A stretch of DNA of 63,631 bases, counting the filler, from Craspedostauros australis (taxonomy: Eukaryota): assembly GCA_030167865.1 (NCBI GenBank). It is 8 parts of 8 records of this genome, joined end to end, with 100 filler letters (N's around TTAATTAATTAA, not from the genome) between each part and the next. Parts side by side here need not be neighbours in the genome. Positions count along the whole stretch, not along the records: positions 10,048 to 34,933 come from JALAGF010000238.1; 7 more parts are not named here. The stretch is one strand, 5' to 3'. Within the stretch, counting starts at the first letter, position 1, and each line of letters opens with the position of its first letter. Below are positions 1-63,631 of the stretch, piece after piece. The position numbers were made by a program, and so were the translations under genes. The notes under the pieces are model-generated. The model was not told the DNA's origin. It saw only the letters and a list, made by a program, of their open reading frames with translations, and did not search any database.

Positions 1-617
1 CCCCCTCTCGTCCACCCACCAACGGCTGCATCGCGGTGACGGCGATGTGCTTGGATTTGTCATTGGACCGCTGGTTGGTGCGGCGCAGTGATTGCCGTTG
101 GACGGCCATTGTGGCGTTTTTTGGTGTTCCGCCATTGTCATGTTGTTGTTTTTTGGAGTCTGGCACTCTCAACCAGTCGGACATACTGGGGGATAAGGTA
201 ATTGCAAACACCTAACCAAATGCACGAAAAAAGCATGACACAAAACACTTCCGGATTACCAATGCAACTCGACCATTCCGTCACGACGAAACGTGGCTGA
301 TGCTGCTTCACATCGTGCTGTGATTGGTGTTTCATGACGCAGTAGCCAGTCTGGTGACGTAGATGACGGATCAGACAGGCACAGGGTAGAATGGATCCAA
401 ACGCGCACTCACCGCTTCTCCCAAAACTCTACAACTAGCGCTATCGTGGACGGGGTGTTGGATGGTCTGATCGGAACACCTGAAAAAGAGACTAAACAAT
501 TCAAAATCGGAACAACGTCGCTGAAACGAAGAACAGCAAAGGGTTAAATTGGATCGATGTAGTCGTAGGCGAAAGGCTGAAACCCGAGAGAGATCGAAAA
601 TTGCNCATATCCATCGG

Positions 618-763
618 TCCGTAAAACTTAAAATAGGATCTAACTCAAAAATGTAATGGTTAATTATTTGTATTAGACCTACAGGGATTACGAATATGTG
701 CTTGGTTTGGACAACGGAGACAAAAATCCAAGAGGTCTATTTCAAAGTGTTGGTCGACTCACT
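618..763. repeat. Dispersed ~146-bp AT-rich repeat, copy 1 (possible transposon end or MITE-like)
   Basis: Collinear with 10193-10338. Shared blocks include TAAAACTTAAAATA, GGATTACGAATATGTGCTTGGTTTGGA and GTCTATTTCAAAGTGTTGGTCGACTCACT. Confidence 0.85.
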
Positions 764-3700
764 CGAGGGGCTCCTATGGGGTGGACCAGCTCGCTCCCAC
801 GAAGTGCGTACTCGTGCCCATGGGGGAGAACGTTCATCGCCTTGCGCCACAACCCGGGCGACCGCATGCCTCGACATGTGCTTGCGGATGTAGATCTTGT
901 GGAGGTACCGTGGTGCGCGGTGGAGAGTACTCTCTGCGAACGCCGTGCTCAATCCCTCTTGCAATCACGTCGCCTTGTTGCTGGAGTGGCCTTCGCCCTG
1001 TCTACCTGGAATGGTGTTTCCGGTATTCTGCGGGGGCGGAGGGAGAATTTATCCCGTCCAGCCACCCATCGCGAGAGGCCAAAAATGCAGTTGGGGGATC
1101 CCACCCATCACCAGTCGTACAGTTTAGTACTCTGCGCGTACGACTACTCGTTGACAAGGCCCACCAACTCCTGATGCCGCAGGCAAATAGTTTGGTACGA
1201 GGAGGTCGTACTCAACGGAATACCCGCAAGAGCGCTCCGTCGCTGCTGCTTGCAGCGAGCATGCGGCTCGTGGAAGAGGCTTCTCTGCATGCCCTGGTCG
1301 TTTCTTCTTGCTCGGGATACCGTGTAGAAGAGTGCTCAGTCACTGCCACCGCCACAAGGCGCGTGTCGCCATGGCCAAAAGCGTTCGACCCTGGAACGAA
1401 CCCACCACCATGGTTGCCCCAAAGAGGAGGTGGGCGACTAACGAGGATACATGCACACGGAAGAAGCGCAAAACACTTGCACGAATTCTGGGGCCTGGAG
1501 CAAGGACTAAATTGCGCCGCCGACAATCTTGTTTCTGGTGTCACATTCTCTGCTGAAAGATCTGAAGACGTCTGTACAACAAATCGCAAGCGGCGCAAAG
1601 TTCTTTCGTGACGGAGTCCCTTGGGTGTCCACACGAGTAGTCGTATCTACGATGGAGAATGAAGCGCACCTGTTGAACTGGTTCGAATGTACTGCTCTAT
1701 ACTACTGCCTGAGAGTATTGGTATCTCTGTTGGAAGACAGAGTGCTGCGGTACCTGTTGCATTGTGGAGTATTGTTAGACGCCCCGTCGGTTCGTCGCCG
1801 TCCCGACAGTCTTGGGCACACGTGCACCGGTGTGTCGGCTTGAGACTTGATGTGGCATCGATACTACCCTCGTTTGGTACTATGCACGCCTTTTGGCAAG
1901 CTCCTCGTATCACGCTCTCTCACTTCGTCATCTATCTGCACTCGGGGGGTGTCACAATGGTCTCTAAACCACACACCAAGATAGAATATGCCGTCGATAG
2001 GGCCTCTTCGGGACGGGAGCAAGATCGGCCCCTGTGTTGATGGATGATGACGAGTGTGATCTACTAATATGCCAATGACGGCCACTAACGCCGTTGGTAT
2101 GTTCATTGGATTCTCTTGGAGTTGGATGAACCTTCATTTCAGACACAATCCTGGCTTGAACAATGAAGATGTGTCCCGAGCGTGTGTGCTGTCGTGCCAT
2201 GAATCCTCCGCGGGTTGCTGTGGAGTCGAGGTTAGGGCAGCACTGGTCTGATCACTTCTTCGAGCTTTGTTGAGGACGCTAGCGAGAATGACAGCTGCGT
2301 CATGAAGGTGGCATCATGGCTCTCTCACCGCAGAGACGAATTCTCCGAACATCCTCTTGTTCGTTCGTCGCATGGAACCAAGAAGCTGTGAATAGTTCTA
2401 CCCCGATGGCATACGCAATGGCCCCAGCGCAGATGTCTCGGCGCGATGATATCCTCCAACTTTCGGAAACGAGGTGTGTGTTTCCCCAACCGCCATCTCC
2501 AGCACAGGTTCATGAAGGAGAGAGTTCAAGAAATGGCGATTGAAGATACCGAAGTGCGCTTGGCAGATTTCGATCGCGATCAACCTGAAGATGAGTCTTA
2601 TGAACACATCTTCCGCATCTTGATCGACACCTCATTTCTATATTGTTTGTCGTCATTCTTCTGTCGTTCGATGTCACGTTGGTTGTTGACACCACCTGCA
2701 GTGGCAACATCGGATGGATGATGATGTTGCGGAAGACCCGTCGGCCGCGGCAACTAAACGGCGATGATGCTCGTGGGCGCTGTTTGAATACTGAGAACAG
2801 CCATCATCGTGGTCTTGCTCGGTGTCATATTGCGTGTGACATGATTGTTGGTTGCCATGTCCCCAGAACGCCGCGTCTATGAGTCACCTCGGCAAGCTCC
2901 CTTCCTCCCCTCCCTTCGTCTCTCTCTCTCGCTTGATGCGACTGTGTCCTCCACGATCCGTTATGCGTTGACACGCCCACCTGAGAGACCGGACTGGCAC
3001 AAAGACACCATCAATAGAATGCAATTTGATTGTATACACCCATTCCCAGTCCTCGAATCCGTCGTGCGGTGCTCTACGATCTATTATACTCGCGGGTGTC
3101 TTGAGTCTCGCTACCGCTCTCCTCCTGTTCCCCGAGATAGAAGACGATCGAGATTTGGTTGGAGTACGACTTGGGTGTACCGATGCTTGAGCCCCATCGC
3201 GTTTGTCATCATGTGACGTCTCTCGTTCTCTGGTTGTGACCGAACAAATGCAACAAAATGAGCAGCCACAACAGAACAGTCATCGCAGAACAAGAGACCA
3301 CCACAGAACATGCAAAACGACACAACAGAAAAAAGGTATCCAACACTACGAGGTCTCCTTGGAACACAACCAACTCTCGTGAAGACCTCGTGATGGCCAA
3401 TCACGTTCAGTGCGCAATGTTTCTGTTTTTGTCGTGAGGGGTGCGCCGATCGACTCGAACGATTCAAAGGAATCAACGTGACATCGGTTGCTGTTGTATC
3501 ATGTGTCTTCCGCGCGGGCCAGGTTGGCGAGGCGATCGTTACGTTTTGGAACAAGGTCAAACCCAAACCGCCACAAAATCGAGGTGAAACACACAAACCA
3601 AACCCACCACACACACACACACACAGTCACACACAAAGCGATGATCGCCATCGCCAGCACACACGAGATAGCAGACATCACTTCTGCCAAGTTCGCATCG

Positions 3701-3888
3701 ATTGCAAATCCAACCTTGCTTTCTCACAAATCAAATCAATCAAAGCAACCAGAATCATAATCATAATCACATTCAGCACTCATCACCACAATCACAATTA
3801 CAACTCCAGTCACAAAACAAGCCTTCACGAAGTCAAGAATCACGACAGGAAGACAATCTCATTCCCCACATCCTCACACGTCCACAAC

Positions 3889-3901
3889 CAGCACCAGCAG
3901 C

Positions 3902-3934
<33 letters not shown>
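3889..3934 (+). repeat. (CAG/CAA)n microsatellite just upstream of the importin alpha ATG
   Basis: Directly visible CAA run. Confidence 0.9.
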
Positions 3935-3935
<1 letters not shown>

Positions 3936-3944
3936 CAAGCCACC

Positions 3945-5553
3945 ATGATCTCGTCACTCGCAGGTATGAATGTGTGTTTTTGCGTTTCCTGCTGTCTGTT
4001 GGAATGAGGAGGGACATCTGGGTGATGAACGCTCCTCATTTTCACACCGTAACGATCGAACAATCAATCCAGGAAGATGAACAAGCGATACGCAAGCCCT
4101 TCTCACACTGTCCATTCCTTTCGCGCCAACGATCATACAATACAAACCAATCAAACCAACCAACCAACCAACCAACTGATAACAACGACGATGGAGCAGA
4201 CCGACGCAAGGCTTTCAAGCCGGCAGGAGCTAACCTGGCGGAAAGTCGCCGCCGTCGAGAGGAAACAAGAACCATGCTGCGCAAGCAGAAGAAGGAAGAC
4301 GAGATGAGCAAGCGCCGCACACGCACCCCAGCCGCGTCCGCATCGCAACCCGCAACCATGGAGTCGACCGGCGCAGTTGCGACGACACCAACTGTCGCTG
4401 ACTTGCCGCAGATCATGACATCTCTCCGCAACCCAGGCTGCACGGAACAAAACAGAATCCAGTGCGTCAAAAATATCCGTCGAATGCTATCGGTGGAGCA
4501 CAACCCGCCAGTGCATCAGGTGGTGGAGTCTGGAGCCATGCAGCTCCTCGTGCAGTACATGAGCGACGACGAAGCACCGGCTGATCTCGTGTTCGAAACC
4601 GCGTGGGCGTTGACAAACATCGCGTAAGTAGGGATATTATTGACGACGGCGCAATGTGCGAGCATGATGGCTCGAAGCAGAATGGACGTACACCTCCATT
4701 CTCATTTCGCATGCTCGGATGCACGCGATGGATGTTCAATGAACGACGAAACGACCACGCGTTCACGATGGAGAGTGGATAGTGATGACTCTCTCCGTTT
4801 GTCCTGACTCTTATGACACTTTGCAATCGATCTCACGTCATCTTCTCTTCTCCCACCATGCCTACGATGATACTCGCAACCGCTGCAACAATCTCCGCCA
4901 CATATAAAATGGAACGGCGACGACGATATCGATGTCGATCACGATGATCTCCACCTTGCAGTTCCACTGACCTTACCAACGTCGTCGTGGAGAGCGGCGT
5001 TGTCGCATCCCTCATCAAGCACATGCGCAATGACAACCCCAACATCCGCGAACAGTGCGGATGGGCGCTTGGCAACATTGCTGGCGACAACCCAGCCTAC
5101 AGAGACTTCCTCTTGCAGCAGCAAGTCCTCGCGCCGATGATCCTCAACATCCAGCAGCCACAGAATTTGTCGCTCTTGGCCAACGTGACTTGGGCCATCT
5201 CCAATCTCTGCCGTGGAAAGCCCGCACCAAGCCTGGAGATCATTCAAGAAGTCATCAAGCCATTGTCGTTCCTTCTTAGTCGCCCGGAATGCACCGAGGA
5301 AGTGAAGGTGGACGCCGTCTGGGGCCTGTCGTACATCAGCGGCGGCGAAGACGAAAGCATCCAGAAGGTGATGGACAGCGACAGCGACATCACGCAAACA
5401 CTCGTGGGACTGTTGGAGAATCCATCGTCGGCAATCCTCACACCAACTGTCCGATGCTTGGGTAACTTCGTCACAGGCAACGACATGCAGACACAAGAGG
5501 TGCTGAAAGCGGGAATTCTGAAGCATGCCAAGATGCTGCTGGAACACCCACGG
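3945..5553 (+). CDS. Importin alpha, 3' part lost in gap; exons 3945-3963, 4200-4623, 4962-5553
   Basis: The spliced product MISSLADRRKAFK...RRRREE...LRKQKK is an IBB domain. ARM repeats follow (FETAWALTNIAS, EQCGWALGNIAGD, TWAISNLCRGKP, RCLGNFVTGND). GT..AG junctions keep the frame, and a GTAAGT donor at 5554 precedes the gap. Confidence 0.95.
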
Positions 5554-5560
5554 GTAAGTG

Positions 5561-5660
5561 NNNNNNNNNNNNNNNNNNNNNNNNNNNNNNNNNNNNNNNN
5601 NNNNTTAATTAATTAANNNNNNNNNNNNNNNNNNNNNNNNNNNNNNNNNNNNNNNNNNNN
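5561..5660. other. Artificial scaffold linker (44N-TTAATTAATTAA-44N); also at 9948-10047, 34934-35033, 39345-39444, 56776-56875, 58650-58749, 60520-60619
   Basis: Seven identical 100-nt spacers carrying stop codons in all six frames. Confidence 0.97.
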
Positions 5661-5899
5661 GTCATCAGCAATGAAGGAATCGAGATAAGTTTTAGTAAGG
5701 AGGATCTGAAGAGCATATAGTTCCCAGGTGGGGTGTGAGTCAGGTCGGTCAGGTTTGAGTCATGATGGATTCGTGAATGGAGGAGAGAAAGGAGGAGAAA
5801 AAGGTTTGGTGGTCAATCAAGTCGGAAGATTTCGCGCCAAAACAGGAATTTCTCCCATCGGGTTGATACCGTGTTCGGTACTAGTCTGTCCCTCATTGA

Positions 5900-6466
5900 A
5901 TCTCAACTGGAGGCACTTCTTGCTTTCGGTTGGGCAACTTCTTCGAAGATCAGCCAGCTGCTGATGCCAAAGTCGGATTCCGGGTGATCGGACCAAGAGC
6001 TTGTGTTGTGGACCGGAGCTGCAACGGTATTGGAATGAATATCTTTGGCGATATACGAGTGGAAGAAGGAGCATGCGATACAAATGGTGGATGCAGTGGC
6101 GCTGCGCAGCGCGTCAACCAAGGGTCTACAACTATGACACCAGTCGTGGCAAATATTTTCATCGGAAAGAATGCGTGCAAATCGACTAACGCTTGTCGAG
6201 AATTGCATGCTGGTACCTCAGGCAAATTCGCAGGAAGTGTGATCATCGAAACCGGTGCCTGTTCGGGCGCGAATGCGTGCAGTAGCCTTGGCAACAGCAA
6301 CAGTGCAACCAATGACATCATCATTAGAGCAGGAGTCTGCACGGCAGACGCCTGCACCGTATGCGCCAGTGGATCACTGTGTGCGTCAGATACAGAAACG
6401 TACGTAATCGACGACGCAGCCACAGACTGCCCTGGGCCATCCCCATCTGCCTGTGAAGTCGTCTAA
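5900..6466 (+). CDS. 5'-incomplete Cys-rich repeat protein (probably extracellular)
   Basis: Frame is open from 5900 (ISTGGTSCFRLG...) with no ATG at the start. About five repeats of I-x-x-x-A-C-x(4-5)-C (IGPRACVVDRSC, VEEGACDTNGGC, IGKNACKSTNAC, IETGACSGANAC, IRAGVCTADAC). Confidence 0.65.
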   Translation: MSTGGTSCFRLGNFFEDQPAADAKVGFRVIGPRACVVDRSCNGIGMNIFGDIRVEEGACDTNGGCSGAAQRVNQGSTTMTPVVANIFIGKNACKSTNACRELHAGTSGKFAGSVIIETGACSGANACSSLGNSNSATNDIIIRAGVCTADACTVCASGSLCASDTETYVIDDAATDCPGPSPSACEVV

Positions 6467-7556
6467 TTATCACATACATTGAAACGCATACTATCATGCT
6501 CTAGCTCGTACTCTGCCACCATGTTACTATTTTTGTTGTTGTCAAAGCAGAGCACTCTGTGATGACGATGTAAACTAGCTTCACCTGTGTGTTCTACACT
6601 AACTCAGTCACTAATCGAGTCAAGGATGCTGTCTTGGTGCCAAATGCCTGATGTTTTTGACGACTCCAAACGTGTCTGCGGTTCCCAAACACGTCTCGAA
6701 TGGTCAAACGCATTCGTGAATGACAAGGGTGCTTGACGTATCGCATCATTAGTCGCCGAGAAACAGAGCCACAGCATCCAAACTTTAGGATAGTATATAT
6801 AAACGCCATTTAATGATACGGTGTCAACCGTAGTCCAACTCTCCGCACTCAGCTCCTGTGAGTGTTCCTGTACTCATCTTGATTCTATATCATTAAATGG
6901 CGTTTATATATACAATCCTAAAGTTTGGTGGCTGTTGCTCTCTTGCTCGGTGAGCACTGATGTGATCCGCCAAGCACCCCCATCATTCACGGACGTTTTT
7001 TGGCTTCTGGTTGGCATGTTGTCTTGTTCTGATTGGTCCAAAGCAGTGTTCCAACCATCTCTGACGTCATGATGACGCAAGCATTGGGACCAGAATTCGC
7101 CAAACTTGCCACTGTGCAGATTTAGTGCCAATTCCCGAATCTGGCCGAATCCGAACGATGGGTGTCGATGGACAGACGATACCGCACAAACCACGTGTAG
7201 GATCCACGTTGAGCAAATGACCGTTCCGCACAGTTATAATTTTCAGAACAGACAGGTTTCACCCCCAATACCTCCGGTCACGTGAAAACCTGCACAGCCA
7301 CCGAAATCGGGGATCCGAGTGGTCAAATATCGTTCCGACCTCCATGGGAACACTAAACGCAAGCATACCAACACACCATGGCAATCCAACAATGTATAGA
7401 TCATATGGTTGTGACCGCCTCGGAGAGGGGATTCTAAAATGATACGCATTGTTGCGAATGGGCCAACGAATGCTCAGCGCGGAGACTTCAAAGATGGAGG
7501 GTCGAATTTCTCGAAACAAGAAGCAAGATCCTACCGAACTCCTGTAGAATTCTACG

Positions 7557-7813
7557 TGTAGCCAACTGTAGCCAACGATATCCAAAAAACAACCGGTCTG
7601 TCCGTCGTTCGACGGCAGAACCACACCAAGGGGGTCAACAAACACAAAAAGATCGACGAGATGGTAGTAACAACATTATAATGTTATCACTTGCCTGGAT
7701 AGCCCTGGCTCTTGAGTTTTCGTAGATATGAAGAGATGTTGGATTGAGTGTCTCTAAAACGAAGGCGGAGTTTGGGAAAAACTGATCCAAAATCTGTAGC
7801 CAACTGTAGCCAA
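7557..7813. repeat. Direct repeat TGTAGCCAACTGTAGCCAA at 7557-7575 and 7795-7813
   Basis: Identical 19-mers, each an internal dimer, 238 bp apart in non-coding DNA. Confidence 0.75.
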
Positions 7814-7992
7814 AAATCGCCAATTTTTTGGTCTGGCTCTTGAAGGCACCAGAGTACCACAACTAGTATGAAGAACTGGCAGGCAATTCTCGGAGAGTAC
7901 CTACATGTGCATCTGCATCTGCACCTGCGCCCATACCTTCTTCCATCTTTTGCTCATTGCCCACAATGCGTACAAACTGCCACAATATGCTC

Positions 7993-9947
7993 CTACTTGG
8001 CATCCCGCCAAGCGTTCGGCACCATCTTGTCCGGCAACTGCATCGGAAATCGAAATGGCACCTCCCCAACCTCCTTTTCGACGAACCGGACGTAGTCGCG
8101 AGGGACCCCACCCAACGATCGGAACGTATCCTTCACCATCATGCGCACGGCATACACGGTCACTTGGGGGTGCTCCGGATGCTGATAGCGCTCCAGGATC
8201 TGACAGTCGTACCCAATCGACGACTTCTTCCACAGATCCTTGTTGACGAACTGCATCGGGCTGTCCAGGATGTTGCTGTGACATTGCAGGCCCAGGTTGA
8301 TGGGATATGGCAGAGTCTGCTGTTCTGCTTCGGTGAGGAGGACGGGCTGGTGGTTGTACTTCTCGACTGACACAGCCAACGGCTGCAGCTGCTGCCTGGA
8401 GTGTCCTTTGTACGCCTGATCCCACGCCTTGCCGTAGTCGATGACGACTTCTTCATCCTTCTTGATGTCGCGGATTGCGACGTAGTCCATCGACAGGGTG
8501 ATATTCCGATGATCTGCCAGCCGCAGTGGACTCTGTGTGAAGGACCAGTCCAGCTGGGAGAGCTCGTGGTTGGGAGTCCAGCGTATGGCCACGTTCGGTC
8601 GTCTGCGGCTGTGGTTGATGTAGGATACGGCGATGCCGTACGGACACAGGAGGATGGTGCTCGACACATGTCCGAAGCAGTAGTTCATGAGGAGGGAGTA
8701 TTCGTGACGGGTCGACTTGGATGGTCTGTAGTCCTTCACGAACGAATCCCACACTTGCCCGTAGCTGTCCATCCGCTCCTTGGTGGTGACGATGAGCGGG
8801 GAACCGGTGATGACGGTGCCTCTGCTGATGGCCATGTTGGCCAACGCACCGAGGTTGTGGACCTTCGATGGTCCCTGACGGATCATGTCCAAGCAACGCG
8901 AGTTGTCACCATACATCAGCTCTTCGACACTTCGGACCGCGTAGGGCTGATGCAGCGATCGGACGCCGTTCGTGACGACATCATGCACGTATTCGTACTT
9001 GTGGGGGAAGGCCTGGAGGGTGTGGGATCGGAACGGGAAGCGACGGATGATCTTCCACAGATCTCTGGCGTGCGTTGCGTTGGTAGGTGCGAGCGAGTGG
9101 AATCGCTTCGTGAGCTCCTCCGCCTGCTTGAAATCGGACCGCATGGGACGTCCCTTGTATCGATCCCGTCCCTCGAACCAATGATCGCCGTAGAATGTGA
9201 ACAGCTCTCCACCGGGTGGCACATGCTCCTCAGCCATCGACTGTAGATAGTGGTACTTGGTGGCATCCATCTCTTGCGGAAAGACGTTGGCGGCCGGTTC
9301 TATCTGCCCGATGTTGAGCAAGGGCAGGTGGCTGTTCATGAGGGACAGAAAGCCCGGTGCGAAGGCATCCATGCTCCCCCTGTAGATGCGCCCATGCCAG
9401 GCGTAGTCCTCGATGGGATTGCGAATGGAGGATGCGATCTTTGGCACGGGGATGACCATGTCAGCGTATCCGATGGTGTCATCCTGTTCGAGCTCGATGC
9501 CTGTGAAGATCCCAAGTCCGGCGTTGGGGATGGTCGATGGCGCGACGAAGAGACGACACTGTTCCTTGAAGCTGTTCCGTGATGTTCTTTTGAATGTGGT
9601 GGTTGGCTTGGTGGGTGTGTCCATGTTGCTCATATAATCGAGAGCATGATCATCATCTTCATCCGTCTCATCATCATCATCATCAATGACTTCGTATGGC
9701 TGTGCAGGTGGTGCATCATCATCATCACCATCATGTCCATCTCTTTGCTTCCATTCTTTGTGTGTACTTGTACTTGTACTTGTACTCGTACTCGTACTTG
9801 TGTGTTTGCTTGTCTGCCTGAATCTCCGCCTCCTCCTGTGTTTGCGTGCTGTCAATCCTCCCGATTCTGTTGCCTGCACCAACAATGGACCTATCGATGC
9901 ACCTATCGATGCACCTATCGATGCACCTATCGATGCACCTATCGATG
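7993..9947 (-). CDS. Protein with two SET-like domains (putative lysine methyltransferase), 5' end in gap
   Basis: Module 1: CRLFVAPSTIPNAGLGIFTG...MNSH...GGELFTFYG. Module 2: YINHSRRRPNV...YVAIRDIKKDEEVVIDYG. The frame stays open to the gap through an (ASIG)n repeat. Confidence 0.85.
9889..9947. repeat. 12-bp tandem repeat ACCTATCGATGC x5, running into the gap
   Basis: Directly visible; encodes (ASIG)n in the frame of the SET gene. Confidence 0.95.
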
Positions 9948-10192
9948 NNNNNNNNNNNNNNNNNNNNNNNNNNNNNNNNNNNNNNNNNNNNTTAATTAAT
10001 TAANNNNNNNNNNNNNNNNNNNNNNNNNNNNNNNNNNNNNNNNNNNNCGTACCAAACGACTGAGACCTTCGGAAGCCAATCCGTGACTGATCACCTCACG
10101 ATAAATACGTGAGAACAGCATAGAACCTTCTACCAACAACAACGGGTTTTGTGCTGTTGGACCCACGTGACTGCTTTGCGTACATAGATTAC

Positions 10193-10338
10193 TCCATAAA
10201 ACTTAAAATAAGGATCTAACAAAAAATGTAACGGTTAATTATGTATAAATAGACTATAAGGATTACGAATATGTGCTTGGTTTGGATATCGCAGATGAAA
10301 AGTTAGAATGTCTATTTCAAAGTGTTGGTCGACTCACT
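10193..10338. repeat. Dispersed ~146-bp AT-rich repeat, copy 2
   Basis: Same orientation and shared blocks as 618-763. Confidence 0.85.
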
Positions 10339-11248
10339 GATCGGGCTCATAACCTTCACTGTTGTGTTTTGACAGTATTCCACATGCGCACAATTCTACG
10401 GAAGTCCAGTACTTCGGCGGAATAGGACACGCATCACGGGATAGTCCGATTCACCTTTTCGTTCATCCCCAAACACATTCGACCAATCACATCGCCCCAC
10501 TCGCAGCACTGTCTTTGCGCACGTGCGGACCAATACACGACACAACGCAACACAGCGCGACGCAACTACAAAAGACACCGCAACCACGGTGACAAACGAG
10601 ACCACAGAGTACAGATCGATACAACGAGTGATTGGTCCATTCACTGTTCGTTCTCTGCTCTGTGTCATTCCGTGTTCGTGTGAACCACCAGGCGTTGATT
10701 GTGCACAAAACTATCGGGGGCAAAAAGCAGTCGCGCTCAAACACACACGCGCACATTGATCCTCTGTGAACAACGTGTTGGGTGGACTCGCAGGTCGTAC
10801 TGATACTACCACAGACCACGCATAAACTACGACGAATCGCGGTAACGTACTATTTGTAACACGACACAACGACGCAGTACAACGCAGCACAACTCGGCAG
10901 AACTCAGCCCAACACACGAGGAATTCAACACAACAGCTGGGGCAAAAGTACGAGCGCGATCCCAAAACAAGATTGGATGAGACAACAAAATCTCAACGAG
11001 ACCACGAGGAACGCAAGCAAACACAACAGGAAGAACAGTGCGCGCCAACTACTGCAAACATTCTTCGCTGGGCGACGCAAATCAACGAAACACGAAGGAA
11101 GGGCCACACAATTCCCCCTTCGACATAGATCCCACTGGCAGCAGCGACAGGAAGGATCAGCACCATTCCAGCTCCAACTAAAGGCAGGGGAAACTCATCA
11201 TCAGCATTAGCATTAGCATCACCATCAGCATCAACAAGAACAAGAACC

Positions 11249-13537
11249 ATGAAGGGATTGGAAAGCATCGCGATGGCTGTTGCTCATCTGGAACATGGCA
11301 AAGGACCAAACAAAACCTCTGCCACAAACAAGGCTGGGAAGGATGCCGATGCGCCTCAAAGCATGGGTCAGACAGCGAACACGATCACGAATACCATCAC
11401 GAATACGATCGCAAGGATGGCCGCGAACCCAACACCCACACAGGTACGATCATCGCCAGCCGCAGCGCAAGCACAAGCAGCATCAGGAGTGGCAGCTGCC
11501 GCTGGTCGACATGCGCATGATGCCAGCGCACTGTTCAAGATCAGAAGCGGAAACGCAGGAGACATGCAGATCCCACTCGCGTCTTCACCCATGTCAAAAC
11601 GAAGCGTCGATGCTCGCGTGGCTGCGGGGGCTCCCATTCCCACAAGAAGGGACTTCGCCAGCAACGCTGCACGACTGGTATCAGCGGATTCCCTGCCGTC
11701 GGACGACAATGATGTGGACGATGGCAACATGCACCGACTGTCCGTCCCAGCTGCTGCGACGATGAACATCCCATCATCGGCCGGATTCCATAGATCCATC
11801 TCGCCCAGCGAGCAGCTGAGCATCAACCACGCTGCAGCAACGGCCGCTGCCGCCGCAGCCAGCCTCCAACACCACAACAACCACCACCTCCATCAACGCC
11901 ACCACAGCATGGCATCCGCCTACCTCGGCGCCCTCGGCCACACCCCAAGCGCATCCTTCTGGTCGACGGCCATGCAGCTCCGAGAGAGCGCCGCCGCTGC
12001 GGCCATCGCCAGAGGAGCGGCCGCCAGCCCTGCCGCCATGCACGCCCATCAGCAGCGCTCCGGATCGCCAGCCAACGCATTCGCAGCTGTTGCTGCCACA
12101 GGCACCGTGAGTGCCGGCATCCCCGTCCACTCTGAGCTTCGCGATCGAAGCCACGGCTCCACCTCGGGCAGTTCCTCTCAAGACCTCAGCAGACACGCGC
12201 CCGTTCCTGCGCCGTGCCCATCCTCTTCGCCGTCGCGGCCGCCAGCAGCGGCAACTGCGGCAGCCACGAACGCGGCGCCTGTCCCCATCGTCCCCAAGGC
12301 CTACTCCTCGATCGAGGACACGGAGGAGCTGGCCCGAACCGTGCCACCGCCTCCATCCCCATCCACCGTCATCACCAAGGTGCTCGAGAACGACGTCCTG
12401 TGTGGCCGCGGTGGTGAGACCAATCACCACCCTGGCAACGTCAAGTACCGCAACCTCGTCAAGTGCTACCAACCGCTGTACATCGTCTCCAAGCGCAGGG
12501 ACAAGCCAAGGATCGCCCAGAAGATTGTCCTCACGATCAGGAAGAACGGCGGCCGCTTCCTCAAGAAGGACAGCGCTACCAAGTCCTGGAGGGACGTTGG
12601 GAACACCAAGGCACGTGAGAAGACTTCGCAAGCGCTTCGCGAAGGTGCGCCAGAGCTTCGCAATGTCGGCAAGTCCGAGAGACGGTCGTCGACGTGCTCC
12701 GGTCCTGCCCAAAACGCCAAACCCAACGCCCATGCTGCGGCGGTTGCGGCTTCCGGTACTGGCGCTGGAAACTCTGGAATCGATACCGGCAGCGCCCACA
12801 GCAGCACAAGCGCCATTAGTGATGCGGCTGCCATGTCGGCTCCGCATCGACCACATAGCTCCATGCAGGAACAGCGTGCACCAATGCACGCTCAGATGCA
12901 CCTCAACATGCAGCAGCAACAACACCAACATCACCATTCCCTGGCCAACACGGCTGCCATCGCTCAGCTGGCAAGCCTCGGGCAGCTTCAACATGCTGCT
13001 GGCCTTGCGCCAGGAACTGCCAGCAGTCTTCTCGCAACCATCATCCATCACCAACAACAGCAGCAGCAGCAACACCATGCTGCGGCACCTCACGCAGCGC
13101 ACCTGTACTCTGCGCTGGCGAGAAGGATGAGTGGCTTCGCCGAGGCCCAGCCCTCCGTAACGGTCGTGAATAGCTCTCATGAAGAGATGCTCCATCGCGC
13201 CGCCAAACGCCACAGGCCAAATCCAACGCAGTCTCAAGCTCAAGCTGGCCGACACGCACAAGTCCCAGCACCAGCTCCAACGATCGCGTCTCCTGCCTCT
13301 GTCCCAAGCAGCGCCGCCACGGCCATCCCATCGCACGTTGGCTCCACAGGGAAGCCATCGCCGGTCTCTCCAACGTCAAGCTACGTTGCAGGTCCACTAT
13401 CGGATGACGGAGACAGCACATCCACCACCCAATCCGCAACGAATTCACCACGATCATCGTCATCATCATCCCCCAGGGGGCGAGGCCCTCGCCTCAAGCG
13501 ACTCAAGCGCCGACTGATAGAACAGTCGGAAGCCTAA
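11249..13537 (+). CDS. DUF6824-domain protein (putative nuclear regulator) with Ala/His/Gln-rich low-complexity flanks
   Basis: ENDVLCGRGGETNHHPGNVKYR...GGRFLKKD...W...AREKTSQALRE, plus a basic C-terminal RGPRLKRLKRR; 762 aa. Confidence 0.9.
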   Translation: MKGLESIAMAVAHLEHGKGPNKTSATNKAGKDADAPQSMGQTANTITNTITNTIARMAANPTPTQVRSSPAAAQAQAASGVAAAAGRHAHDASALFKIRSGNAGDMQIPLASSPMSKRSVDARVAAGAPIPTRRDFASNAARLVSADSLPSDDNDVDDGNMHRLSVPAAATMNIPSSAGFHRSISPSEQLSINHAAATAAAAAASLQHHNNHHLHQRHHSMASAYLGALGHTPSASFWSTAMQLRESAAAAAIARGAAASPAAMHAHQQRSGSPANAFAAVAATGTVSAGIPVHSELRDRSHGSTSGSSSQDLSRHAPVPAPCPSSSPSRPPAAATAAATNAAPVPIVPKAYSSIEDTEELARTVPPPPSPSTVITKVLENDVLCGRGGETNHHPGNVKYRNLVKCYQPLYIVSKRRDKPRIAQKIVLTIRKNGGRFLKKDSATKSWRDVGNTKAREKTSQALREGAPELRNVGKSERRSSTCSGPAQNAKPNAHAAAVAASGTGAGNSGIDTGSAHSSTSAISDAAAMSAPHRPHSSMQEQRAPMHAQMHLNMQQQQHQHHHSLANTAAIAQLASLGQLQHAAGLAPGTASSLLATIIHHQQQQQQQHHAAAPHAAHLYSALARRMSGFAEAQPSVTVVNSSHEEMLHRAAKRHRPNPTQSQAQAGRHAQVPAPAPTIASPASVPSSAATAIPSHVGSTGKPSPVSPTSSYVAGPLSDDGDSTSTTQSATNSPRSSSSSSPRGRGPRLKRLKRRLIEQSEA

Positions 13538-15120
13538 TGTGGCTGCTGCCTTGCGTCATGCAAATGTAGGTACGATTCCATGTACTCTGCACTTGCATAC
13601 CATCACGACAACAAGAGAGTGCCTTTAACTCTCATGGCGTATCGATGCATTCATCATCGCCCTGTGCCAGTATTGGTCCAAGACGCGTCATCCAAGCACT
13701 GGGAAACAGCATCAACAACAGCAACATAGAATCTACGACGCACAGCAACAATCAAATCCTCATACCATGATATCGCTTGCGACAGGACTATCTCAAGGGG
13801 AGATAGCCAACACAAGCGTCCTCCAACAAAGCACAGACGTTTTGCAAATGAAAGACTTGATCATCACAATCATGCAACTGGCAAAGGCATTCTTACCTAC
13901 TCTACGAGTGCACCAATTACGAGTGCAGAGAAGCTTTGCACCACCGATCAATTGATTGGTTCTAATTCATTCCGTTTCATACACTATTAATTCCACATCC
14001 GATCACTATCACCACCAACGTTAACAACGACACCACCAACAGCAAAGGAATGCTGTCTACTTGGTGTACCATACTATTACAATAATACAGATAGATAATC
14101 ACGCAATGAATACAGCAATCAATCGACCAAAGTATGTACTCACGTGCGTCAGTGAAAGAGATTCCAGTATCGTAGAGCGGTTCCGTCCTGGAGCACAACC
14201 GCTCTACGAATATTGAATGATGGGCCACTTTCGAGTGGAGGCAACACGCTTGCTCGCATGGCACCAATGCACACTTCTCTCTTGGCCAGTGCTGCAGCAA
14301 CTAATACGCATACGAAACTATTCTACGAAAGAGAGCAGATCAGTTGGCGTTGCGACGCGATTCATCCTGGATGTTACTGCTCGTAGTATAATGCCATGCT
14401 ATGTTGTGGCTTGTCTCATCTCTCAAGAACAACTGTTGGTCTCTTCTGCCACTGAGAGCTTGGCAATTCGAGGCCTGTTAAGGCCGTTGCCTGTTGTGCT
14501 TGACTTCCGCGCAAGCCAGCGCTTGATCCCAGCAGCAGTGGCAACAATCTGTTCCAAGTTGGTTCTTATACTCCCTGTCCGGAAATCTCCGACCTTCCCT
14601 CCGTAGATGCGCACTGCGCCATGAGCTTGTCGAAAGTGCGAGGGTGCTCGATCAACTCTAGTGATCGTCGTGATGCTCGATCAGCGAATGCAGATCGATC
14701 TGCATTCAACCATTCGCTTCAGACATGGTCAAGGTTGCCAGTCAATCCATGCTGATTCTACAACCAAGCTTGGGTGTTAGCCAGGGAAGGTTCGTACTTG
14801 CATCATCTTGAGACCGTGCTGGTAGACATTTATTCTTGCCGCCGGCGGCATTGCGTATCTCATTCGCAAAATGAGTCGAGGACGCTGTGCAGGCTGTCAC
14901 ACCTCATGCTCAAGTATTGCAGGTTTGATGCCGCACAACCTCAACTGCTTGCCCACCTGGTTGCTCAAGTGTGAGCATCTTGTGTGTGCGCGCGCGCCCT
15001 GCCTACGAGTACACACAGGCAGGCAGATGTAGGCAGATAGAGACACATCCTGACTAGAATGAAACCATGAGGCACGAAGCGTCGTCTTCCTGTGATCATC
15101 CAGGTCTCATGCCGCAGGGA

Positions 15121-17022
15121 TCATATCGCACCAGCGACATTATCGTTTCTGCCGCCGCCGTCAATGTGGCTCCCCATCGCGAACTCATGTTCGTCTTCCG
15201 ACGTATCGATCTCGCTGAGCAGCCGCACGTACTCGCGATCATCGGTGTTCGAATCGCCTTGACTCGGCGACATCAATGCCCCCATCTGCACCATCGAGAC
15301 GTTGTCGAAGGTGGTGTCCGGAGATTGCTTGCGGTACTTGACTTCGAGTTCGTGGATGTATTCATCATCTTCCAGGTCCGGCAGTTCGGCTGACATGTGG
15401 TACGCACCGAAGACCAGCAGGGAGGCCACGAGGTACGGCCAACCAGGCAACGCTGATTTCTCACTGATGGTCATCAGGCTTCCGAACACCAACGGACCGA
15501 TTCCCTCTGTGAGCGCTTTGATGCCGTTCACTGCCCCCAACGCCTCACCAACAGCCTCCGGTTCGACGTTGCCGCTGACGAGCGAGCTGAGGCTCGGGTA
15601 CACCAGATTGCCCAGCATGCTAAAGGCAACGCAGATGAACAGATGCCACCCTTCGTATGCAAACCCAAGCACGATGCACTGTACAGCGAAGCTGAAGAGA
15701 CCGATGCGACAGGATCGCTTCTCTCCCAGGATCGGGACCAGGATGCGTACCAGCACAGCCTCCGCCACCATCGTGCTGAGCCCCAGTGCGGACATGAGCT
15801 CTCCCAGACGATCCGGCGTGAGATGGAATCGTTGCACGGCGTACAGACTCAGCGTCGATATCAACGCCCACAGGCCCGTGTAGTAGAGGAACGCGACCTG
15901 CCCCACACGTCGCAGGAACGGATCGAATGCGACCAGCCGTATCGTCTCCAGCGGCGACCACGTGCCAGGATACTCATGGATGGACATGACGGTGGCGCTG
16001 CTCCAGCCGGCAGTGACGTCCTTCTTGGATTCTGGTAGGAAAAAGTATATGTAGATGGCATCCGCAATCGTCAGCAGCAAGCTGCAGATGAACACCAAAT
16101 GCATGCTCTGTTCTTGCGCCAAGTACCCACCAACCATGGGGCCGATGGTGAAGGACAGGCCGAGGGTCGCCAGCGCCAAGCCGTATGCCGCGACGCGTTC
16201 GTCCCGTTGTCGGACAGTGTCGGAAATGTAGGCAAACACCAAGGTGAAAGTCGAGCTGAAGATGCCTGACAAAGCCAGCATGATAACGAAGACCGTGATG
16301 GCATTGGCTGACAGCGGCTGACGCACGAGGCCACCTATCATCTCGCTGTCGCCCTGGATCAACACGGGCGTGGGGTCCTCCTGATTCCTCGCCCCATCGT
16401 TGCCATTCATTCCTGCCGTCGATAGCAGCCTGGTGCCGTATCCTTCCGACCCGGCGGGGTCCGACGGATCGAATGATGTGCCGCTGGATCCGAAGAGACC
16501 GTCGAAGGTCGGGTCACCCCACGAGAATAAGGCCAACGAGCACACCGGTGCGCAGGAACCAATAACCGTGACGAAGAGACATATCCTGCGCCCGATGATG
16601 TCGGAAAGCTTGCCAAAGATGGGACATGCGAGGAACGCCAGGATCCCCTTGATGCAATCGGCGGCTCCCAGTATGAGGTAGACGTTGTTGCCGTAGTGCT
16701 GCACCAGTATGGACGGCAGCACTGCTCTCGTCAGCGCGATGGCCAAGAACTCGAGCAGCAGCACCGGCAGCACGTACAGATGCTCGTACTTCTCGCGCTC
16801 CTCATCTGCCGATCTTGGCAATCGGAATGGCGGTGTCTGTCCAGGCGTCTTGTTGTTGAACAGTGATGATGACTGTGGCCACGATGATTCTGATGCTTCG
16901 TCATCGAGACTCTGTTTTATCGACATTGGCATCGGCATCGATGTTGATGCAGCTGCTGTCGATTTCTGTTGCTGTTTCCGCTGCGACTTGGCGGCATGTG
17001 GAGTGAATGAGGACAGAGACAT
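15121..17022 (-). CDS. MFS transporter, HIAT1/MFSD14-like
   Basis: MFS motif A (GKLSDIIGRR), FAYISD, FTIGPMVGGYL, and about 12 hydrophobic segments. First ATG at 17022. Confidence 0.9.
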   Translation of the reverse strand: MSLSSFTPHAAKSQRKQQQKSTAAASTSMPMPMSIKQSLDDEASESSWPQSSSLFNNKTPGQTPPFRLPRSADEEREKYEHLYVLPVLLLEFLAIALTRAVLPSILVQHYGNNVYLILGAADCIKGILAFLACPIFGKLSDIIGRRICLFVTVIGSCAPVCSLALFSWGDPTFDGLFGSSGTSFDPSDPAGSEGYGTRLLSTAGMNGNDGARNQEDPTPVLIQGDSEMIGGLVRQPLSANAITVFVIMLALSGIFSSTFTLVFAYISDTVRQRDERVAAYGLALATLGLSFTIGPMVGGYLAQEQSMHLVFICSLLLTIADAIYIYFFLPESKKDVTAGWSSATVMSIHEYPGTWSPLETIRLVAFDPFLRRVGQVAFLYYTGLWALISTLSLYAVQRFHLTPDRLGELMSALGLSTMVAEAVLVRILVPILGEKRSCRIGLFSFAVQCIVLGFAYEGWHLFICVAFSMLGNLVYPSLSSLVSGNVEPEAVGEALGAVNGIKALTEGIGPLVFGSLMTISEKSALPGWPYLVASLLVFGAYHMSAELPDLEDDEYIHELEVKYRKQSPDTTFDNVSMVQMGALMSPSQGDSNTDDREYVRLLSEIDTSEDEHEFAMGSHIDGGGRNDNVAGAI

Positions 17023-17734
17023 GGTCACGAACAATCCGATCCTGAACTGGAGACAGGGATGCTCGGTGGTTCGAGGCTTCAATTATATGAAGTGTAAGCC
17101 TATGCTTTGTTCTGACACGTCTGCTCTGATCATGGAAGGGGATGGAATGGAATGATGTATGTCCAATGCCTTTCCCTCGGTCTCACAACGCAATCCAATC
17201 CAATGCAATGCGACACGATCCAACCTCGTGCGTTGCGTTGTGTCTCGGTTCGTTGTGGCTCGTTTTGGAATAATAGGTAATATATAATATACCAATGTAT
17301 ACAATTTCAAACATGGTGTGTATAATACATAAACCATAATATGTAAATACACTTGCTTACCGCGGCTTACAATGCATGCCGACGAAAACCAAAACCAGTT
17401 CCCTCTTTGTTTCTTTCCCTCACGCAACCAACGCATTTTGTTGTGGCTTTTGTTTGGTCATTCTTCTTTTCTCATCAACGTTCATGACTCATGATTGTGG
17501 TGAATCGTGCGTCGAATCTTCCGTCTGTACTTGATCCGCGTGACCTCCATCCATTCATGATGGCGCCAAATCGATTGATCTCGACAACATCAACAGGAAT
17601 GACCATGCTGGCCACAACGACGATACTTGCATGGCAAGAGTACCAATACCAAGAAGAGCACATTCCCGTAAAGTATAATACATTACGAGCAACAATATTA
17701 TACTTTAGAAGAATCCACCGCGAGGAAGTTGACC

Positions 17735-19237
17735 ATGTCGTCGTCACCAAAGAAGAAGGACAAGAAGGAGAAGAAGAGCAAGGCGGAGAAAAAGAAGCAA
17801 AAGAAAGAAAAGAAACAGACGAAGAAGGATGAACCCGAGGCGGAGGCTGATGCATCAACTGGAACGGGGACTGGCGAATCAAAGATCGAGACCAAGAACA
17901 GCGAAGACAGATCGAAATCAGAGAACGGAGTGAACGATGCGAGCGCTGCAGCAGGCGTCAAGCAGAATGAGATGAAAGCGGAGGCAGCCGACGCTGAATC
18001 GGCTGATCGGAAACGATCGAGGGATGGCAATGATGGATCAGCCACGAAGAATGATGAGGTCGCTGGTAGTCCCAAGAAGAAGCGGAAGAAAGCGAAGAAG
18101 AAACAGAAAAACGAATCCAAGACGCAAGCGCACCAGCAGGATCAGAAGCAGAAACAGATGGATGATGATGCTGGAGACGAACCTGAGAAACCGGATGAGC
18201 CATCATTGCAGTCTGAATCAAATGATGGCGATTCCGACAGCGATGACGACGACCTTCTGGCAGCCGCTGCAGCATGGGTGAATACAGATGAGACTGAAAC
18301 GCCGAATTCATCAAGTGCCGATATTGTTGAGGAACATCCACAGACACAAAGGCAGAAGAAAGAGAAGAACAAGAAGGTTGCGAAAGGAGACACAGAGGCA
18401 GATCCCGACGATGACGACGAAAACAGCACCACTCTATCGCTGCATATCACGCAACTGCCATTCGATGCATTGGATTTCGAAGTGCGCAGGATGTTTTCCG
18501 AGCAAGGCTGTCACATCGCTTCCCTGCGCATGGTGAACGACCGTGATTTGGACGGCAAACGCAAGCTCTTCCGAGGCGTGGCGTTCGTGGACATGCACGA
18601 TCAAGCATCGTACAACATCGCCCTAGCGATGCATCGCAAGCATATCATTCGCGGAAGGCGATTCAACGTGCGTCCGACGCGGACCAAGACGGAGCTTGCC
18701 AGCATCGTTGAGCGAACCAAGGTGTTGGTGGAGGAGAAGATCCGGCAGCAGTTTGACAAGAACAAAGATGACAAACGCGGTACTACGTCCTCCACGCCTA
18801 CCAAAGGGGACAAGAAGAAAACGAATAGCGGTAAAGGCAATGGCAAGAGCAAGAGCAGGAATACTGACAGCAGCAGCAGCAGCAACGACACCACTACCAA
18901 ACCAAAGAAGACGAACAGCAGCAACACAACCACCAACGGCAACAAAAATACGAGTAGCAAGATGGTCAATGAGGAGGCGAAGAAACGGAAGAATGACAAG
19001 AAGAAGCAACGCAAGGAGAGGAAGAAGGCTGCTGCAGCAGCCGCTGGTGCTGGCGGGAAGCCAAATGCACAGACTGTGGCGAAGAAATCGCAGACGGGTG
19101 TGTCCAAACACAAGCTCGTCAAGCCTGACAAGCTCGTCAAGACTGCAGAGGATGACAAGAACCCAAAGCTCTCGAAAAAGGAACGCAATCGCAAGGCTGC
19201 CATCCTCATGAATGCTCGCAGAGGGAGACGGAGTTGA
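17735..19237 (+). CDS. Lys-rich RRM protein (probably nucleolar)
   Basis: RNP2 LHITQLPF and RNP1 RGVAFVDM, with K-rich and acidic flanks. Confidence 0.85.
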   Translation: MSSSPKKKDKKEKKSKAEKKKQKKEKKQTKKDEPEAEADASTGTGTGESKIETKNSEDRSKSENGVNDASAAAGVKQNEMKAEAADAESADRKRSRDGNDGSATKNDEVAGSPKKKRKKAKKKQKNESKTQAHQQDQKQKQMDDDAGDEPEKPDEPSLQSESNDGDSDSDDDDLLAAAAAWVNTDETETPNSSSADIVEEHPQTQRQKKEKNKKVAKGDTEADPDDDDENSTTLSLHITQLPFDALDFEVRRMFSEQGCHIASLRMVNDRDLDGKRKLFRGVAFVDMHDQASYNIALAMHRKHIIRGRRFNVRPTRTKTELASIVERTKVLVEEKIRQQFDKNKDDKRGTTSSTPTKGDKKKTNSGKGNGKSKSRNTDSSSSSNDTTTKPKKTNSSNTTTNGNKNTSSKMVNEEAKKRKNDKKKQRKERKKAAAAAAGAGGKPNAQTVAKKSQTGVSKHKLVKPDKLVKTAEDDKNPKLSKKERNRKAAILMNARRGRRS

Positions 19238-19336
19238 GTGGAGAACTGCACTCTAGATCCATGCTGTGAAACTGAAATATAGTAGACTCTCAACTATTGT
19301 ATTCGTACGCTATGACCATTTTAAGCTCTGCGATTG

Positions 19337-20146
19337 TCATCCCAACGGGATGGTGTAGAACTTGTTGTTTCCAAAGCTGCACATGATGTTGGAAACATCT
19401 ACAGGTACGATTGGCGGCGATGCATCATCGGATGGTGATGGTTGGGCTGCCCCATTCGAGAGGTTTGCACTGCCTGGAAAGGAAGCAATGCTGATGTGGA
19501 AGATCGGTGGATCGTAGTACGGCTCAACGCCGTATTGCCTCAAAACATGATCGACGTGACCGACAAGACGCTTCAGATGATCCATTCCATGAGAGCATCT
19601 CCAAACCACGAAACCGCGCGTGCGCTCATCATTGACCAGCACGACATTCTGCGAAGACAGAGCAACGCACGTCGTGCGCTCGTATTGCAACCGCTCCCGC
19701 AGCGCCTGCACGCAACGATCGATCGACCCTTGCTGCAGTGCGAAATGGCGTGACAACGAGATGTGGAATTCTTCGTGGCGCACCAGCGGCCCTTCCAACC
19801 CAGCCGATGCCACGATGTGGCGGGCATCCATCAGACGTCCTTGCAGCAGTCCGTCCGCTTTGATGACTGATGGATGGATGGGTATGTACACATGAGTCCA
19901 CCAGCAGCCTCTCTGATGCGGCACCGTGCGATGGAACAGCGTCGGCGGCGCCTCGTCCCTTGTCACGATCTGGATATCGTCGGCAGTCGTCGACGTCGCT
20001 GACAGTGATTTGACACCGTGAGCTCCATTGCTGTGAAACTTGTTCTCGCCGACGGCGCCATGGAGCGCAGTGGGTATGCGATCGTCATCCTTGTTCGAGC
20101 TTGAGCTCGATCCTGAGCTGTCGTCGTAGTCTCCGATCAGATCCAT
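19337..20146 (-). CDS. USB1: U6 snRNA phosphodiesterase (2H phosphoesterase)
   Basis: N-terminal MDLIGDYDDS, RTVPH..G.W.THVY, two HxS motifs (FHISLSR, FHISIAS), LVNDERTRGF and YYDPPIFH. Confidence 0.9.
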   Translation of the reverse strand: MDLIGDYDDSSGSSSSSNKDDDRIPTALHGAVGENKFHSNGAHGVKSLSATSTTADDIQIVTRDEAPPTLFHRTVPHQRGCWWTHVYIPIHPSVIKADGLLQGRLMDARHIVASAGLEGPLVRHEEFHISLSRHFALQQGSIDRCVQALRERLQYERTTCVALSSQNVVLVNDERTRGFVVWRCSHGMDHLKRLVGHVDHVLRQYGVEPYYDPPIFHISIASFPGSANLSNGAAQPSPSDDASPPIVPVDVSNIMCSFGNNKFYTIPLG

Positions 20147-21014
20147 TTCTCCACCAGGATGGCATCACCTCATTGCAGCGTTCGGAATCGAGTGTTTGTG
20201 CTCGTATCACGATTGGTCGATGATAGGATGAGTGGGGCTTTGGTGTTGGTGTGGCGGCTGATGTCGACCCTGGTCTGCGAGGCTGTGACTTTGGATTCGT
20301 GTGACCACAAAGGAGGTATCTTGTTTGAGAACTTGTTTGAGAACGCGAACACGATTGTCAGAATCTGAAATTCTCTGTGTCGCATGTGACAGTCATTATG
20401 CACGACTTGAGATTTGCGATGAGAATGCGAAAACCGACAAGTGGCGCAAACGTCTCTGTTTGTGGGTTCTGTTCTGTCGATGTGGATGCAAACCGTGATC
20501 GCGCGATTTGTGCGACGCATTCTCGAACCTGACCTCCGCTCTGTGGTCATGGACGCGGTGTCGCCAAATGATGTGCGAAGTCGTGGGGTGGATGGTGCTG
20601 CGACAAAGTCTGAACAAGAGAGTGGTAGGAATCTTCTCGCGACGATCGCTCACATGTTGCCCGCCCTTGCCTCTACTTTGGATTCTGTCCTGAGATGACG
20701 CAATCGACACGTTGCTCGCGCGGACGCCGACAAACCATTCCCAGATTGTGCTCTCTGATCTGAATGTTGCGTGTAGTCGTATCGTCTCCCAAGCAGCAGC
20801 CGCATTCGCAACAGATACAGACCTCGCCAAGAGAGGAACCTCCACGACACAGCAACTGCCATCGTCCTCCTTCTGACGGCACCACCCATCAGTTGACAGA
20901 ACGCACTGTTCACAAATCGAAACACACAGCTGAGCAAGAACAAACACACCAACACAAGGCAGCTGAATCGCCACAACAACTGAACCAAACCAACATCCAA
21001 ACGAAACAGAAACC

Positions 21015-22765
21015 ATGGGACAGCACGTCTACCAAGCGCTCGTGGTCGGCTTCATCGTCGCGGTCTTCGCTGCGCCGATCCTTGTCGCCGTCATGATCCG
21101 TCAGAAGGAGATGACAAAGGAGCGCATGCAGTTGGAGCATGATCGCCAACACACCCACCATGACACCGTCACGGTGGACACAGCCTCCATCGACGAGGCT
21201 CGATTGTCTCCCTTGCTGTTGGCCCAGACTTTGGATCCACCTTTGCCCGAGGCTGTGGAATCTGGAGAATTCGTAAGTTCAGTGTTGCTGATGACCATCG
21301 TGCGGGACTGCTGCGAGGAAAGAGCCACGCAACTCTCTCTCTCTCCAATTGCCTGCCTATCCACCTGGTCTATCCCGTAGTGTTGCTCACGTTTCGCATC
21401 GCAAGAGCATGAACACTGTCTATCTACTGTGCCACACTACGAGGTCATTGATTGATGCAGTTATATTTCCATATTGTGGCGATGACTGAGGGAAACTGTT
21501 TCTCGTGTGTTTAGGTTTGATGCGCTTTCGCAACTTGCTAACTTATCCATTCTTGCTCACACTCTTGCTCGCATCCCTTGCTGTTGTGATTGTACCCTAC
21601 ATTTGCATTCATTTTGAATATGTTTCTGTGACCATCCCTCACCGTACCACATCGTCTATGCCTTCCACACGCACATACTGTGCAGGAGGGCGCCAAGTTT
21701 TGGGAAACCCACGACGAGCTGTTGGAAGCCGCATGGGCAGAGTGGGCCGACGGTGTCATCCTCCCAGACCTCATCGAGTCCAACCTCATCAGCCCACCCC
21801 TTTACGATGCCGTCAGCCGCACATGGCAAGACCCGAGTGAACAGAACGAAGGCGCAGTCAAGGAACTCTTCACGGAGGTCATGCCAGACGTGTACAGCTT
21901 CCAGCTCTTCCAACCAGAGGCCGTCCGAGATATCCGCAGACATTTGGATGCCGCCGCAGCCTCTCCCATCCCGAAACGCCGCCCGAACGCGATGAACCGA
22001 TACGGCCTCGTCATCGACAAGGACAGCGAGGGTGGTGTCACGTACCCAGAGATCGATGCTTTCCGTGACTTCGTGGTGGATCGGTACATGCGCCCGTTCG
22101 GACGAACCTGGTTCAACGAGTACGCTGGCCCAGATGATGACAAGGAGGCATATGCCTTCACCATCGCATACAGCGCGGACAAGGACGTCAAGCTGAAGGA
22201 GCACTCGGACGCCTCCCTGGTCACCATGAACGTCAACCTCAACCTTCCACACGAGGACTACGATGGTTCCCTCATCGCCTTCGTGGACGAGGAGGGCACG
22301 AAGCACGAACTGGTCTTCCAGCCGGGAATGGCCCTGCTCCACAGAGGCATGCACAGGCATTCGGCCCTTCCTCTCAACGAGGGCCAGCGTCACAACATGG
22401 TGTTCTGGCTGTTCGGTGAGAATGGTTACGTCCGCATCGCCAAGTACGATGACGACGAGCGCCTCAACCTTGAACAACGCTGGACCGTGCCACGCGCTGC
22501 GGACACCTCGGATGCCGAGGGCGATTACGATGGCAATTCCGAGAGCGGAGGTGAAGAGGAGGAAGAGGCTGAATCAAACGAAGTCGAAGAGCAAAGTGAG
22601 GACATCCATGAAGACAATGAGAATGAAAACGAGGACGAGTACGGATACAGCGCAAATACTGCGATGTCCAATGAAGCCGATGGCGACGACATGAACGAAG
22701 AGCCTTCCAAGGATGATGCCACCGATAATGACCGCGAAGAGATCATCGAGACGAGCACAGTGTGA
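21015..22765 (+). CDS. 2-oxoglutarate/Fe(II) oxygenase (OGFOD2-like); exons 21015-21272, 21686-22765
   Basis: RRPNAMNRYG, HxD motif (HSDASLVTMNVNL), distal His (HRGMHRH) and RxN (GQRHN). Phase-0 GTAAGT..CAG intron, N-terminal hydrophobic anchor, acidic tail. Confidence 0.88.
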
Positions 22766-23068
22766 GCACATCGTGCGTGCCCACGCTATTCGTACTTCAA
22801 CGATTCTGCTGGACCAATCTCTTTTTGCACATGTACTCGAACAGACGGATAGATGCCGCAGCCTCCAGGCAGCCACTGAGTCCCGAAGCATCTTCCTCCC
22901 GCGCATTTTATTTAAATTTGTACTCTAATCAATTTTACTGCATATACGTCCAAGCAAGGTCATGCATCGGTTGTGATAATTAGGCCAAAGGTGGGTGGAG
23001 GTAGAGATAGAGATGAGTTTAGTTCTCGCAGGCGCACTCTCGACGCACACCTGCACGCGATTTACTCT

Positions 23069-24091
23069 CTAGATGTTGGTGACATCCATGCCAGCCTCGC
23101 GTCGTGCCACGACGTTGCCCACCAGGTTGTTCAGGAAGATGCCCTTCGTCCGCTGTCCCACGCGTCCATTCTTTTTGACGATGACGCAAAACCCTTCCTT
23201 CTCAATATCGACGCCCTGCTTGATCGCCTCCGACGCCTCGTCGTTGATGACGTTCCTCCAGTTGTCCGCCACAACCACAGGCACGGCGACGCATCTGGGA
23301 AGGTCCGACTCTTGAACCGCTGGCGCCTTGCCTTGAGGCATGACAACGGGAATCACAACCAAATCATTCAGCTCCAGGTCCTGCTCCAGAGACTTCGCCT
23401 CCTCGATGACATCCGCAATTTTGTCCTCGCCGGCCGCCGCCAAAACAACGCGCTTCTCCAAACCTCGATTTCTGCGAAAGCTGCCAAGCGACGTCGTGAA
23501 GGTGCCCTGCGGCTGCGCTGTGCCCTCCATCTCCATCTCGAGCATGGACTTGGAGGCCCGCACCGTCAGCTTGGCCAGCTTGGCGCCCTTCGTGGCGCGC
23601 TTCAGACGCGATTGCTCGGCATCGACGTCGCGCTTGTACAGCAGACCCACGACGATGATGCCACCAATGTCGACGCCGCAGTTGATCAGCGATTCCTGCA
23701 TGAGGTCCGTGTTGATGCCATTGAGGGCCGCGATGACGCGCGTGCCCGAGATGAACAAGCTGCTGAGGGCGCCGCCCAATCCATTGAGGTACAGGAAGTA
23801 CCGCACCTTGCGGAACGGGGATTCGGCCTCTTCGCGCAGGCGAACGTCGCGCGAGAATTCCTCGTTGCTGTTGTTCGACAGCTTGAGGGCTGCGTGCGGG
23901 AGTACCTGATTCAACTCTTGCGCATGCGGCGTAGGCAGTTGCGGCACGCGAGACGGCACGAAGCCTGACACCATGGCGCAACTGTTGATCATCACGATCG
24001 CAGCAACAGCAACGAAAGCGCCAACCTGTGAGGACATGAGTGATGAGTGTCTGCTTATTCTTGTCATGGTTCTTGCTGGTGTGGATTGCAT
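23069..24091 (-). CDS. LPA1: LOW PSII ACCUMULATION 1-like (DUF3493) plastid-targeted protein
   Basis: RDVRLREEAESPFRKVRYFLY followed by two TM helices and a C-terminal NGRVGQR. The signal peptide ends VSG|FVP (ASAFAP-like). The real start may be a downstream Met. Confidence 0.8.
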   Translation of the reverse strand: MQSTPARTMTRISRHSSLMSSQVGAFVAVAAIVMINSCAMVSGFVPSRVPQLPTPHAQELNQVLPHAALKLSNNSNEEFSRDVRLREEAESPFRKVRYFLYLNGLGGALSSLFISGTRVIAALNGINTDLMQESLINCGVDIGGIIVVGLLYKRDVDAEQSRLKRATKGAKLAKLTVRASKSMLEMEMEGTAQPQGTFTTSLGSFRRNRGLEKRVVLAAAGEDKIADVIEEAKSLEQDLELNDLVVIPVVMPQGKAPAVQESDLPRCVAVPVVVADNWRNVINDEASEAIKQGVDIEKEGFCVIVKKNGRVGQRTKGIFLNNLVGNVVARREAGMDVTNI

Positions 24092-24560
24092 TCGTCTGAT
24101 TCAAACTTGCCCTACTCTGCTTTATGATCGTCGTGCTGAGATCGGGGAGTGTATGGTGTGTATGGGATGGTACCTACAGTGCCATGATAGTATGGTGAAG
24201 CGAAGCATGTGCGCACTCGCACAAACGCAGATGTGCAGGCAAAGAGATGAGCTGTTCAACTCTTGTGCGTTGTTTTTGTGATGTTTTTGCGCAAAAGAAT
24301 GAAACCTGTCGCGTCATTCCAGATTTCGTGTGGCTTGCTCTGACGTCACAACGATTGAAGTGTTCGGGAAACAGCGCAGTCTATGCCATTGCAACTAGAT
24401 ATTGTCGAAACATACCTACAACAGATGAAACCTTCACCATTCCACTACCCTATCATCATCAGTGTCCACGAAGAGATTGAACGTCTGGAAAACTAGTGTA
24501 CGCTGCTCGTGCTCTATTTACTCCGACTCTGTGGTATCTCGCATCTGTCTCTGTCTCATT

Positions 24561-25685
24561 CTACACAGATCGTCTCTTCTTGGTTTTCTTCTTTTTCGGG
24601 GCCTTCGTTTCGGATTGTGGTGCCGTTACGCTATCGCTGCCTTTGACCTTCTTTTGCGGTGTGCTGGATTGCGCTGCTTGCTTCTTGGGTGATTTGGATG
24701 GAGAAGCAACGACACTGTCACCCGCAGCGGCATCAAGCCCGTCGGTGGACTTTCGCTTCTTGCCCTTCTTTTTCTTGTCTGATGCTGGAGGAGATGTGAT
24801 GGATCCGACGCTGCCGACGGAATCCTTGCGTTTGCTCTTTTTCCCCTTTTCGGATGATTCAGACGAGACGCTATCAATGGAATCCTTGCGCTTGCCCTTC
24901 TTGGTCTTTTTCTTTTCAGATGAGGAGGGAGGCGGTGTCAATTCCTCTTTCTCCTGCTCCTCCTCCTTCTTTCCAGCTTTCCCCTTGGACTTCGATTTTG
25001 TCGGTGTGGATGGCGACGCAGTAGAAGCGGCAGCTTCGTCTTCCTCCATGCTCGGGAAGTCATAGTCGATGCCCAGCTTTTTCAGCTGCGATTGCTTCTT
25101 CTTCTGTCGACTTATCAGCTTTTTCGTGATTTCCTCCATCTTTCCGCCCTTGAGATTCGCGAGGTTGTGCTCGCGCCTCGAGCGTTCCTGCAGCCGCGCC
25201 ATCTCACGACGCGCAACGGCCTTTCTGGTATCGAAGAAGAGCCGCTTGATCTTCGGGTCGGGGATCCATTCACACACCAGACGGCGGTTCCCCACGAAGT
25301 ATCCCGACAACGTTTCCATGACGATCTTCGCGACATCATGGCTCACGAACTCCACAAACGCAAATCCACGCGGGTTGCCGGTCTTTGTGGATCGGCTCAG
25401 ACGCAATCGACGCAGGTTGCCGAACTGCTGCAGGAAAATCTTGAGCTCGCGCTCCTGGAACTCTTTGGGAATGTGCCCAATGTACAGAACTTTTGACAGC
25501 TTCGCTTCCTTGTCTCCTGACTTGTCGAGCGATTTGGATCCCTTCTTTTTCTGTTTCTTGAGCGCTCCCTTCTTGCTCTTCACCATTGAAATGCTGTCCA
25601 CCTTTGGTTCCGGTTCTTCGTCGCTGCTGTCCCATTCCGGTCCTGTCACAACCGCATCATCAATTTGAGTAGAGCGGATTGGCAT
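24561..25685 (-). CDS. NIFK: NIFK/Nop15-like nucleolar RRM protein
   Basis: VLYIGHIP..F.E.EL..F..QFG...RLRLSRSTKTGNPRGFAFVEF and LKKLGIDYDFP. Confidence 0.9.
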   Translation of the reverse strand: MPIRSTQIDDAVVTGPEWDSSDEEPEPKVDSISMVKSKKGALKKQKKKGSKSLDKSGDKEAKLSKVLYIGHIPKEFQERELKIFLQQFGNLRRLRLSRSTKTGNPRGFAFVEFVSHDVAKIVMETLSGYFVGNRRLVCEWIPDPKIKRLFFDTRKAVARREMARLQERSRREHNLANLKGGKMEEITKKLISRQKKKQSQLKKLGIDYDFPSMEEDEAAASTASPSTPTKSKSKGKAGKKEEEQEKEELTPPPSSSEKKKTKKGKRKDSIDSVSSESSEKGKKSKRKDSVGSVGSITSPPASDKKKKGKKRKSTDGLDAAAGDSVVASPSKSPKKQAAQSSTPQKKVKGSDSVTAPQSETKAPKKKKTKKRRSV

Positions 25686-26617
25686 CGTTGGTCATTTGAC
25701 ATTCCAGCACAGATGGGTGAGGGATATGGGTTCGTTGATTGGAGTTGAATCTCAAGTTCCACAAGACGGACTCGCTCCCACAAAACAGAACAGCGTGGAC
25801 GAACCAAGGCAAACGAAAATGAGGCTGAGCGCAGTTGTGGACTCCATCACCGTGGATTCACCACGCGGTTTCATTCGACATCAACTCATGGACCGCTCTT
25901 GACATCAATGATCAACACCAAAAGAGCAAACGTTAACGAGTCGCATACGGCCATGCAGGTATGCCCAACTCACCATCCAACTTGGCCAGCTGGGCCTCCA
26001 TCTCTTTTTCGCTCGCTTTCGGCATCTTCCGCGTCCAATTCGTTCAGCAACAGGACACGATCTCGATCCTTGTTTGTTGTTTGTTGTTCGTTGTTCGTTG
26101 TTCGTTGTCTTTCGCTTCTTCTCACGCCCTTCTTGCTATCCATGTATGATGGATGATGTTCGGCACCAGGCAGCCGGTAGTCCCATTGCCAACGACGGTT
26201 GCTCTTCTTCTCACCCTCGCTCGCTCTGTTCCTCTCTTGGCATCAACCACTTCAACAGAAAACTTGGTTGTTCGTTCCGTGGAAGAAGTGGAATCAGTTT
26301 TTTGGGTGGAGGAGATGTCAACGTACAACGGAAGGACGACAGATATCGTCGGACGACTGAATGGACTCATATCTTGTTTTTGGCGATCCAATTCTCCGCT
26401 CGACTCAAACGATCCGCTCGCTAATTTTTTTTGGCGCGGAACTGCGTCTGCCTCCACTATTTTTTTCGATTTGACATCACTTCGCGCCATTTGTTTCCTC
26501 ACAAACCTTGCACAGAAACGATTGTCGGAGGGAGACCAGAAAACATGCCAACATCACACTCATTCACTCACAACGCAATCAACAACAACAACAACATCAA
26601 CGGGAGCAACAACAACG

Positions 26618-28723
26618 ATGATGGCCACCACAACCGACGGCGCAACGATCCAATCGGACGTCGAGGTTACGGTGACGAATATGCATGACTTCCTCGAGTG
26701 TTGCAAACTCTGCCCTCGTCCATTGGAGCATGCCGATTCCAGTTCCACCGACGGCGACGTCCAGAAGAATGAAACGCAGCCGCTATCCAAAGCAGACACA
26801 CACAAGAGCGTTCATGGCCACGACGAGAATGATTCAAAGGACAGAATCATGATGAAGCAGCAACTACAGCAGGATGATGGAAATATGGAGAAGGCTGAGG
26901 ACGATCTTGATACGAGCACATTGATGCCGATCCAAATCATTACTGCGTCCAAGCAATGGATGGCATCACTCACGGCCGAGCAACTGTGCAAGTTGTTGAA
27001 ACGGTTGTCTCGAACGCTGTTTCGCAAACGCAGCAAGTCAAAGAGATCGTCGGACGCAACAAAATTAGCCTCAAGTCGCAAAGTCTCGATCGAACAGATC
27101 CAGCTGAATGTCATGATCGTGCTCCAGCTGTGGGGCTGCCATCGCCGTGTGTTCGTGGATCAGTTCACGAAGATATTGGCACATCGTGAATCGAAGTCGA
27201 AACGAAGCAATGAACCACGATCCAAAGCAACGGGTGGCACCAAGTCGCCCGAATCGTCGCAATTGCGCAAAGAACCGGACGAGACCGTCATCATTCGGTA
27301 CCTAGTTGACACGATTTCTTCTGCCGCCTTCCAATTGCGTCAGGACCAACAATTCAGCATCTTTCTCGCGCAATGCATACCACGATTCATTTACAATAAA
27401 AATCGCGATGTTGCCTGCCAAGTGTTCGATGCGTTCGAAGTGCCCAATCCCTACGAACCAAAGGCCATCTCCGATGATGCCGTTCACTTCCAGTCAGCGC
27501 CAACGCGCAAGTCGAAGAAGACAAGAAGAAGCAAGGCAAGCGACAAATCATCGTCGTCGTCGTCGTCGAAGAACCCCATCAAAATCCCAGCGAAGAAGGG
27601 CAAGCTATCCGGGCTGGCAGCCCTGAAGGCGGGCAAATCGATCAATCGGCTTGGCTTGAAACGTTCATCTACCCAACCCAGCCACTTCCAGACGAAGCTC
27701 GGCGACATGTCTCGCATGCTGGGTAAATCGATGGATACAAAGCAGAAGACGCCATTGAAAGCAACCAAGACAAAGACAAAGCTGAAGGCGAGCGACGAGC
27801 GGGCCATCATTACGCCGGTCAATCGCAAGGTGTCCAAATCCATGAGAATCAAGGAGAAGCTTGCGAAATCCGTCGCTACGAAGCGACGACTGTCATCTTC
27901 GTCTCCATCTCGAGTTCCTGCAACACCAACCAAAGCAAGAGCAACAGGCGAACACCCACTCGGCGCAGAATCGAAGTCAAGCAGCGAGGTGCTCGCAGCG
28001 CCAACCAACGTTGTGACGGCCGAAAAAGCAACCATTCGTACGAATGTACAAACCACAACGATGCCGAGTGTGGCGGAAACGCCCATCCGATCCAGACCTG
28101 GCAGCATGAATGGACCAGAGCCATCGGTACCGAGAACTCCCATGGAAGGCAGGCGGTTGCTGTTTGAATCCAACAACGACGTCGCGGCATCGCCACCGCA
28201 ACAGGACGACAATGACGATGACGTGTATGGACGCAGCCCACCCATTCCTGCAACGCCAACAACACCCAGAGCAGCGGCGACATCAACCCGAAAACGAAGT
28301 CGATCAAGCTTCGCAGCATCACCGCCGACAGGATCACTCGCAACAGCAGCAGCAACTACCGTTTGCGACACTCCCGATCGCAACTCACAAACCGTCGAGG
28401 CCACGCCCATCAAGCGGCGGTCCGTCGAACAGAGTAGCGACGACAGCAAGAGCAATAGCCCTGTGGCAAATGGCAACATCTTCAACGCCAACCGGAATAC
28501 GGCTGCATCGAATTGGTCACCATGGTCATCTCAGAAGGATGATGAGACAGAGTATCGCCGCAATCTCAAACCGCGCGCTATCAATCTGTTCGCCTATCGG
28601 GATGAATCATCTGGATTGCACCGATCTACCTCAGCGAGCGCGAAACCGACGGCGTCGCTGAAGAAGAAGAACACTGCACCCGGCAGGCATTCTCAGCCAT
28701 TTCAGCGGTATCGATCGGCATGA
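26618..28723 (+). CDS. Hypothetical nuclear protein; candidate Treslin/Sld3 homolog
   Basis: 701 aa from the ATG at 26618 (frame open from 26153). Helical block IEQIQLNVMIVLQLW...FSIFLAQCIPRF...VFDAFEVPNP and many S/T-P sites including SVAETP. Confidence refers to coding status; the Treslin identity is less certain. Confidence 0.8.
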   Translation: MMATTTDGATIQSDVEVTVTNMHDFLECCKLCPRPLEHADSSSTDGDVQKNETQPLSKADTHKSVHGHDENDSKDRIMMKQQLQQDDGNMEKAEDDLDTSTLMPIQIITASKQWMASLTAEQLCKLLKRLSRTLFRKRSKSKRSSDATKLASSRKVSIEQIQLNVMIVLQLWGCHRRVFVDQFTKILAHRESKSKRSNEPRSKATGGTKSPESSQLRKEPDETVIIRYLVDTISSAAFQLRQDQQFSIFLAQCIPRFIYNKNRDVACQVFDAFEVPNPYEPKAISDDAVHFQSAPTRKSKKTRRSKASDKSSSSSSSKNPIKIPAKKGKLSGLAALKAGKSINRLGLKRSSTQPSHFQTKLGDMSRMLGKSMDTKQKTPLKATKTKTKLKASDERAIITPVNRKVSKSMRIKEKLAKSVATKRRLSSSSPSRVPATPTKARATGEHPLGAESKSSSEVLAAPTNVVTAEKATIRTNVQTTTMPSVAETPIRSRPGSMNGPEPSVPRTPMEGRRLLFESNNDVAASPPQQDDNDDDVYGRSPPIPATPTTPRAAATSTRKRSRSSFAASPPTGSLATAAATTVCDTPDRNSQTVEATPIKRRSVEQSSDDSKSNSPVANGNIFNANRNTAASNWSPWSSQKDDETEYRRNLKPRAINLFAYRDESSGLHRSTSASAKPTASLKKKNTAPGRHSQPFQRYRSA

Positions 28724-29195
28724 AGGGAGTTGTTGGAAGCCCGGGATCTTTTTGGTCGTTATGGGCAATCCACATTACTTGCGTTCTCAGATTGAACGAA
28801 TATATAAACAACAACAATTGGCATAGGCTAATGCCTGATGACATAGAATAGAAACTCATTAGCAAACAGCAGACTCTTTCTCTTCGGCAACCAACCAAAC
28901 ACCGCGAAAGGCAGATCATATTGTTCCTCTTCTATTTACCCTTACGGCGTGCGCCATTCAAACTTCCTGCCTCTCGATCCTCTGCATTCCAAAGCTTTCT
29001 CACTATGTCCAAGTTGTCCTTCCCTGCCCTTCCCTGTCAGAGACCAAACGTAGCATGTGTCAACGCAAGTCCTCTTTTGGCTCCCAGCATCCAAGGAGCA
29101 TTGTTCATTCCGTGACACCACGCATCATCAACATCGTCGTCGTCGTCGTCGTCGTCGTCATCGCCATCGTCGCCACCATTGCTCTACCACGTCCT

Positions 29196-30167
29196 TCAGA
29201 TAGTGTGGAAGATGAGAGGCCCAAACACCGCGATCCAAAATATGGCGAACGCCGCATAGTACAGCCACGACATGTTGAATCGCACGAACTGGCGGTAGTT
29301 CCGCTTGCCGATGCACGTGCCCATCCAGACGCAGTGATGATCGTACCCGGCGATGCAGACGCCGCAATCGGCGCAGTGCGCACCGTCCGGTGGCTGATAG
29401 ACGGAGCAAAAGTCGCACCACCTCCACTGGGTGAGCTGATTCTCGGGCGTGCCTTCCGGGATCTCCGTGTCGCGGCAGATGCCGGGATCGCGGAAGGATG
29501 CGTCGCACAGCAGCACCGTGCAGATGCTGAGGAAGCCAAGGCACATGGACGCCGTGACGGCGCCCAGCGAATGGTGGAAGGTGCTTCTGATGCAGAGCGC
29601 CGTGGCGGCGATCAGGATCCCCACCACGCTCAACGGACCGAACCAATGCGGGCCGAGGACGCCCCAGCCGGTCTTGGCGTGGTACATCGGAAACATGATA
29701 TGCATGTTGCCAATGCGTTGCGCATGTATCGTGTTGCAGCAGAAGGAGCTGGACGCCCGTGACGGCGACCTCGTTGACGATCCAGATGCTCCGGACTGCT
29801 TGCTGCGATTCGATTTGCGGCTCGGCGATGAGTTGGGTAGAAGCTGCTCCATGTCATTGTTGTCGTCGTCGTTGTCATCCTCTGCATCGTCGGTATTGGT
29901 GCGAGTCAGCTCGATCTCTTCGTGCTGGTCGCTGCTTGCTCTGTATCCATCGACATCGCCCGATTCAATCTCCAACGCCTGCATCTTCGATGGCTTCTTC
30001 GCGGAGCCACCAGTGTTGCCGTTGTTGGTGTTGCCGTTGTTGGTGCTGTTATTGATGCTGCTGCGATCGGATTCTGCAACGAGTCCGTCTGTGGCCCTGC
30101 CATCGTCCTCCATCATCCCCACGGAATCCATCTCCACCGATGATGATAGCGAAGCTGGTGCTGACAT
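29196..30167 (-). CDS. DHHC protein S-acyltransferase
   Basis: DPG motif and CDFCSVYQPPDGAHCADCGVCIAGYDHHCVWMGTCIGKRNY. Confidence 0.95.
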   Translation of the reverse strand: MSAPASLSSSVEMDSVGMMEDDGRATDGLVAESDRSSINNSTNNGNTNNGNTGGSAKKPSKMQALEIESGDVDGYRASSDQHEEIELTRTNTDDAEDDNDDDNNDMEQLLPNSSPSRKSNRSKQSGASGSSTRSPSRASSSFCCNTIHAQRIGNMHIMFPMYHAKTGWGVLGPHWFGPLSVVGILIAATALCIRSTFHHSLGAVTASMCLGFLSICTVLLCDASFRDPGICRDTEIPEGTPENQLTQWRWCDFCSVYQPPDGAHCADCGVCIAGYDHHCVWMGTCIGKRNYRQFVRFNMSWLYYAAFAIFWIAVFGPLIFHTI

Positions 30168-30894
30168 GCTTCACGCTGGTCGTCCAACCGACAGGGATGT
30201 TGCGGAGATAGTGCACGACTCTTGGAATGATATCTTGTATTATGACTGCCGCTCTCCACTTCTGTGCGTATTAGCACATGTGCTGGATTACGCCTGCTCT
30301 CTGGACAACGCTGGTGAAGCAACGAGGGAGACCGTCAGCGAGGATGGGAGAAGGGCTATGGTGAAGCGGGGATGTTGTGGTGTGGTGCGATCCTGGTTGC
30401 AGTTTCTCGATCGTGGCTTTGCCTCTTGGCTGTTTTGTCGTGTGTGCAGAAGTTGTTGAAGTGTTCGCGAAAATGCTCTTTTTCTGGCGAAGGTCGTTTT
30501 CCACGGATCGGTCTGGAGTCACGGGAGAAACTCCATTTACACTCGAACTCCAAAAAATGATATGCTAACTACAGCTACCAACTAAGACAGACATAGTACA
30601 GTAAAGCGGCACAGTAGCGTGTTGCTATTGCAGATACAGAGTGTCGACATGTTCAACACCCCATTTGCTTCATTTGTTTCTGTTTTCGTTCAATCAGTTA
30701 CCTACTCTAAACTCTTCATACTTGTCAGAGTGAGAACCACGGTGTTTGGTTACCAGTGCTGTCGACCATTCAAGGTGGACTCTAACCTCAATTTGAACCT
30801 GTTCGATGCATGGCTGCTTCGGTCTCGTCGCTCCCGCTCTCGGCAGGTACGCTTTCAGCTTGCTTCACAACCATGAAGCCTTGTCCTGTCAATT

Positions 30895-33579
30895 TCATTC
30901 GGGCTTGCGGCGCTTCCTCTGGGGTTGGTTCGAACGGTTCATCTCCAAGTGCGACACGATCTTGTGATGTCCTTTCTCCTTTGCGAGATCGAATGGCGTC
31001 TTCCCGCTGTTGTTCTTAATCCTGAAGGCCATTTCAGCAACCGCATCACACATGAATAACTTCAACTTGGCCAACTCACCATCCTTGCACACTACATGCA
31101 ACACAGTATCTCCCTGGTTGTTTTGGATTGTGACATCGTACCCTTCTTCTTTGAGCATCCGCTCCATCTCATGGACGCCTCCCTTGCTGCACGCACAATG
31201 CAATGGCGTGTCTCCCATTTCGTTTTGAACATCAGCCACACACAAGGCTGATTTCACCAAACGATCGATCTCGTCCCCTTCGGCGATTTTGGTAGCTTCG
31301 CCTAATATCCTGGTTGACACGACTTTGTTGCGAAGCTGATCGTAGATCCGCGTCAGCTTGCTTGTGTGGTCCATGGAGAAGAATCCTCCATGCTTGCATG
31401 TTAGATGATACAAGGTATCGCCACACTTATTCTGCAGGTTGACATCCAAGGTGTCTCGAATTAAATAATGAAGGAACAATTCATTGTACGGCAAGAATCT
31501 CCGCAAAGCCAAATGCATTGGCGTGTCTCCACGGTCATCTTGAATCCCCACAACAGCTTGGTCATGTGCGATGCATTTGTCGAGCACTCTCGTGAACAGA
31601 TGATCCTTGTCGCCTGAGCATGCGCCGTGAAGTGCCGTGCTACCATTCCGGTCTTGAAGTGTGACGTCCACTCTGGATCCCTTGCGTGGTGCGAGCAACC
31701 AATTCGCAGTCTCCATGCAAGGTCCGTCACCATCTTGTGGTCCACAAGCTAGATGGAGCAGCGTGGACCCGTCCTCGTCCTGAAGATTGACATCGATTGG
31801 GAAATTCCGTTGATCCGCCAGGCGCAAGTAGCTGGGAAGACAGGGGTCTTGTTGCGTGTCCCTATCATGCTTCGCTGCGATATGGAAGGCGGTGTGGCCA
31901 TGCTGATTCTGGATGCGAAGGTCCAAATCTGCTTTCCTCGACTCCATGATACATAACACCATTTTGTGTGCCCGCCTTTGGCACGCGTGATGGAGTGGTG
32001 TGTTGCCTTGCTTGTTCTGGATGTTGAATGCAAGACCAATCTCCTCGGCGTGGATCAAAGATTGAACAACCTGGAGGTTTCCCCAGTTGCAGGCAAGATG
32101 GAATGGCGTATTGCCGTCCATGTTCTGCGCATTGACATCGACCTTGACGGAGCCTCCTCCAATCAGATCTTCAACGTTCCTCTTCCGGCCATGCATGCAC
32201 GCGTAGTGAAGAGGTGTGTTGCCCCTCATGTCTGGTATGGCACTGACGTTGGTCGCCGGATTCAGCGCAACCAAATAATTCATCACATCGTTGGCCGGAT
32301 TCGTAGCGGCCAGATGAATAGGCGCCATTCCAGCCTTGTTAGCCACGTTTATGTCAGTGTTGAACCGACTGGACTTCACCAGGTACTCGACTATATCTCG
32401 CGACCCGGACCAGCAAGCGTGATGAAAGGCCGTGCATCCATCGTCATCTGGAGCATTGACATTCATGTTGGCTTCATCCATCTCGAGGAGGTATTCAACG
32501 ATGTCTTGGTGTCCACGTCCACACGAAAGACGGAGCAAGGCGACCGCATCGTTGCTTTGAATGCCGTAATCAGGATCGTCCCGACTCCATCGAACCAGAA
32601 GCTTCACAACCTCGCTGTTTTCGCTTTGGCAAGCAAAGTGGAATGGTGTTTCACCTTTCTCGTTGCGGCTGGTTAGATCAGCGTTGAGTTCGTCGGACTC
32701 GAGGAACAGACAGACCAAGTCAATGCACCCGCTCTTGCAGGCGAGGTGAAATGAAGTGTCACCGTTTGCGCCAGCCACCTCCGCGAGCGTTGCAAGTGCG
32801 CCGTTTTGGAGCAAGTACTCAATCACTTCAACCAGTCCATTCTCGCAGGCCTTGTGAAATACCGTGTAGCCGCATTTTCCTTTGGCATTCATGTCAACAT
32901 CGATCATGCCGCATTCCAAAGCTTTCTTGACGACATCGGCATGCTTGTTTGCGCAAGCTGTCAGCAATGGCGGATCAAAAACGTCGTGTTGATTTACATC
33001 GATTTCTTCAGCAAAATGGTCGATGATGCGACAAGCCACAGCGCTGTCTTTGCGGGCGCATGCGAGGCCGAACGGAGTGACAGTAGCCTCGTTCGCCGTG
33101 TTGATATCGATGTTTATGTTTTGCGCTTGCACTAACTGATCGATGATCTCGACAGAACCTGCTTCGCAAGCGTGGGCGAAAGGTGTGTACCCATCGCGGT
33201 CATGCATGCGCATGCATATTCCGGCTTGTCTCGATCTCAGCAAAAGCTCAACCACCATCTCGTGGTCGTTCTTGCAAGCAAGATGCAGCGGGGTCCGATT
33301 CTTCCTGTCTTGCAAAGTCATGTCAAAGCCTTCGCTGAAATGAATCTCTTCGTCGTTGCTGCCTCGGTTAATGCCATGAACCAGTCTTGCGAGCGTTCTG
33401 AAAATCTCGAAGAGCTCATCGTGATCGCCCTCCGCGCTTACTCGATGGATCGGAGTTGCATCACAATCGTCTTGTTCGTCGAGGCTGGTCTTCAGATCGC
33501 CATACAGGAACATGCAATCTATCTGATTAGTGGGTATTGTGTGAGGCAGATACACTCTTTCGGGTGGGTTGGATGCCAT
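30895..33579 (-). CDS. Ankyrin-repeat protein
   Basis: Many G-x-TP-[LF]-H-x-AC repeats along ~890 aa and a C-terminal basic RKRRK. First ATG at 33579. Confidence 0.93.
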   Translation of the reverse strand: MASNPPERVYLPHTIPTNQIDCMFLYGDLKTSLDEQDDCDATPIHRVSAEGDHDELFEIFRTLARLVHGINRGSNDEEIHFSEGFDMTLQDRKNRTPLHLACKNDHEMVVELLLRSRQAGICMRMHDRDGYTPFAHACEAGSVEIIDQLVQAQNINIDINTANEATVTPFGLACARKDSAVACRIIDHFAEEIDVNQHDVFDPPLLTACANKHADVVKKALECGMIDVDMNAKGKCGYTVFHKACENGLVEVIEYLLQNGALATLAEVAGANGDTSFHLACKSGCIDLVCLFLESDELNADLTSRNEKGETPFHFACQSENSEVVKLLVRWSRDDPDYGIQSNDAVALLRLSCGRGHQDIVEYLLEMDEANMNVNAPDDDGCTAFHHACWSGSRDIVEYLVKSSRFNTDINVANKAGMAPIHLAATNPANDVMNYLVALNPATNVSAIPDMRGNTPLHYACMHGRKRNVEDLIGGGSVKVDVNAQNMDGNTPFHLACNWGNLQVVQSLIHAEEIGLAFNIQNKQGNTPLHHACQRRAHKMVLCIMESRKADLDLRIQNQHGHTAFHIAAKHDRDTQQDPCLPSYLRLADQRNFPIDVNLQDEDGSTLLHLACGPQDGDGPCMETANWLLAPRKGSRVDVTLQDRNGSTALHGACSGDKDHLFTRVLDKCIAHDQAVVGIQDDRGDTPMHLALRRFLPYNELFLHYLIRDTLDVNLQNKCGDTLYHLTCKHGGFFSMDHTSKLTRIYDQLRNKVVSTRILGEATKIAEGDEIDRLVKSALCVADVQNEMGDTPLHCACSKGGVHEMERMLKEEGYDVTIQNNQGDTVLHVVCKDGELAKLKLFMCDAVAEMAFRIKNNSGKTPFDLAKEKGHHKIVSHLEMNRSNQPQRKRRKPE

Positions 33580-34797
33580 GGCTGAATGCGGCAGCAATCA
33601 TGGGGTGAAGTCGACGGACGTCGGAACGGGCAAGGAGCGAGTGAGTTACTCTGCTGGAATCATAGTGTCGTACCATATGGGTATGCGCAACTCTGCTACG
33701 TCATGGTGTGATGGCAATGATCACGATGCGCTCTGCGCCAAGATCTATTGCATAGAGGTGCTTGGGTGCGAGCAACATGATCAACGCCACTCTGATGTCA
33801 TCACGTTGTTGTGCACGGCGCATTGACGCATCTGGCACTGCTGGATCGCCATGAGCAAACAAGAGTGCAGCGAGCGTCCCATCGCTTGTCGTCTCTCTCT
33901 CGACAGGTAACCCAGACGGCAGGACTCACCGAGATGCTTTCGTGATGTCGATGAGGAAGGAAGGTGAACTTGTGTCTGCTTTAGCCTTGCGTGCTGGTGC
34001 AGGAAATGTTCTTCGCGAGAGGAGCAATGCTGTGTTTGTCTTTTTGGATGGATTTGAATTGTGATGTTAAGGTGCGTCTGGCTTGTTTGTGCGCGCTGTT
34101 GTGTGTGGTTGTGCGCACTCGAAGGTCGCCAGAAGCTCGTTGTCATGTGAGCACGCGTTTCACCCAATGCCATGCGCAACTATGATTCCCGCATTGGCTC
34201 ATTCCCGAGTATCTTTTGCTCCACACGAGGAGTAGTCGAATTAATCGATCGTGACAACAATTCGTTGGATTCCGAGAATTTGGCGCGTTTCGCCGAACCG
34301 CGACAAACGAATCCAAGGATACATGAGAACTTGGCGTTCCTGGCATCAAAGAAAACCTCACCCGTTCCACATGTGTGGGGAGGGGGACACCAGTGCGGGT
34401 CGACTCTCTTGTGCGCAAAGGGATGTGTCACAAGCATCGTTGGGTGGAGGGGCGTCAGTTGATCACAAGTGCTGCATCCGACTCATACTACCTCCAGGTC
34501 GCAGTTGATGCACTCACGATAACACTAGTTGTGGAGTTTTGGCCCCTTGTTGTCACTGGTTTGCTTGCTTTTGGGAGAAACGGCGATTGGATANTTANAG
34601 CTATTNNGTGTTTGCTCTCGCTGATCCGTCTTCTACGTCACAGGGAACGTATTCCACGTCATGANAAACGAGTCACAACAGAGGAAGAGACATCGTGTGA
34701 CTCTTCCTCCGCAAGACAAGATGATGACTGCGCGCGGCGACAACAGAATGTGCCAGGCCAGGACAGCCAACAACACTCCACGTTGACCAGTCTCACA

Positions 34798-34919
34798 ATG
34801 GAAACCAGCAACATCCAATCGTCTCGGAATACAACGAAGCGCATTGGCAATCTGTACGACGCAGACGACAGTGCTTCGCCAATCACCACAACATCGTCTT
34901 CACCTCGGCTGCCAATCCT
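34798..34919 (+). CDS. Possible first exon of a gene cut by the gap (METSNIQSSRN...)
   Basis: ATG in an ACAATG context and a GTGAAT donor-like site at 34920. No recognisable domain. Confidence 0.25.
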
Positions 34920-35034
34920 GTGAATGATGCATGNNNNNNNNNNNNNNNNNNNNNNNNNNNNNNNNNNNNNNNNNNNNTTAATTAATTAANNNNNNNNNNN
35001 NNNNNNNNNNNNNNNNNNNNNNNNNNNNNNNNNG

Positions 35035-38000
35035 GCGGAGAACGTCGTCGGAGTCAGCTACAACCCTGGCTTCCATCTCTCAACCATCCGCGAAGGTGAA
35101 GATCTCCAGCCGTTTGTTGCTATCGCCCAGCGCAGCAATCTGCACAGCTCCATCGATATCATCATCGTGAACCCGGACACTCGCGTGCAATGCCCAGACA
35201 ACGTCACTGGGGAGATCTGGGTGGCGGGAGCGTCCGTTGCCGCTGGATACTACAATCAGCCACAGCTCAGCAAGGAGACCTTCCAAGCCACGCTGCGAGT
35301 GGAGGGTGATTCATCGTCCGATGCCGATGCCAGTGCCGATGGTAAGATGTACTTGCGCACAGGTGACTACGGATTCTATCAAGACGACTACCTCTACATC
35401 TGCGGCCGCAAGAAGGATATCATCATCGTCAACGGTGTCAACTACTATCCCCAAGACATCGAGCACGCCGTCGAGGAGGCATCATCCGCTGTCCGTCCAG
35501 GTTGCGTGGCCGCCTTCTCGTCCAACGATTCGGGCGACGATGGACAGCTGGAGATTGTCTTCGAGATCCGAGCTCGCCATGTGAAGGATGCCGAGACGGT
35601 CTGCCAACAAGTCAGAAGGAACGTCATCTCACAGATCGGATTGACACCGGCAACAGTCGCAGCCGTGGAAGAGCGATCCATCTCCAAAACGACGAGCGGA
35701 AAGATCCAGAGACGCCAAAATCGCCAGCGTCTCCATGAAGGAACGCAGAAGACGGTGCTGGATGTCATCGGAAAATCGAACTTCTTCAGTTCGCACGGCA
35801 GCAATCTTGCGGGTCAATCCAAGCGACTCTCGATGAGAATGTCCATCATCGAGAACGTCAACATCGAAGAGATGGACTTCTATGACCTTGTGAAGAGCTG
35901 TACAGGAACCGAAGTCAGCCCTGATGATGAGTGGAAGGATGTTGGATTGTCTTCCATGATGGAGCTGGAGCTCCGCCAGTCCCTTTCTGAACGATACAAC
36001 ACGACCCTTCCCGCAAACATCATCCAACTCTTTCCGAGAGTGATGGATCTCAAGACTTATCTCGAGGCATCAAAGGGAGAGCCCCTACCAACCAACCTCC
36101 CAACCCTCAAGAGGATCCTCTCCATCCCGAATGAGAAGTTTCTGTCCCAATCGACCGTCGCCATCATCCAGGCCATCGGTGCGCTCGTCGTGGTCCTCAT
36201 CTTCTCGCTCCCCATCGTCCCAGCGTACGAAGTTGGAAAAGCCATCGCCGGCTCCGACGTCCTCTCCGGTCATGAATGGGTGCTGCTACCCTTGATCGTC
36301 CCAGTCTGGGCCATTGCGCTCACCTTCGTGATCATCCTCTCGAAGTGGATTGTCATTGGCAGATACACAGAAGGGTATGCCAATCAGACCAGCATCTATT
36401 TCATCAGGTGGTGGTTCGTCGATCGGTTGGTCGAGATGTGGGAACGATTCGTCGGCCGCATCATCGGCAACACACTTTTGATGACGTTGTTCTACTACCT
36501 GATGGGTGCCGACATCCATCCCTCGGCCAGCGTGAACGCGACCGTCCGGGAGTTTGACCTGGTCAAGGTTGATGCTGGCGCCACGGTCAACACAAACATC
36601 CGATGCCGCATGTTCGGCCCGTGGAAGGATGAGCAGGAAGGCCCCAGCGTGAGATTTCGCAAGATTCAGGTTGGACCCAACGCTACGGTCGACGGCGCCT
36701 TGCTTCCTGGAGCCAGCGTCGGCTCTGGCTGCCACGTCCAGCGCATATCCGTGCTGGTGGAAGGTGCTCAAGCACCACCAAACACCTCGATCAGAGGCAA
36801 CCCAGCATTTGTCGATGCTCCTTCGTCGACTCTCAAGGGCGATGACGATGCATCCGCAACTGGAACAGCGAGTGGAGACACGGCATCCGACACATCCACC
36901 AACCCATTGATCGTGCTGGGAATGATGAAGCTTGTTTGGCTCGCCATCGAGCTGTACTTCGCATTCGCATGCTTCGTGGCTGCTGATCAGTTGGTCGGAG
37001 ATGGGCTTCCAGATTGGAGGTACTCCCCCATCGTCTACTGGATCGCCCTCTTTGGCCTCACGTCCGCCTGCTTCGTGATCACCAGCATCATCCTCAAGTG
37101 GGTGCTAATCGGCAAGAAGCGATCCGGTCCAGCGCGGACAGGAACATTCTCCAAGTTCGCTGACTGGGCTTGCGACTTCCACTTCTTCGTCGGAACAACA
37201 CTGATCCTCGACTTGACATTATACTCCCAACTTTGGAACCTCGTCCTCATGGCACACGGCATGGACATCGATATGAGATCGAGGGCAGTGACAATGCTGT
37301 TCCCCCCATCCAAGCTGGACCTCGTCACGGTCAAGCGATCCTTCATCTCCTATTGTGACCTCGATGTCGAAGAAGATGGCCAATACAAGGCGATCACCAT
37401 CGAAGACAGCACCATCGGCACGGTACTGGCTTGCGGCCCTGGTGTGACCATCCGCAGAGCCATGGTGACTCCCTGCACTCACGTCACCAGCGATATGATC
37501 AACACCGAGCATCATCCAAGCAACGTGCCTCTCTCCACATCCCAGTTCTTCATGCTCATGATCAACAACACCCTGCTGCATATCATCATCCTTGCGGCAG
37601 TGGCGGCCAGCCTCATCCCATCATATGAGCTGTTGGCTATCATGCTCAAGCCAGACACGACAACGGCGCTGGTTCCGATTGCCATTGCGGCATCCGCCAT
37701 CATCCAGACCCTCGTCTGGCTCGTTCTCTATCGAGTGATCAACACCATCACTCTCTTGGGAAGTGTTGCACGCGGAGGACCATGGTGTATTTCATTGTAT
37801 ATGGTCTACTTGTCCTACAGCAATTTCTTTCAGTCGTGGTCCTTCGAGGCAGTTGTTTGGGGCACACCGATGATGAACGCTGTGTTGCGATTCCGAGGAG
37901 CGACCATCCAGGGAAAGATGCTGTTCTTTGGATTCCGCATCTATGACGCTCCGCTGCTCACATTTGCTGACAGGACAGTGATCGATGACTCCATCATCAA

Positions 38001-38232
38001 CGGTCATGTCGGTGTGTTTTCCACGTTGTCGGTGGGAACATCCTACATCGATGGTCTGATGCACCAGATGTCGTTTGCGATGATGAGGAAGGGCTCAGCA
38101 ACGAAGGGCTCAGCAGCGAAGGGCACTGCCTTGGTGGAGCACGCTCCATGGAAGATGGTCAGCGACATGCAAACATCAGACACGAAGGTATCAGTGTCGA
38201 TATCTGATGGATCAGGAGATGAGGAAGTATGA
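35035..38232 (+). CDS. NRPS-like membrane synthetase: FAAL-type adenylation domain (5' half in gap), carrier domain, and three Pls/PosA-like TM plus beta-helix modules
   Basis: Adenylation motifs AENVV, GEIWVAGASVAAGYY, YLRTGDYG, GRKKDIIIVNGVNYYPQDIE and KTTSGKIQRR. Carrier motif DVGLSSMM. KWIVIGRY and KWVLIGKK follow TM pairs, with hexapeptide-like strings (IQVGPNATV...ASVGSGCHV). Confidence 0.9.
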   Translation, partial: AENVVGVSYNPGFHLSTIREGEDLQPFVAIAQRSNLHSSIDIIIVNPDTRVQCPDNVTGEIWVAGASVAAGYYNQPQLSKETFQATLRVEGDSSSDADASADGKMYLRTGDYGFYQDDYLYICGRKKDIIIVNGVNYYPQDIEHAVEEASSAVRPGCVAAFSSNDSGDDGQLEIVFEIRARHVKDAETVCQQVRRNVISQIGLTPATVAAVEERSISKTTSGKIQRRQNRQRLHEGTQKTVLDVIGKSNFFSSHGSNLAGQSKRLSMRMSIIENVNIEEMDFYDLVKSCTGTEVSPDDEWKDVGLSSMMELELRQSLSERYNTTLPANIIQLFPRVMDLKTYLEASKGEPLPTNLPTLKRILSIPNEKFLSQSTVAIIQAIGALVVVLIFSLPIVPAYEVGKAIAGSDVLSGHEWVLLPLIVPVWAIALTFVIILSKWIVIGRYTEGYANQTSIYFIRWWFVDRLVEMWERFVGRIIGNTLLMTLFYYLMGADIHPSASVNATVREFDLVKVDAGATVNTNIRCRMFGPWKDEQEGPSVRFRKIQVGPNATVDGALLPGASVGSGCHVQRISVLVEGAQAPPNTSIRGNPAFVDAPSSTLKGDDDASATGTASGDTASDTSTNPLIVLGMMKLVWLAIELYFAFACFVAADQLVGDGLPDWRYSPIVYWIALFGLTSACFVITSIILKWVLIGKKRSGPARTGTFSKFADWACDFHFFVGTTLILDLTLYSQLWNLVLMAHGMDIDMRSRAVTMLFPPSKLDLVTVKRSFISYCDLDVEEDGQYKAITIEDSTIGTVLACGPGVTIRRAMVTPCTHVTSDMINTEHHPSNVPLSTSQFFMLMINNTLLHIIILAAVAASLIPSYELLAIMLKPDTTTALVPIAIAASAIIQTLVWLVLYRVINTITLLGSVARGGPWCISLYMVYLSYSNFFQSWSFEAVVWGTPMMNAVLRFRGATIQGKMLFFGFRIYDAPLLTFADRTVIDDSIINGHVGVFSTLSVGTSYIDGLMHQMSFAMMRKGSATKGSAAKGTALVEHAPWKMVSDMQTSDTKVSVSISDGSGDEEV

Positions 38233-39444
38233 GGAAGCACAGAGAAGAGTGGCTCTAAGGAAGTATCGATCTGCGCGGCACTAGGTAGCATTAGAAAATG
38301 AATGAGCACGGATTGTCGACTCATCCTTCCCCATATTATGTAACCACGGACTCGGCGCAATGCAATATAATGCAATCCAACATGATGCAATACAATACTC
38401 GTATGGATACTCTTCGAGTATGATACTGTTCTAGTAGACCCTGGCTCTTGCCTACCCATCCACTCCAACCTACGGATGCAATCTGTGCCACGCACCAAGT
38501 GCATCCGAATGAAGCTGTGCAATTATTATTGTCGGTTATTAGAGCTAAACTAGAATAGCATTTAGGTCAGGGAGGAATTTCCCAGCACTCAAGACTCGCC
38601 TTCCCACGACATGGTCCGAACCACGTCTCGGGATATCCATAAAGAAATTCGTCCACGATAAAAGTCCAAAATTGTCTCAGGAGACCAAGCGGATTCGAGG
38701 GGTGCCAAAAATGGTCTCCTCAGACCAAAATCAAGCAACGTGACGTTTTATCGCGATGGCATTTTCTTCGACCACCTCGACTAAAACTATTTGTTCGCGC
38801 TCACTTTTTCCCCCCCTCATATCGTTTTTTCCGATTTCTCACAATGTCCTGGCATGCCCTCCTGTTTACTATGGCTCAATGCTTCTCCTGGATGCATTGA
38901 GCCACTTGCATCTCATCACAGTTCTTCGTATACATACATTCATTGCATGCTTGTCCACGTCCTCCACGCTCTTCACAGGACATGATCGTTCCGCAGCGTT
39001 CTTCCTCTTGTATCACAATGATTTGTGGCCGCGCCTCTTCACAGGAACAATACACCACCCCATATTTGATGGACGTTTGTGTGTTATTACTTTGCTATAT
39101 GTTACATCTTGACCCATTCCCATGGCTGTACTTTCCTTGTTGAGCAGCTGCTCACGTTCGCGGTCGTTGTGGAGTTGTCTCCGAGCGCGTCCACCGTCTC
39201 TGTGGAGCTGGTGCATCGGTGTTTTGCACCACCCCTACTTGGTACATCACCTTCATCTATCTTCCCTTGCCACCCACTCCAACACAGTGGAGGGCCTGCT
39301 TCATGAAGGGAGCTTCATTTTTGTGGCCCAGCTTTTCGAGCTTTNNNNNNNNNNNNNNNNNNNNNNNNNNNNNNNNNNNNNNNNNNNNTTAATTAATTAA
39401 NNNNNNNNNNNNNNNNNNNNNNNNNNNNNNNNNNNNNNNNNNNN

Positions 39445-40414
39445 TGCCTGATACGCTGGTGGCCATCACCACGTTGACCCTGTGCTTGTGGTTGAGATGC
39501 ATGGCGGCACGGTCGCACAAGTAGAACAACAGGGTCGATGAAAACCACTGGAAGGTCTGACTTCGGCTGCCTGGGTGTCGGCGGTGCTTCGCGTCGAAGG
39601 TATGTGCGATCGTGATGAAGTACATGACGAAGACGAGGTGGTGGATGGCATAGAACAGCTCGTACGGGATGGCGTATCGGAAGTAGGATGTTACGCCGAT
39701 GATCATCAAGCAGGCGAGGATGGCGTATCCCGTGATCGCGATCTCGGTTGTGAACTTGTCGCAGAATCCCTCCTCGCCGTCNNNNNNNNNNNNNNNNNNN
39801 NNNNNNNNNNNNNNNNNNNNNNNNNNNNNNNNNNNNNNNNNNNNNNNNNNNNNNNNNNNNNNNNNNNNNNNNNNNNNNNNNNNNNNNNNNNNNNNNNNNN
39901 NNNNNNNNNNNNNGGAGAGGGATGCGATGCTCAGCCGCGACATTGTCAGCGGGAGCAAGGCCATCTGGAACAAGATGGCATGTGAGCATCCAAACTCCAC
40001 TGGTGGCACCAGGCGCTTCCACCAATACCAGCTGGCCCCGTCCGGGGTTTTGTTCTCTTCGAGCTGGAATTTTTGCAACGCAAAGTGGGTGAACACCACC
40101 ATGGTGGTCATGAAGTGGATGAGGAAGAAGACCAAGAGCTTGCGCTCGGCGTAGAGGTAGATCACAGAGCGGTAAATTGTGGCTGGTTCGAGGAGTTGCT
40201 TGGCCTTGCGGAAGATGTGACGTTGCTCATCTTGTGCTGAGACGGTTCCTGACGATTGTGCTTCATCTTGAAACTTGCGGCACGGATTGCTTGCCGTGCC
40301 TGCCACATCGTGACAGCTGCTGCTGGTCTCACCTTCCTTGCTCTCGTTGGCCATGGCTACCTCTTCGTTGTTGTGAGAAGAGCCGAGCTCCAGATTTTGT
40401 TCTGCCTTGTCCAT
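39445..40414 (-). CDS. NADPH oxidase/ferric reductase-family flavocytochrome, partial (internal 132-N gap, 3' end in gap)
   Basis: TM region with PYELFYAIHHL...ITIAH (heme-ligand His pattern) and FYLCDR. Short N-terminus with no EF-hands visible. Confidence 0.85.
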
Positions 40415-41964
40415 CGTTGAGTGTTGTGCTTCGTTTCGATGGCGGTTGGAGCAATCGAGGGTCTACTCTACAACTTTTGTGGTGGTGTTGCTTGACTTGA
40501 CGTGGTTCGTTTGTGGTAAGTGGTCTCCGCGGACAGAGCAGTGGTTTCTCGGTTGCCTATCTGCCGATTTTCAGTATTTTATGGACAGATCAGCCACTTC
40601 ACCCGTCACAGGCGAGCCTTCCCGAGATGGCCACGAGCTACAAATCCAGAATGTCGTGGCCACAGATATGAAGAGCTTGTACAACATCATACAATAGCTC
40701 GTACACCAAAGCTGATCCTTTCTACTGTTGTTGGTGCTCGTACATTTGCTTCCTCTTGCGCCACCCAACTCATTGACTTTTACTGCATCAACGCCTACCT
40801 CTCACAGGGCACAAGGTCCACCTGGACCGAAACATCACGAATGTTTCACCACGTGAGATTTTTGTATTTTGATCGTTTGTCGTGAAGATGTGTGGTGCGC
40901 GCATGAGTTCGCGCACGAGTGAACACACGAGTACTCGCACGATTACCTGCGCAAGGGTGGGGCGCCGCAGTGCAATCGGCACAGGTGAACCGCAATGTGA
41001 GCGCAGCAAAGAGAGAGGAAAGTATCATTGTGTACCTTGTGCACCATGTTCAGCCAATCCAACACGCGTAGATGATGAACCGGGACCGCGCAGCTGTGGG
41101 GGCGAGCTGTAGCGGAGCGTGGCATGTGATGTTCCGCTCATCCATCCTGCATACGTATGGGAGCTCGGAGACTACAGTATTCCAATCGTTGTGCCGTTCT
41201 TCAACTTCGTGTTGTGGCCCACATGCTTGGGACAAGTTGGGAGCAGGAAGCCGCCTGCGCGGTTTCCATGATTCACATCACGCAAGTTGCAACAAATGCG
41301 AGATACCAGTACGCGCGATCACACACCAGCCCGGGCATTATGTTGTATTGGGTGAACGAAAGGGGGAAGCCGGCCACAACTCCAGGACGGCCAGCACATC
41401 TGCAAACAGGAAAGCCAGTTCGCCAGTTCCGAACTTTACCCCTGCGCAGAAGGGGCGTCGTTGTAGCTCTTGGAGGAGTTCGGCATTGGGACTTGTCGTG
41501 GCTCGATGGTGGGTTGGATATCACCGTTTCGGAGCCGATAAATGCAAGTGTTCTTTATGGAGGCCTCGCCATTTCCTCTACCCTCTACCCTCTACTCTAC
41601 GACCTACTATATTCACTCTTGCCCGCAATGATGCAACGCAGAGTGGTGTAGGTCGTAGCTGTGTCTACAATGTTCAATCGGAGATGTTTGGGTGGTTGGA
41701 GTGGAAGGCTTCACCGAACACGCATCCACGACTCTTGCGAAGGCCCAAGAGACATTTGTGGGCTGTGACATCATTGAGTCTGTGTAATGCAACAACGAAC
41801 AAGGGACAGCCTTGCATCCATCACGTCATGTCACCTTTTCTTGAGTATCATCACCACAGGTGGATCTTTTTTGTTGCGGTAAACGGTGGCCACCCATCCT
41901 TCACCGATCCTCATTCGCACCAAGCTGGCAAGGACACAAGTAATGGAGTGGACAATAATACGAG

Positions 41965-43821
41965 ATGATGCAAGCAGACTCGGGCATTGCTTGTGATGAC
42001 AAGACTGCACCCATCAACGATCACGATGACACCAACGACAGAGCCAAGTGGTTGCGAAATGCCCAACATCGCAAGAACAAGCGCCAGCGCAAGCAGGATC
42101 GCAAGATGCGTCGTGTGCAGCAACTCATTGCGCAGCTGAGGTTGCCTGTGATTCCATTGCCGCCGCCTCTTCCATGGGCAGATCAGGACGCGGATCTATC
42201 TTGCGTCATTCTGGAGGATGATGATGAGACTGGCAACGGCAATTCTTCGACATCGCCGACCGTCCAATCGATGCCCTCCAGCATCCACGGCTGGTACCGT
42301 CCAATTCCTGAAATGACATCAGCCGAGTCACAAGCATTGTGGAGCGAGGTTCCTGCTATATGCCAACCTGAATTCAGCGCGACCGCGATCCACAATCGAG
42401 CAATGACGAATGGCAGGTACCTTGCCATGGAGGAGCACCGACGCACGAAACTGCTGAAGAAATGGAAGAAGCAGCATGCCAACGGAGTGCTCACGGAAGC
42501 GGCGCACAAGGCCAAGGTCGAAGAATTGGAAGCGACCAGGTGCCTTGCGTCTGATCCTTTCGATGCGCGCAGCGCAGCAACGAGTGATGATCAAGGCGAC
42601 GGTATTGGCAGTGCAACGGCGAAAAAGGAGACGCGGAAACGGCAGCAGGTTGAGAACATTGCGCAGCTGCTCCAAGATTGCCAACGACGGTGGTTACGTC
42701 GCGATGCCCCGTCCCAAATGAAGATGCCCACATCGTACGATGCAACGCAGGGACGAACCAACGTTATTGTCGACTTTGGCAGTGGCAGCGGCAACTTGAC
42801 GTTGCCTCTGGCCGCCAAATACCCGCGATGGCTGTTCGTTCTGGTGGATCAGAAAGGCCCGTGCTTGGAGATGGCGCGGCATCGCATCCGCGAGAGCAAG
42901 CTTCGGAATGTGGTGACCATGCAGTATCAGCTGACCCTGTCCAAGTTGCATGGTGACTTTCTGGCGCAACTACGACAAGTGATTGATTCAGCGATGGCAA
43001 CGGTGACAGCGACAGTTTCTGCGGGCGGGGACGGCAGTGGAGATCACCATCGTGATCACCGTCGTAATCGGGATGCCAACCGACTGTTTAACTTGGGAAT
43101 CGGCTGGCATTCCTGCGGTTCTTTCACTGACATGGTGCTGGATATTTGCAGCAGCCCGTCGGTGCGTGCGGACTGCATCGTCTGCCCGTGCTGCAATGGC
43201 GGGTTGGAAACGACGGCGTACCTGCGCGTGCAAAAGAATGAGCAGCGGGCATCCATGGATGACGACAAAGGTCGCGACTCTCAGGAGATTCGTGGAGAAG
43301 CGGCGACGCAAAAGACAGAGAAGGAGACCATCCAGCAGTACACGTTCCCACGGAGCTCATGGTGGAATTCAGCACCACCAGGAGGCACGAGCATGCAGCA
43401 ATTATCTGCATCAACTTCAAAAGCGGCTCCCTTTTGGCTTCAGTCCAGCGCAAAGCACGGTGCTGGCGCTGTGAACGAGGGCGGGAGCAGTGTTGATGAC
43501 AATGATGAAAGAGAAAAGGCGGGGAATTCATTGTCCACTTCGGATTACCTGACGGTGCTGTGCAAGGCGGCCGATCACAACCAGCTGAACAGTGCTGCTG
43601 CTGTTGCTGCTAGCAAGACGGAGATGACGAAGGTTGAGAAAGAAGGAAACGACGGCAACGGCGAATCCAAAAATACGGTGTGCGATGCCAAGGCATGGAT
43701 GGAGATGGATCGATATCTATGGGCATACGAGCAGGAAGTATTCACACGCATGCATCTGCTGACGCTGTCACCGCTCTCCTGCAGCCCGAAGCACCACGTC
43801 CTTTACTTGGCCCACGGCTGA
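41965..43821 (+). CDS. Class I SAM methyltransferase (GSTCD/Methyltransf_32-like)
   Basis: RKRQQVENI, IVDFGSGSGNLTLPLA, GWHSCGSFTD, CPCC and C-terminal P.SCSPKHHVL. Confidence 0.88.
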   Translation: MMQADSGIACDDKTAPINDHDDTNDRAKWLRNAQHRKNKRQRKQDRKMRRVQQLIAQLRLPVIPLPPPLPWADQDADLSCVILEDDDETGNGNSSTSPTVQSMPSSIHGWYRPIPEMTSAESQALWSEVPAICQPEFSATAIHNRAMTNGRYLAMEEHRRTKLLKKWKKQHANGVLTEAAHKAKVEELEATRCLASDPFDARSAATSDDQGDGIGSATAKKETRKRQQVENIAQLLQDCQRRWLRRDAPSQMKMPTSYDATQGRTNVIVDFGSGSGNLTLPLAAKYPRWLFVLVDQKGPCLEMARHRIRESKLRNVVTMQYQLTLSKLHGDFLAQLRQVIDSAMATVTATVSAGGDGSGDHHRDHRRNRDANRLFNLGIGWHSCGSFTDMVLDICSSPSVRADCIVCPCCNGGLETTAYLRVQKNEQRASMDDDKGRDSQEIRGEAATQKTEKETIQQYTFPRSSWWNSAPPGGTSMQQLSASTSKAAPFWLQSSAKHGAGAVNEGGSSVDDNDEREKAGNSLSTSDYLTVLCKAADHNQLNSAAAVAASKTEMTKVEKEGNDGNGESKNTVCDAKAWMEMDRYLWAYEQEVFTRMHLLTLSPLSCSPKHHVLYLAHG

Positions 43822-44848
43822 TCTCCTCGCAAAACGCGTCTCGCTCTCTGTAGACAAACAAGGAAGATGGTCGCTCTCTAGAGATGGTATCACACTTTGT
43901 TGTGCATGCACCGCTGTTTGCAGTGTCCATCATGCAGGCTATTCGTATTATAATATGGTGTTTGAGTCCAATTGCCTCTTCCTCAAAATGTGAGACTGAC
44001 TTCGATATCTAGCTTGGAGTTCTAGTATATCCGTTGGACGAGCATGCTGACATTTTGTGTTTACAGGACCATGCATGCCGGCGTAACGTCTCACATGTTG
44101 CAACAAGCAATCGTGCAGACACGTGACATGAAATCGCCATCTGGACATGCCCAAAAACAATTGACTCTTCTCCAAAACGCTGCCGGTTCCTGTTCGTGTT
44201 GATGAATCATGTGACGAAACCGAGAAAGCTCGTGTCGAGGCGTGATATTTCCTTCCACCCACGATTGCGACGAAGAACATGAACAAATGGAACCATGTGA
44301 ACACACACAAAGACCTTCATGGACTGGACCCAACCATGAGCCACCAACAGCACCACTTCACATCACTGCTCCACACACTTACACCCCACAACGACGAATG
44401 CGACAATACTTGACATCACGGCAACACATCACGGCAACACATCACAGGAGAACCAGAGACCACGAGAGACCTGCTCCAACTCTGCATTGGGAGGTCCATT
44501 CTGAAACGCTCGTAGTCTTGATGGTCGTGGCTTGAAAGCGCTTCCGTCCACATCAGCAACCTCAGGTTCTCCTTCTCCCGGTTCCACGAACATTGCCTCT
44601 GCCACTACCAACACTCATTACTACACCCTTGTGGTCAGATCAAGGTGGTGGCCATTGATCAGGCTATTGTATCGCATTCCACGCTCATGCCCAAGTCCAA
44701 GTCCATCCTCATGATCACATTTGTGCGATAGTTCGAGTCTCCATCGATCCATCCATCGACGCAGGACGCGGAGTGAGAAAGCAAGTGTATGCCATCATCG
44801 CTGACGACACCAGCAACACCACCACCACCAACAACAACAACAGCAACA

Positions 44849-47800
44849 ATGCAGATAGGAGAGGCACAAGGAACGAGGAGAATGATGACGCGGCAACCCA
44901 TGAGAGGCCTGCTGGTGCTGCTGATTGCACTGTGCTGCCTTGGCGCATCAGCCGTAGCGGAAGCAACCTCCAGCACGGATGCAGACGCTGCCAAGGCAAA
45001 ATGGGATGAGCTCGGTGCAGGCATCTATCACGTCCAGTTCGACAGTTACTTGGATGCGACGCAACGGACGGCAGACGCCACGATCCAGCGCAGCAACTTC
45101 GGCATTCACGTGCGTGATGACCAAATCCTGGCAGAGTTCTGGGAGGTCGCACCGGCCGATCAAGCGCAGGTCATGACGATCGATGCTCTCTTCGATGTCA
45201 TCTCCAACGGCACCGTCGCGGCGGTGTTCGATGCCACGCACGGTTACCCGCTCAGCATCACGCAAGCCAGCGCCACGGACCCCTCGCAGACCGTCTTGGA
45301 CGTGCAGATACAGCGCGTGCTCCTACTTGACACCGTCATCTTCAATGAAGTCACCACGAACCTGCTGCGGTGGCAGACCTCCGGTCCATCCGATTACACC
45401 ATGGGGTATCGGAATCATCATCAGGCTGCTATCATTCCGCTTCCGCCGCAAACCATTTCAGACGACCATGGTTCGGTGCAACTCACAGTTTCGGTGGCAA
45501 ACGGCTTTCTCATCAAATCCATCACGGTGACCACCCAATCGGACGCCTCCGGCGGCTCGTCAACGGTCGATGTTGATGTCACGGCAACCACGAGAGATTA
45601 CGTTCAAACGGTCGATGCCTTGTTTCGGGAGCTGGAGTTTCGCATCCTTGGACCGGACCTCGCTGCGTTATCGGATGCGACGATGGAGCCTGTCTTCTTC
45701 CCCACCCTCGTCAATGTCGTCTACGACCAACAATTGGGCTATCCAAACAGCATTGAGATCGTGGCGACGACGTCATCGTCAGTTGTGTCTTTGAGAGCGC
45801 CGCAAACGCGGCTCTTCAACGTTTCCCTTCCCTTCCTGGAACCAGATCGACTTGAGGAACTCAGCGATGCACGAAAGCGTTGGGACGACGCCAAAGACAA
45901 GCTCGGATTGTATGGCACCCTGGTGCGATCGATCACCGTCCCGCAGGATCCCCCCAACCTCCCCATCGACGTGCCGAGATTTTATTCGACGCGCGCGATC
46001 CAGGTGGAGAATGACGAGATTTATTCGGTGCAGTCCGTCTTGGGCGTCGAAGTCCTCACGAATTTGGATGCTCGTCCGGCCAACACCATTTCATGGCGCG
46101 CCATCATTCCACTGGAGGATCTCACCGACGTCGACGATCCCACCGTCACAAGCAACATCCAGCATGGGAACGATTTTGAGCACATTGATGGTGACGACAC
46201 GGACAAGAAGTACTTCACCGTCGACCAGCTCTTTGGCATTCTGGGGTCTGCCCTACGAGAACTCAACAGCAACGAGCAGGAAAACGATGGTGATGATGAT
46301 GGCGGCAGAATATTGGCAGTCTGGGCCACCTACGATGCAGCGAACTTTGGCGTCCCGCGCGCCATCCAGATTCAATATCAAGCACCGAAAACCAAGAATG
46401 GCGATGACGGAGAGGTCCGAGTGTTTATATACAATGTCAGGGCACTGTTGCCGTACTCACTAGCTATGCTGCAGATCGAAGAACAGAAACGGCGATGGGC
46501 GAACTTGGATATGGTGGACTACAGCTTCATCTTCCAGCTGACCTGCTTTTGTCTCGACGAAGTCGTGCAACCCCGACTGGTGGAGATTCGCAACAGTACC
46601 GACATCCAATCCGTCCAGACCTTGCCCAACGCAAGGGGTGTCGGAGAGAGGGATGCCATCAACGATATGCTCCCTGTCATTCGTCCCATGACCGAAATGT
46701 TCGAGTTCCTCAAGCAGGCGCTGGAAGATTCTCCACAAGCCTTCTCTTTCATCTTCGATCCCATCTACGGACACCCAACGTCCATCCATATCAATCCGGC
46801 TCTCGGCATCTCGGACAATTCCTACGTTGCTGAGATCTCCTCCGTCACGCCGATGCGGCAGTCGGAGCTTCAAACCAACCTCACGAACGCCATACAAACA
46901 TGGGAGTCGTACGACATGCAGAATTACAGCTTCGCATTCGTCGACCGGTGTTTCTGTGAGGTGATCGTCCACCAATGGATCGCAGTGCGGGATGGGAAGC
47001 TTCTAAATGTTGATATCGACAACATGGAGACAATAGCTCCTGACGCTGTCGTCGACGTCGGTATCGACGACGCCATGACGATACCGGATCTGTTCGACCT
47101 CATCCAAGACAGCATCAACACCTTGGCGGATAGGTTGGAGGTGGAATTCGATGCCAAGTACGGGCATCCCACAAGGATCTTCGTCCAGCAAGACGAGGAT
47201 CTCGCCGACGCATTTGCTTCTATCTTCGTCTCAATGTTGACGCCGTATTCGGCGTTGTTGCCGGAGGTTGCACAACAGAAGCTCTTGTGGGAGCAACAAC
47301 AGATAACATCGTACACCTACAGCTTCACCAGAAGTTGCGAATGCTTGACGGATGGTGTGCCGGTCGAAGTGGTGGTCGAGGATGGTGTGATCCAATCATG
47401 GACGTTGATCTCACCACAAAACAAATCAGTCACCGGCGCAACGCGATCGGGAGCATCGCCCTGCTCGAGTGCGTTCACCGTGTCGGATTTGCTCGCTATC
47501 ATCGAGGACGCCATCCAGCAAGAGGCACCTAGCATCCAAGTGGATTACGATTTCACAGGACGACCGCTCTCCATCTTCATTGATTACTCACGCATGATTG
47601 CGGACGATGAGTTCATCGTGTCCATGGACTACATGGGCCCGCCGTCAGAGTCGCCGTCATCTGCGCCAACCGTAGCGCCGACATACTTCAGACCATCTTT
47701 GGCACCGACGTCTTCGAATGAAACCCAGGAAATAAAATCGGTAGACGTCGAGACGGCAGCACCAGCCACGACTCCCAGATCCGCATCCGACAGGTCCGGC

Positions 47801-47887
47801 AGTCGGCCGCAGTCGTCGTGGTTTGGGGCATGGTTTGTTGTGGGAGGTGTCTCCGCTTTGATGATGGTGTTGGAGATGATACAGTAG
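44849..47887 (+). CDS. Secreted or membrane-anchored protein with six DUF6174-like repeats
   Basis: Signal peptide (MRGLLVLLIALCCLGASAVA), six W..Y..(CxC)..T...L[FL]..[FY]D...G.P repeats, a Ser/Pro/Thr stalk and a hydrophobic C-terminus. Start may be 44849, 44882 or later. Confidence 0.85.
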   Translation: MQIGEAQGTRRMMTRQPMRGLLVLLIALCCLGASAVAEATSSTDADAAKAKWDELGAGIYHVQFDSYLDATQRTADATIQRSNFGIHVRDDQILAEFWEVAPADQAQVMTIDALFDVISNGTVAAVFDATHGYPLSITQASATDPSQTVLDVQIQRVLLLDTVIFNEVTTNLLRWQTSGPSDYTMGYRNHHQAAIIPLPPQTISDDHGSVQLTVSVANGFLIKSITVTTQSDASGGSSTVDVDVTATTRDYVQTVDALFRELEFRILGPDLAALSDATMEPVFFPTLVNVVYDQQLGYPNSIEIVATTSSSVVSLRAPQTRLFNVSLPFLEPDRLEELSDARKRWDDAKDKLGLYGTLVRSITVPQDPPNLPIDVPRFYSTRAIQVENDEIYSVQSVLGVEVLTNLDARPANTISWRAIIPLEDLTDVDDPTVTSNIQHGNDFEHIDGDDTDKKYFTVDQLFGILGSALRELNSNEQENDGDDDGGRILAVWATYDAANFGVPRAIQIQYQAPKTKNGDDGEVRVFIYNVRALLPYSLAMLQIEEQKRRWANLDMVDYSFIFQLTCFCLDEVVQPRLVEIRNSTDIQSVQTLPNARGVGERDAINDMLPVIRPMTEMFEFLKQALEDSPQAFSFIFDPIYGHPTSIHINPALGISDNSYVAEISSVTPMRQSELQTNLTNAIQTWESYDMQNYSFAFVDRCFCEVIVHQWIAVRDGKLLNVDIDNMETIAPDAVVDVGIDDAMTIPDLFDLIQDSINTLADRLEVEFDAKYGHPTRIFVQQDEDLADAFASIFVSMLTPYSALLPEVAQQKLLWEQQQITSYTYSFTRSCECLTDGVPVEVVVEDGVIQSWTLISPQNKSVTGATRSGASPCSSAFTVSDLLAIIEDAIQQEAPSIQVDYDFTGRPLSIFIDYSRMIADDEFIVSMDYMGPPSESPSSAPTVAPTYFRPSLAPTSSNETQEIKSVDVETAAPATTPRSASDRSGSRPQSSWFGAWFVVGGVSALMMVLEMIQ

Positions 47888-48298
47888 CAGCCAGCAGCAG
47901 CCGATCGGCTTGGTGCACCATATTGATTGAGTGCACAGAGTACGCGATGCACGGGGAGGGAGAACGGAAATGCTCTGTTCAGTTGTGGCTTGCAACACCC
48001 GAGCATCGCACGGGGCAGCAACCTCTTGCGGATGAGAGAATGTACCACATGAAGTAGTGGAGAATAATATTACCGTACTATAGAGGATATAAATAATGCA
48101 CACACTGCACACTCACGCATCTGCGGCCAACAGTTCGGCACAATCTGGAGTGGTTTGATTCAGAACGCCACCAGATTGTATGGCAACTGCATGCGCATGA
48201 AGCAAGCGCGACTCAAAGCAGACCAATACACCTTCCACAGAAAGAAGAGAGGTGGACAAAAAGGGTTCACAAAGACAAATTCTACACGAGAATTTCTC

Positions 48299-49909
48299 TC
48301 AGAACTCGTCATCGTCGTAGTACACTTGCTCCAGCGTCAGTCCTTGCGGAGGCGCTGGCCTCGAAGGATTGTCATCTCGAGCCAGGCCCAAATCGCCCGC
48401 ATGGTTGACGAATTGGTTGAATCGTTCTTCGGACAACCGATCGGCGCAAACTCGGATGGCTGTGCCGACCAGGTTGCGGACCATCTTGTACAGTGCACCG
48501 TCCAACCGGATGTCGATGCGATAGTTGTGGTTTGCGTGTGAGAAACCGTTGTTGGGATCCGTTGGGGCATGATCCTGTTCGCGAATGAGTTCGATGGAAT
48601 GGATGGTGCGAACTGTGCTCATGGCGTAGCCCGCTTTGCGTTGATACTGTTGCAACGCGCCGACGAAGCACACGAAGTCATGCGTACCTTCGTACATCTT
48701 CAAGATGCGATGCAGTCGTTGGATGTCGAAGAATTCATCGTGAAAGCCGCCGAGCTCTGCGTCAGATGCATCCGACGACGGGGGAATGCTGCGGTTGGTC
48801 CGATCGCGGCGCTTTCGTATTCCTTTCATGTCCAATTGCCATCGTTTGTGCCGCTCGATGGGATGCATAGCAGGCGATGTGGAGAAGCGGTAGGAGTACA
48901 GCTTCCCGGAGCCGCTGTACATGGCATTCCACATGTACGTATTGCCGCTGGGTTCATGAAGCGCGGGTGCCGGGGCTGGACCCACGTTCCAAACGACAAT
49001 ATCAGCGGGCAGCATGTCGTTCATCGTGGACTGCAGGAGTTGTAGTTGCCGTTCCAGTTGCTGTTGGGACGAGTATTCAGTGTCGTCGTGGTGGTCGTCA
49101 TCTTCGCCATCGATATTGGGGATGATCTGCTTCGCTTCTTTGCGAGTCAAGTCGAAGTGGACGGCTTGGCCGCGAGCATGCACTCCTGTGTCAGTGCGCC
49201 CTGCCGCAACAACGCAGACCGGGTGGTTGCGGCCATTGCCATCATTGTCGCCACCGTCGCCCCTGCTGTTGCCATTGCCATTTCCATCACGAACCTTTCG
49301 ATTGAATCTGCGTGCAAGAACGGCCTCGAGTTCGCCTTGCACCGTTCTCTTTACCGGCGTCTCGCTGGACCTTGACTGGATTTGGAAGCCTCGGAATGCC
49401 GTCCCGTCATACGCAACGCGGCAACGAAAGCGAATGAGATTCTTTCGGCGATCGTACACCTCGGGATCTTGATCAGCCGTGTCTTCATTATTGATAGAGC
49501 TTTGACCATCAGCGGTCGTCGTGGATGTTGAAGCCGAAAGTGGAAGTGGAAGTGAAGCCGGCACAGCACCAGTGTGCCAATTCCCTCCATTGAAGGTTTG
49601 CTGCCGATCCCGTGTCTGCGACCGTCTGGATATTGTTGTGAACCCTTCGGTTGGTCTTTGCCCCGATGTAGAAAGTGCAATCAGCAACATGACCTTCGAA
49701 ACGAAGGTGGGCCATGATGGGCTGTGGTGGCTCCGTCTCCACTTTCTCCGCATTGACTTCGTTCGTATCTTCGTCAAGGCGACATCATGGCACTGCCCGT
49801 TATCAAGCGGCGTGCAGTCCAGATGAGCGGCATCTCGTTGCCTTTTGGGGTGCGTTTGCCTTTGGCTCGACCCGCTCAATACAGAAACTGTATTGCAGGT
49901 CATCATCAT
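48299..49909 (-). CDS. truA: tRNA pseudouridine synthase A family, possibly organelle-targeted
   Basis: VAYDGTAFRGFQ, AGRTDTGVHARGQ, YEGTHDF, LYKMVRNLVG and APPQGLTLEQVYY. An alternative start at 49753 gives a signal-like peptide ending TEG|F. Confidence 0.92.
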   Translation of the reverse strand: MMMTCNTVSVLSGSSQRQTHPKRQRDAAHLDCTPLDNGQCHDVALTKIRTKSMRRKWRRSHHSPSWPTFVSKVMLLIALSTSGQRPTEGFTTISRRSQTRDRQQTFNGGNWHTGAVPASLPLPLSASTSTTTADGQSSINNEDTADQDPEVYDRRKNLIRFRCRVAYDGTAFRGFQIQSRSSETPVKRTVQGELEAVLARRFNRKVRDGNGNGNSRGDGGDNDGNGRNHPVCVVAAGRTDTGVHARGQAVHFDLTRKEAKQIIPNIDGEDDDHHDDTEYSSQQQLERQLQLLQSTMNDMLPADIVVWNVGPAPAPALHEPSGNTYMWNAMYSGSGKLYSYRFSTSPAMHPIERHKRWQLDMKGIRKRRDRTNRSIPPSSDASDAELGGFHDEFFDIQRLHRILKMYEGTHDFVCFVGALQQYQRKAGYAMSTVRTIHSIELIREQDHAPTDPNNGFSHANHNYRIDIRLDGALYKMVRNLVGTAIRVCADRLSEERFNQFVNHAGDLGLARDDNPSRPAPPQGLTLEQVYYDDDEF

Positions 49910-50752
49910 CGAGATGGAGTCTCGAGATGGAGTCTCGAGTGGTCGAAGGATCGGAATAGAGTTCTCTCTACACTCAATCGCAGAGGGTGTTGCACACCGC
50001 GTCGATACGAGTGCTTGCACACCGCGCCGACATCCAACACAACACGTTGATGGCTTCGGTAAGGTGTTGGTGGGATTTCACGGATTGTTTTCGCGCGGTT
50101 TCTTCGTCTTGTTGATGTGTGTCATTCTTGGTGATGTTTGTGAGGCAGCAAGGGTCTGTCAGGCTGTACGCATTGATCTCTATTAATGTAGCATATATTC
50201 GGTCTGTGCGGCGTATGCAAAAGACGGAAGTGCCTTGTTGTTTTTTCGATCGCTCGTGGGTGGGCGAATGGTTCGTTCGGAAACTGTTCAACCTTGGTTT
50301 TCCTCGTGCTTGCCTGCACAATCCACCAGCAACACAAATGTGATTGGGTGATTCGTGGAAAGGTGCGCATCTTGGGGGTTCTTCCACTCGCTAAAAGAGA
50401 ATGGAAGTTGTTCGTGGGCAATTGCGAACGGAGAAGTGTGGGCGATTTGGCACGAGCGAAACTTGAACGAAACAGAAATGAGAACACCACTCTTCCACAA
50501 GGTGGCAACGGACCACAACACCTTCTTCCTTCACGTCCGCCTCTGTCCCCAACGGTCCCATCATCTTCACTCCTGGAAGCGCATCATCACCGCTCGAACA
50601 ACAACGATGGTGACGACAACGATGGCTGCAACAAGGATACCTGCGAGGACACAAAACAAGCAACAAGCGAATTGAATCAAACGGGAAAAAGAAAGACCCC
50701 GACAGTCAATCGATCGCTCGACAAACCAATCAACCAGTTACTCTCCATCACC

Positions 50753-51613
50753 ATGTGCTGCAGCGACAACGACGCCGTCGATGAGGACAAAATCGTGCTT
50801 TGCTGCGCGCTCTGCTGCGCCCATTGCGGATTGTGTAAGTGCACAACTCTGCGTCTCAGGCAGGACCAAACCGATGACGACGGCACCAGCGGCAATGGCA
50901 GTGAACACTCTGCTGCTCGTCGGAAATGGAATGGAGAGCGTTGGAAGAAATGCGCTGTCGGTTCACGCCGCGGATTGATCCTGATTTGACTCTTCACTGA
51001 TCGCTTTCGCATAGCTTTCACGTGGCTCACAACGATTGCATTCTTCGCTTCTTCTGTCCTTCTCTCCGCACTGCATGGTACCGTACCACACGTTGATTTG
51101 CATCATGCAATGAACCGCCACAGACACTGCGTGCGACTGCCCGGGATGCTCAGGAAAGATCGGCCTCTGCTGCCTGACTTGCCAAGTGTGCCTCAAACCA
51201 GGTACGTGGCCGTGGCCGTGACCGTCATTGTGATGAGCATCACCGTTGTCACCGCGGTCGTCATCAGTTCATTTTTGCTGAGATCCCGACCTCTGTCCTC
51301 AACCACATGCTATACGATACTCACTGTCTGCATATGCTCATTCTCTGCGTTCCATCAATCACCTGAAACGCCCACACACTTATGCGTGCGTACAACAGGA
51401 GCCCCGTGCCTTCCCTTAATCTGCTGCGGACCATCCATCGAATGTGATGGTTGCGCCATCCTGAAGGTCCAGCTTCAAGCCTTCTGCTTGGCGATCACGG
51501 CCGCAATTCCATGCGACGAGGAGGTGCCACCAGCCCTCGCCATTGCCGGTTTGACGCTCTACCCCAAGTGCGGTTGCTGCATGCCCATCAAGGAGGCAAT
51601 CGAAAGAGATTAA
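50753..51613 (+). CDS. Small Cys-rich protein (124 aa); exons 50753-50834, 51124-51201, 51399-51613
   Basis: GTAAGT..CAG and GTACGT..CAG introns join in frame to give MCCSDNDAVDEDKIVLCCALCCAHCGLYTACDCPGCSGKIGLCCLTCQVCLKPGAPCLPLICCGP...YPKCGCCMPIKEAIERD. Confidence 0.85.
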
Positions 51614-52597
51614 GAGCACGGAGCGGAGCAAAACTGAGTGGAGAGGTGAAGAGTAGACCAACGCATCTCTATCAGCGTGTCCCACGCACTCATCAGCCTG
51701 ACATATTTGCAGCAAAGCATCCCTCACGAGCATATTTGCCTTGGCAGGAAACGAATGAAGGTGACAACGAGAGCAACGAACCCACTGCGATGTGTAGGAG
51801 CAAACGGTGCATGTCCCGCATGGGAACGCACTTGACCAGTGGGTTCGACGCATCAACTACGGCGCGCCGAAACGAAAGTTCATCGTGGACGGAGAGAGCG
51901 GGACAGATGCTCTCTTCTGATCCTCCTCATTCTGTTATCACACGCCCCATCAGCCCAATCTTTCATTTCTAACTGTAATTTAATAGTATAACACCAATAC
52001 ACTGCATTCATTTCAAGTGTCTTCCATGGTCTCATGTCCATTTCTATTGAAGCCTCCATCCCTCCTTTGGGCTGGTTTCACTCGTCAGCCAATCTTCGAA
52101 ATGCCAACAACGTTTTCAGTCATGCCACGGAATCATCCACGAATGTTTAGGTCGACTAGGTCGACAGTATTCGCTTTAGTCTTGCCGCTGTCCGACAAAC
52201 AACAACAACAACAACATGGCGAAGAACGAGGCGACCATGGCGCTTTTCTGCGATCTGCCTTCAAAAAGGATCTTGGCGTCACGCTGGTTGAACACGACCG
52301 CCGACAACAAAACAAACGACACCGCCAACAACAGTCACTGGCAAAGGGAGAGCGTGACGTGTTGTCATCCGGAATCTTCATCAGCAGCGCAGGCGCCGTT
52401 ACCACCATCATCCATTCTGAGTGCTCGTCTTCTTCTTCTTCTGCAGGGATAGCCAGATTGGAAAAAGGACCGCGACATCAATCAAGTGACACCTCTGTTG
52501 GTACACTCAACAACCGCCCTCTCACCTCACGTTTGGTGCAGAACAGCCCCGCACAAGATCCGCACCACCGTCTGCCACTGCCACAACTGCCGCCAAG

Positions 52598-53642
52598 ATG
52601 GGAAAGAAAGGCAACCGCGGTGTCCGCATCAAGCAGATGGGTCCCAAGGGGATGGGCAAAGGCATGCTCAACCCTCTGGAAGATCTCGCTGTGCCACCTG
52701 AGGAGATGATCCAAATGCCACCACCACCGGATCGCAGCTACCAGATCTTTTGGCCCATTCGTACGTAGTCAACTGTACTACATTGTACTGTGATTGTGCA
52801 ATGGTGTACACCATGATGTTGGAGACTCTGTGACATACTCGTACGCACGTATTCGTATGTTTGTGAGGCAATAACGAATGTTTCACGTTGTGGGATACTC
52901 CATTGCCCGTCCGTACACTGATGATGCCCAATTCATCCAAGGCACAAGCTCACCATGCATCCGAGGGCAACTCTTCTTGTCTTGCTGCTTCTGCTACACG
53001 GATATTGATACTACAATCACACTTACACGTTCTTACATATTCCCTTGGCCCCCTTGGTTACGCTCGCCCCATCGAACGTACATGAATCAAACGGCGACAA
53101 CCGCAACAACAATCGTTATGTATTACCATAATCATCGTTGATGGTGGTGGTGGGCAGATGAGACATTCACGATGAATCCGGAGAAGTTCATGGTGATATA
53201 CCCATCGTATCTGGACGCCACAAAGACAATGAAGCAGGGACGACGGATTTCCAAGGAGGATGCGGTGGACACGCCCACCATCTCCGATATCTCGCAGGCG
53301 TTGCAGCAGCTCACCATGCGCCACGTGATACAGCCGCACAAGGGTTACCCCAGGGACACCACCGTGCTTTGGGACAACCCGGGTCGCGTCAAGGTGGAGC
53401 TGCCCCCCATCACGGAAATCATGAACAAGAAGATGCTGCTGAGGGAGCTCGGCAAGATCATCCCGACGCTGTCCGCGCGGAAGCAAAGGTTGGAACGGCA
53501 GGCGAAGGAGGCTGAGATAGAGGCTGCCAAGGTGAAGGAGGAGGCCGCGAAGGAACGCCAGCTGCAGCAACAGCGGGAGAAGCAGCGCCAGCAGGCAGCG
53601 TCGACGAAATCGAACAAGAAGAAGGGAAAGAAGAGGAGGTGA
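52598..53642 (+). CDS. SRP19: Signal recognition particle 19 kDa protein; exons 52598-52760, 53158-53642
   Basis: VIYPSYLDATKT...GRRISKEDAV..P, KGYPRD, GRVKVEL and a Lys-rich tail. A phase-1 GTACGT..CAG intron joins the MGKKGNRGVRIKQ exon in frame. Confidence 0.93.
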
Positions 53643-54687
53643 GACGGTATGTCGGTGCCCACCACAGTCACACAGTCACACATTTCGCGAAGGAAGGGAA
53701 GGAAGATGAGCCCAAAACCAAAGATGCCAAACCGAATCTACTCGTGCCAGTATCCAGTATCCAGCAGTTGCAGAGATTGACTTTGATGGGATGGTGGTTC
53801 TCTCGAAGCAGCCGCTGTATCGTATCACACGGTATTCGTAATTTGACAGAATACTCGAACTCCGAAAGCACCATTCCGTACGTGGACGAGCCACGAGTCG
53901 TGCTCGTGTTAACATGGGGCAGCATGTAGAGTATTCGTACTCGCTTCGGAGCGCGGTAGAGTATCAGTAGAGGATACATCGTCGTCTGTTGCATGATAGC
54001 ACTCCCGGTCGCATCAAAGAGCGCAAGAGGCCCGTGGCTTTTCGTTTCATGTGATACACCGCAGGATGGAAGCATCATACACTACCATGCTCCCATGGCC
54101 ACCCTCGCAATGTGGTGGCAGTTGCGGCCCCTGGACTTGTATCTGCTAATCGTACGACTTATGGCACAGCATCAGGAGTTGGCAAGACGCCCCCTGTCCC
54201 TCCATCGCTCCATCTCTCGCATTCATTTATCATCCTGTACCTGCATGGAGCACTGCTCTCTTTGGCAAACTGTAAGGCGAAGATGCTTCGCCGCGTGGAT
54301 GGTACCGCGCCATACTTGTACCTGGTGCATAGAGTACTGGGTTCGTCTTGATCTTGTTGTCACCAGCATGTCAAAGAAGGATGGCCGCCGAGCATGACAG
54401 CCAGCATCTAGCAATCGCGGCGGGGCGTCGCCGTAGACTATGAGTGCATCTCTACGAGTTAGAGTGCTCCATGTAGGCATGATGGCAATGGAGATATCTA
54501 GATTGGTTCTGAATCCCTCTTCAGAGACGGCCGCTGTCTGCGCATCGGTCGCAAGCGATAATAGAACGATGTTATAGTAGTACGCGTTGACTAAGAGCAG
54601 GGAGAGCAAGCAATAGAGTACGTGTACAAACATCCGTAGCGGAGTGGAGATTGTGTGTATAGTGATACAATGCGTTTGTTGCTAGAT

Positions 54688-55599
54688 TTATGCCTCCATG
54701 GTTAGTCGAACTACTACCGAACCGCACCATGCTCTGAGGGTCTTGGTCTTCTCATTGCTGGCGTTGCTACCGGAGTCCACCTTCTTCACATCATCCAATT
54801 CCGTGATCTCAGTGGTTGCGCATCCGGCGAGTGGGGCCAGCGATGAGGCGGTGGAGACCGAGGTCTCATCCAGATCCTCCTCGTTATCTCCTCCCAGCGG
54901 CATGCAGACGCTTGTGTCAAAGTGGCAGATCTGCTGCTGCTGCTGTGTCTTTGATGCGGACTGTGTGCTGGTCTCGTCGGCGTCTCCGAGTTCCGTCTGC
55001 TGCATCTTGCGGCCCTTCATTCTGTGTTCGCGACCCTCCTCGAACTCTTCGCAATCGGTTTGGAGCTCGTAGCGGCAGTTGGGGCAGGTGCATCGGTGGG
55101 CCAACCACGGGACGACGCATGTGGAATGGAACATGTGTCCGCATGGCAGGACCGTCACGACCTCAGAGGTCTGCAAGTTCTCGGAGCAGATGACGCAGGA
55201 GAGATCGTTGCAGGCGTTGTTGTCGTCGGTGTTGTCGTCGGTGGGTTCTGGTGTTGGGACCTCCTGCAGTCGCAGGTGGACGAGGTTGACGATGGCGGAT
55301 GTGGATGCTGGCGGTGTTGTTCCATAGTACTCTGCGGATGCCTCCATCTCGGCGGACTCCTCGTCGGTGGACCATTCGGAGGGTGGCTGGACTGGGAAGC
55401 CCCCGTTGGTCAGCTCCTGCTGCAGGGCATCGCGATTTGGTGCGGAAGAGGAGGAGGAGGAGGAGGAGGACTCCATGATCTCTCTCTCCAGCTGCTGCAG
55501 GGAGAGACGAGCGAGCTTGCGCTGACGGCGCTTGCGGCGGTTCTCAGTTCTCAGGATCTGGAGAACGCGGATGCCATCGGAGAATGCGTCGAGAATCAT
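54688..55599 (-). CDS. RING-H2 E3 ubiquitin ligase
   Basis: CVIC-x11-LPCGHMFHSTC-x10-CPNC (C3H2C3 pattern). Confidence 0.92.
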   Translation of the reverse strand: MILDAFSDGIRVLQILRTENRRKRRQRKLARLSLQQLEREIMESSSSSSSSSAPNRDALQQELTNGGFPVQPPSEWSTDEESAEMEASAEYYGTTPPASTSAIVNLVHLRLQEVPTPEPTDDNTDDNNACNDLSCVICSENLQTSEVVTVLPCGHMFHSTCVVPWLAHRCTCPNCRYELQTDCEEFEEGREHRMKGRKMQQTELGDADETSTQSASKTQQQQQICHFDTSVCMPLGGDNEEDLDETSVSTASSLAPLAGCATTEITELDDVKKVDSGSNASNEKTKTLRAWCGSVVVRLTMEA

Positions 55600-56875
55600 G
55601 TTGTTGATGTTGTTGTTTGTAGTGGTGGTTTTGTGGTGGTGCGGAGCGAGTGGGTGTTGCTGCTGATTGTTTGTGTTTGTTTTGTTGATCGGTTGGTGAT
55701 TTGAATTGTCAGGTTTTCGTTTTTATGAGTGGATGAGGAGGCGAAGCGGTCCAGAGAGCTACAGACAAACAGAGCAAGACTCACAAATCAGCAACACAAC
55801 AGGAGGCCAAGACAGAGGAGAAACAAACACACATGCCAGTAACGGGAAAGAGTACGCCGCTAGTACGCACATACGCGCATAGCGACAGCACCATGGAGAC
55901 AGGGGTGGAGCCAATGCACATACACCTAGTCCGAGTGCGCGCGTTCTTACCCAACGACGCGAACAAGACGCGACAACCAAGACAGAACAAGACAGGCTAA
56001 ATAGAGACAAACATAAACCATTCGCTCGAATAAGTTTGCCAGACAGCGCCCAAACATACTGTGCGAATATTCATGTGCCCATTTCGAAACTGATTTGTCC
56101 TTGTTGACATTTCTGTCGTTCCCCTAAGCCTTCTGTATGTTTAGGATGTCCGTTCACTCACCGTTCACGCATAAATGTATCCCGCATTGGCAATAAAATC
56201 AAGCAACTGAAGCACATTCGATTTGTCAGTTCGGCGTTGTTGCGTCGACATGGCGCGACAAATTGATCCGCTCGAAGTGGAGCAATGTGTCGCGCTTGTG
56301 GATGGGGAGAATGAAAGTGCTTTCGCAAGATTCAACAGGACAAATCGTCAACAGGTGTCAACGCAGAATGCTGCACTGGATGCTCATTTGTTGGCGCCTT
56401 TCTCATCCATCAACAAAACGCATTGGTGACCAACGCTTCGGACCAAATGCACACCAGGCCGTTTGCCTGCGGACCATGTGTATCTACTTGAACCGCGGAC
56501 GCAAGAGCCGCCGACCAAGATGACGACTTTCGCAGCACCATGAGAAGCACGGATCATGCTCTCGGCATGCACTTTCATGCTTAGCTTGTGAACCTTGAAT
56601 GTTCCTGCACCATGCGCACCCTCGCTCGTCATCGTGAGCAGAGAGGAGAGAACTCGGAGTATTCACATCTGGACATGCGTGTGATGTCTGTTCATTAGAG
56701 GCCTATCGCATTTCACATTCACACCCCTGTGTTCATGTCACATGTGGCACTCACGTTCGGATTTCACATTGGTACNNNNNNNNNNNNNNNNNNNNNNNNN
56801 NNNNNNNNNNNNNNNNNNNTTAATTAATTAANNNNNNNNNNNNNNNNNNNNNNNNNNNNNNNNNNNNNNNNNNNN

Positions 56876-58649
56876 CCAGATGCTGCGTCTGCGATGTTCC
56901 TCACCACGGTCACCACCGCAGTCGCCTTCTTCGCCACCGCCATCTGCCCCGTCGCGCCAGTCAAGATGTTCGCGATCTTCTGCGGTCTCCTCGTCCTCCT
57001 CGATTACTTCCTCAACGTGCTACTGGTTTTCCCAGCCCTCTGCATGTATGACATCGCTATCCAAGAGAAGGGCGATCAGGTCCATTGCTGCATTCACTCC
57101 AATCATTGCTGCAACCTGTGCTGCCGCAAGAACGGTGGGGACAACGACAACGAAGCGGACCCAGAGACCTCCTCGCAACGTGAGGACAAGGCAGAGCGCA
57201 ACGGCGACAGCCTTCACGATTCCAACAACGATGCTGTTGACCATGGCGAACATGAACATGAAGATTCATCCCTCATTCGACGAGCCCTGCTGGGGCTGTT
57301 CCACATCCTGAAGCGTGGAAAGTGGCCGATCTTCGCGCTCTCCATGATTGCGCTTGTGGTGACCGCCATCTTCGCAGCACAGCTGGACCTCCCAACCTCT
57401 TCGGATGTCCGCGTTCTGGGAGATGACGTCGAGTTTGAGCAGGCGTACTCCTGGCGACAGGAGCTTCTATACGATCAGCTCGATAGGGCAGAAGGCAGCG
57501 TCGCTTACATCATTTGGGGCGTCAAGCCCGCAGACACCGGCAACCACAGTAAGTGAACCTCGTGACTTCGTGCGAAGAGATCCTGGCCAGCGTTTCTGTA
57601 TCCATTCGATACCCATTTGATATCCATTCGATATCCATTCGATGCTCTTTCGACTCACACCTTCCGCTCATTCCGAATCACTTTGATCCAACATCGACTT
57701 TCGCTCAAACTGATCCGCATTCATATATATATATGGTACTACAACCTCAGACGACCCGGACGAATGGACGCGAGTCGTCCTTGACAAGACGTTCGATCCT
57801 GGCACCCAAGAGAGCCAACAGCACCTCCTCGATATCTGCAGCAACACCTTCGCCCAAGACTTCGCTGACCCCATCGGATCCAACTACACCTGCTCGTTTT
57901 CTGGGTTGAACCAGTGGCTCGTTGACGAGTCATCTGCGGCCTCACCAAGTCAGATCTACCAAGACAANNNNNNNNNNNNNNNNNNNNNNNNNNNNNNNNN
58001 NNNNNNNNNNNNNNNNNNNNNNNNNNNNNNNNNNNNNNNNNNNGAGGACTTGAATGTTATGTCGAGAAATGGCCGTGTCACGATCTTCTTGATTCCATTC
58101 AATTCTCGCGTGCGCTACGATGATGACTACGACACGCTCGATGACGAGTGGAACCTCATCGACGACTGGATGAAGGAGCAGAACAAGGAACACGCATCAG
58201 AAGGGACCAACAAAGCATTCTTCTCGTCTGCCGATTTCTGGTGGTATGACACCAACGGGTAAGTCCGCGATCGTCAGTTCGTCATTCTATTGCGCTCCAC
58301 ATATGCTTGGTTTGGCGCAATTCAATGACTTCCAACAACTTCGTCGCTCATCCACTCACTCACTCACACATGCAAAACATGTATGTACACCTATCCACTT
58401 ACATATACATACATTTTCGTATACATACACCCACGAACACTCCAACAGACAAATGCTCAAGACAGCATACGGATCTGTTGGTATTGCGCTTGCTGCTGCC
58501 ACGATCATGTTGCTGGCCACATCCCGCTCCTTGCTCCTAACTCTCTTCTCGACAACGACCGTGGCTTACGTTCTCAGCTCCGTCACCGCTTCGCTGGTCT
58601 CCCTCGGCTGGACACTGGGCTTCCTTGAGTCCATCTGCTTCGCCATCCT
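56876..58649 (+). CDS. Dispatched/Patched-family (RND, sterol-sensing) membrane protein, internal fragment, copy 1; exons 56876-57548, 57751-58258, 58449-58649
   Basis: AMFLTTVTTAVAFFA, FAIFCGLLVLLDY and LGWTLGFLESICFAI, with frame-preserving GT..AG introns. Confidence 0.88.
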
Positions 58650-58749
58650 NNNNNNNNNNNNNNNNNNNNNNNNNNNNNNNNNNNNNNNNNNNNTTAATTA
58701 ATTAANNNNNNNNNNNNNNNNNNNNNNNNNNNNNNNNNNNNNNNNNNNN

Positions 58750-60519
58750 CCAGATGCTGCGTCTGCGATGTTCCTCACCACGGTCACCACCGCAGTCGCC
58801 TTCTTCGCCACCGCCATCTGCCCCGTCGCGCCAGTCAAGATGTTCGCGATCTTCTGCGGTCTCCTCGTCCTCCTCGATTACTTCCTCAACGTGCTACTGG
58901 TTTTCCCAGCCCTCTGCATGTATGACATCGCTATCCAAGAGAAGGGCGATCAGGTCCATTGCTGCATTCACTCCAATCATTGCTGCAACCTGTGCTGCCG
59001 CAAGAACGGTGGGGACAACGACAACGAAGCGGACCCAGAGACCTCCTCGCAACGTGAGGACAAGGCAGAGCGCAACGGCGACAGCCTTCACGATTCCAAC
59101 AACGATGCTGTTGACCATGGCGAACATGAACATGAAGATTCATCCCTCATTCGACGAGCCCTGCTGGGGCTGTTCCACATCCTGAAGCGTGGAAAGTGGC
59201 CGATCTTCGCGCTCTCCATGATTGCGCTTGTGGTGACCGCCATCTTCGCAGCACAGCTGGACCTCCCAACCTCTTCGGATGTCCGCGTTCTGGGAGATGA
59301 CGTCGAGTTTGAGCAGGCGTACTCCTGGCGACAGGAGCTTCTATACGATCAGCTCGATAGGGCAGAAGGCAGCGTCGCTTACATCATTTGGGGCGTCAAG
59401 CCCGCAGACACCGGCAACCACAGTAAGTGAACCTCGTGACTTCGTGCGAAGAGATCCTGGCCAGCGTTTCTCTATCCATTCGATACCCATTTGATATCCA
59501 TTCGATATCCATTCGATGCTCTTTCAACTCACGCCTTCCGTTCATTCCGAATCACTTTGATCCAACATCGACTTTCGCTCAAACTGATCCGCACTCATAT
59601 ATATGGTACTACAACCTCAGACGACCCGGACGAATGGACGCGAGTCGTCCTTGACAAGACGTTCGATCCTGGCACCCAAGAGAGCCAACAGCACCTCCTC
59701 GATATCTGCAGCAACACCTTCGCCCAAGACTTCGCTGACCCCATCGGATCCAACTACACCTGCTCGTTTTCTGGGTTGAACCAGTGGCTCGTTGACGAGT
59801 CATCTGCGGCCTCACCAAGTCAGATCTACCAAGACAATTGCGCTGGAGCTGACAAGCTCCCGATGCCATCCGACAGCTTCCATGGATGCATGACCGCATG
59901 GGCCAGAGAAGTTGAGGACTTGAATGTTATGTCGAGAAATGGCCGTGTCACGATCTTCTTGATTCCATTCAATTCTCGCGTGCGCTACGATGATGACTAC
60001 GACACGCTCGATGACGAGTGGAACCTCATCGACGACTGGATGAAGGAGCAGAACAAGGAACACGCATCAGAAGGGACCAACAAAGCATTCTTCTCGTCTG
60101 CCGATTTCTGGTGGTATGACACCAACGGGTAAGTCCGCGATCGTCAGTTCGTCATTCTATTGCGCTCCACATATGCTTGGTTTGGCGCAATTCAATGACT
60201 TCCAACAACTTCGTCGCTCATCCACTCACTCACTCACACATGCAAAACATGTATGTACACCTATCCACTTACATATACATACATTTTCGTATACATACAC
60301 CCACGAACACTCCAACAGACAAATGCTCAAGACAGCATACGGATCTGTTGGTATTGCGCTTGCTGCTGCCACGATCATGTTGCTGGCCACATCCCGCTCC
60401 TTGCTCCTAACTCTCTTCTCGACAACGACCGTGGCTTACGTTCTCAGCTCCGTCACCGCTTCGCTGGTCTCCCTCGGCTGGACACTGGGCTTCCTTGAGT
60501 CCATCTGCTTCGCCATCCT
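58750..60519 (+). CDS. Dispatched/Patched-family fragment, copy 2 (probable haplotig of copy 1)
   Basis: Same start and end points as copy 1. The differences I could see are in intron 1 only. Confidence 0.85.
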
Positions 60520-60619
60520 NNNNNNNNNNNNNNNNNNNNNNNNNNNNNNNNNNNNNNNNNNNNTTAATTAATTAANNNNNNNNNNNNNNNNNNNNNNNNN
60601 NNNNNNNNNNNNNNNNNNN

Positions 60620-61252
60620 ATTGGTCTGTTGTTTGCTTGTTGCGGGCGAGAGATCGATGCAGGGGATCACAATCAACCTCCTGTTGATGGGACAACTGAT
60701 TCCAGCTCACACAGGTGATGCAATTGGTCTGTTGTTTGCTTGTTGCGGATGAGAGATCGATGCAGGGGATCACAGTCAATCTCCTGTTGATGGGGCAAGT
60801 GATTCTGGCTCACACAGGGGCGTCGCAATTGGTCTGCCTTTGTTTGTTGCGGATGAGAGATCGATGCAGGGGATCACAGTCAATCTCCTGTTGATGGGGC
60901 AAGTGATTCTGGCTCACACAGGGGCGTCGCAATTGGGCTGTTGTTTGCTTGTTGCGGGCGAGAGATCAATGCAGGGGATCACAATCAACCTCCTGTTGAT
61001 GGGACAACTGATTCCAGCTCACACAGGTGACGCAATTGGTCTGTTGTTTGCTTGTTGCGGGCGAGAGATCAATGCAGGGGGATCACAGTCAATCTCCTGT
61101 TGATGGGGCAAGTGATTCCGGCTCACAAGGGAGTTGCAATTGGTCTGTTGTTTGCTTGTTGCGGGCGAGAGATCAATGCAGGGGGATCACAGTCAATCTC
61201 CTGTTGATGGGACAACTGATTCCGGCTCACAAGGGTGATGCAATTGGGCTGT
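60620..61252. repeat. Tandem repeat, 103-105-bp unit, six full copies, running into the gap
   Basis: Unit starts (ATTGG.CTG) at 60620, 60723, 60828, 60932, 61035, 61139 and 61243. Confidence 0.95.
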
Positions 61253-61440
61253 CAGAGTGCAGAATGCTGGTGAGTTTTGTAATGGTGCAAGTTGGTGTGG
61301 TGTGGAACTTATGAGCATGAGAGTTGTGATGATCTCCATGATGTGGATATCTGTGGCAAGTGAGGAAAGGGGGAGGAAGGTGGCAGTTCTGGTTCTTCAT
61401 TGTTTAAAATTCCATGCATGAGTGCGTCGACCTGCAAAAT

Positions 61441-62145
61441 CTGGCACAGGATGCAGAACAATCGTGCTTGATGCAGCAGTGTGTGGATCAATGGCAATTG
61501 ACCAAGCATGATGTTGATCATTGACACCCGCTCAAGTAGGAATCAGTAGAGTCGTGCGTGATCAAGCAGGACACGGATGAATTGTACCTGGCCAGGTAGC
61601 ATGCAGATGAATTGCACTTCACCAAACAGGATGTCAATCAACTACACCCGCTCAAGTGGGAATTGGTACAATCGTGCGTGATCAAGTAGGGCGCGGATGA
61701 ATTCTACTTCACCAAACAAGATGTCAACCAACTACACCCGCTCAAGTAGGAATCAGTCCAATCGTGCGTGATCAAGTGGGACACGGATGAATTGTACCTG
61801 GCCAAGTAGCATGCAGATGAATTGCACTTCACCAAACAGGACGTCAATCAACTACACCAACTCAAGTGGGAATCAGTACAATCGTCGTTGATAACGTACC
61901 ACAGAGATGAATTCTACTTCACCAAAACATGATGTCAATCAACTACACCTGCTCAAGTAGGAATCAGTCCAATCGTGCGTGATCAAGTGGGACACGGATG
62001 AATTGTACCTGGCAAGGTAGCATGCAGATGAATTGCACTTCACCAAACAGGACGTCAATCAACTACACCAACTCAAGTAGGAATCAGTCTAATCGTGCTT
62101 GATCAAGTATCACGCAGATGAATTCCACTTCACCAAACAGGATGT
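61441..62145. repeat. 30-bp-monomer minisatellite with alternating 120/90-bp higher-order units
   Basis: CTCAAGT anchors at 61531, 61651, 61741, 61861, 61952 and 62072 (spacings 120, 90, 120, 91, 120). Confidence 0.92.
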
Positions 62146-63631
62146 GGAACCGGATGCATCCGAGTGTGGCCGCGGCCTAGTTGATCAGTTTTTGCCTTCG
62201 GACGATTCTCCTTCGTGTCATGGAAAAAAAACTCACAATCACCCGCGAACCACACCCATGTCGATCGATGATCGCCAACGCGAAGTGCTCACGCTCGCTA
62301 TTTCTGCTTTGGAACTGCGTGGCGAAGCATGTTCGCTTCGCCGGTTCTCCATTGTCTTGCAGTGACGTGACGTGACGTAACGTGACATGGCGATTTCTTG
62401 ATCGCGTAAGGGGTAACGGGTAACGGGTAACGGCACCCACAACACAGCGCCAACTGATCGAGGCAGCACAAAATGTGTCATCATGTTGATCCACGCACGT
62501 CTCCAACACACACAGAGCCCATCATCATTTTTATTGTGTTGTGAACATTGCTGTATCGGAATAGACCACCACGCTTCACACACGCAAAGCACATCATCGT
62601 ATTCGCGACCCTCCAATTGGTTTGTTCATGCGAATTCGCGTCGCCACACGCACATTTTTCCCGCCAAACATGCATTTTCAGCACAGCTGATGCACAACAA
62701 CGTGCAAACAAGGATGTTCCGCAGCATTTATACTAAATCCGACCACACCATCGTGACCGCGACCTCCCACTCAGTCTCATTGCACTAACACGCGTAATTT
62801 GCAGTTCATATCCAGAATACGACGGGCTGTTTTTGTTGATTGGTGTGCAAAAATGCATTAAAAGCCATGTTCTCGATGTGTCAGCACAAATCTGATTGCC
62901 TCGTAGTGACTGCCACCTCTCAATTGGTCTATCATGTCAACGAGCGCAATTAACAACCCATTTTACAAAATACTGGTATGCATATTGACACTACATTTTT
63001 GACTATAACTCAAGACTGAGACATATTCAGGGCATGGCGATATCGGCACTGAGGTCGTGGTGGTCGTTTTAGTCGGTTGGGTGTATTACATACGAAATAT
63101 CACGCAAAGTAAATATGCGCCCATTCCAGTACTGCTCGGTACCGTCAACGACGTGGCCACAGTTTGGAGCGATGAATGAACTTCTCACACGGTTCCACGC
63201 TCGTGGTGTCCCACACGACAATGATTTGATTGTTGTCGATCGGGCATGCCAATGATGTTGCATGGTCGTTGTCATTGCAATCAAATCAGCCAAATCAACC
63301 AAATCAATGCGAAACAAGCGTGCACAAGCGTGCACAACCACCGTCGAGACGGATCTCCTTCTCGTGTCGTCGCGTGGTGGTGTGCGAAACAGGCGCGTAA
63401 TCACGATGTTCCACAAGATCGCTTGTTCTGAGCGGGGCGGCTGGCATCATACGAGGTCGTGCACGAGTGAGACGGCAGAACACGCAACGACATGCCAACT
63501 GTGACAACGTTCGTCGCGGATCAGAAAATGTTGATTTTGTGCACACACACAATTTCCCTTTGTGTGTTGTGTTGTGTTGCGACGGCCAAAAATCACTTCT
63601 CCGATTTGAGTTTATTTTGTGTGATGTGATG

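Follow-up and report, generated by a model that had tools for sequence, protein, structure and literature searches.

Does the intronless, unannotated open reading frame at the centre of this study encode the diatom counterpart of Sld3/Treslin? Few replication factors are as poorly conserved as Sld3/Treslin, the key CDK target in the firing of origins. The accessible text of one article calls both Sld2 and Sld3 "extremely poorly conserved", the Drosophila Sld3 orthologue being unknown at that date (PMC3926958). In the full-text literature that we searched, no paper was found tying Sld3 or Treslin to diatoms, Phaeodactylum or stramenopiles (the one match was unrelated), nor was there any report beyond animals, plants and fungi. 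The analysis of the window (the whole stretch of DNA considered, 63,631 nucleotides with filler included) indicates that the gene probably encodes a minimal, highly diverged Sld3/Treslin orthologue in a diatom-type genome, because the rank in the fold searches, the embedding look-alikes, a weak Pfam match, the phospho-motif of the tail and the domain order all point there. This bears out the proposal of the first-pass annotation, and we class the protein as a new, minimal member of the known Sld3/Treslin family.

On the plus strand, 26618-28723 translates to 701 residues and one terminal stop, as a single ORF (Table 1). A longer in-frame ORF from 26153 (856 aa) is also open; its additional 155 residues correspond to T-rich, UTR-like DNA and are matched by no homologue. 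Judging from the translation, 26618 is the likelier start codon, because the N-terminus of the 701-aa protein, MMATTT, is similar to those of the homologues P0006 and P0004. An exhaustive phmmer search against 1.84 billion representatives gave 17 homologues, with E values from 1e-12 to 6.5e-4 (four at E≤1e-10), one of which is a Nitzschia inconspicua protein annotated only as "hypothetical protein". In the family alignment (A1, 18 sequences) all 17 have a collinear architecture in common with the window protein, and for this reason we take the gene to be real and conserved. We consider it hardly credible that there is no functional gene here, and that the frame arose by chance as a long ORF in low-complexity DNA or is a misframed version of an ORF on the opposite strand (27484-28479, 331 aa). 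The tail is indeed of low complexity, the minus-strand ORF does overlap the gene, and the exact 701-aa protein is absent from a collection of 15 billion proteins. Against this, the 17 homologues align in frame, with conserved motifs over the whole length, the domain model has a mean pLDDT of 83, and the translation of the minus-strand ORF is low-complexity, of shadow type. No Cdc45 or TopBP1/Dpb11 gene was found among the 18 large ORFs scanned in the window.

Table 1 Features of the candidate Sld3/Treslin gene, in window coordinates
Feature	Position	Strand	Basis or remark
Whole coding sequence, candidate Sld3/Treslin orthologue	26618..28723	+	ORF list, translation, 17 phmmer homologues along the length
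N-terminal 101 aa, acidic and polar	26618..26920	+	No conserved columns in family alignment
All-helical STD-like fold, aa 102-279, closing with invariant F-E-x-P-N-P	26921..27454	+	AlphaFold model, VIA-align, embedding look-alikes
Long bent helix, aa 147-198, with KVSIEQIQLNVMIVLQLW	27056..27211	+	DSSP: model helices 58-85 and 87-109
Basic intradomain loop of low confidence, aa 199-220	27212..27277	+	pLDDT falls to 63-67
C-terminal helices, aa 221-272, best conserved block	27278..27433	+	pLDDT 94-97; family alignment
Short motif SHFQTKLGDMSRMLGK, basic context	27680..27727	+	Family consensus GSHFHxKLxDISKLLD
SVAETP (T488), canonical CDK site with Val at -3, putative phosphosite for TopBP1/Dpb11 BRCT binding	28067..28084	+	Motif
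RRLLF, possible cyclin-docking (RxL), aa 512-516	28151..28165	+	Motif; speculative
VAASP (S525), relaxed, Val at -3, lacking Glu at -1; perhaps a second BRCT-binding site	28181..28195	+	Motif
VCDTP (T585) and VEATP (T596), two further Val(-3) T-P sites	28361..28408	+	
INLFAY, family counterpart QPVKLFG	28580..28597	+	Matched by eye; not aligned by MAFFT
Basic C-terminal end FQRYRSA, counterpart of family AARxxLRRxS	28700..28720	+	Alignment of C-termini

In the AlphaFold model of residues 90-310 (pTM 0.73), helices extend over aa 104-272, with the basic loop as an interruption. The ordered helical block that had been described at about 27080-27450 is present with its motifs in place, KVSIEQIQ beginning at 27080 (aa 155) and FEVPNPY lying at 27434-27454 (aa 273-279), but the extent given to it was too small, as the model runs from about 26921 to 27454. 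We propose that the long bent helix is the counterpart of helix alpha8 of Sld3 together with its Cdc45-binding C-terminal part; in the portion of PMC12416888 available, it is the C-terminal part of alpha8 in the yeast domain that binds Cdc45. The basic loop, which appears in the family alignment as a K-rich insert of varying length in all homologues, may likewise correspond to the disordered R317-S336 loop of yeast Sld3, and the loop pattern of the model agrees with the description of the yeast domain in that portion (PMC12416888). The helices that follow have the consensus LSRAAFxLP...FL..CL...VVSxLFDxF and are proposed, by analogy, to form an alpha9-like second Cdc45 contact. Residues L240, F249, F273 and E274 are invariant in the family alignment.

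To compare the predicted domain with known structures, we searched two AlphaFold models by VIA-align, each against 48,161 PDB chains. For model 1 (residues 90-310 of the window protein) the first rank was taken by the Sld3/Treslin domain of yeast, 3wi3_A (Z 7.3, rmsd 3.9, 137/215 aligned, model 10-188 on chain 171-421), with the second rank at Z 6.3. The same chain was first for model 2, made from the homologue P0014, which is 24% identical to the window protein (Z 8.4, rmsd 3.7, 151/215 aligned, 16% identity, chain 154-421 covered). Both Z values are modest, as values under 8, or under about 13 where proteins are helical, can mean a common helical arrangement, and the two models are not independent because both were built from one 18-sequence alignment. 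In the model 2 search the second rank went to a viral MIF4G-like chain (Z 8.1, within 0.3 Z of 3wi3), and many HEAT/MIF4G chains at Z 7-8 are effectively level with it. Foldseek against the PDB gave nothing at E≤0.001 for either model, the best matches being designed repeat proteins in both cases (model 1, E 0.99; model 2, E 0.025). With the P0014 model, 3wi3_B ranked 17 and 8j09_A ranked 30 of 350,542 chains (E 0.48-0.67), and 3wi3_B tied for the top target-normalised TM-score, 0.40, among the Foldseek matches listed. When Foldseek's top 706 chains, a set without 3wi3, were rescored by VIA, the best Z was 5.8, for a cap-binding complex. The expected structural likeness to Sld3/Treslin was thus found in the first rank of 3wi3_A for both models, and not in the Foldseek significance. 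At these modest Z values, the predicted domain is consistent with the STD fold of yeast Sld3 (3WI3/8J09), including the long bent helix, the disordered loop and the alpha9 helix.

The same searches bear on a different explanation, that this is a diatom-lineage nuclear protein in which a generic helical scaffold (HEAT/MIF4G/CID-like) carries a CDK-phosphorylated disordered tail, with no common descent with Sld3/Treslin. MIF4G, Nup192, CID and cohesin-loader chains reach Z 7.2-8.1 in the P0014 search, near Sld3, CID and cap-binding-complex chains top the Foldseek-seeded rescoring, and no sequence-profile or Foldseek match to Sld3/Treslin is significant. We nevertheless regard this explanation as unlikely: the family had been named before the searches, and it ranks first in both of them with the whole crystallised domain aligned, while the embedding searches and the only Pfam hint also name Sld3/Treslin.

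At the sequence level, Pfam recognised no family in the window protein even at E≤10 (the 856-aa ORF was scanned), and in the 17 homologues there was one sub-threshold Treslin_STD match, in P0015 (E 0.11, 12.9 bits vs a cut-off of 24.2), which covers the helix TLRQIQLQVVFRLQLW, homologous to KVSIEQIQLNVMIVLQLW of the window protein. A phmmer search of the protein against PDB sequences returned no Sld3 chain; its sole match, a zig-4 Ig chain at E 2.3, was taken as noise. The family profile A1 found nothing in PDB sequences at E≤10. Profile comparison speaks for the proposed identity, then, in one of the 18 members and below threshold, and in none at threshold. The language-model neighbours of two family members comprise Sld3_STD (PF08639) and Treslin_STD (PF21855) clusters and one oomycete hypothetical cluster, with scores of 0.79-0.84, below the embedding-atlas value of 0.9 under which a match is a lead at most. 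These neighbours include a nematode cluster (279 aa) in which 25% of the members carry PF21855, and which may correspond to C. elegans SLD-3.

The tail past aa 279 is basic (77 K+R vs 35 D+E; S 15%, A 11%, T 9.5%, P 8.5%) and has 15 S/T-P sites, in agreement with the basic disordered tail with CDK-type sites reported for it before. SVAETP, RRLLF and VAASP were also placed correctly, with T488 and S525 separated by 37 residues and RRLLF in between. Among the 15 sites, one is a canonical E-T-P site (SVAETP) and seven are relaxed [FILMV]-x-x-[ST]-P sites, and Val occupies position -3 in six (binomial P 1.5e-5). SVAETP arises in 7 of 200,000 tail shuffles, aligns to the V-x-E-T-P column of the family, and is the very hexamer of the human Treslin pT969 peptide in the part of PMC6175577 consulted. 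There, the human contexts that had been named as VAETP and VEESP are printed as the peptides pT969, LTKSVAEpTPVHKQIS, and pS1001, DIGVVEEpSPEKGDEI, and the consensus of TOPBP1/Rad4 BRCT1 and BRCT2 requires a hydrophobic residue at -3 of S/T-P (PMC6175577). VAASP fits the BRCT2 pattern given in the same part, [FILMV]-x-x-[ST]-P (PMC6175577), and its alignment to the E-T-P column is uncertain, as the region is disordered.

Over the 18 family tails, [FILMV]-x-E-[ST]-P occurs in 43 copies, against 0.67 ± 0.82 expected (max 5; 2000 shuffles). Successive copies lie 9-48 aa apart, mostly 10-23 aa, and two of the three members that have none are perhaps truncated predictions. The conservation of the phosphosite pair is therefore upheld for the hydrophobic-x-E-[ST]-P motif, which 15 of the 18 members have and 12 have in two or more copies, and is uncertain for VAASP, which has no Glu and is aligned uncertainly. 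At the level of motifs, these sequences suggest a TDIN-like cluster of closely spaced CDK sites downstream of the STD; their hydrophobic residue at -3 would suit BRCT1/2 of TopBP1/Dpb11/Rad4.

The motif alone does not identify Treslin, because other TOPBP1 ligands have the same short consensus (RAD9, RHNO1, 53BP1/Crb2 and Mdb1 in the consulted part of PMC6175577). If the helical domain were a generic scaffold, the V-x-E-T-P sequences would be convergent short linear motifs, bound maybe by a TopBP1-like BRCT in checkpoint, repair or mitosis, or by readers of the Cks/Pin1 type. Far less probable still is a diverged protein of the Sld2/RecQL4 type, or another CDK-dependent Dpb11/TopBP1 ligand of the initiation machinery. 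Sld2 is likewise a poorly conserved CDK target, which binds Dpb11 via phospho-T/S-P and has orthologues across eukaryotes (PMC3926958, accessible text), and any ligand of that sort could use the tail motif. However, Pfam gave no Sld2/Drc1 or RecQ match (E≤10 for the window protein, E≤1 for the 17 homologues), the folded domain has the Sld3 STD as its best match, and every named atlas neighbour is a Sld3 or a Treslin cluster.

In addition to the phosphosites, the tail contains several short motifs. In the SHF motif, SHF..KL..(I/M)S.LL (aa 355-370), the family alignment shows H356 and F357 as invariant residues and L367 as a nearly invariant one, and in the P0014 model the motif forms a short helix (residues 248-258) at a low pLDDT of 55-61. 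From its position between the STD and the CDK sites, we consider it a candidate counterpart of the Sld3 MCM-recognition helices. INLFAY is the probable counterpart of the family motif QPVKLFG, and the P0014 model has a helix at its C-terminal end (398-411). The SHF helix and the KLFG-like and AARxxLRRxS motifs may represent new interaction sites. Two other assignments were dropped: RRLLF as a conserved cyclin-docking motif, its position not being conserved in the family alignment, and the C-terminal RxxS as a checkpoint-kinase site, the position of the Arg differing among homologues. In human Treslin, an RXL motif near S1000 is required for TopBP1 binding (PMC3115804).

By analogy with the known proteins, a Sld3/Treslin orthologue of this kind would work as follows. 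The helical domain (aa 102-279) would be the STD, holding Cdc45 via the long bent helix and the helix past the basic loop, and the SHF...LL helix may help docking on DDK-phosphorylated MCM2-7. S-phase CDK would phosphorylate the hydrophobic-x-E-T-P sites of the tail, T488 together with relaxed Val(-3) sites such as S525, and the phosphorylated sites would then bind the N-terminal BRCT pair of a TopBP1/Dpb11 orthologue. This binding would bring GINS and Pol epsilon to the helicase, giving CMG. A broader proposal, which we put forward tentatively and with rather less than even confidence, is that diatoms, perhaps stramenopiles generally, fire origins by means of a minimal Sld3, one that works without Sld7/MTBP and reads CDK via up to five near-identical tandem V-x-E-T-P BRCT-docking sites; stramenopiles are included because of the oomycete cluster among the language-model neighbours. 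If this is true, the tandem V-x-E-T-P array would be a multivalent, possibly ultrasensitive, S-phase switch, and the core of STD, MCM-recognition and TDIN, with the CDK-Sld3-Dpb11/TopBP1 switch, would already have been present in the common ancestor from which SAR, plants and opisthokonts descend.

If the protein is an orthologue, the STD-plus-TDIN core would be older than the divergence between stramenopiles on one side and plants and opisthokonts on the other. The protein would also give a concrete handle on G1/S commitment in diatoms, a step under light and nutrient control, and a natural minimal version (no vWA, no barrel, apparently no Sld7 partner) with which to ask what parts of Treslin are essential.

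Yeast Sld3 is about 670 aa long, similar in overall size to the 701 aa found here, and among the PDB chains compared its STD (3WI3, 8J09) resembles the helical domain most closely, with its two disordered internal loops paralleled in the model. Its order is STD (Y154-P420), MCM-recognition helices (MRD1/2, 489-540) and CDK sites (T600, S622); in the window protein aa 279 closes the STD, the SHF helix follows about 80 residues downstream, and T488 and S525 come after it. Both proteins thus have a helical domain, a short helix (predicted in the diatom family) in a basic stretch, and then a CDK cluster about 200 residues past the domain, an order that also argues against a generic scaffold. In contrast, identity over the structural alignment is just 9-16%, the N-terminal Sld7-binding domain of yeast Sld3 has no predicted equivalent in the diatom family, and in the diatom family the phospho-motif, present in 1-5 copies, conserves a Glu at -1. 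The KLFG-like and AARxxLRRxS motifs are undescribed for Sld3 in the portions of the literature at hand. Compared by description, Schizosaccharomyces pombe Sld3 has similarly closely spaced T-P sites, pT636 and pT650, 14 aa apart, binding BRCT1 and BRCT2 of Rad4 at once (PMC6175577, consulted part), where the diatom spacings are mostly 10-23 aa.

With human and Xenopus Treslin/TICRR, the window protein shares SVAETP, the hexamer of the human pT969 site, and an RxL-like motif close to the phosphosites, and the family motif [IV][IV][AG]ETP resembles GVVEEpSP and IVEEpSP of Treslin. Human Treslin has about 1,900 aa, and the window protein is about one third of its size. Treslin carries a vWA (CIT) domain and an MTBP-binding M barrel of the Ku70 type (PMC8807876); both are missing in the diatom protein, as is the long metazoan C-terminal region. 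The 101 N-terminal residues leave too little room for either a vWA domain or a Ku-like barrel, and the Sld7/MTBP-binding Ku70-like beta-barrel was not found in the full-length P0014 model, which has helices only and no strand. In our reading, the missing barrel marks a variant architecture and does not place the protein outside the Sld3/Treslin family. Compared with its known members, the diatom family would combine this barrel-less form with 1-5 tandem phospho-motifs in place of a fixed pair, and with extra C-terminal motifs of its own.

The candidate gene is one open frame of 701 codons, according to the ORF list and its translation, and encodes the window protein (P0001). A longer in-frame version of the ORF, starting at 26153, would have 856 aa, but the 155 extra codons consist of T-rich, UTR-like DNA and no homologue matches the added residues, which makes this segment a probable 5′ UTR, into which automated gene calling could wrongly lengthen the protein at its N-terminus. 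The start used here, MMATTT, is similar to the N-termini of two homologues. The neighbouring RRM-protein gene is transcribed divergently, from a promoter region of at most ~930 bp common to both genes, and its product carries a long tail rich in Lys and Ser and looks like an RNA-binding protein of the nucleolar proliferation type. A DHHC palmitoyltransferase gene lies downstream of the candidate gene.

Candidate gene, surrounding features and common plan of the protein family, with window coordinates
Feature	Position	Strand	Remarks
Candidate gene	26618-28723	+	
Upstream in-frame segment	26153-26617	+	probable 5′ UTR
RRM-protein gene	24561-25685	minus	head to head with candidate gene
Shadow ORF, 331 aa	27484-28479	minus	opposite Ser/Thr/Pro/Ala-rich tail; low-complexity translation; most likely non-coding
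Large ORF, three DUF6174 repeats	44789-47887	+	E 3e-70; domain of unknown function
ORF with DUF6824	11249-13537	+	E 9e-33; domain of unknown function
Plan element 1			short N-terminal helical region
Plan element 2			helix LRQIQWHVxLLLELW
Plan element 3			Lys-rich insert, length varies
Plan element 4			block LSRAAFxLP..FL..CL..VVSxLFDxFE(I/V)PNPY
Plan element 5	27680-27727	+	GSHFHxKLxDISKLLD within basic stretch; H and F invariant
Plan element 6			I-T-P site
Plan element 7			[IV][IV][AG]ETP, 1-5 copies
Plan element 8	28580-28597	+	QPVKLFG (probable window counterpart INLFAY)
Plan element 9	28700-28720	+	C-terminal helix AARxxLRRxS, extreme protein end (window counterpart FQRYRSA)

Pfam assigns no family to the candidate ORF even at E ≤ 10, a PDB sequence search returned noise only, the exact protein is absent from a 15-billion-protein collection, and word-indexed homology searches retrieved the self-match and no other relative. 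Exhaustive phmmer against 1.84 billion representatives gave 17 homologues at E ≤ 0.001 (four at E ≤ 1e-10, none at E ≤ 1e-30), with identities of 25-33%; where named, they are 'hypothetical' or 'uncharacterized', and one is from Nitzschia inconspicua. To judge by these homologues, the candidate gene probably sits in a diatom-type nuclear genome. In the family alignment all 18 proteins are collinear and follow one common plan (Table). Although the window protein has diverged furthest of all members, it keeps every element, with SHFQTKLGDMSRMLGK, SVAETP, INLFAY and FQRYRSA as counterparts. For GSHFHxKLxDISKLLD, QPVKLFG and AARxxLRRxS no description was found in the searched portions of published Sld3 or Treslin accounts, and MCM, a cyclin, a phosphatase or a checkpoint kinase might dock at these motifs.

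The AlphaFold2 model of residues 90-310 (model 1), built with the 18-sequence alignment as input, is confident and all-helical (mean pLDDT 83, pTM 0.73), with two short helices, a long bent helix (58-85 + 87-109), a basic loop of low confidence and four further helices. In a Foldseek-independent comparison with 48,161 PDB representatives, the first rank was taken by 3wi3_A, yeast Sld3's Sld3/Treslin domain as solved by crystallography (Z 7.3, rmsd 3.9, 137/215 aligned), in a match that spans nearly the entire model and chain; a designed protein ranked second (Z 6.3). The full-length model of homologue P0014 (model 2), which is 24% identical to the window protein, was built from the same alignment and again placed 3wi3_A first among 48,161 (Z 8.4, rmsd 3.7, 151/215 aligned, 16% identity, chain 154-421), with near-ties from a MIF4G-like chain of mimivirus (Z 8.1) and from numerous HEAT/MIF4G/CID chains at Z 7-8; the tool cautions that helical models commonly attain such Z through arrangement alone. 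Foldseek (350,542 chains) returned nothing significant for either model: for model 2, 3wi3_B ranked 17 (E 0.48, target TM-score 0.40, joint highest of those shown) and 8j09_A ranked 30, while rescoring of Foldseek's own candidates for model 1, a set without 3wi3, peaked at Z 5.8. The structural match expected by the first-pass annotation is thus borne out in rank by both models, but with a modest Z and without Foldseek significance. On these models, the weight of the fold evidence lies in a pre-named family coming first twice among 48,161, and not in the size of Z.

A language-model feature search of 7.7 million clusters, with P0001 residues 95-300 and P0014 residues 40-205 as queries, had the same kinds of cluster among its top three for either query: an Sld3_STD cluster of fungi, one of nematodes with Treslin_STD on 25% of its members, and one of hypothetical oomycete proteins, at scores of 0.79-0.84, where the tool counts at least 0.9 as more than a lead. 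The only replication-related Pfam match at E ≤ 1 among the 17 homologues is Treslin_STD in P0015 (E 0.11, 12.9 bits, below the cut-off of 24.2), which covers TLRQIQLQVVFRLQLW, corresponding to KVSIEQIQLNVMIVLQLW in the window protein. The oomycete 'hypothetical protein' cluster (387 aa, 51 members) came up with both queries beside those of Sld3 and Treslin; it may represent the diatom family in oomycetes, in which case the family would extend across stramenopiles.

Translation places all of the sequence motifs of the first-pass annotation where that annotation had located them, with T488 (SVAETP) and S525 (VAASP) 37 residues apart and RRLLF in between. The consulted sections of PMC6175577 list LTKSVAEpTPVHKQIS and DIGVVEEpSPEKGDEI as phosphopeptides of human Treslin, along with the TOPBP1/Rad4 consensus (BRCT1 [FILMV]3-x-x-[ST]-P, BRCT2 [FILMV]-x-x-[ST]-P), while those of PMC3115804 describe the Xenopus peptide ...ISIVEEpSPEK and an RXL motif required for TopBP1 binding. 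Of the proposed phosphosite pair, SVAETP is canonical and identical to the human T969 hexamer in the first of these peptides, whereas VAASP fits the relaxed pattern only. SVAETP arose in 7 of 200,000 tail shuffles. Across the 18 tails there are 43 copies of [FILMV]-x-E-[ST]-P, against 0.67 ± 0.82 expected (maximum 5; 2000 shuffles), distributed over 15 proteins, 12 of them with at least two (none in P0007, P0017 and P0019). Consecutive copies are separated by 9-48 residues, mostly 10-23; in published accounts the CDK sites lie 32 residues apart in human, against 22 and 14 in budding and fission yeast, respectively (parts of PMC6175577 and PMC8807876). The window protein tail has 15 S/T-P sites, including one canonical copy and seven relaxed [FILMV]-x-x-[ST]-P, with Val at −3 in six of the 15 (P 1.5e-5).

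Each of five lines of evidence (fold rank, embeddings, Pfam hint, motif and architecture) is weak or moderate alone, and the main rival reading, a lineage-specific helical scaffold whose TopBP1-type motifs are convergent, is improbable. Because the five converge on the family named beforehand, as the first-pass annotation had proposed, the window protein is likely to be a genuine orthologue of Sld3/Treslin with a role in CDK-dependent origin firing. Such an orthologue would bind Cdc45, MCM and TopBP1/Dpb11, be phosphorylated and show cell-cycle expression. In full-text literature searches, no paper brought Sld3 or Treslin together with diatoms, Phaeodactylum or stramenopiles; the one hit was unrelated.

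In Treslin and Sld3 a vWA domain and a Ku70-like barrel bind MTBP/Sld7 (PMC8807876, in the portion consulted), whereas the window protein appears to have neither; only 101 non-conserved residues precede its domain, and the full-length P0014 model has zero strands. This MTBP/Sld7-binding part, a hallmark of the essential core in human, is apparently lacking here, and the gene is a candidate for a new, architecturally minimal member of the known Sld3/Treslin family. The yeast Sld3 domain (Y154-P420) is helical with disordered loops R317-S336 and P364-A369, and the C-terminal portion of its long bent helix α8, together with the next helix α9, grips the Cdc45 DHHA1 domain (excerpts of PMC12416888). 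Two short helices within a basic stretch at residues 489-540 recognise DDK-primed Mcm4/Mcm6, and are followed by the CDK sites T600 and S622 (excerpts of PMC13572456). In the window protein, counted from the domain end at residue 279, the conserved short helix lies at +76-91, T488 at +209 and S525 at +246. Residue-level equivalences, which we infer, are tentative; the domain, short helix and CDK sites follow in the same order and at similar distances in yeast Sld3 and in the diatom protein.

Follow-up and report, generated by a model that had tools for sequence, protein, structure and literature searches.

To our knowledge, all Pls-type synthetases described so far come from bacteria or fungi and produce cationic poly(amino acid)s, with a membrane domain whose mechanism is unsolved. 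A truncated gene of the diatom Craspedostauros australis (GenBank assembly GCA_030167865.1), located in a window of 63,631 nucleotides (the whole stretch of DNA analysed here, made of eight joined parts), raises the question of what a domain of this type would do in a eukaryote, behind a loader of the fatty acyl-AMP ligase (FAAL) type. The best explanation overall, held with modest confidence, is a FAAL-carrier-Pls-like enzyme. Its architecture and its homology to Pls/PosA are highly probable, and the uncharacterised eukaryotic family to which it belongs probably makes an unknown lipid.

The open frame runs on the plus strand from 35035 to the stop codon at 38230-38232 (1065 codons) and corresponds to three-quarters of a diatom gene, counted from its 3' end. 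The whole protein would be about 1440-1500 aa long. The contig bearing it measures 4.3 kb (35034-39344), and the gene is truncated at the 5' contig end. The stretch 34934-35033, taken by the earlier note for a gap to be closed, is not a sequencing gap and is instead an artificial contig joiner (N44 + TTAATTAATTAA + N44), after which the contig begins with its 5' end; the window contains seven identical joiners, where chance alone predicts 0. Closing it is therefore meaningless, the DNA before 34934 is not necessarily adjacent to the gene, and about 370-430 N-terminal residues are missing from the window copy, whereas the homologues from Seminavis and Chrysophaeum and the metagenomic protein P0130 are full length. 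In fact, residue 1 of the window protein aligns to residue 371 of the full-length relative P0002 and to residue 430 of P0130. The segment 34375-34923 was considered as the 5' part of the gene and rejected, as it belongs to another contig and has no similarity to AMP-binding domains. In tblastn searches of the window with five full-length relatives, this copy alone was matched, and neither a second copy nor the N-terminal half was found.

The frame begins with the C-terminal half of an adenylation (A) domain (35035..35754, plus strand), from the '..AE' of core motif A5 onwards. The segment following motif A5 is present (aa 3-58), then come GEIWVAGASVAAGY (aa 59-72, 35209-35250), YLRTGD, GRKKDIIIVNGVNYYPQDIE, NYYPQDIE (inside 35404-35463) and KTTSGKIQR (aa 218-226, 35686-35712), so that, with the carrier motif described below, all four motifs quoted in the earlier note (GEIWV-type, NYYPQDIE, KTTSGKIQR and GLSS) are found in the 35035-38232 frame. 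Pfam recognises an AMP-binding tail and AMP-dom_DIP2-like (31 bits, GA 27). The four best NCBIfam matches of the window protein are all FAAL models (132-158 bits, PRK12476 first with 2.6e-46), whereas generic acyl-CoA ligase models reach at most 70 bits, so the A domain is closer in sequence to FAALs than to ordinary acyl-CoA ligases; the amino-acid adenylation model TIGR01733 gives 57.7 bits on this partial domain, against a cut-off of 317.4. For the full-length relative P0002 the top 16 PDB matches are all FAALs or FAAL-like loaders, led by 7r7e (4.7e-85) and including 3kxw, FadD23, FadD32, FadD28 and 3pbk, with amino-acid A domains far behind (1e-30 to 1e-31). Both for the window protein and for its relatives, the best A-domain sequence matches are thus the FAALs (FadD32, FadD28, FadD23, those of Legionella and E. 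coli, and PKS/NRPS loading domains), and a FAAL-type loader rather than an amino-acid A domain is supported by these comparisons, as the earlier note had proposed. Unlike known FAALs, the proteins score under the curated cut-offs (158 vs 922 bits for the partial domain of the window, 308 vs 775 bits for full-length P0002), and the substrate could therefore differ from a plain fatty acid. Moreover, since the acyl pocket belongs to the N-terminal half, which lies outside the window, the assignment of the substrate class rests on the relatives and on the C-terminal subdomain.

As in FAAL-ACP loaders, the A domain is followed by a carrier domain (35908..36063, plus strand), which passes the Pfam PF00550 threshold by a narrow margin (21.6 bits vs GA 20.8). 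Its GLSS motif (aa 304-307, 35944-35955) ends in Ser307 (35953-35955), the predicted site of phosphopantetheine attachment, which is invariant in 22/22 aligned family members; in the same 22 sequences the residue before it is S or T instead of the usual D. Pfam finds neither a condensation nor a thioesterase domain in the sequenced part, in line with the earlier note. FAALs usually supply separate PKS or NRPS partners, as described in PMC8460268 and PMC12820801; unlike these, the FAAL-type domain of the window protein forms one polypeptide with a Pls-like membrane domain.

This domain occupies about 700 aa at the C-terminal end, where hydropathy delineates six transmembrane (TM) segments. These are arranged as three pairs, a soluble module comes after each pair, and TM2 and TM4 are followed by K/R-rich stretches. 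All the elements lie on the plus strand. The first hairpin (36139..36354; TM1 ~aa 369-395, TM2 ~aa 413-440), defined by hydropathy and by the helices of the structure model, ends in KWIVIGRY, in which K437 and W438 are near-invariant, Pls/PosA included. It is followed by module C1 (36367..36894), delimited by TIGR02353, hhalign and the model and made of two core helices (RWWFVDR...WE) and then a beta-helix; weak hexapeptide-transferase matches fall in this module, and the model gives it a low-confidence acidic/Ser-rich linker at its end. The second hairpin (36904..37104; TM3 ~aa 624-650, TM4 ~aa 663-690; hydropathy and model) ends in KWVLIGKK, with a near-invariant K688, and leads to module C2 (37117..37539), a left-handed beta-helix (LbH) according to VIA-align and the best modelled of the modules. 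The third hairpin (37546..37749; TM5 ~aa 838-865, TM6 ~aa 879-905; hydropathy and model) precedes module C3 (37762..38169), placed by alignment and hhalign, which contains the conserved His991 (INGH, 37996-38007). The frame closes with an acidic tail that the model renders at low confidence and the stop codon (38170..38232). The modules form an internal repeat in hhalign, with a probability of 98% for the first and second (E 1.5e-13), 97% for the first and third (E 9.6e-11) and only 16.6% for the second and third, a weak signal. Together with the six TM segments and the modelled fold, this repeat bears out the three TM-pair plus beta-helix-like modules of the earlier description.

The structure model (pTM 0.79) has the same order of helices and strands as the PosA model given in PMC10522769, which favours the proposed relationship. 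In the model the C-terminal modules have a left-handed beta-helix acyltransferase fold. By VIA-align, model residues ~328-486 match GlmU (Z 9.1, rmsd 2.3, 83 aligned) and QdtC (Z 8.7), among other LbH N-acyltransferases, and Foldseek places serine acetyltransferases first (E 2.7e-4); this match to the fold covers only module C2 well. By sequence, the window protein misses the Pfam Hexapep threshold and gives only LbH_EIF2B (13.2 bits, E 0.09); Hexapep matches 4/11 family members, and one member matches the LpxD and LpxA models. A PDB sequence search with the C-terminal 686 aa returned only three weak matches (E 0.2-0.68), no solved Pls-type membrane domain is among the PDB sequence, Foldseek or VIA-align matches, and a literature search found no paper on cryo-EM of poly-L-lysine synthetase.

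The relationship to Pls and PosA, the epsilon-poly-L-lysine and delta-poly-L-ornithine synthetases (TIGR02353), in which A and carrier (T) domains are likewise followed by ~700 aa with six TM segments and three modules, was followed at the level of sequence. TIGR02353 aligns to aa 403-745 of the window protein over profile positions 28-357 of 695, with 57.7-59.3 bits (6.9e-16) against a cut-off of 423.1. The C-termini of 11/11 family members are matched by this model, the best with 1.3e-36, and all are far below the cut-off, while bona fide members score 530-661 bits. Conversely, a search with the family profile, which retrieved 2822 proteins at E<=1e-3, found bona fide Pls/PosA proteins with E-values of about 1e-56 to 1e-65, including P0231, P0244, P0246, P0260 and P0261, which reach 590-644 bits with TIGR02353 and pass TIGR01733. 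The alignment with bona fide Pls/PosA proteins is colinear over the whole C-terminal domain and includes 18 shared near-invariant residues, among them the KW after TM2 and TM4, G491, D508-L509 and H991, the last conserved in 20/21 aligned sequences, 5 bona fide Pls/PosA proteins included. Judged from these alignments, the last ~700 aa are genuinely homologous to the Pls/PosA terminal domain, although divergent. The match to the Pls/TIGR02353 family suggested in the earlier note therefore stands, as far as the A-T-(3 x TM pair + module) plan and the homology of the terminal domain are concerned; membership of the family proper does not, as the cut-off is missed and the protein falls in a clade apart.

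This clade emerges from a tree of C-terminal domains (FastTree, 131 tips, 571 columns), from which proteins or ORFs with matches spanning <400 profile positions were excluded; a looser coverage filter was used for the 131 tips, since a strict one left only 8 tips with amino-acid (AA)-type A domains. On one side of a branch with support 1.0 lie the window protein, 63 FAAL-type tips and 37 tips that have no A domain; on the other lie 28 AA-type tips and 2 others. In these sequences the FAAL-type C-terminal domains are a clade of their own, apart from Pls/PosA. Within it every A domain present is of the FAAL type, many tips being devoid of one, and the named members are all eukaryotic. The type of fusion partner and the C-terminal clade agree without exception. 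Furthermore, the motifs RWWFVDR..WE and DWAxDYHF of the FAAL-type clade differ from their Pls/PosA counterparts, and the prokaryotic loci examined (n=80) carry an AA-type A domain in 76/80 cases and a FAAL-type one in 0/80.

The same FAAL + carrier + Pls-like build occurs in diatoms, a pelagophyte, a choanoflagellate, Picozoa and the chlorarachniophyte Bigelowiella. Seminavis has many paralogues of it, 33-39% identical to the window protein, and the metagenomic P0130, its sister in the tree, shares 42% identity in an alignment of 1081 columns that covers query residues 1-1038. In the databases, the Seminavis robusta relatives are annotated as 'Putative fatty-acid--CoA ligase FadD21' and those of Chrysophaeum taylorii as 'hypothetical'; the names given to uncharacterised eukaryotic homologues refer to the A domain only. 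A 2026 survey places diatoms at the top of the eukaryotes in number of FAALs, with 16 in Seminavis robusta (PMC12820801), and the paralogues found here suggest that many Seminavis and other diatom FAALs are attached to a Pls-like domain. The text and supplement text of that survey do not mention a Pls-like domain, and the terms 'TIGR02353', 'IPR012728' and 'Seminavis' do not occur in the supplement text, while its Table S1/S3 may list the proteins. Among the eukaryotic FAAL architectures in supplementary file 4 of PMC8460268 none has a Pls-like fusion, and our literature search found no paper describing the FAAL + carrier + Pls-like architecture.

How such an enzyme might work can be sketched from its parts. 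LpxA and LpxD, which are trimeric hexapeptide acyltransferases like the sugar-nucleotide N-acyltransferases GlmU, QdtC, WlbB and AntD, use acyl-ACP as donor, and the fold of these enzymes is that of the modelled modules. In the proposed scheme, the A domain would adenylate a fatty acid, or a similar carboxylic acid other than an amino acid, which would then be loaded from the acyl-AMP onto the phosphopantetheine of Ser307. Because all three TM pairs are hairpins, modules C1-C3 would face the cytosol, as would the A and T domains. By analogy with the trimeric enzymes, and with a packing taken from the published PosA model, C1-C3 may pack as a pseudo-trimer that accepts the acyl-S-carrier as donor, the proposed donor being, as for the LbH enzymes that use acyl-ACP, a phosphopantetheine thioester; unlike the LbH acyltransferases, which have three soluble subunits, the window protein would carry its three beta-helices on a single polypeptide, alternating with TM hairpins. 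His991, by its conservation, is a likely candidate for the general base, and a single transfer of the acyl group to an acceptor amine or hydroxyl would follow, while the six-helix bundle would keep the enzyme membrane-bound and may also guide the product into the membrane or to its other side. For such a one-step transfer, to an acceptor as yet unknown, we see even chances; since all the characterised members of Pls/PosA polymerise, it is a guess.

An iterative polymerase would explain the C-terminal domain in another way. Here the FAAL-type domain would load a monomer with two functional groups (an amino or hydroxy acid of the omega or beta type), the C-terminal domain would add it repeatedly to a free growing chain, and a polyamide or polyester would be extruded through the membrane. 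Every characterised protein with a Pls-type C-terminal domain is, according to PMC10522769, a homopolymer synthetase; the colinearity with Pls/PosA and the common near-invariant residues, His991 included, point the same way, and FAAL-like loaders that score under the curated cut-offs may take unusual acids. Nevertheless, this reading appears rather unlikely, given that the C-terminal clade is separate from that of the polymerases, with a low TIGR02353 score and divergent clade motifs, and that no result points to a monomer with a second nucleophile. That the polymer might instead be the usual one, a cationic homo-poly(amino acid) made from an activated diamino acid by a divergent but ordinary Pls/PosA synthetase, is scarcely credible. 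The overall A-T-6TM/3-module plan is indeed the same; the Pls/PosA loader is an amino-acid A domain, whereas that of the window protein falls far short of the TIGR01733 cut-off, scores up to 158 bits with FAAL models and has full-length relatives that match FAAL structures, and TIGR02353 is sub-cut-off in 11/11 members of a distinct clade. The product is probably other than a cationic polymer.

The beta-helix membrane domain could also serve only as an anchor or regulator of the FAAL-carrier loader, with the acyl group handed to a separate PKS, NRPS or acyltransferase, as would fit the habit of other FAALs and the relatives with added domains, such as an alpha/beta-hydrolase in P0127 and an amine oxidase in P0145. 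A passive role of this kind is distinctly unlikely for a domain that is strongly conserved over distant eukaryotes, down to residues common with Pls/PosA, and whose clade its fusion partner follows perfectly; furthermore, the Pls C-terminal domain is reported in PMC10522769 to be required for product formation. Finally, truncation at the end of a 4.3-kb contig might hint at a contaminant, a product of misassembly or a dead copy, with no function here. We regard this as very improbable: the contig end accounts for the truncation, the 1065 codons are open with every family-invariant residue intact, the protein is colinear with its relatives and free of frame breaks, the GC content of the gene is similar to that of the remainder of the window, and the closest relatives are eukaryotic, the named full-length matches being diatom proteins. 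A diatom origin of the gene is consistent with the results.

With the FAAL-carrier-Pls-like enzyme as the preferred reading, a Pls-type domain is coupled to a fatty-acid-type loader in a sister clade, across distant eukaryotes. The boldest form of this idea, namely eukaryote-wide membrane machines in which the Pls-type triple beta-helix/six-helix domain works on fatty-type monomers, joining omega-functionalised fatty acids or repeatedly acylating a polyamine and extruding a new class of lipid or polymer, is unlikely; if true, polyesters, polyamides and lipopolyamines would be the candidate product classes. The family is greatly expanded in benthic diatoms, where its product could, if the idea holds, serve adhesive, wall-associated or signalling roles. 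If the proposed chemistry is right, studies of how the Pls domain works would gain from the family a second substrate class, and a natural one, and a new class of lipid or lipopolymer in ecologically dominant algae would become open to direct testing.

The gene lies in an open frame of 1065 codons on the forward strand (35035-38232, stop codon at 38230-38232; residues are numbered from 35035), directly preceded by a 100-base block, N44 + TTAATTAATTAA + N44, of which the window holds seven identical copies (5561-5660, 9948-10047, 34934-35033, 39345-39444, 56776-56875, 58650-58749 and 60520-60619), with none expected by chance. This block is a six-frame-stop joiner concatenating contigs; at least eight contigs are strung together in the window, and gene neighbourhood across joiners is meaningless. 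What the earlier note took at 34934-35033 for a gap to be closed is therefore an artificial joiner, although the gene is indeed incomplete there: it belongs to contig 35034-39344 and is cut at the contig's 5' end, while the DNA before 34934 is another contig. The window contains one copy of the gene (tblastn, five full-length relatives as queries), aligning from residues 352-497 of these relatives onward and from residue 430 of P0130, the closest relative. Since the alignments begin inside the relatives, approximately 370-430 N-terminal residues, bearing the A1-A4 motifs and most of the substrate pocket, are missing, and their colinearity indicates no intron or frame break in the sequenced part.

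Five isolated Ns (34594, 34598, 34606-34607 and 34665; region 34594-34665) within the final 350 bases of the preceding contig suggest low-quality sequence at its end, and the same contig encodes a 900-aa ankyrin-repeat protein (30895-33597, reverse strand; Ank_2, E 3.4e-92). The next contig opens inside a gene with a ferric-reductase-like transmembrane (TM) domain (39445-40414, reverse strand; PF01794, E 4.8e-7), possibly of NADPH-oxidase or ferric-reductase type and interrupted by a 132-base N run (39782-39913). Two large forward ORFs carry families of unknown function, namely DUF6824 (11249-13537, E 9.3e-33) and three copies of DUF6174 (44789-47887, E 3.2e-70). Genes elsewhere in the window are eukaryotic (ankyrin, SET, RRM, MFS). 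A pseudouridine synthase has its best named matches in the diatoms Nitzschia, Epithemia, Attheya and Cyclostephanos, followed by a pelagophyte and a brown alga, all at no more than 46% identity, which is consistent with a diatom origin with no close sequenced relative.

In the N-terminal part, Pfam recognizes the end of an AMP-binding domain (aa 40-73), an AMP-dom_DIP2-like C-terminal subdomain (aa 127-229, 31 bits, gathering threshold 27) and a PP-binding domain (aa 292-343, 21.6 bits, threshold 20.8), with no condensation, thioesterase or reductase domain in the sequenced part. [quoted passage not shown] Likewise, the adenylation domain of P0002, a full-length relative, finds its best structures among FAALs (7r7e at 4.7e-85, then 3kxw, FadD23, FadD32, FadD28 and 3pbk), amino-acid adenylation domains following at ~1e-30 to 1e-31. 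The gene product is similar to FAAL loaders, though its scores stay below the curated cut-offs of their models. In the carrier domain, Ser307 of the GLSS motif is invariant in all 22 aligned family members, the usual D before it being replaced by S/T. These results bear out the earlier note, all of whose quoted motifs were found in place, as to a FAAL-type adenylation domain, a carrier domain reading GLSS and the lack of a canonical condensation or thioesterase domain in the sequenced part.

Hydropathy delineates six TM segments in three pairs (aa ~369-395 and 413-440, 624-650 and 663-690, 838-865 and 879-905). After every pair comes a soluble module of 130-175 aa (C1-C3). [quoted passage not shown] The modules are repeats in hhalign for C1-C2 (98%, E 1.5e-13) and C1-C3 (97%, E 9.6e-11), the C2-C3 value being only 16.6%. 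In the AlphaFold2 model of aa 356-1065 (mean pLDDT 74.6, pTM 0.79), two long helices, two shorter helices and short strands follow one another three times. A paper on the poly-ornithine synthetase PosA describes a model with six bent TM helices bearing three five-turn left-handed beta-helices in approximate threefold symmetry (PMC10522769), and gives the same order of helices and strands. Serine acetyltransferases are the top PDB matches in Foldseek (E 2.7e-4); VIA-align favours beta-helix N-acyltransferases, led by GlmU (Z 9.1, rmsd 2.3, 83 aligned) and QdtC (Z 8.7); these matches all fall on C2, and their Z values exceed the tool's stated background only modestly. Hence, the three TM-pair and beta-helix-like modules proposed before are recovered by hydropathy, repeat and, for C2, fold. 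Neither the PDB sequence search nor the fold searches with Foldseek and VIA-align returned a solved Pls-type membrane domain.

We regard the C-terminal part as a real but distant homologue of the Pls/PosA terminal domain, because model matches, family profile, colinear alignment, internal repeat and AlphaFold2 model agree. TIGR02353, the sole NCBIfam match for this region, aligns aa 403-745 with profile positions 28-356 of 695 (57.7 bits, E 6.9e-16) and matches 11/11 aligned family C-terminal regions (alignment A2, best E 1.3e-36). Of 1.84 billion representative proteins, the A2 profile matched 2822 at E<=1e-3, 505 of them at E<=1e-30; among the matches listed, five bona fide Pls/PosA proteins (P0231, P0244, P0246, P0260 and P0261) appear at ~1e-56 to 1e-65, with TIGR02353 scores of 590-644 bits (cut-off 423.1) and TIGR01733 also passed. 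When these five are aligned with the family in MAFFT, the whole domain is colinear and 18 near-invariant residues are shared, among them K437-W438, W460, G491, D508-L509, G588, P590, K688, G742, D762, G943, G955 and H991. The Pls-like assignment of the earlier note is thereby upheld as homology, not as membership, given a score of 57.7-59.3 bits for the window protein against 423.1.

Several comparisons set the gene product apart from ordinary Pls/PosA members. The best 150 A2-profile matches comprise 67 proteins with a FAAL-type adenylation domain, 73 without one (mostly fragments) and only 10 of amino-acid type, which appear only from E 4.7e-71; AMP-binding is found by Pfam in 24/26 long family matches. 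Among 20 proteins scanned with NCBIfam (E<=1e-70), the best match is FAAL-type in 13, five are bona fide Pls/PosA and two have no match. A prokaryote scan with two peptide patterns in one genome per species gave 216 pattern matches, 181 of them confirmed; upstream of the best 80 loci lies an amino-acid-type adenylation domain in 76, a FAAL-type one in none, and no adenylation domain in the DNA examined in four. All 14 prokaryotic loci scanned pass TIGR02353 and TIGR01733. In a FastTree phylogeny of 131 C-terminal domains (571 columns; profile spans <400 positions excluded), a branch with support 1.0 divides the tips: the window protein falls with all 63 of FAAL type and 37 lacking an adenylation domain, apart from all 28 of amino-acid type and two others. 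The plan is that of Pls/PosA, but model score, loader type and clade, three defining features, differ.

Every named member of the FAAL-type clade is eukaryotic; the members include many Seminavis robusta paralogues (33-39% identity to the window protein), several hypothetical proteins of Chrysophaeum taylorii, Salpingoeca kvevrii, Picozoa sp., Bigelowiella natans and Stygiella incarcerata. The metagenomic P0130 is sister to the window protein (42% identity, 1081 aligned columns), and the nearest ESM Atlas cluster, 'Uncharacterized protein (Fragment)', is 94% eukaryotic, with Bacillariophyta most common. Some homologues have extra domains: an alpha/beta-hydrolase after the Pls-like domain (P0127, 2457 aa), two AMP-binding domains and a FAD amine-oxidase-like domain ahead of it (P0145, 2742 aa), and a 4380-aa form from S. 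incarcerata (P0248); such additions may give clues to the chemistry of substrate or product. Shorter forms of 801-854 aa (P0124, P0134, P0136, P0149-P0152), with the Pls-like domain from residue ~130-170 and no adenylation domain (phmmer), represent 5'-truncated gene models from short contigs or, alternatively, stand-alone carrier and membrane-domain proteins with a separate loader. The family is already in databases under names covering only the adenylation domain: Seminavis entries read 'Putative fatty-acid--CoA ligase FadD21', 'MSMEG_5435' or 'D-alanine--D-alanyl carrier protein ligase', and one NCBI record is named after FadD28. According to a 2026 survey, no other eukaryotes have as many FAALs as diatoms (16 in S. 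robusta), and FAAL-PKS occurs in Bacillariophyta; its accessible text and supplement make no mention of Pls, hexapeptide or a membrane domain in these FAALs (PMC12820801), nor does the table of eukaryotic FAAL architectures in a 2021 eLife survey list a FAAL and Pls-like fusion (PMC8460268). No description of the FAAL-carrier-Pls-like architecture was found in the literature searched, and the family is apparently uncharacterised as far as these searches reach.

A Pls-homologous membrane domain containing three beta-helix modules thus shares a single chain with a FAAL-like adenylation domain and a carrier whose serine is conserved. The adenylation domain would activate a fatty or similar non-amino acid, to be loaded onto Ser307-phosphopantetheine, and C1-C3 may pack as a pseudo-trimer, as in trimeric hexapeptide acyltransferases, taking the acyl-S-carrier as donor. 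In LpxA and LpxD the donor is acyl-ACP, and one family member is also matched by the models of both enzymes. No histidine other than His991 in C3 is conserved in both clades (20/21 aligned sequences), and His991 is the likely general base. Iterative transfer, as in Pls, seems improbable because a plain fatty acyl chain lacks a second nucleophile, and a single acyl transfer is preferred, at about even confidence. In such a single transfer, the acceptor of the acyl group would be an amine or a hydroxyl, and the product would be put into or across the membrane by the helix bundle.
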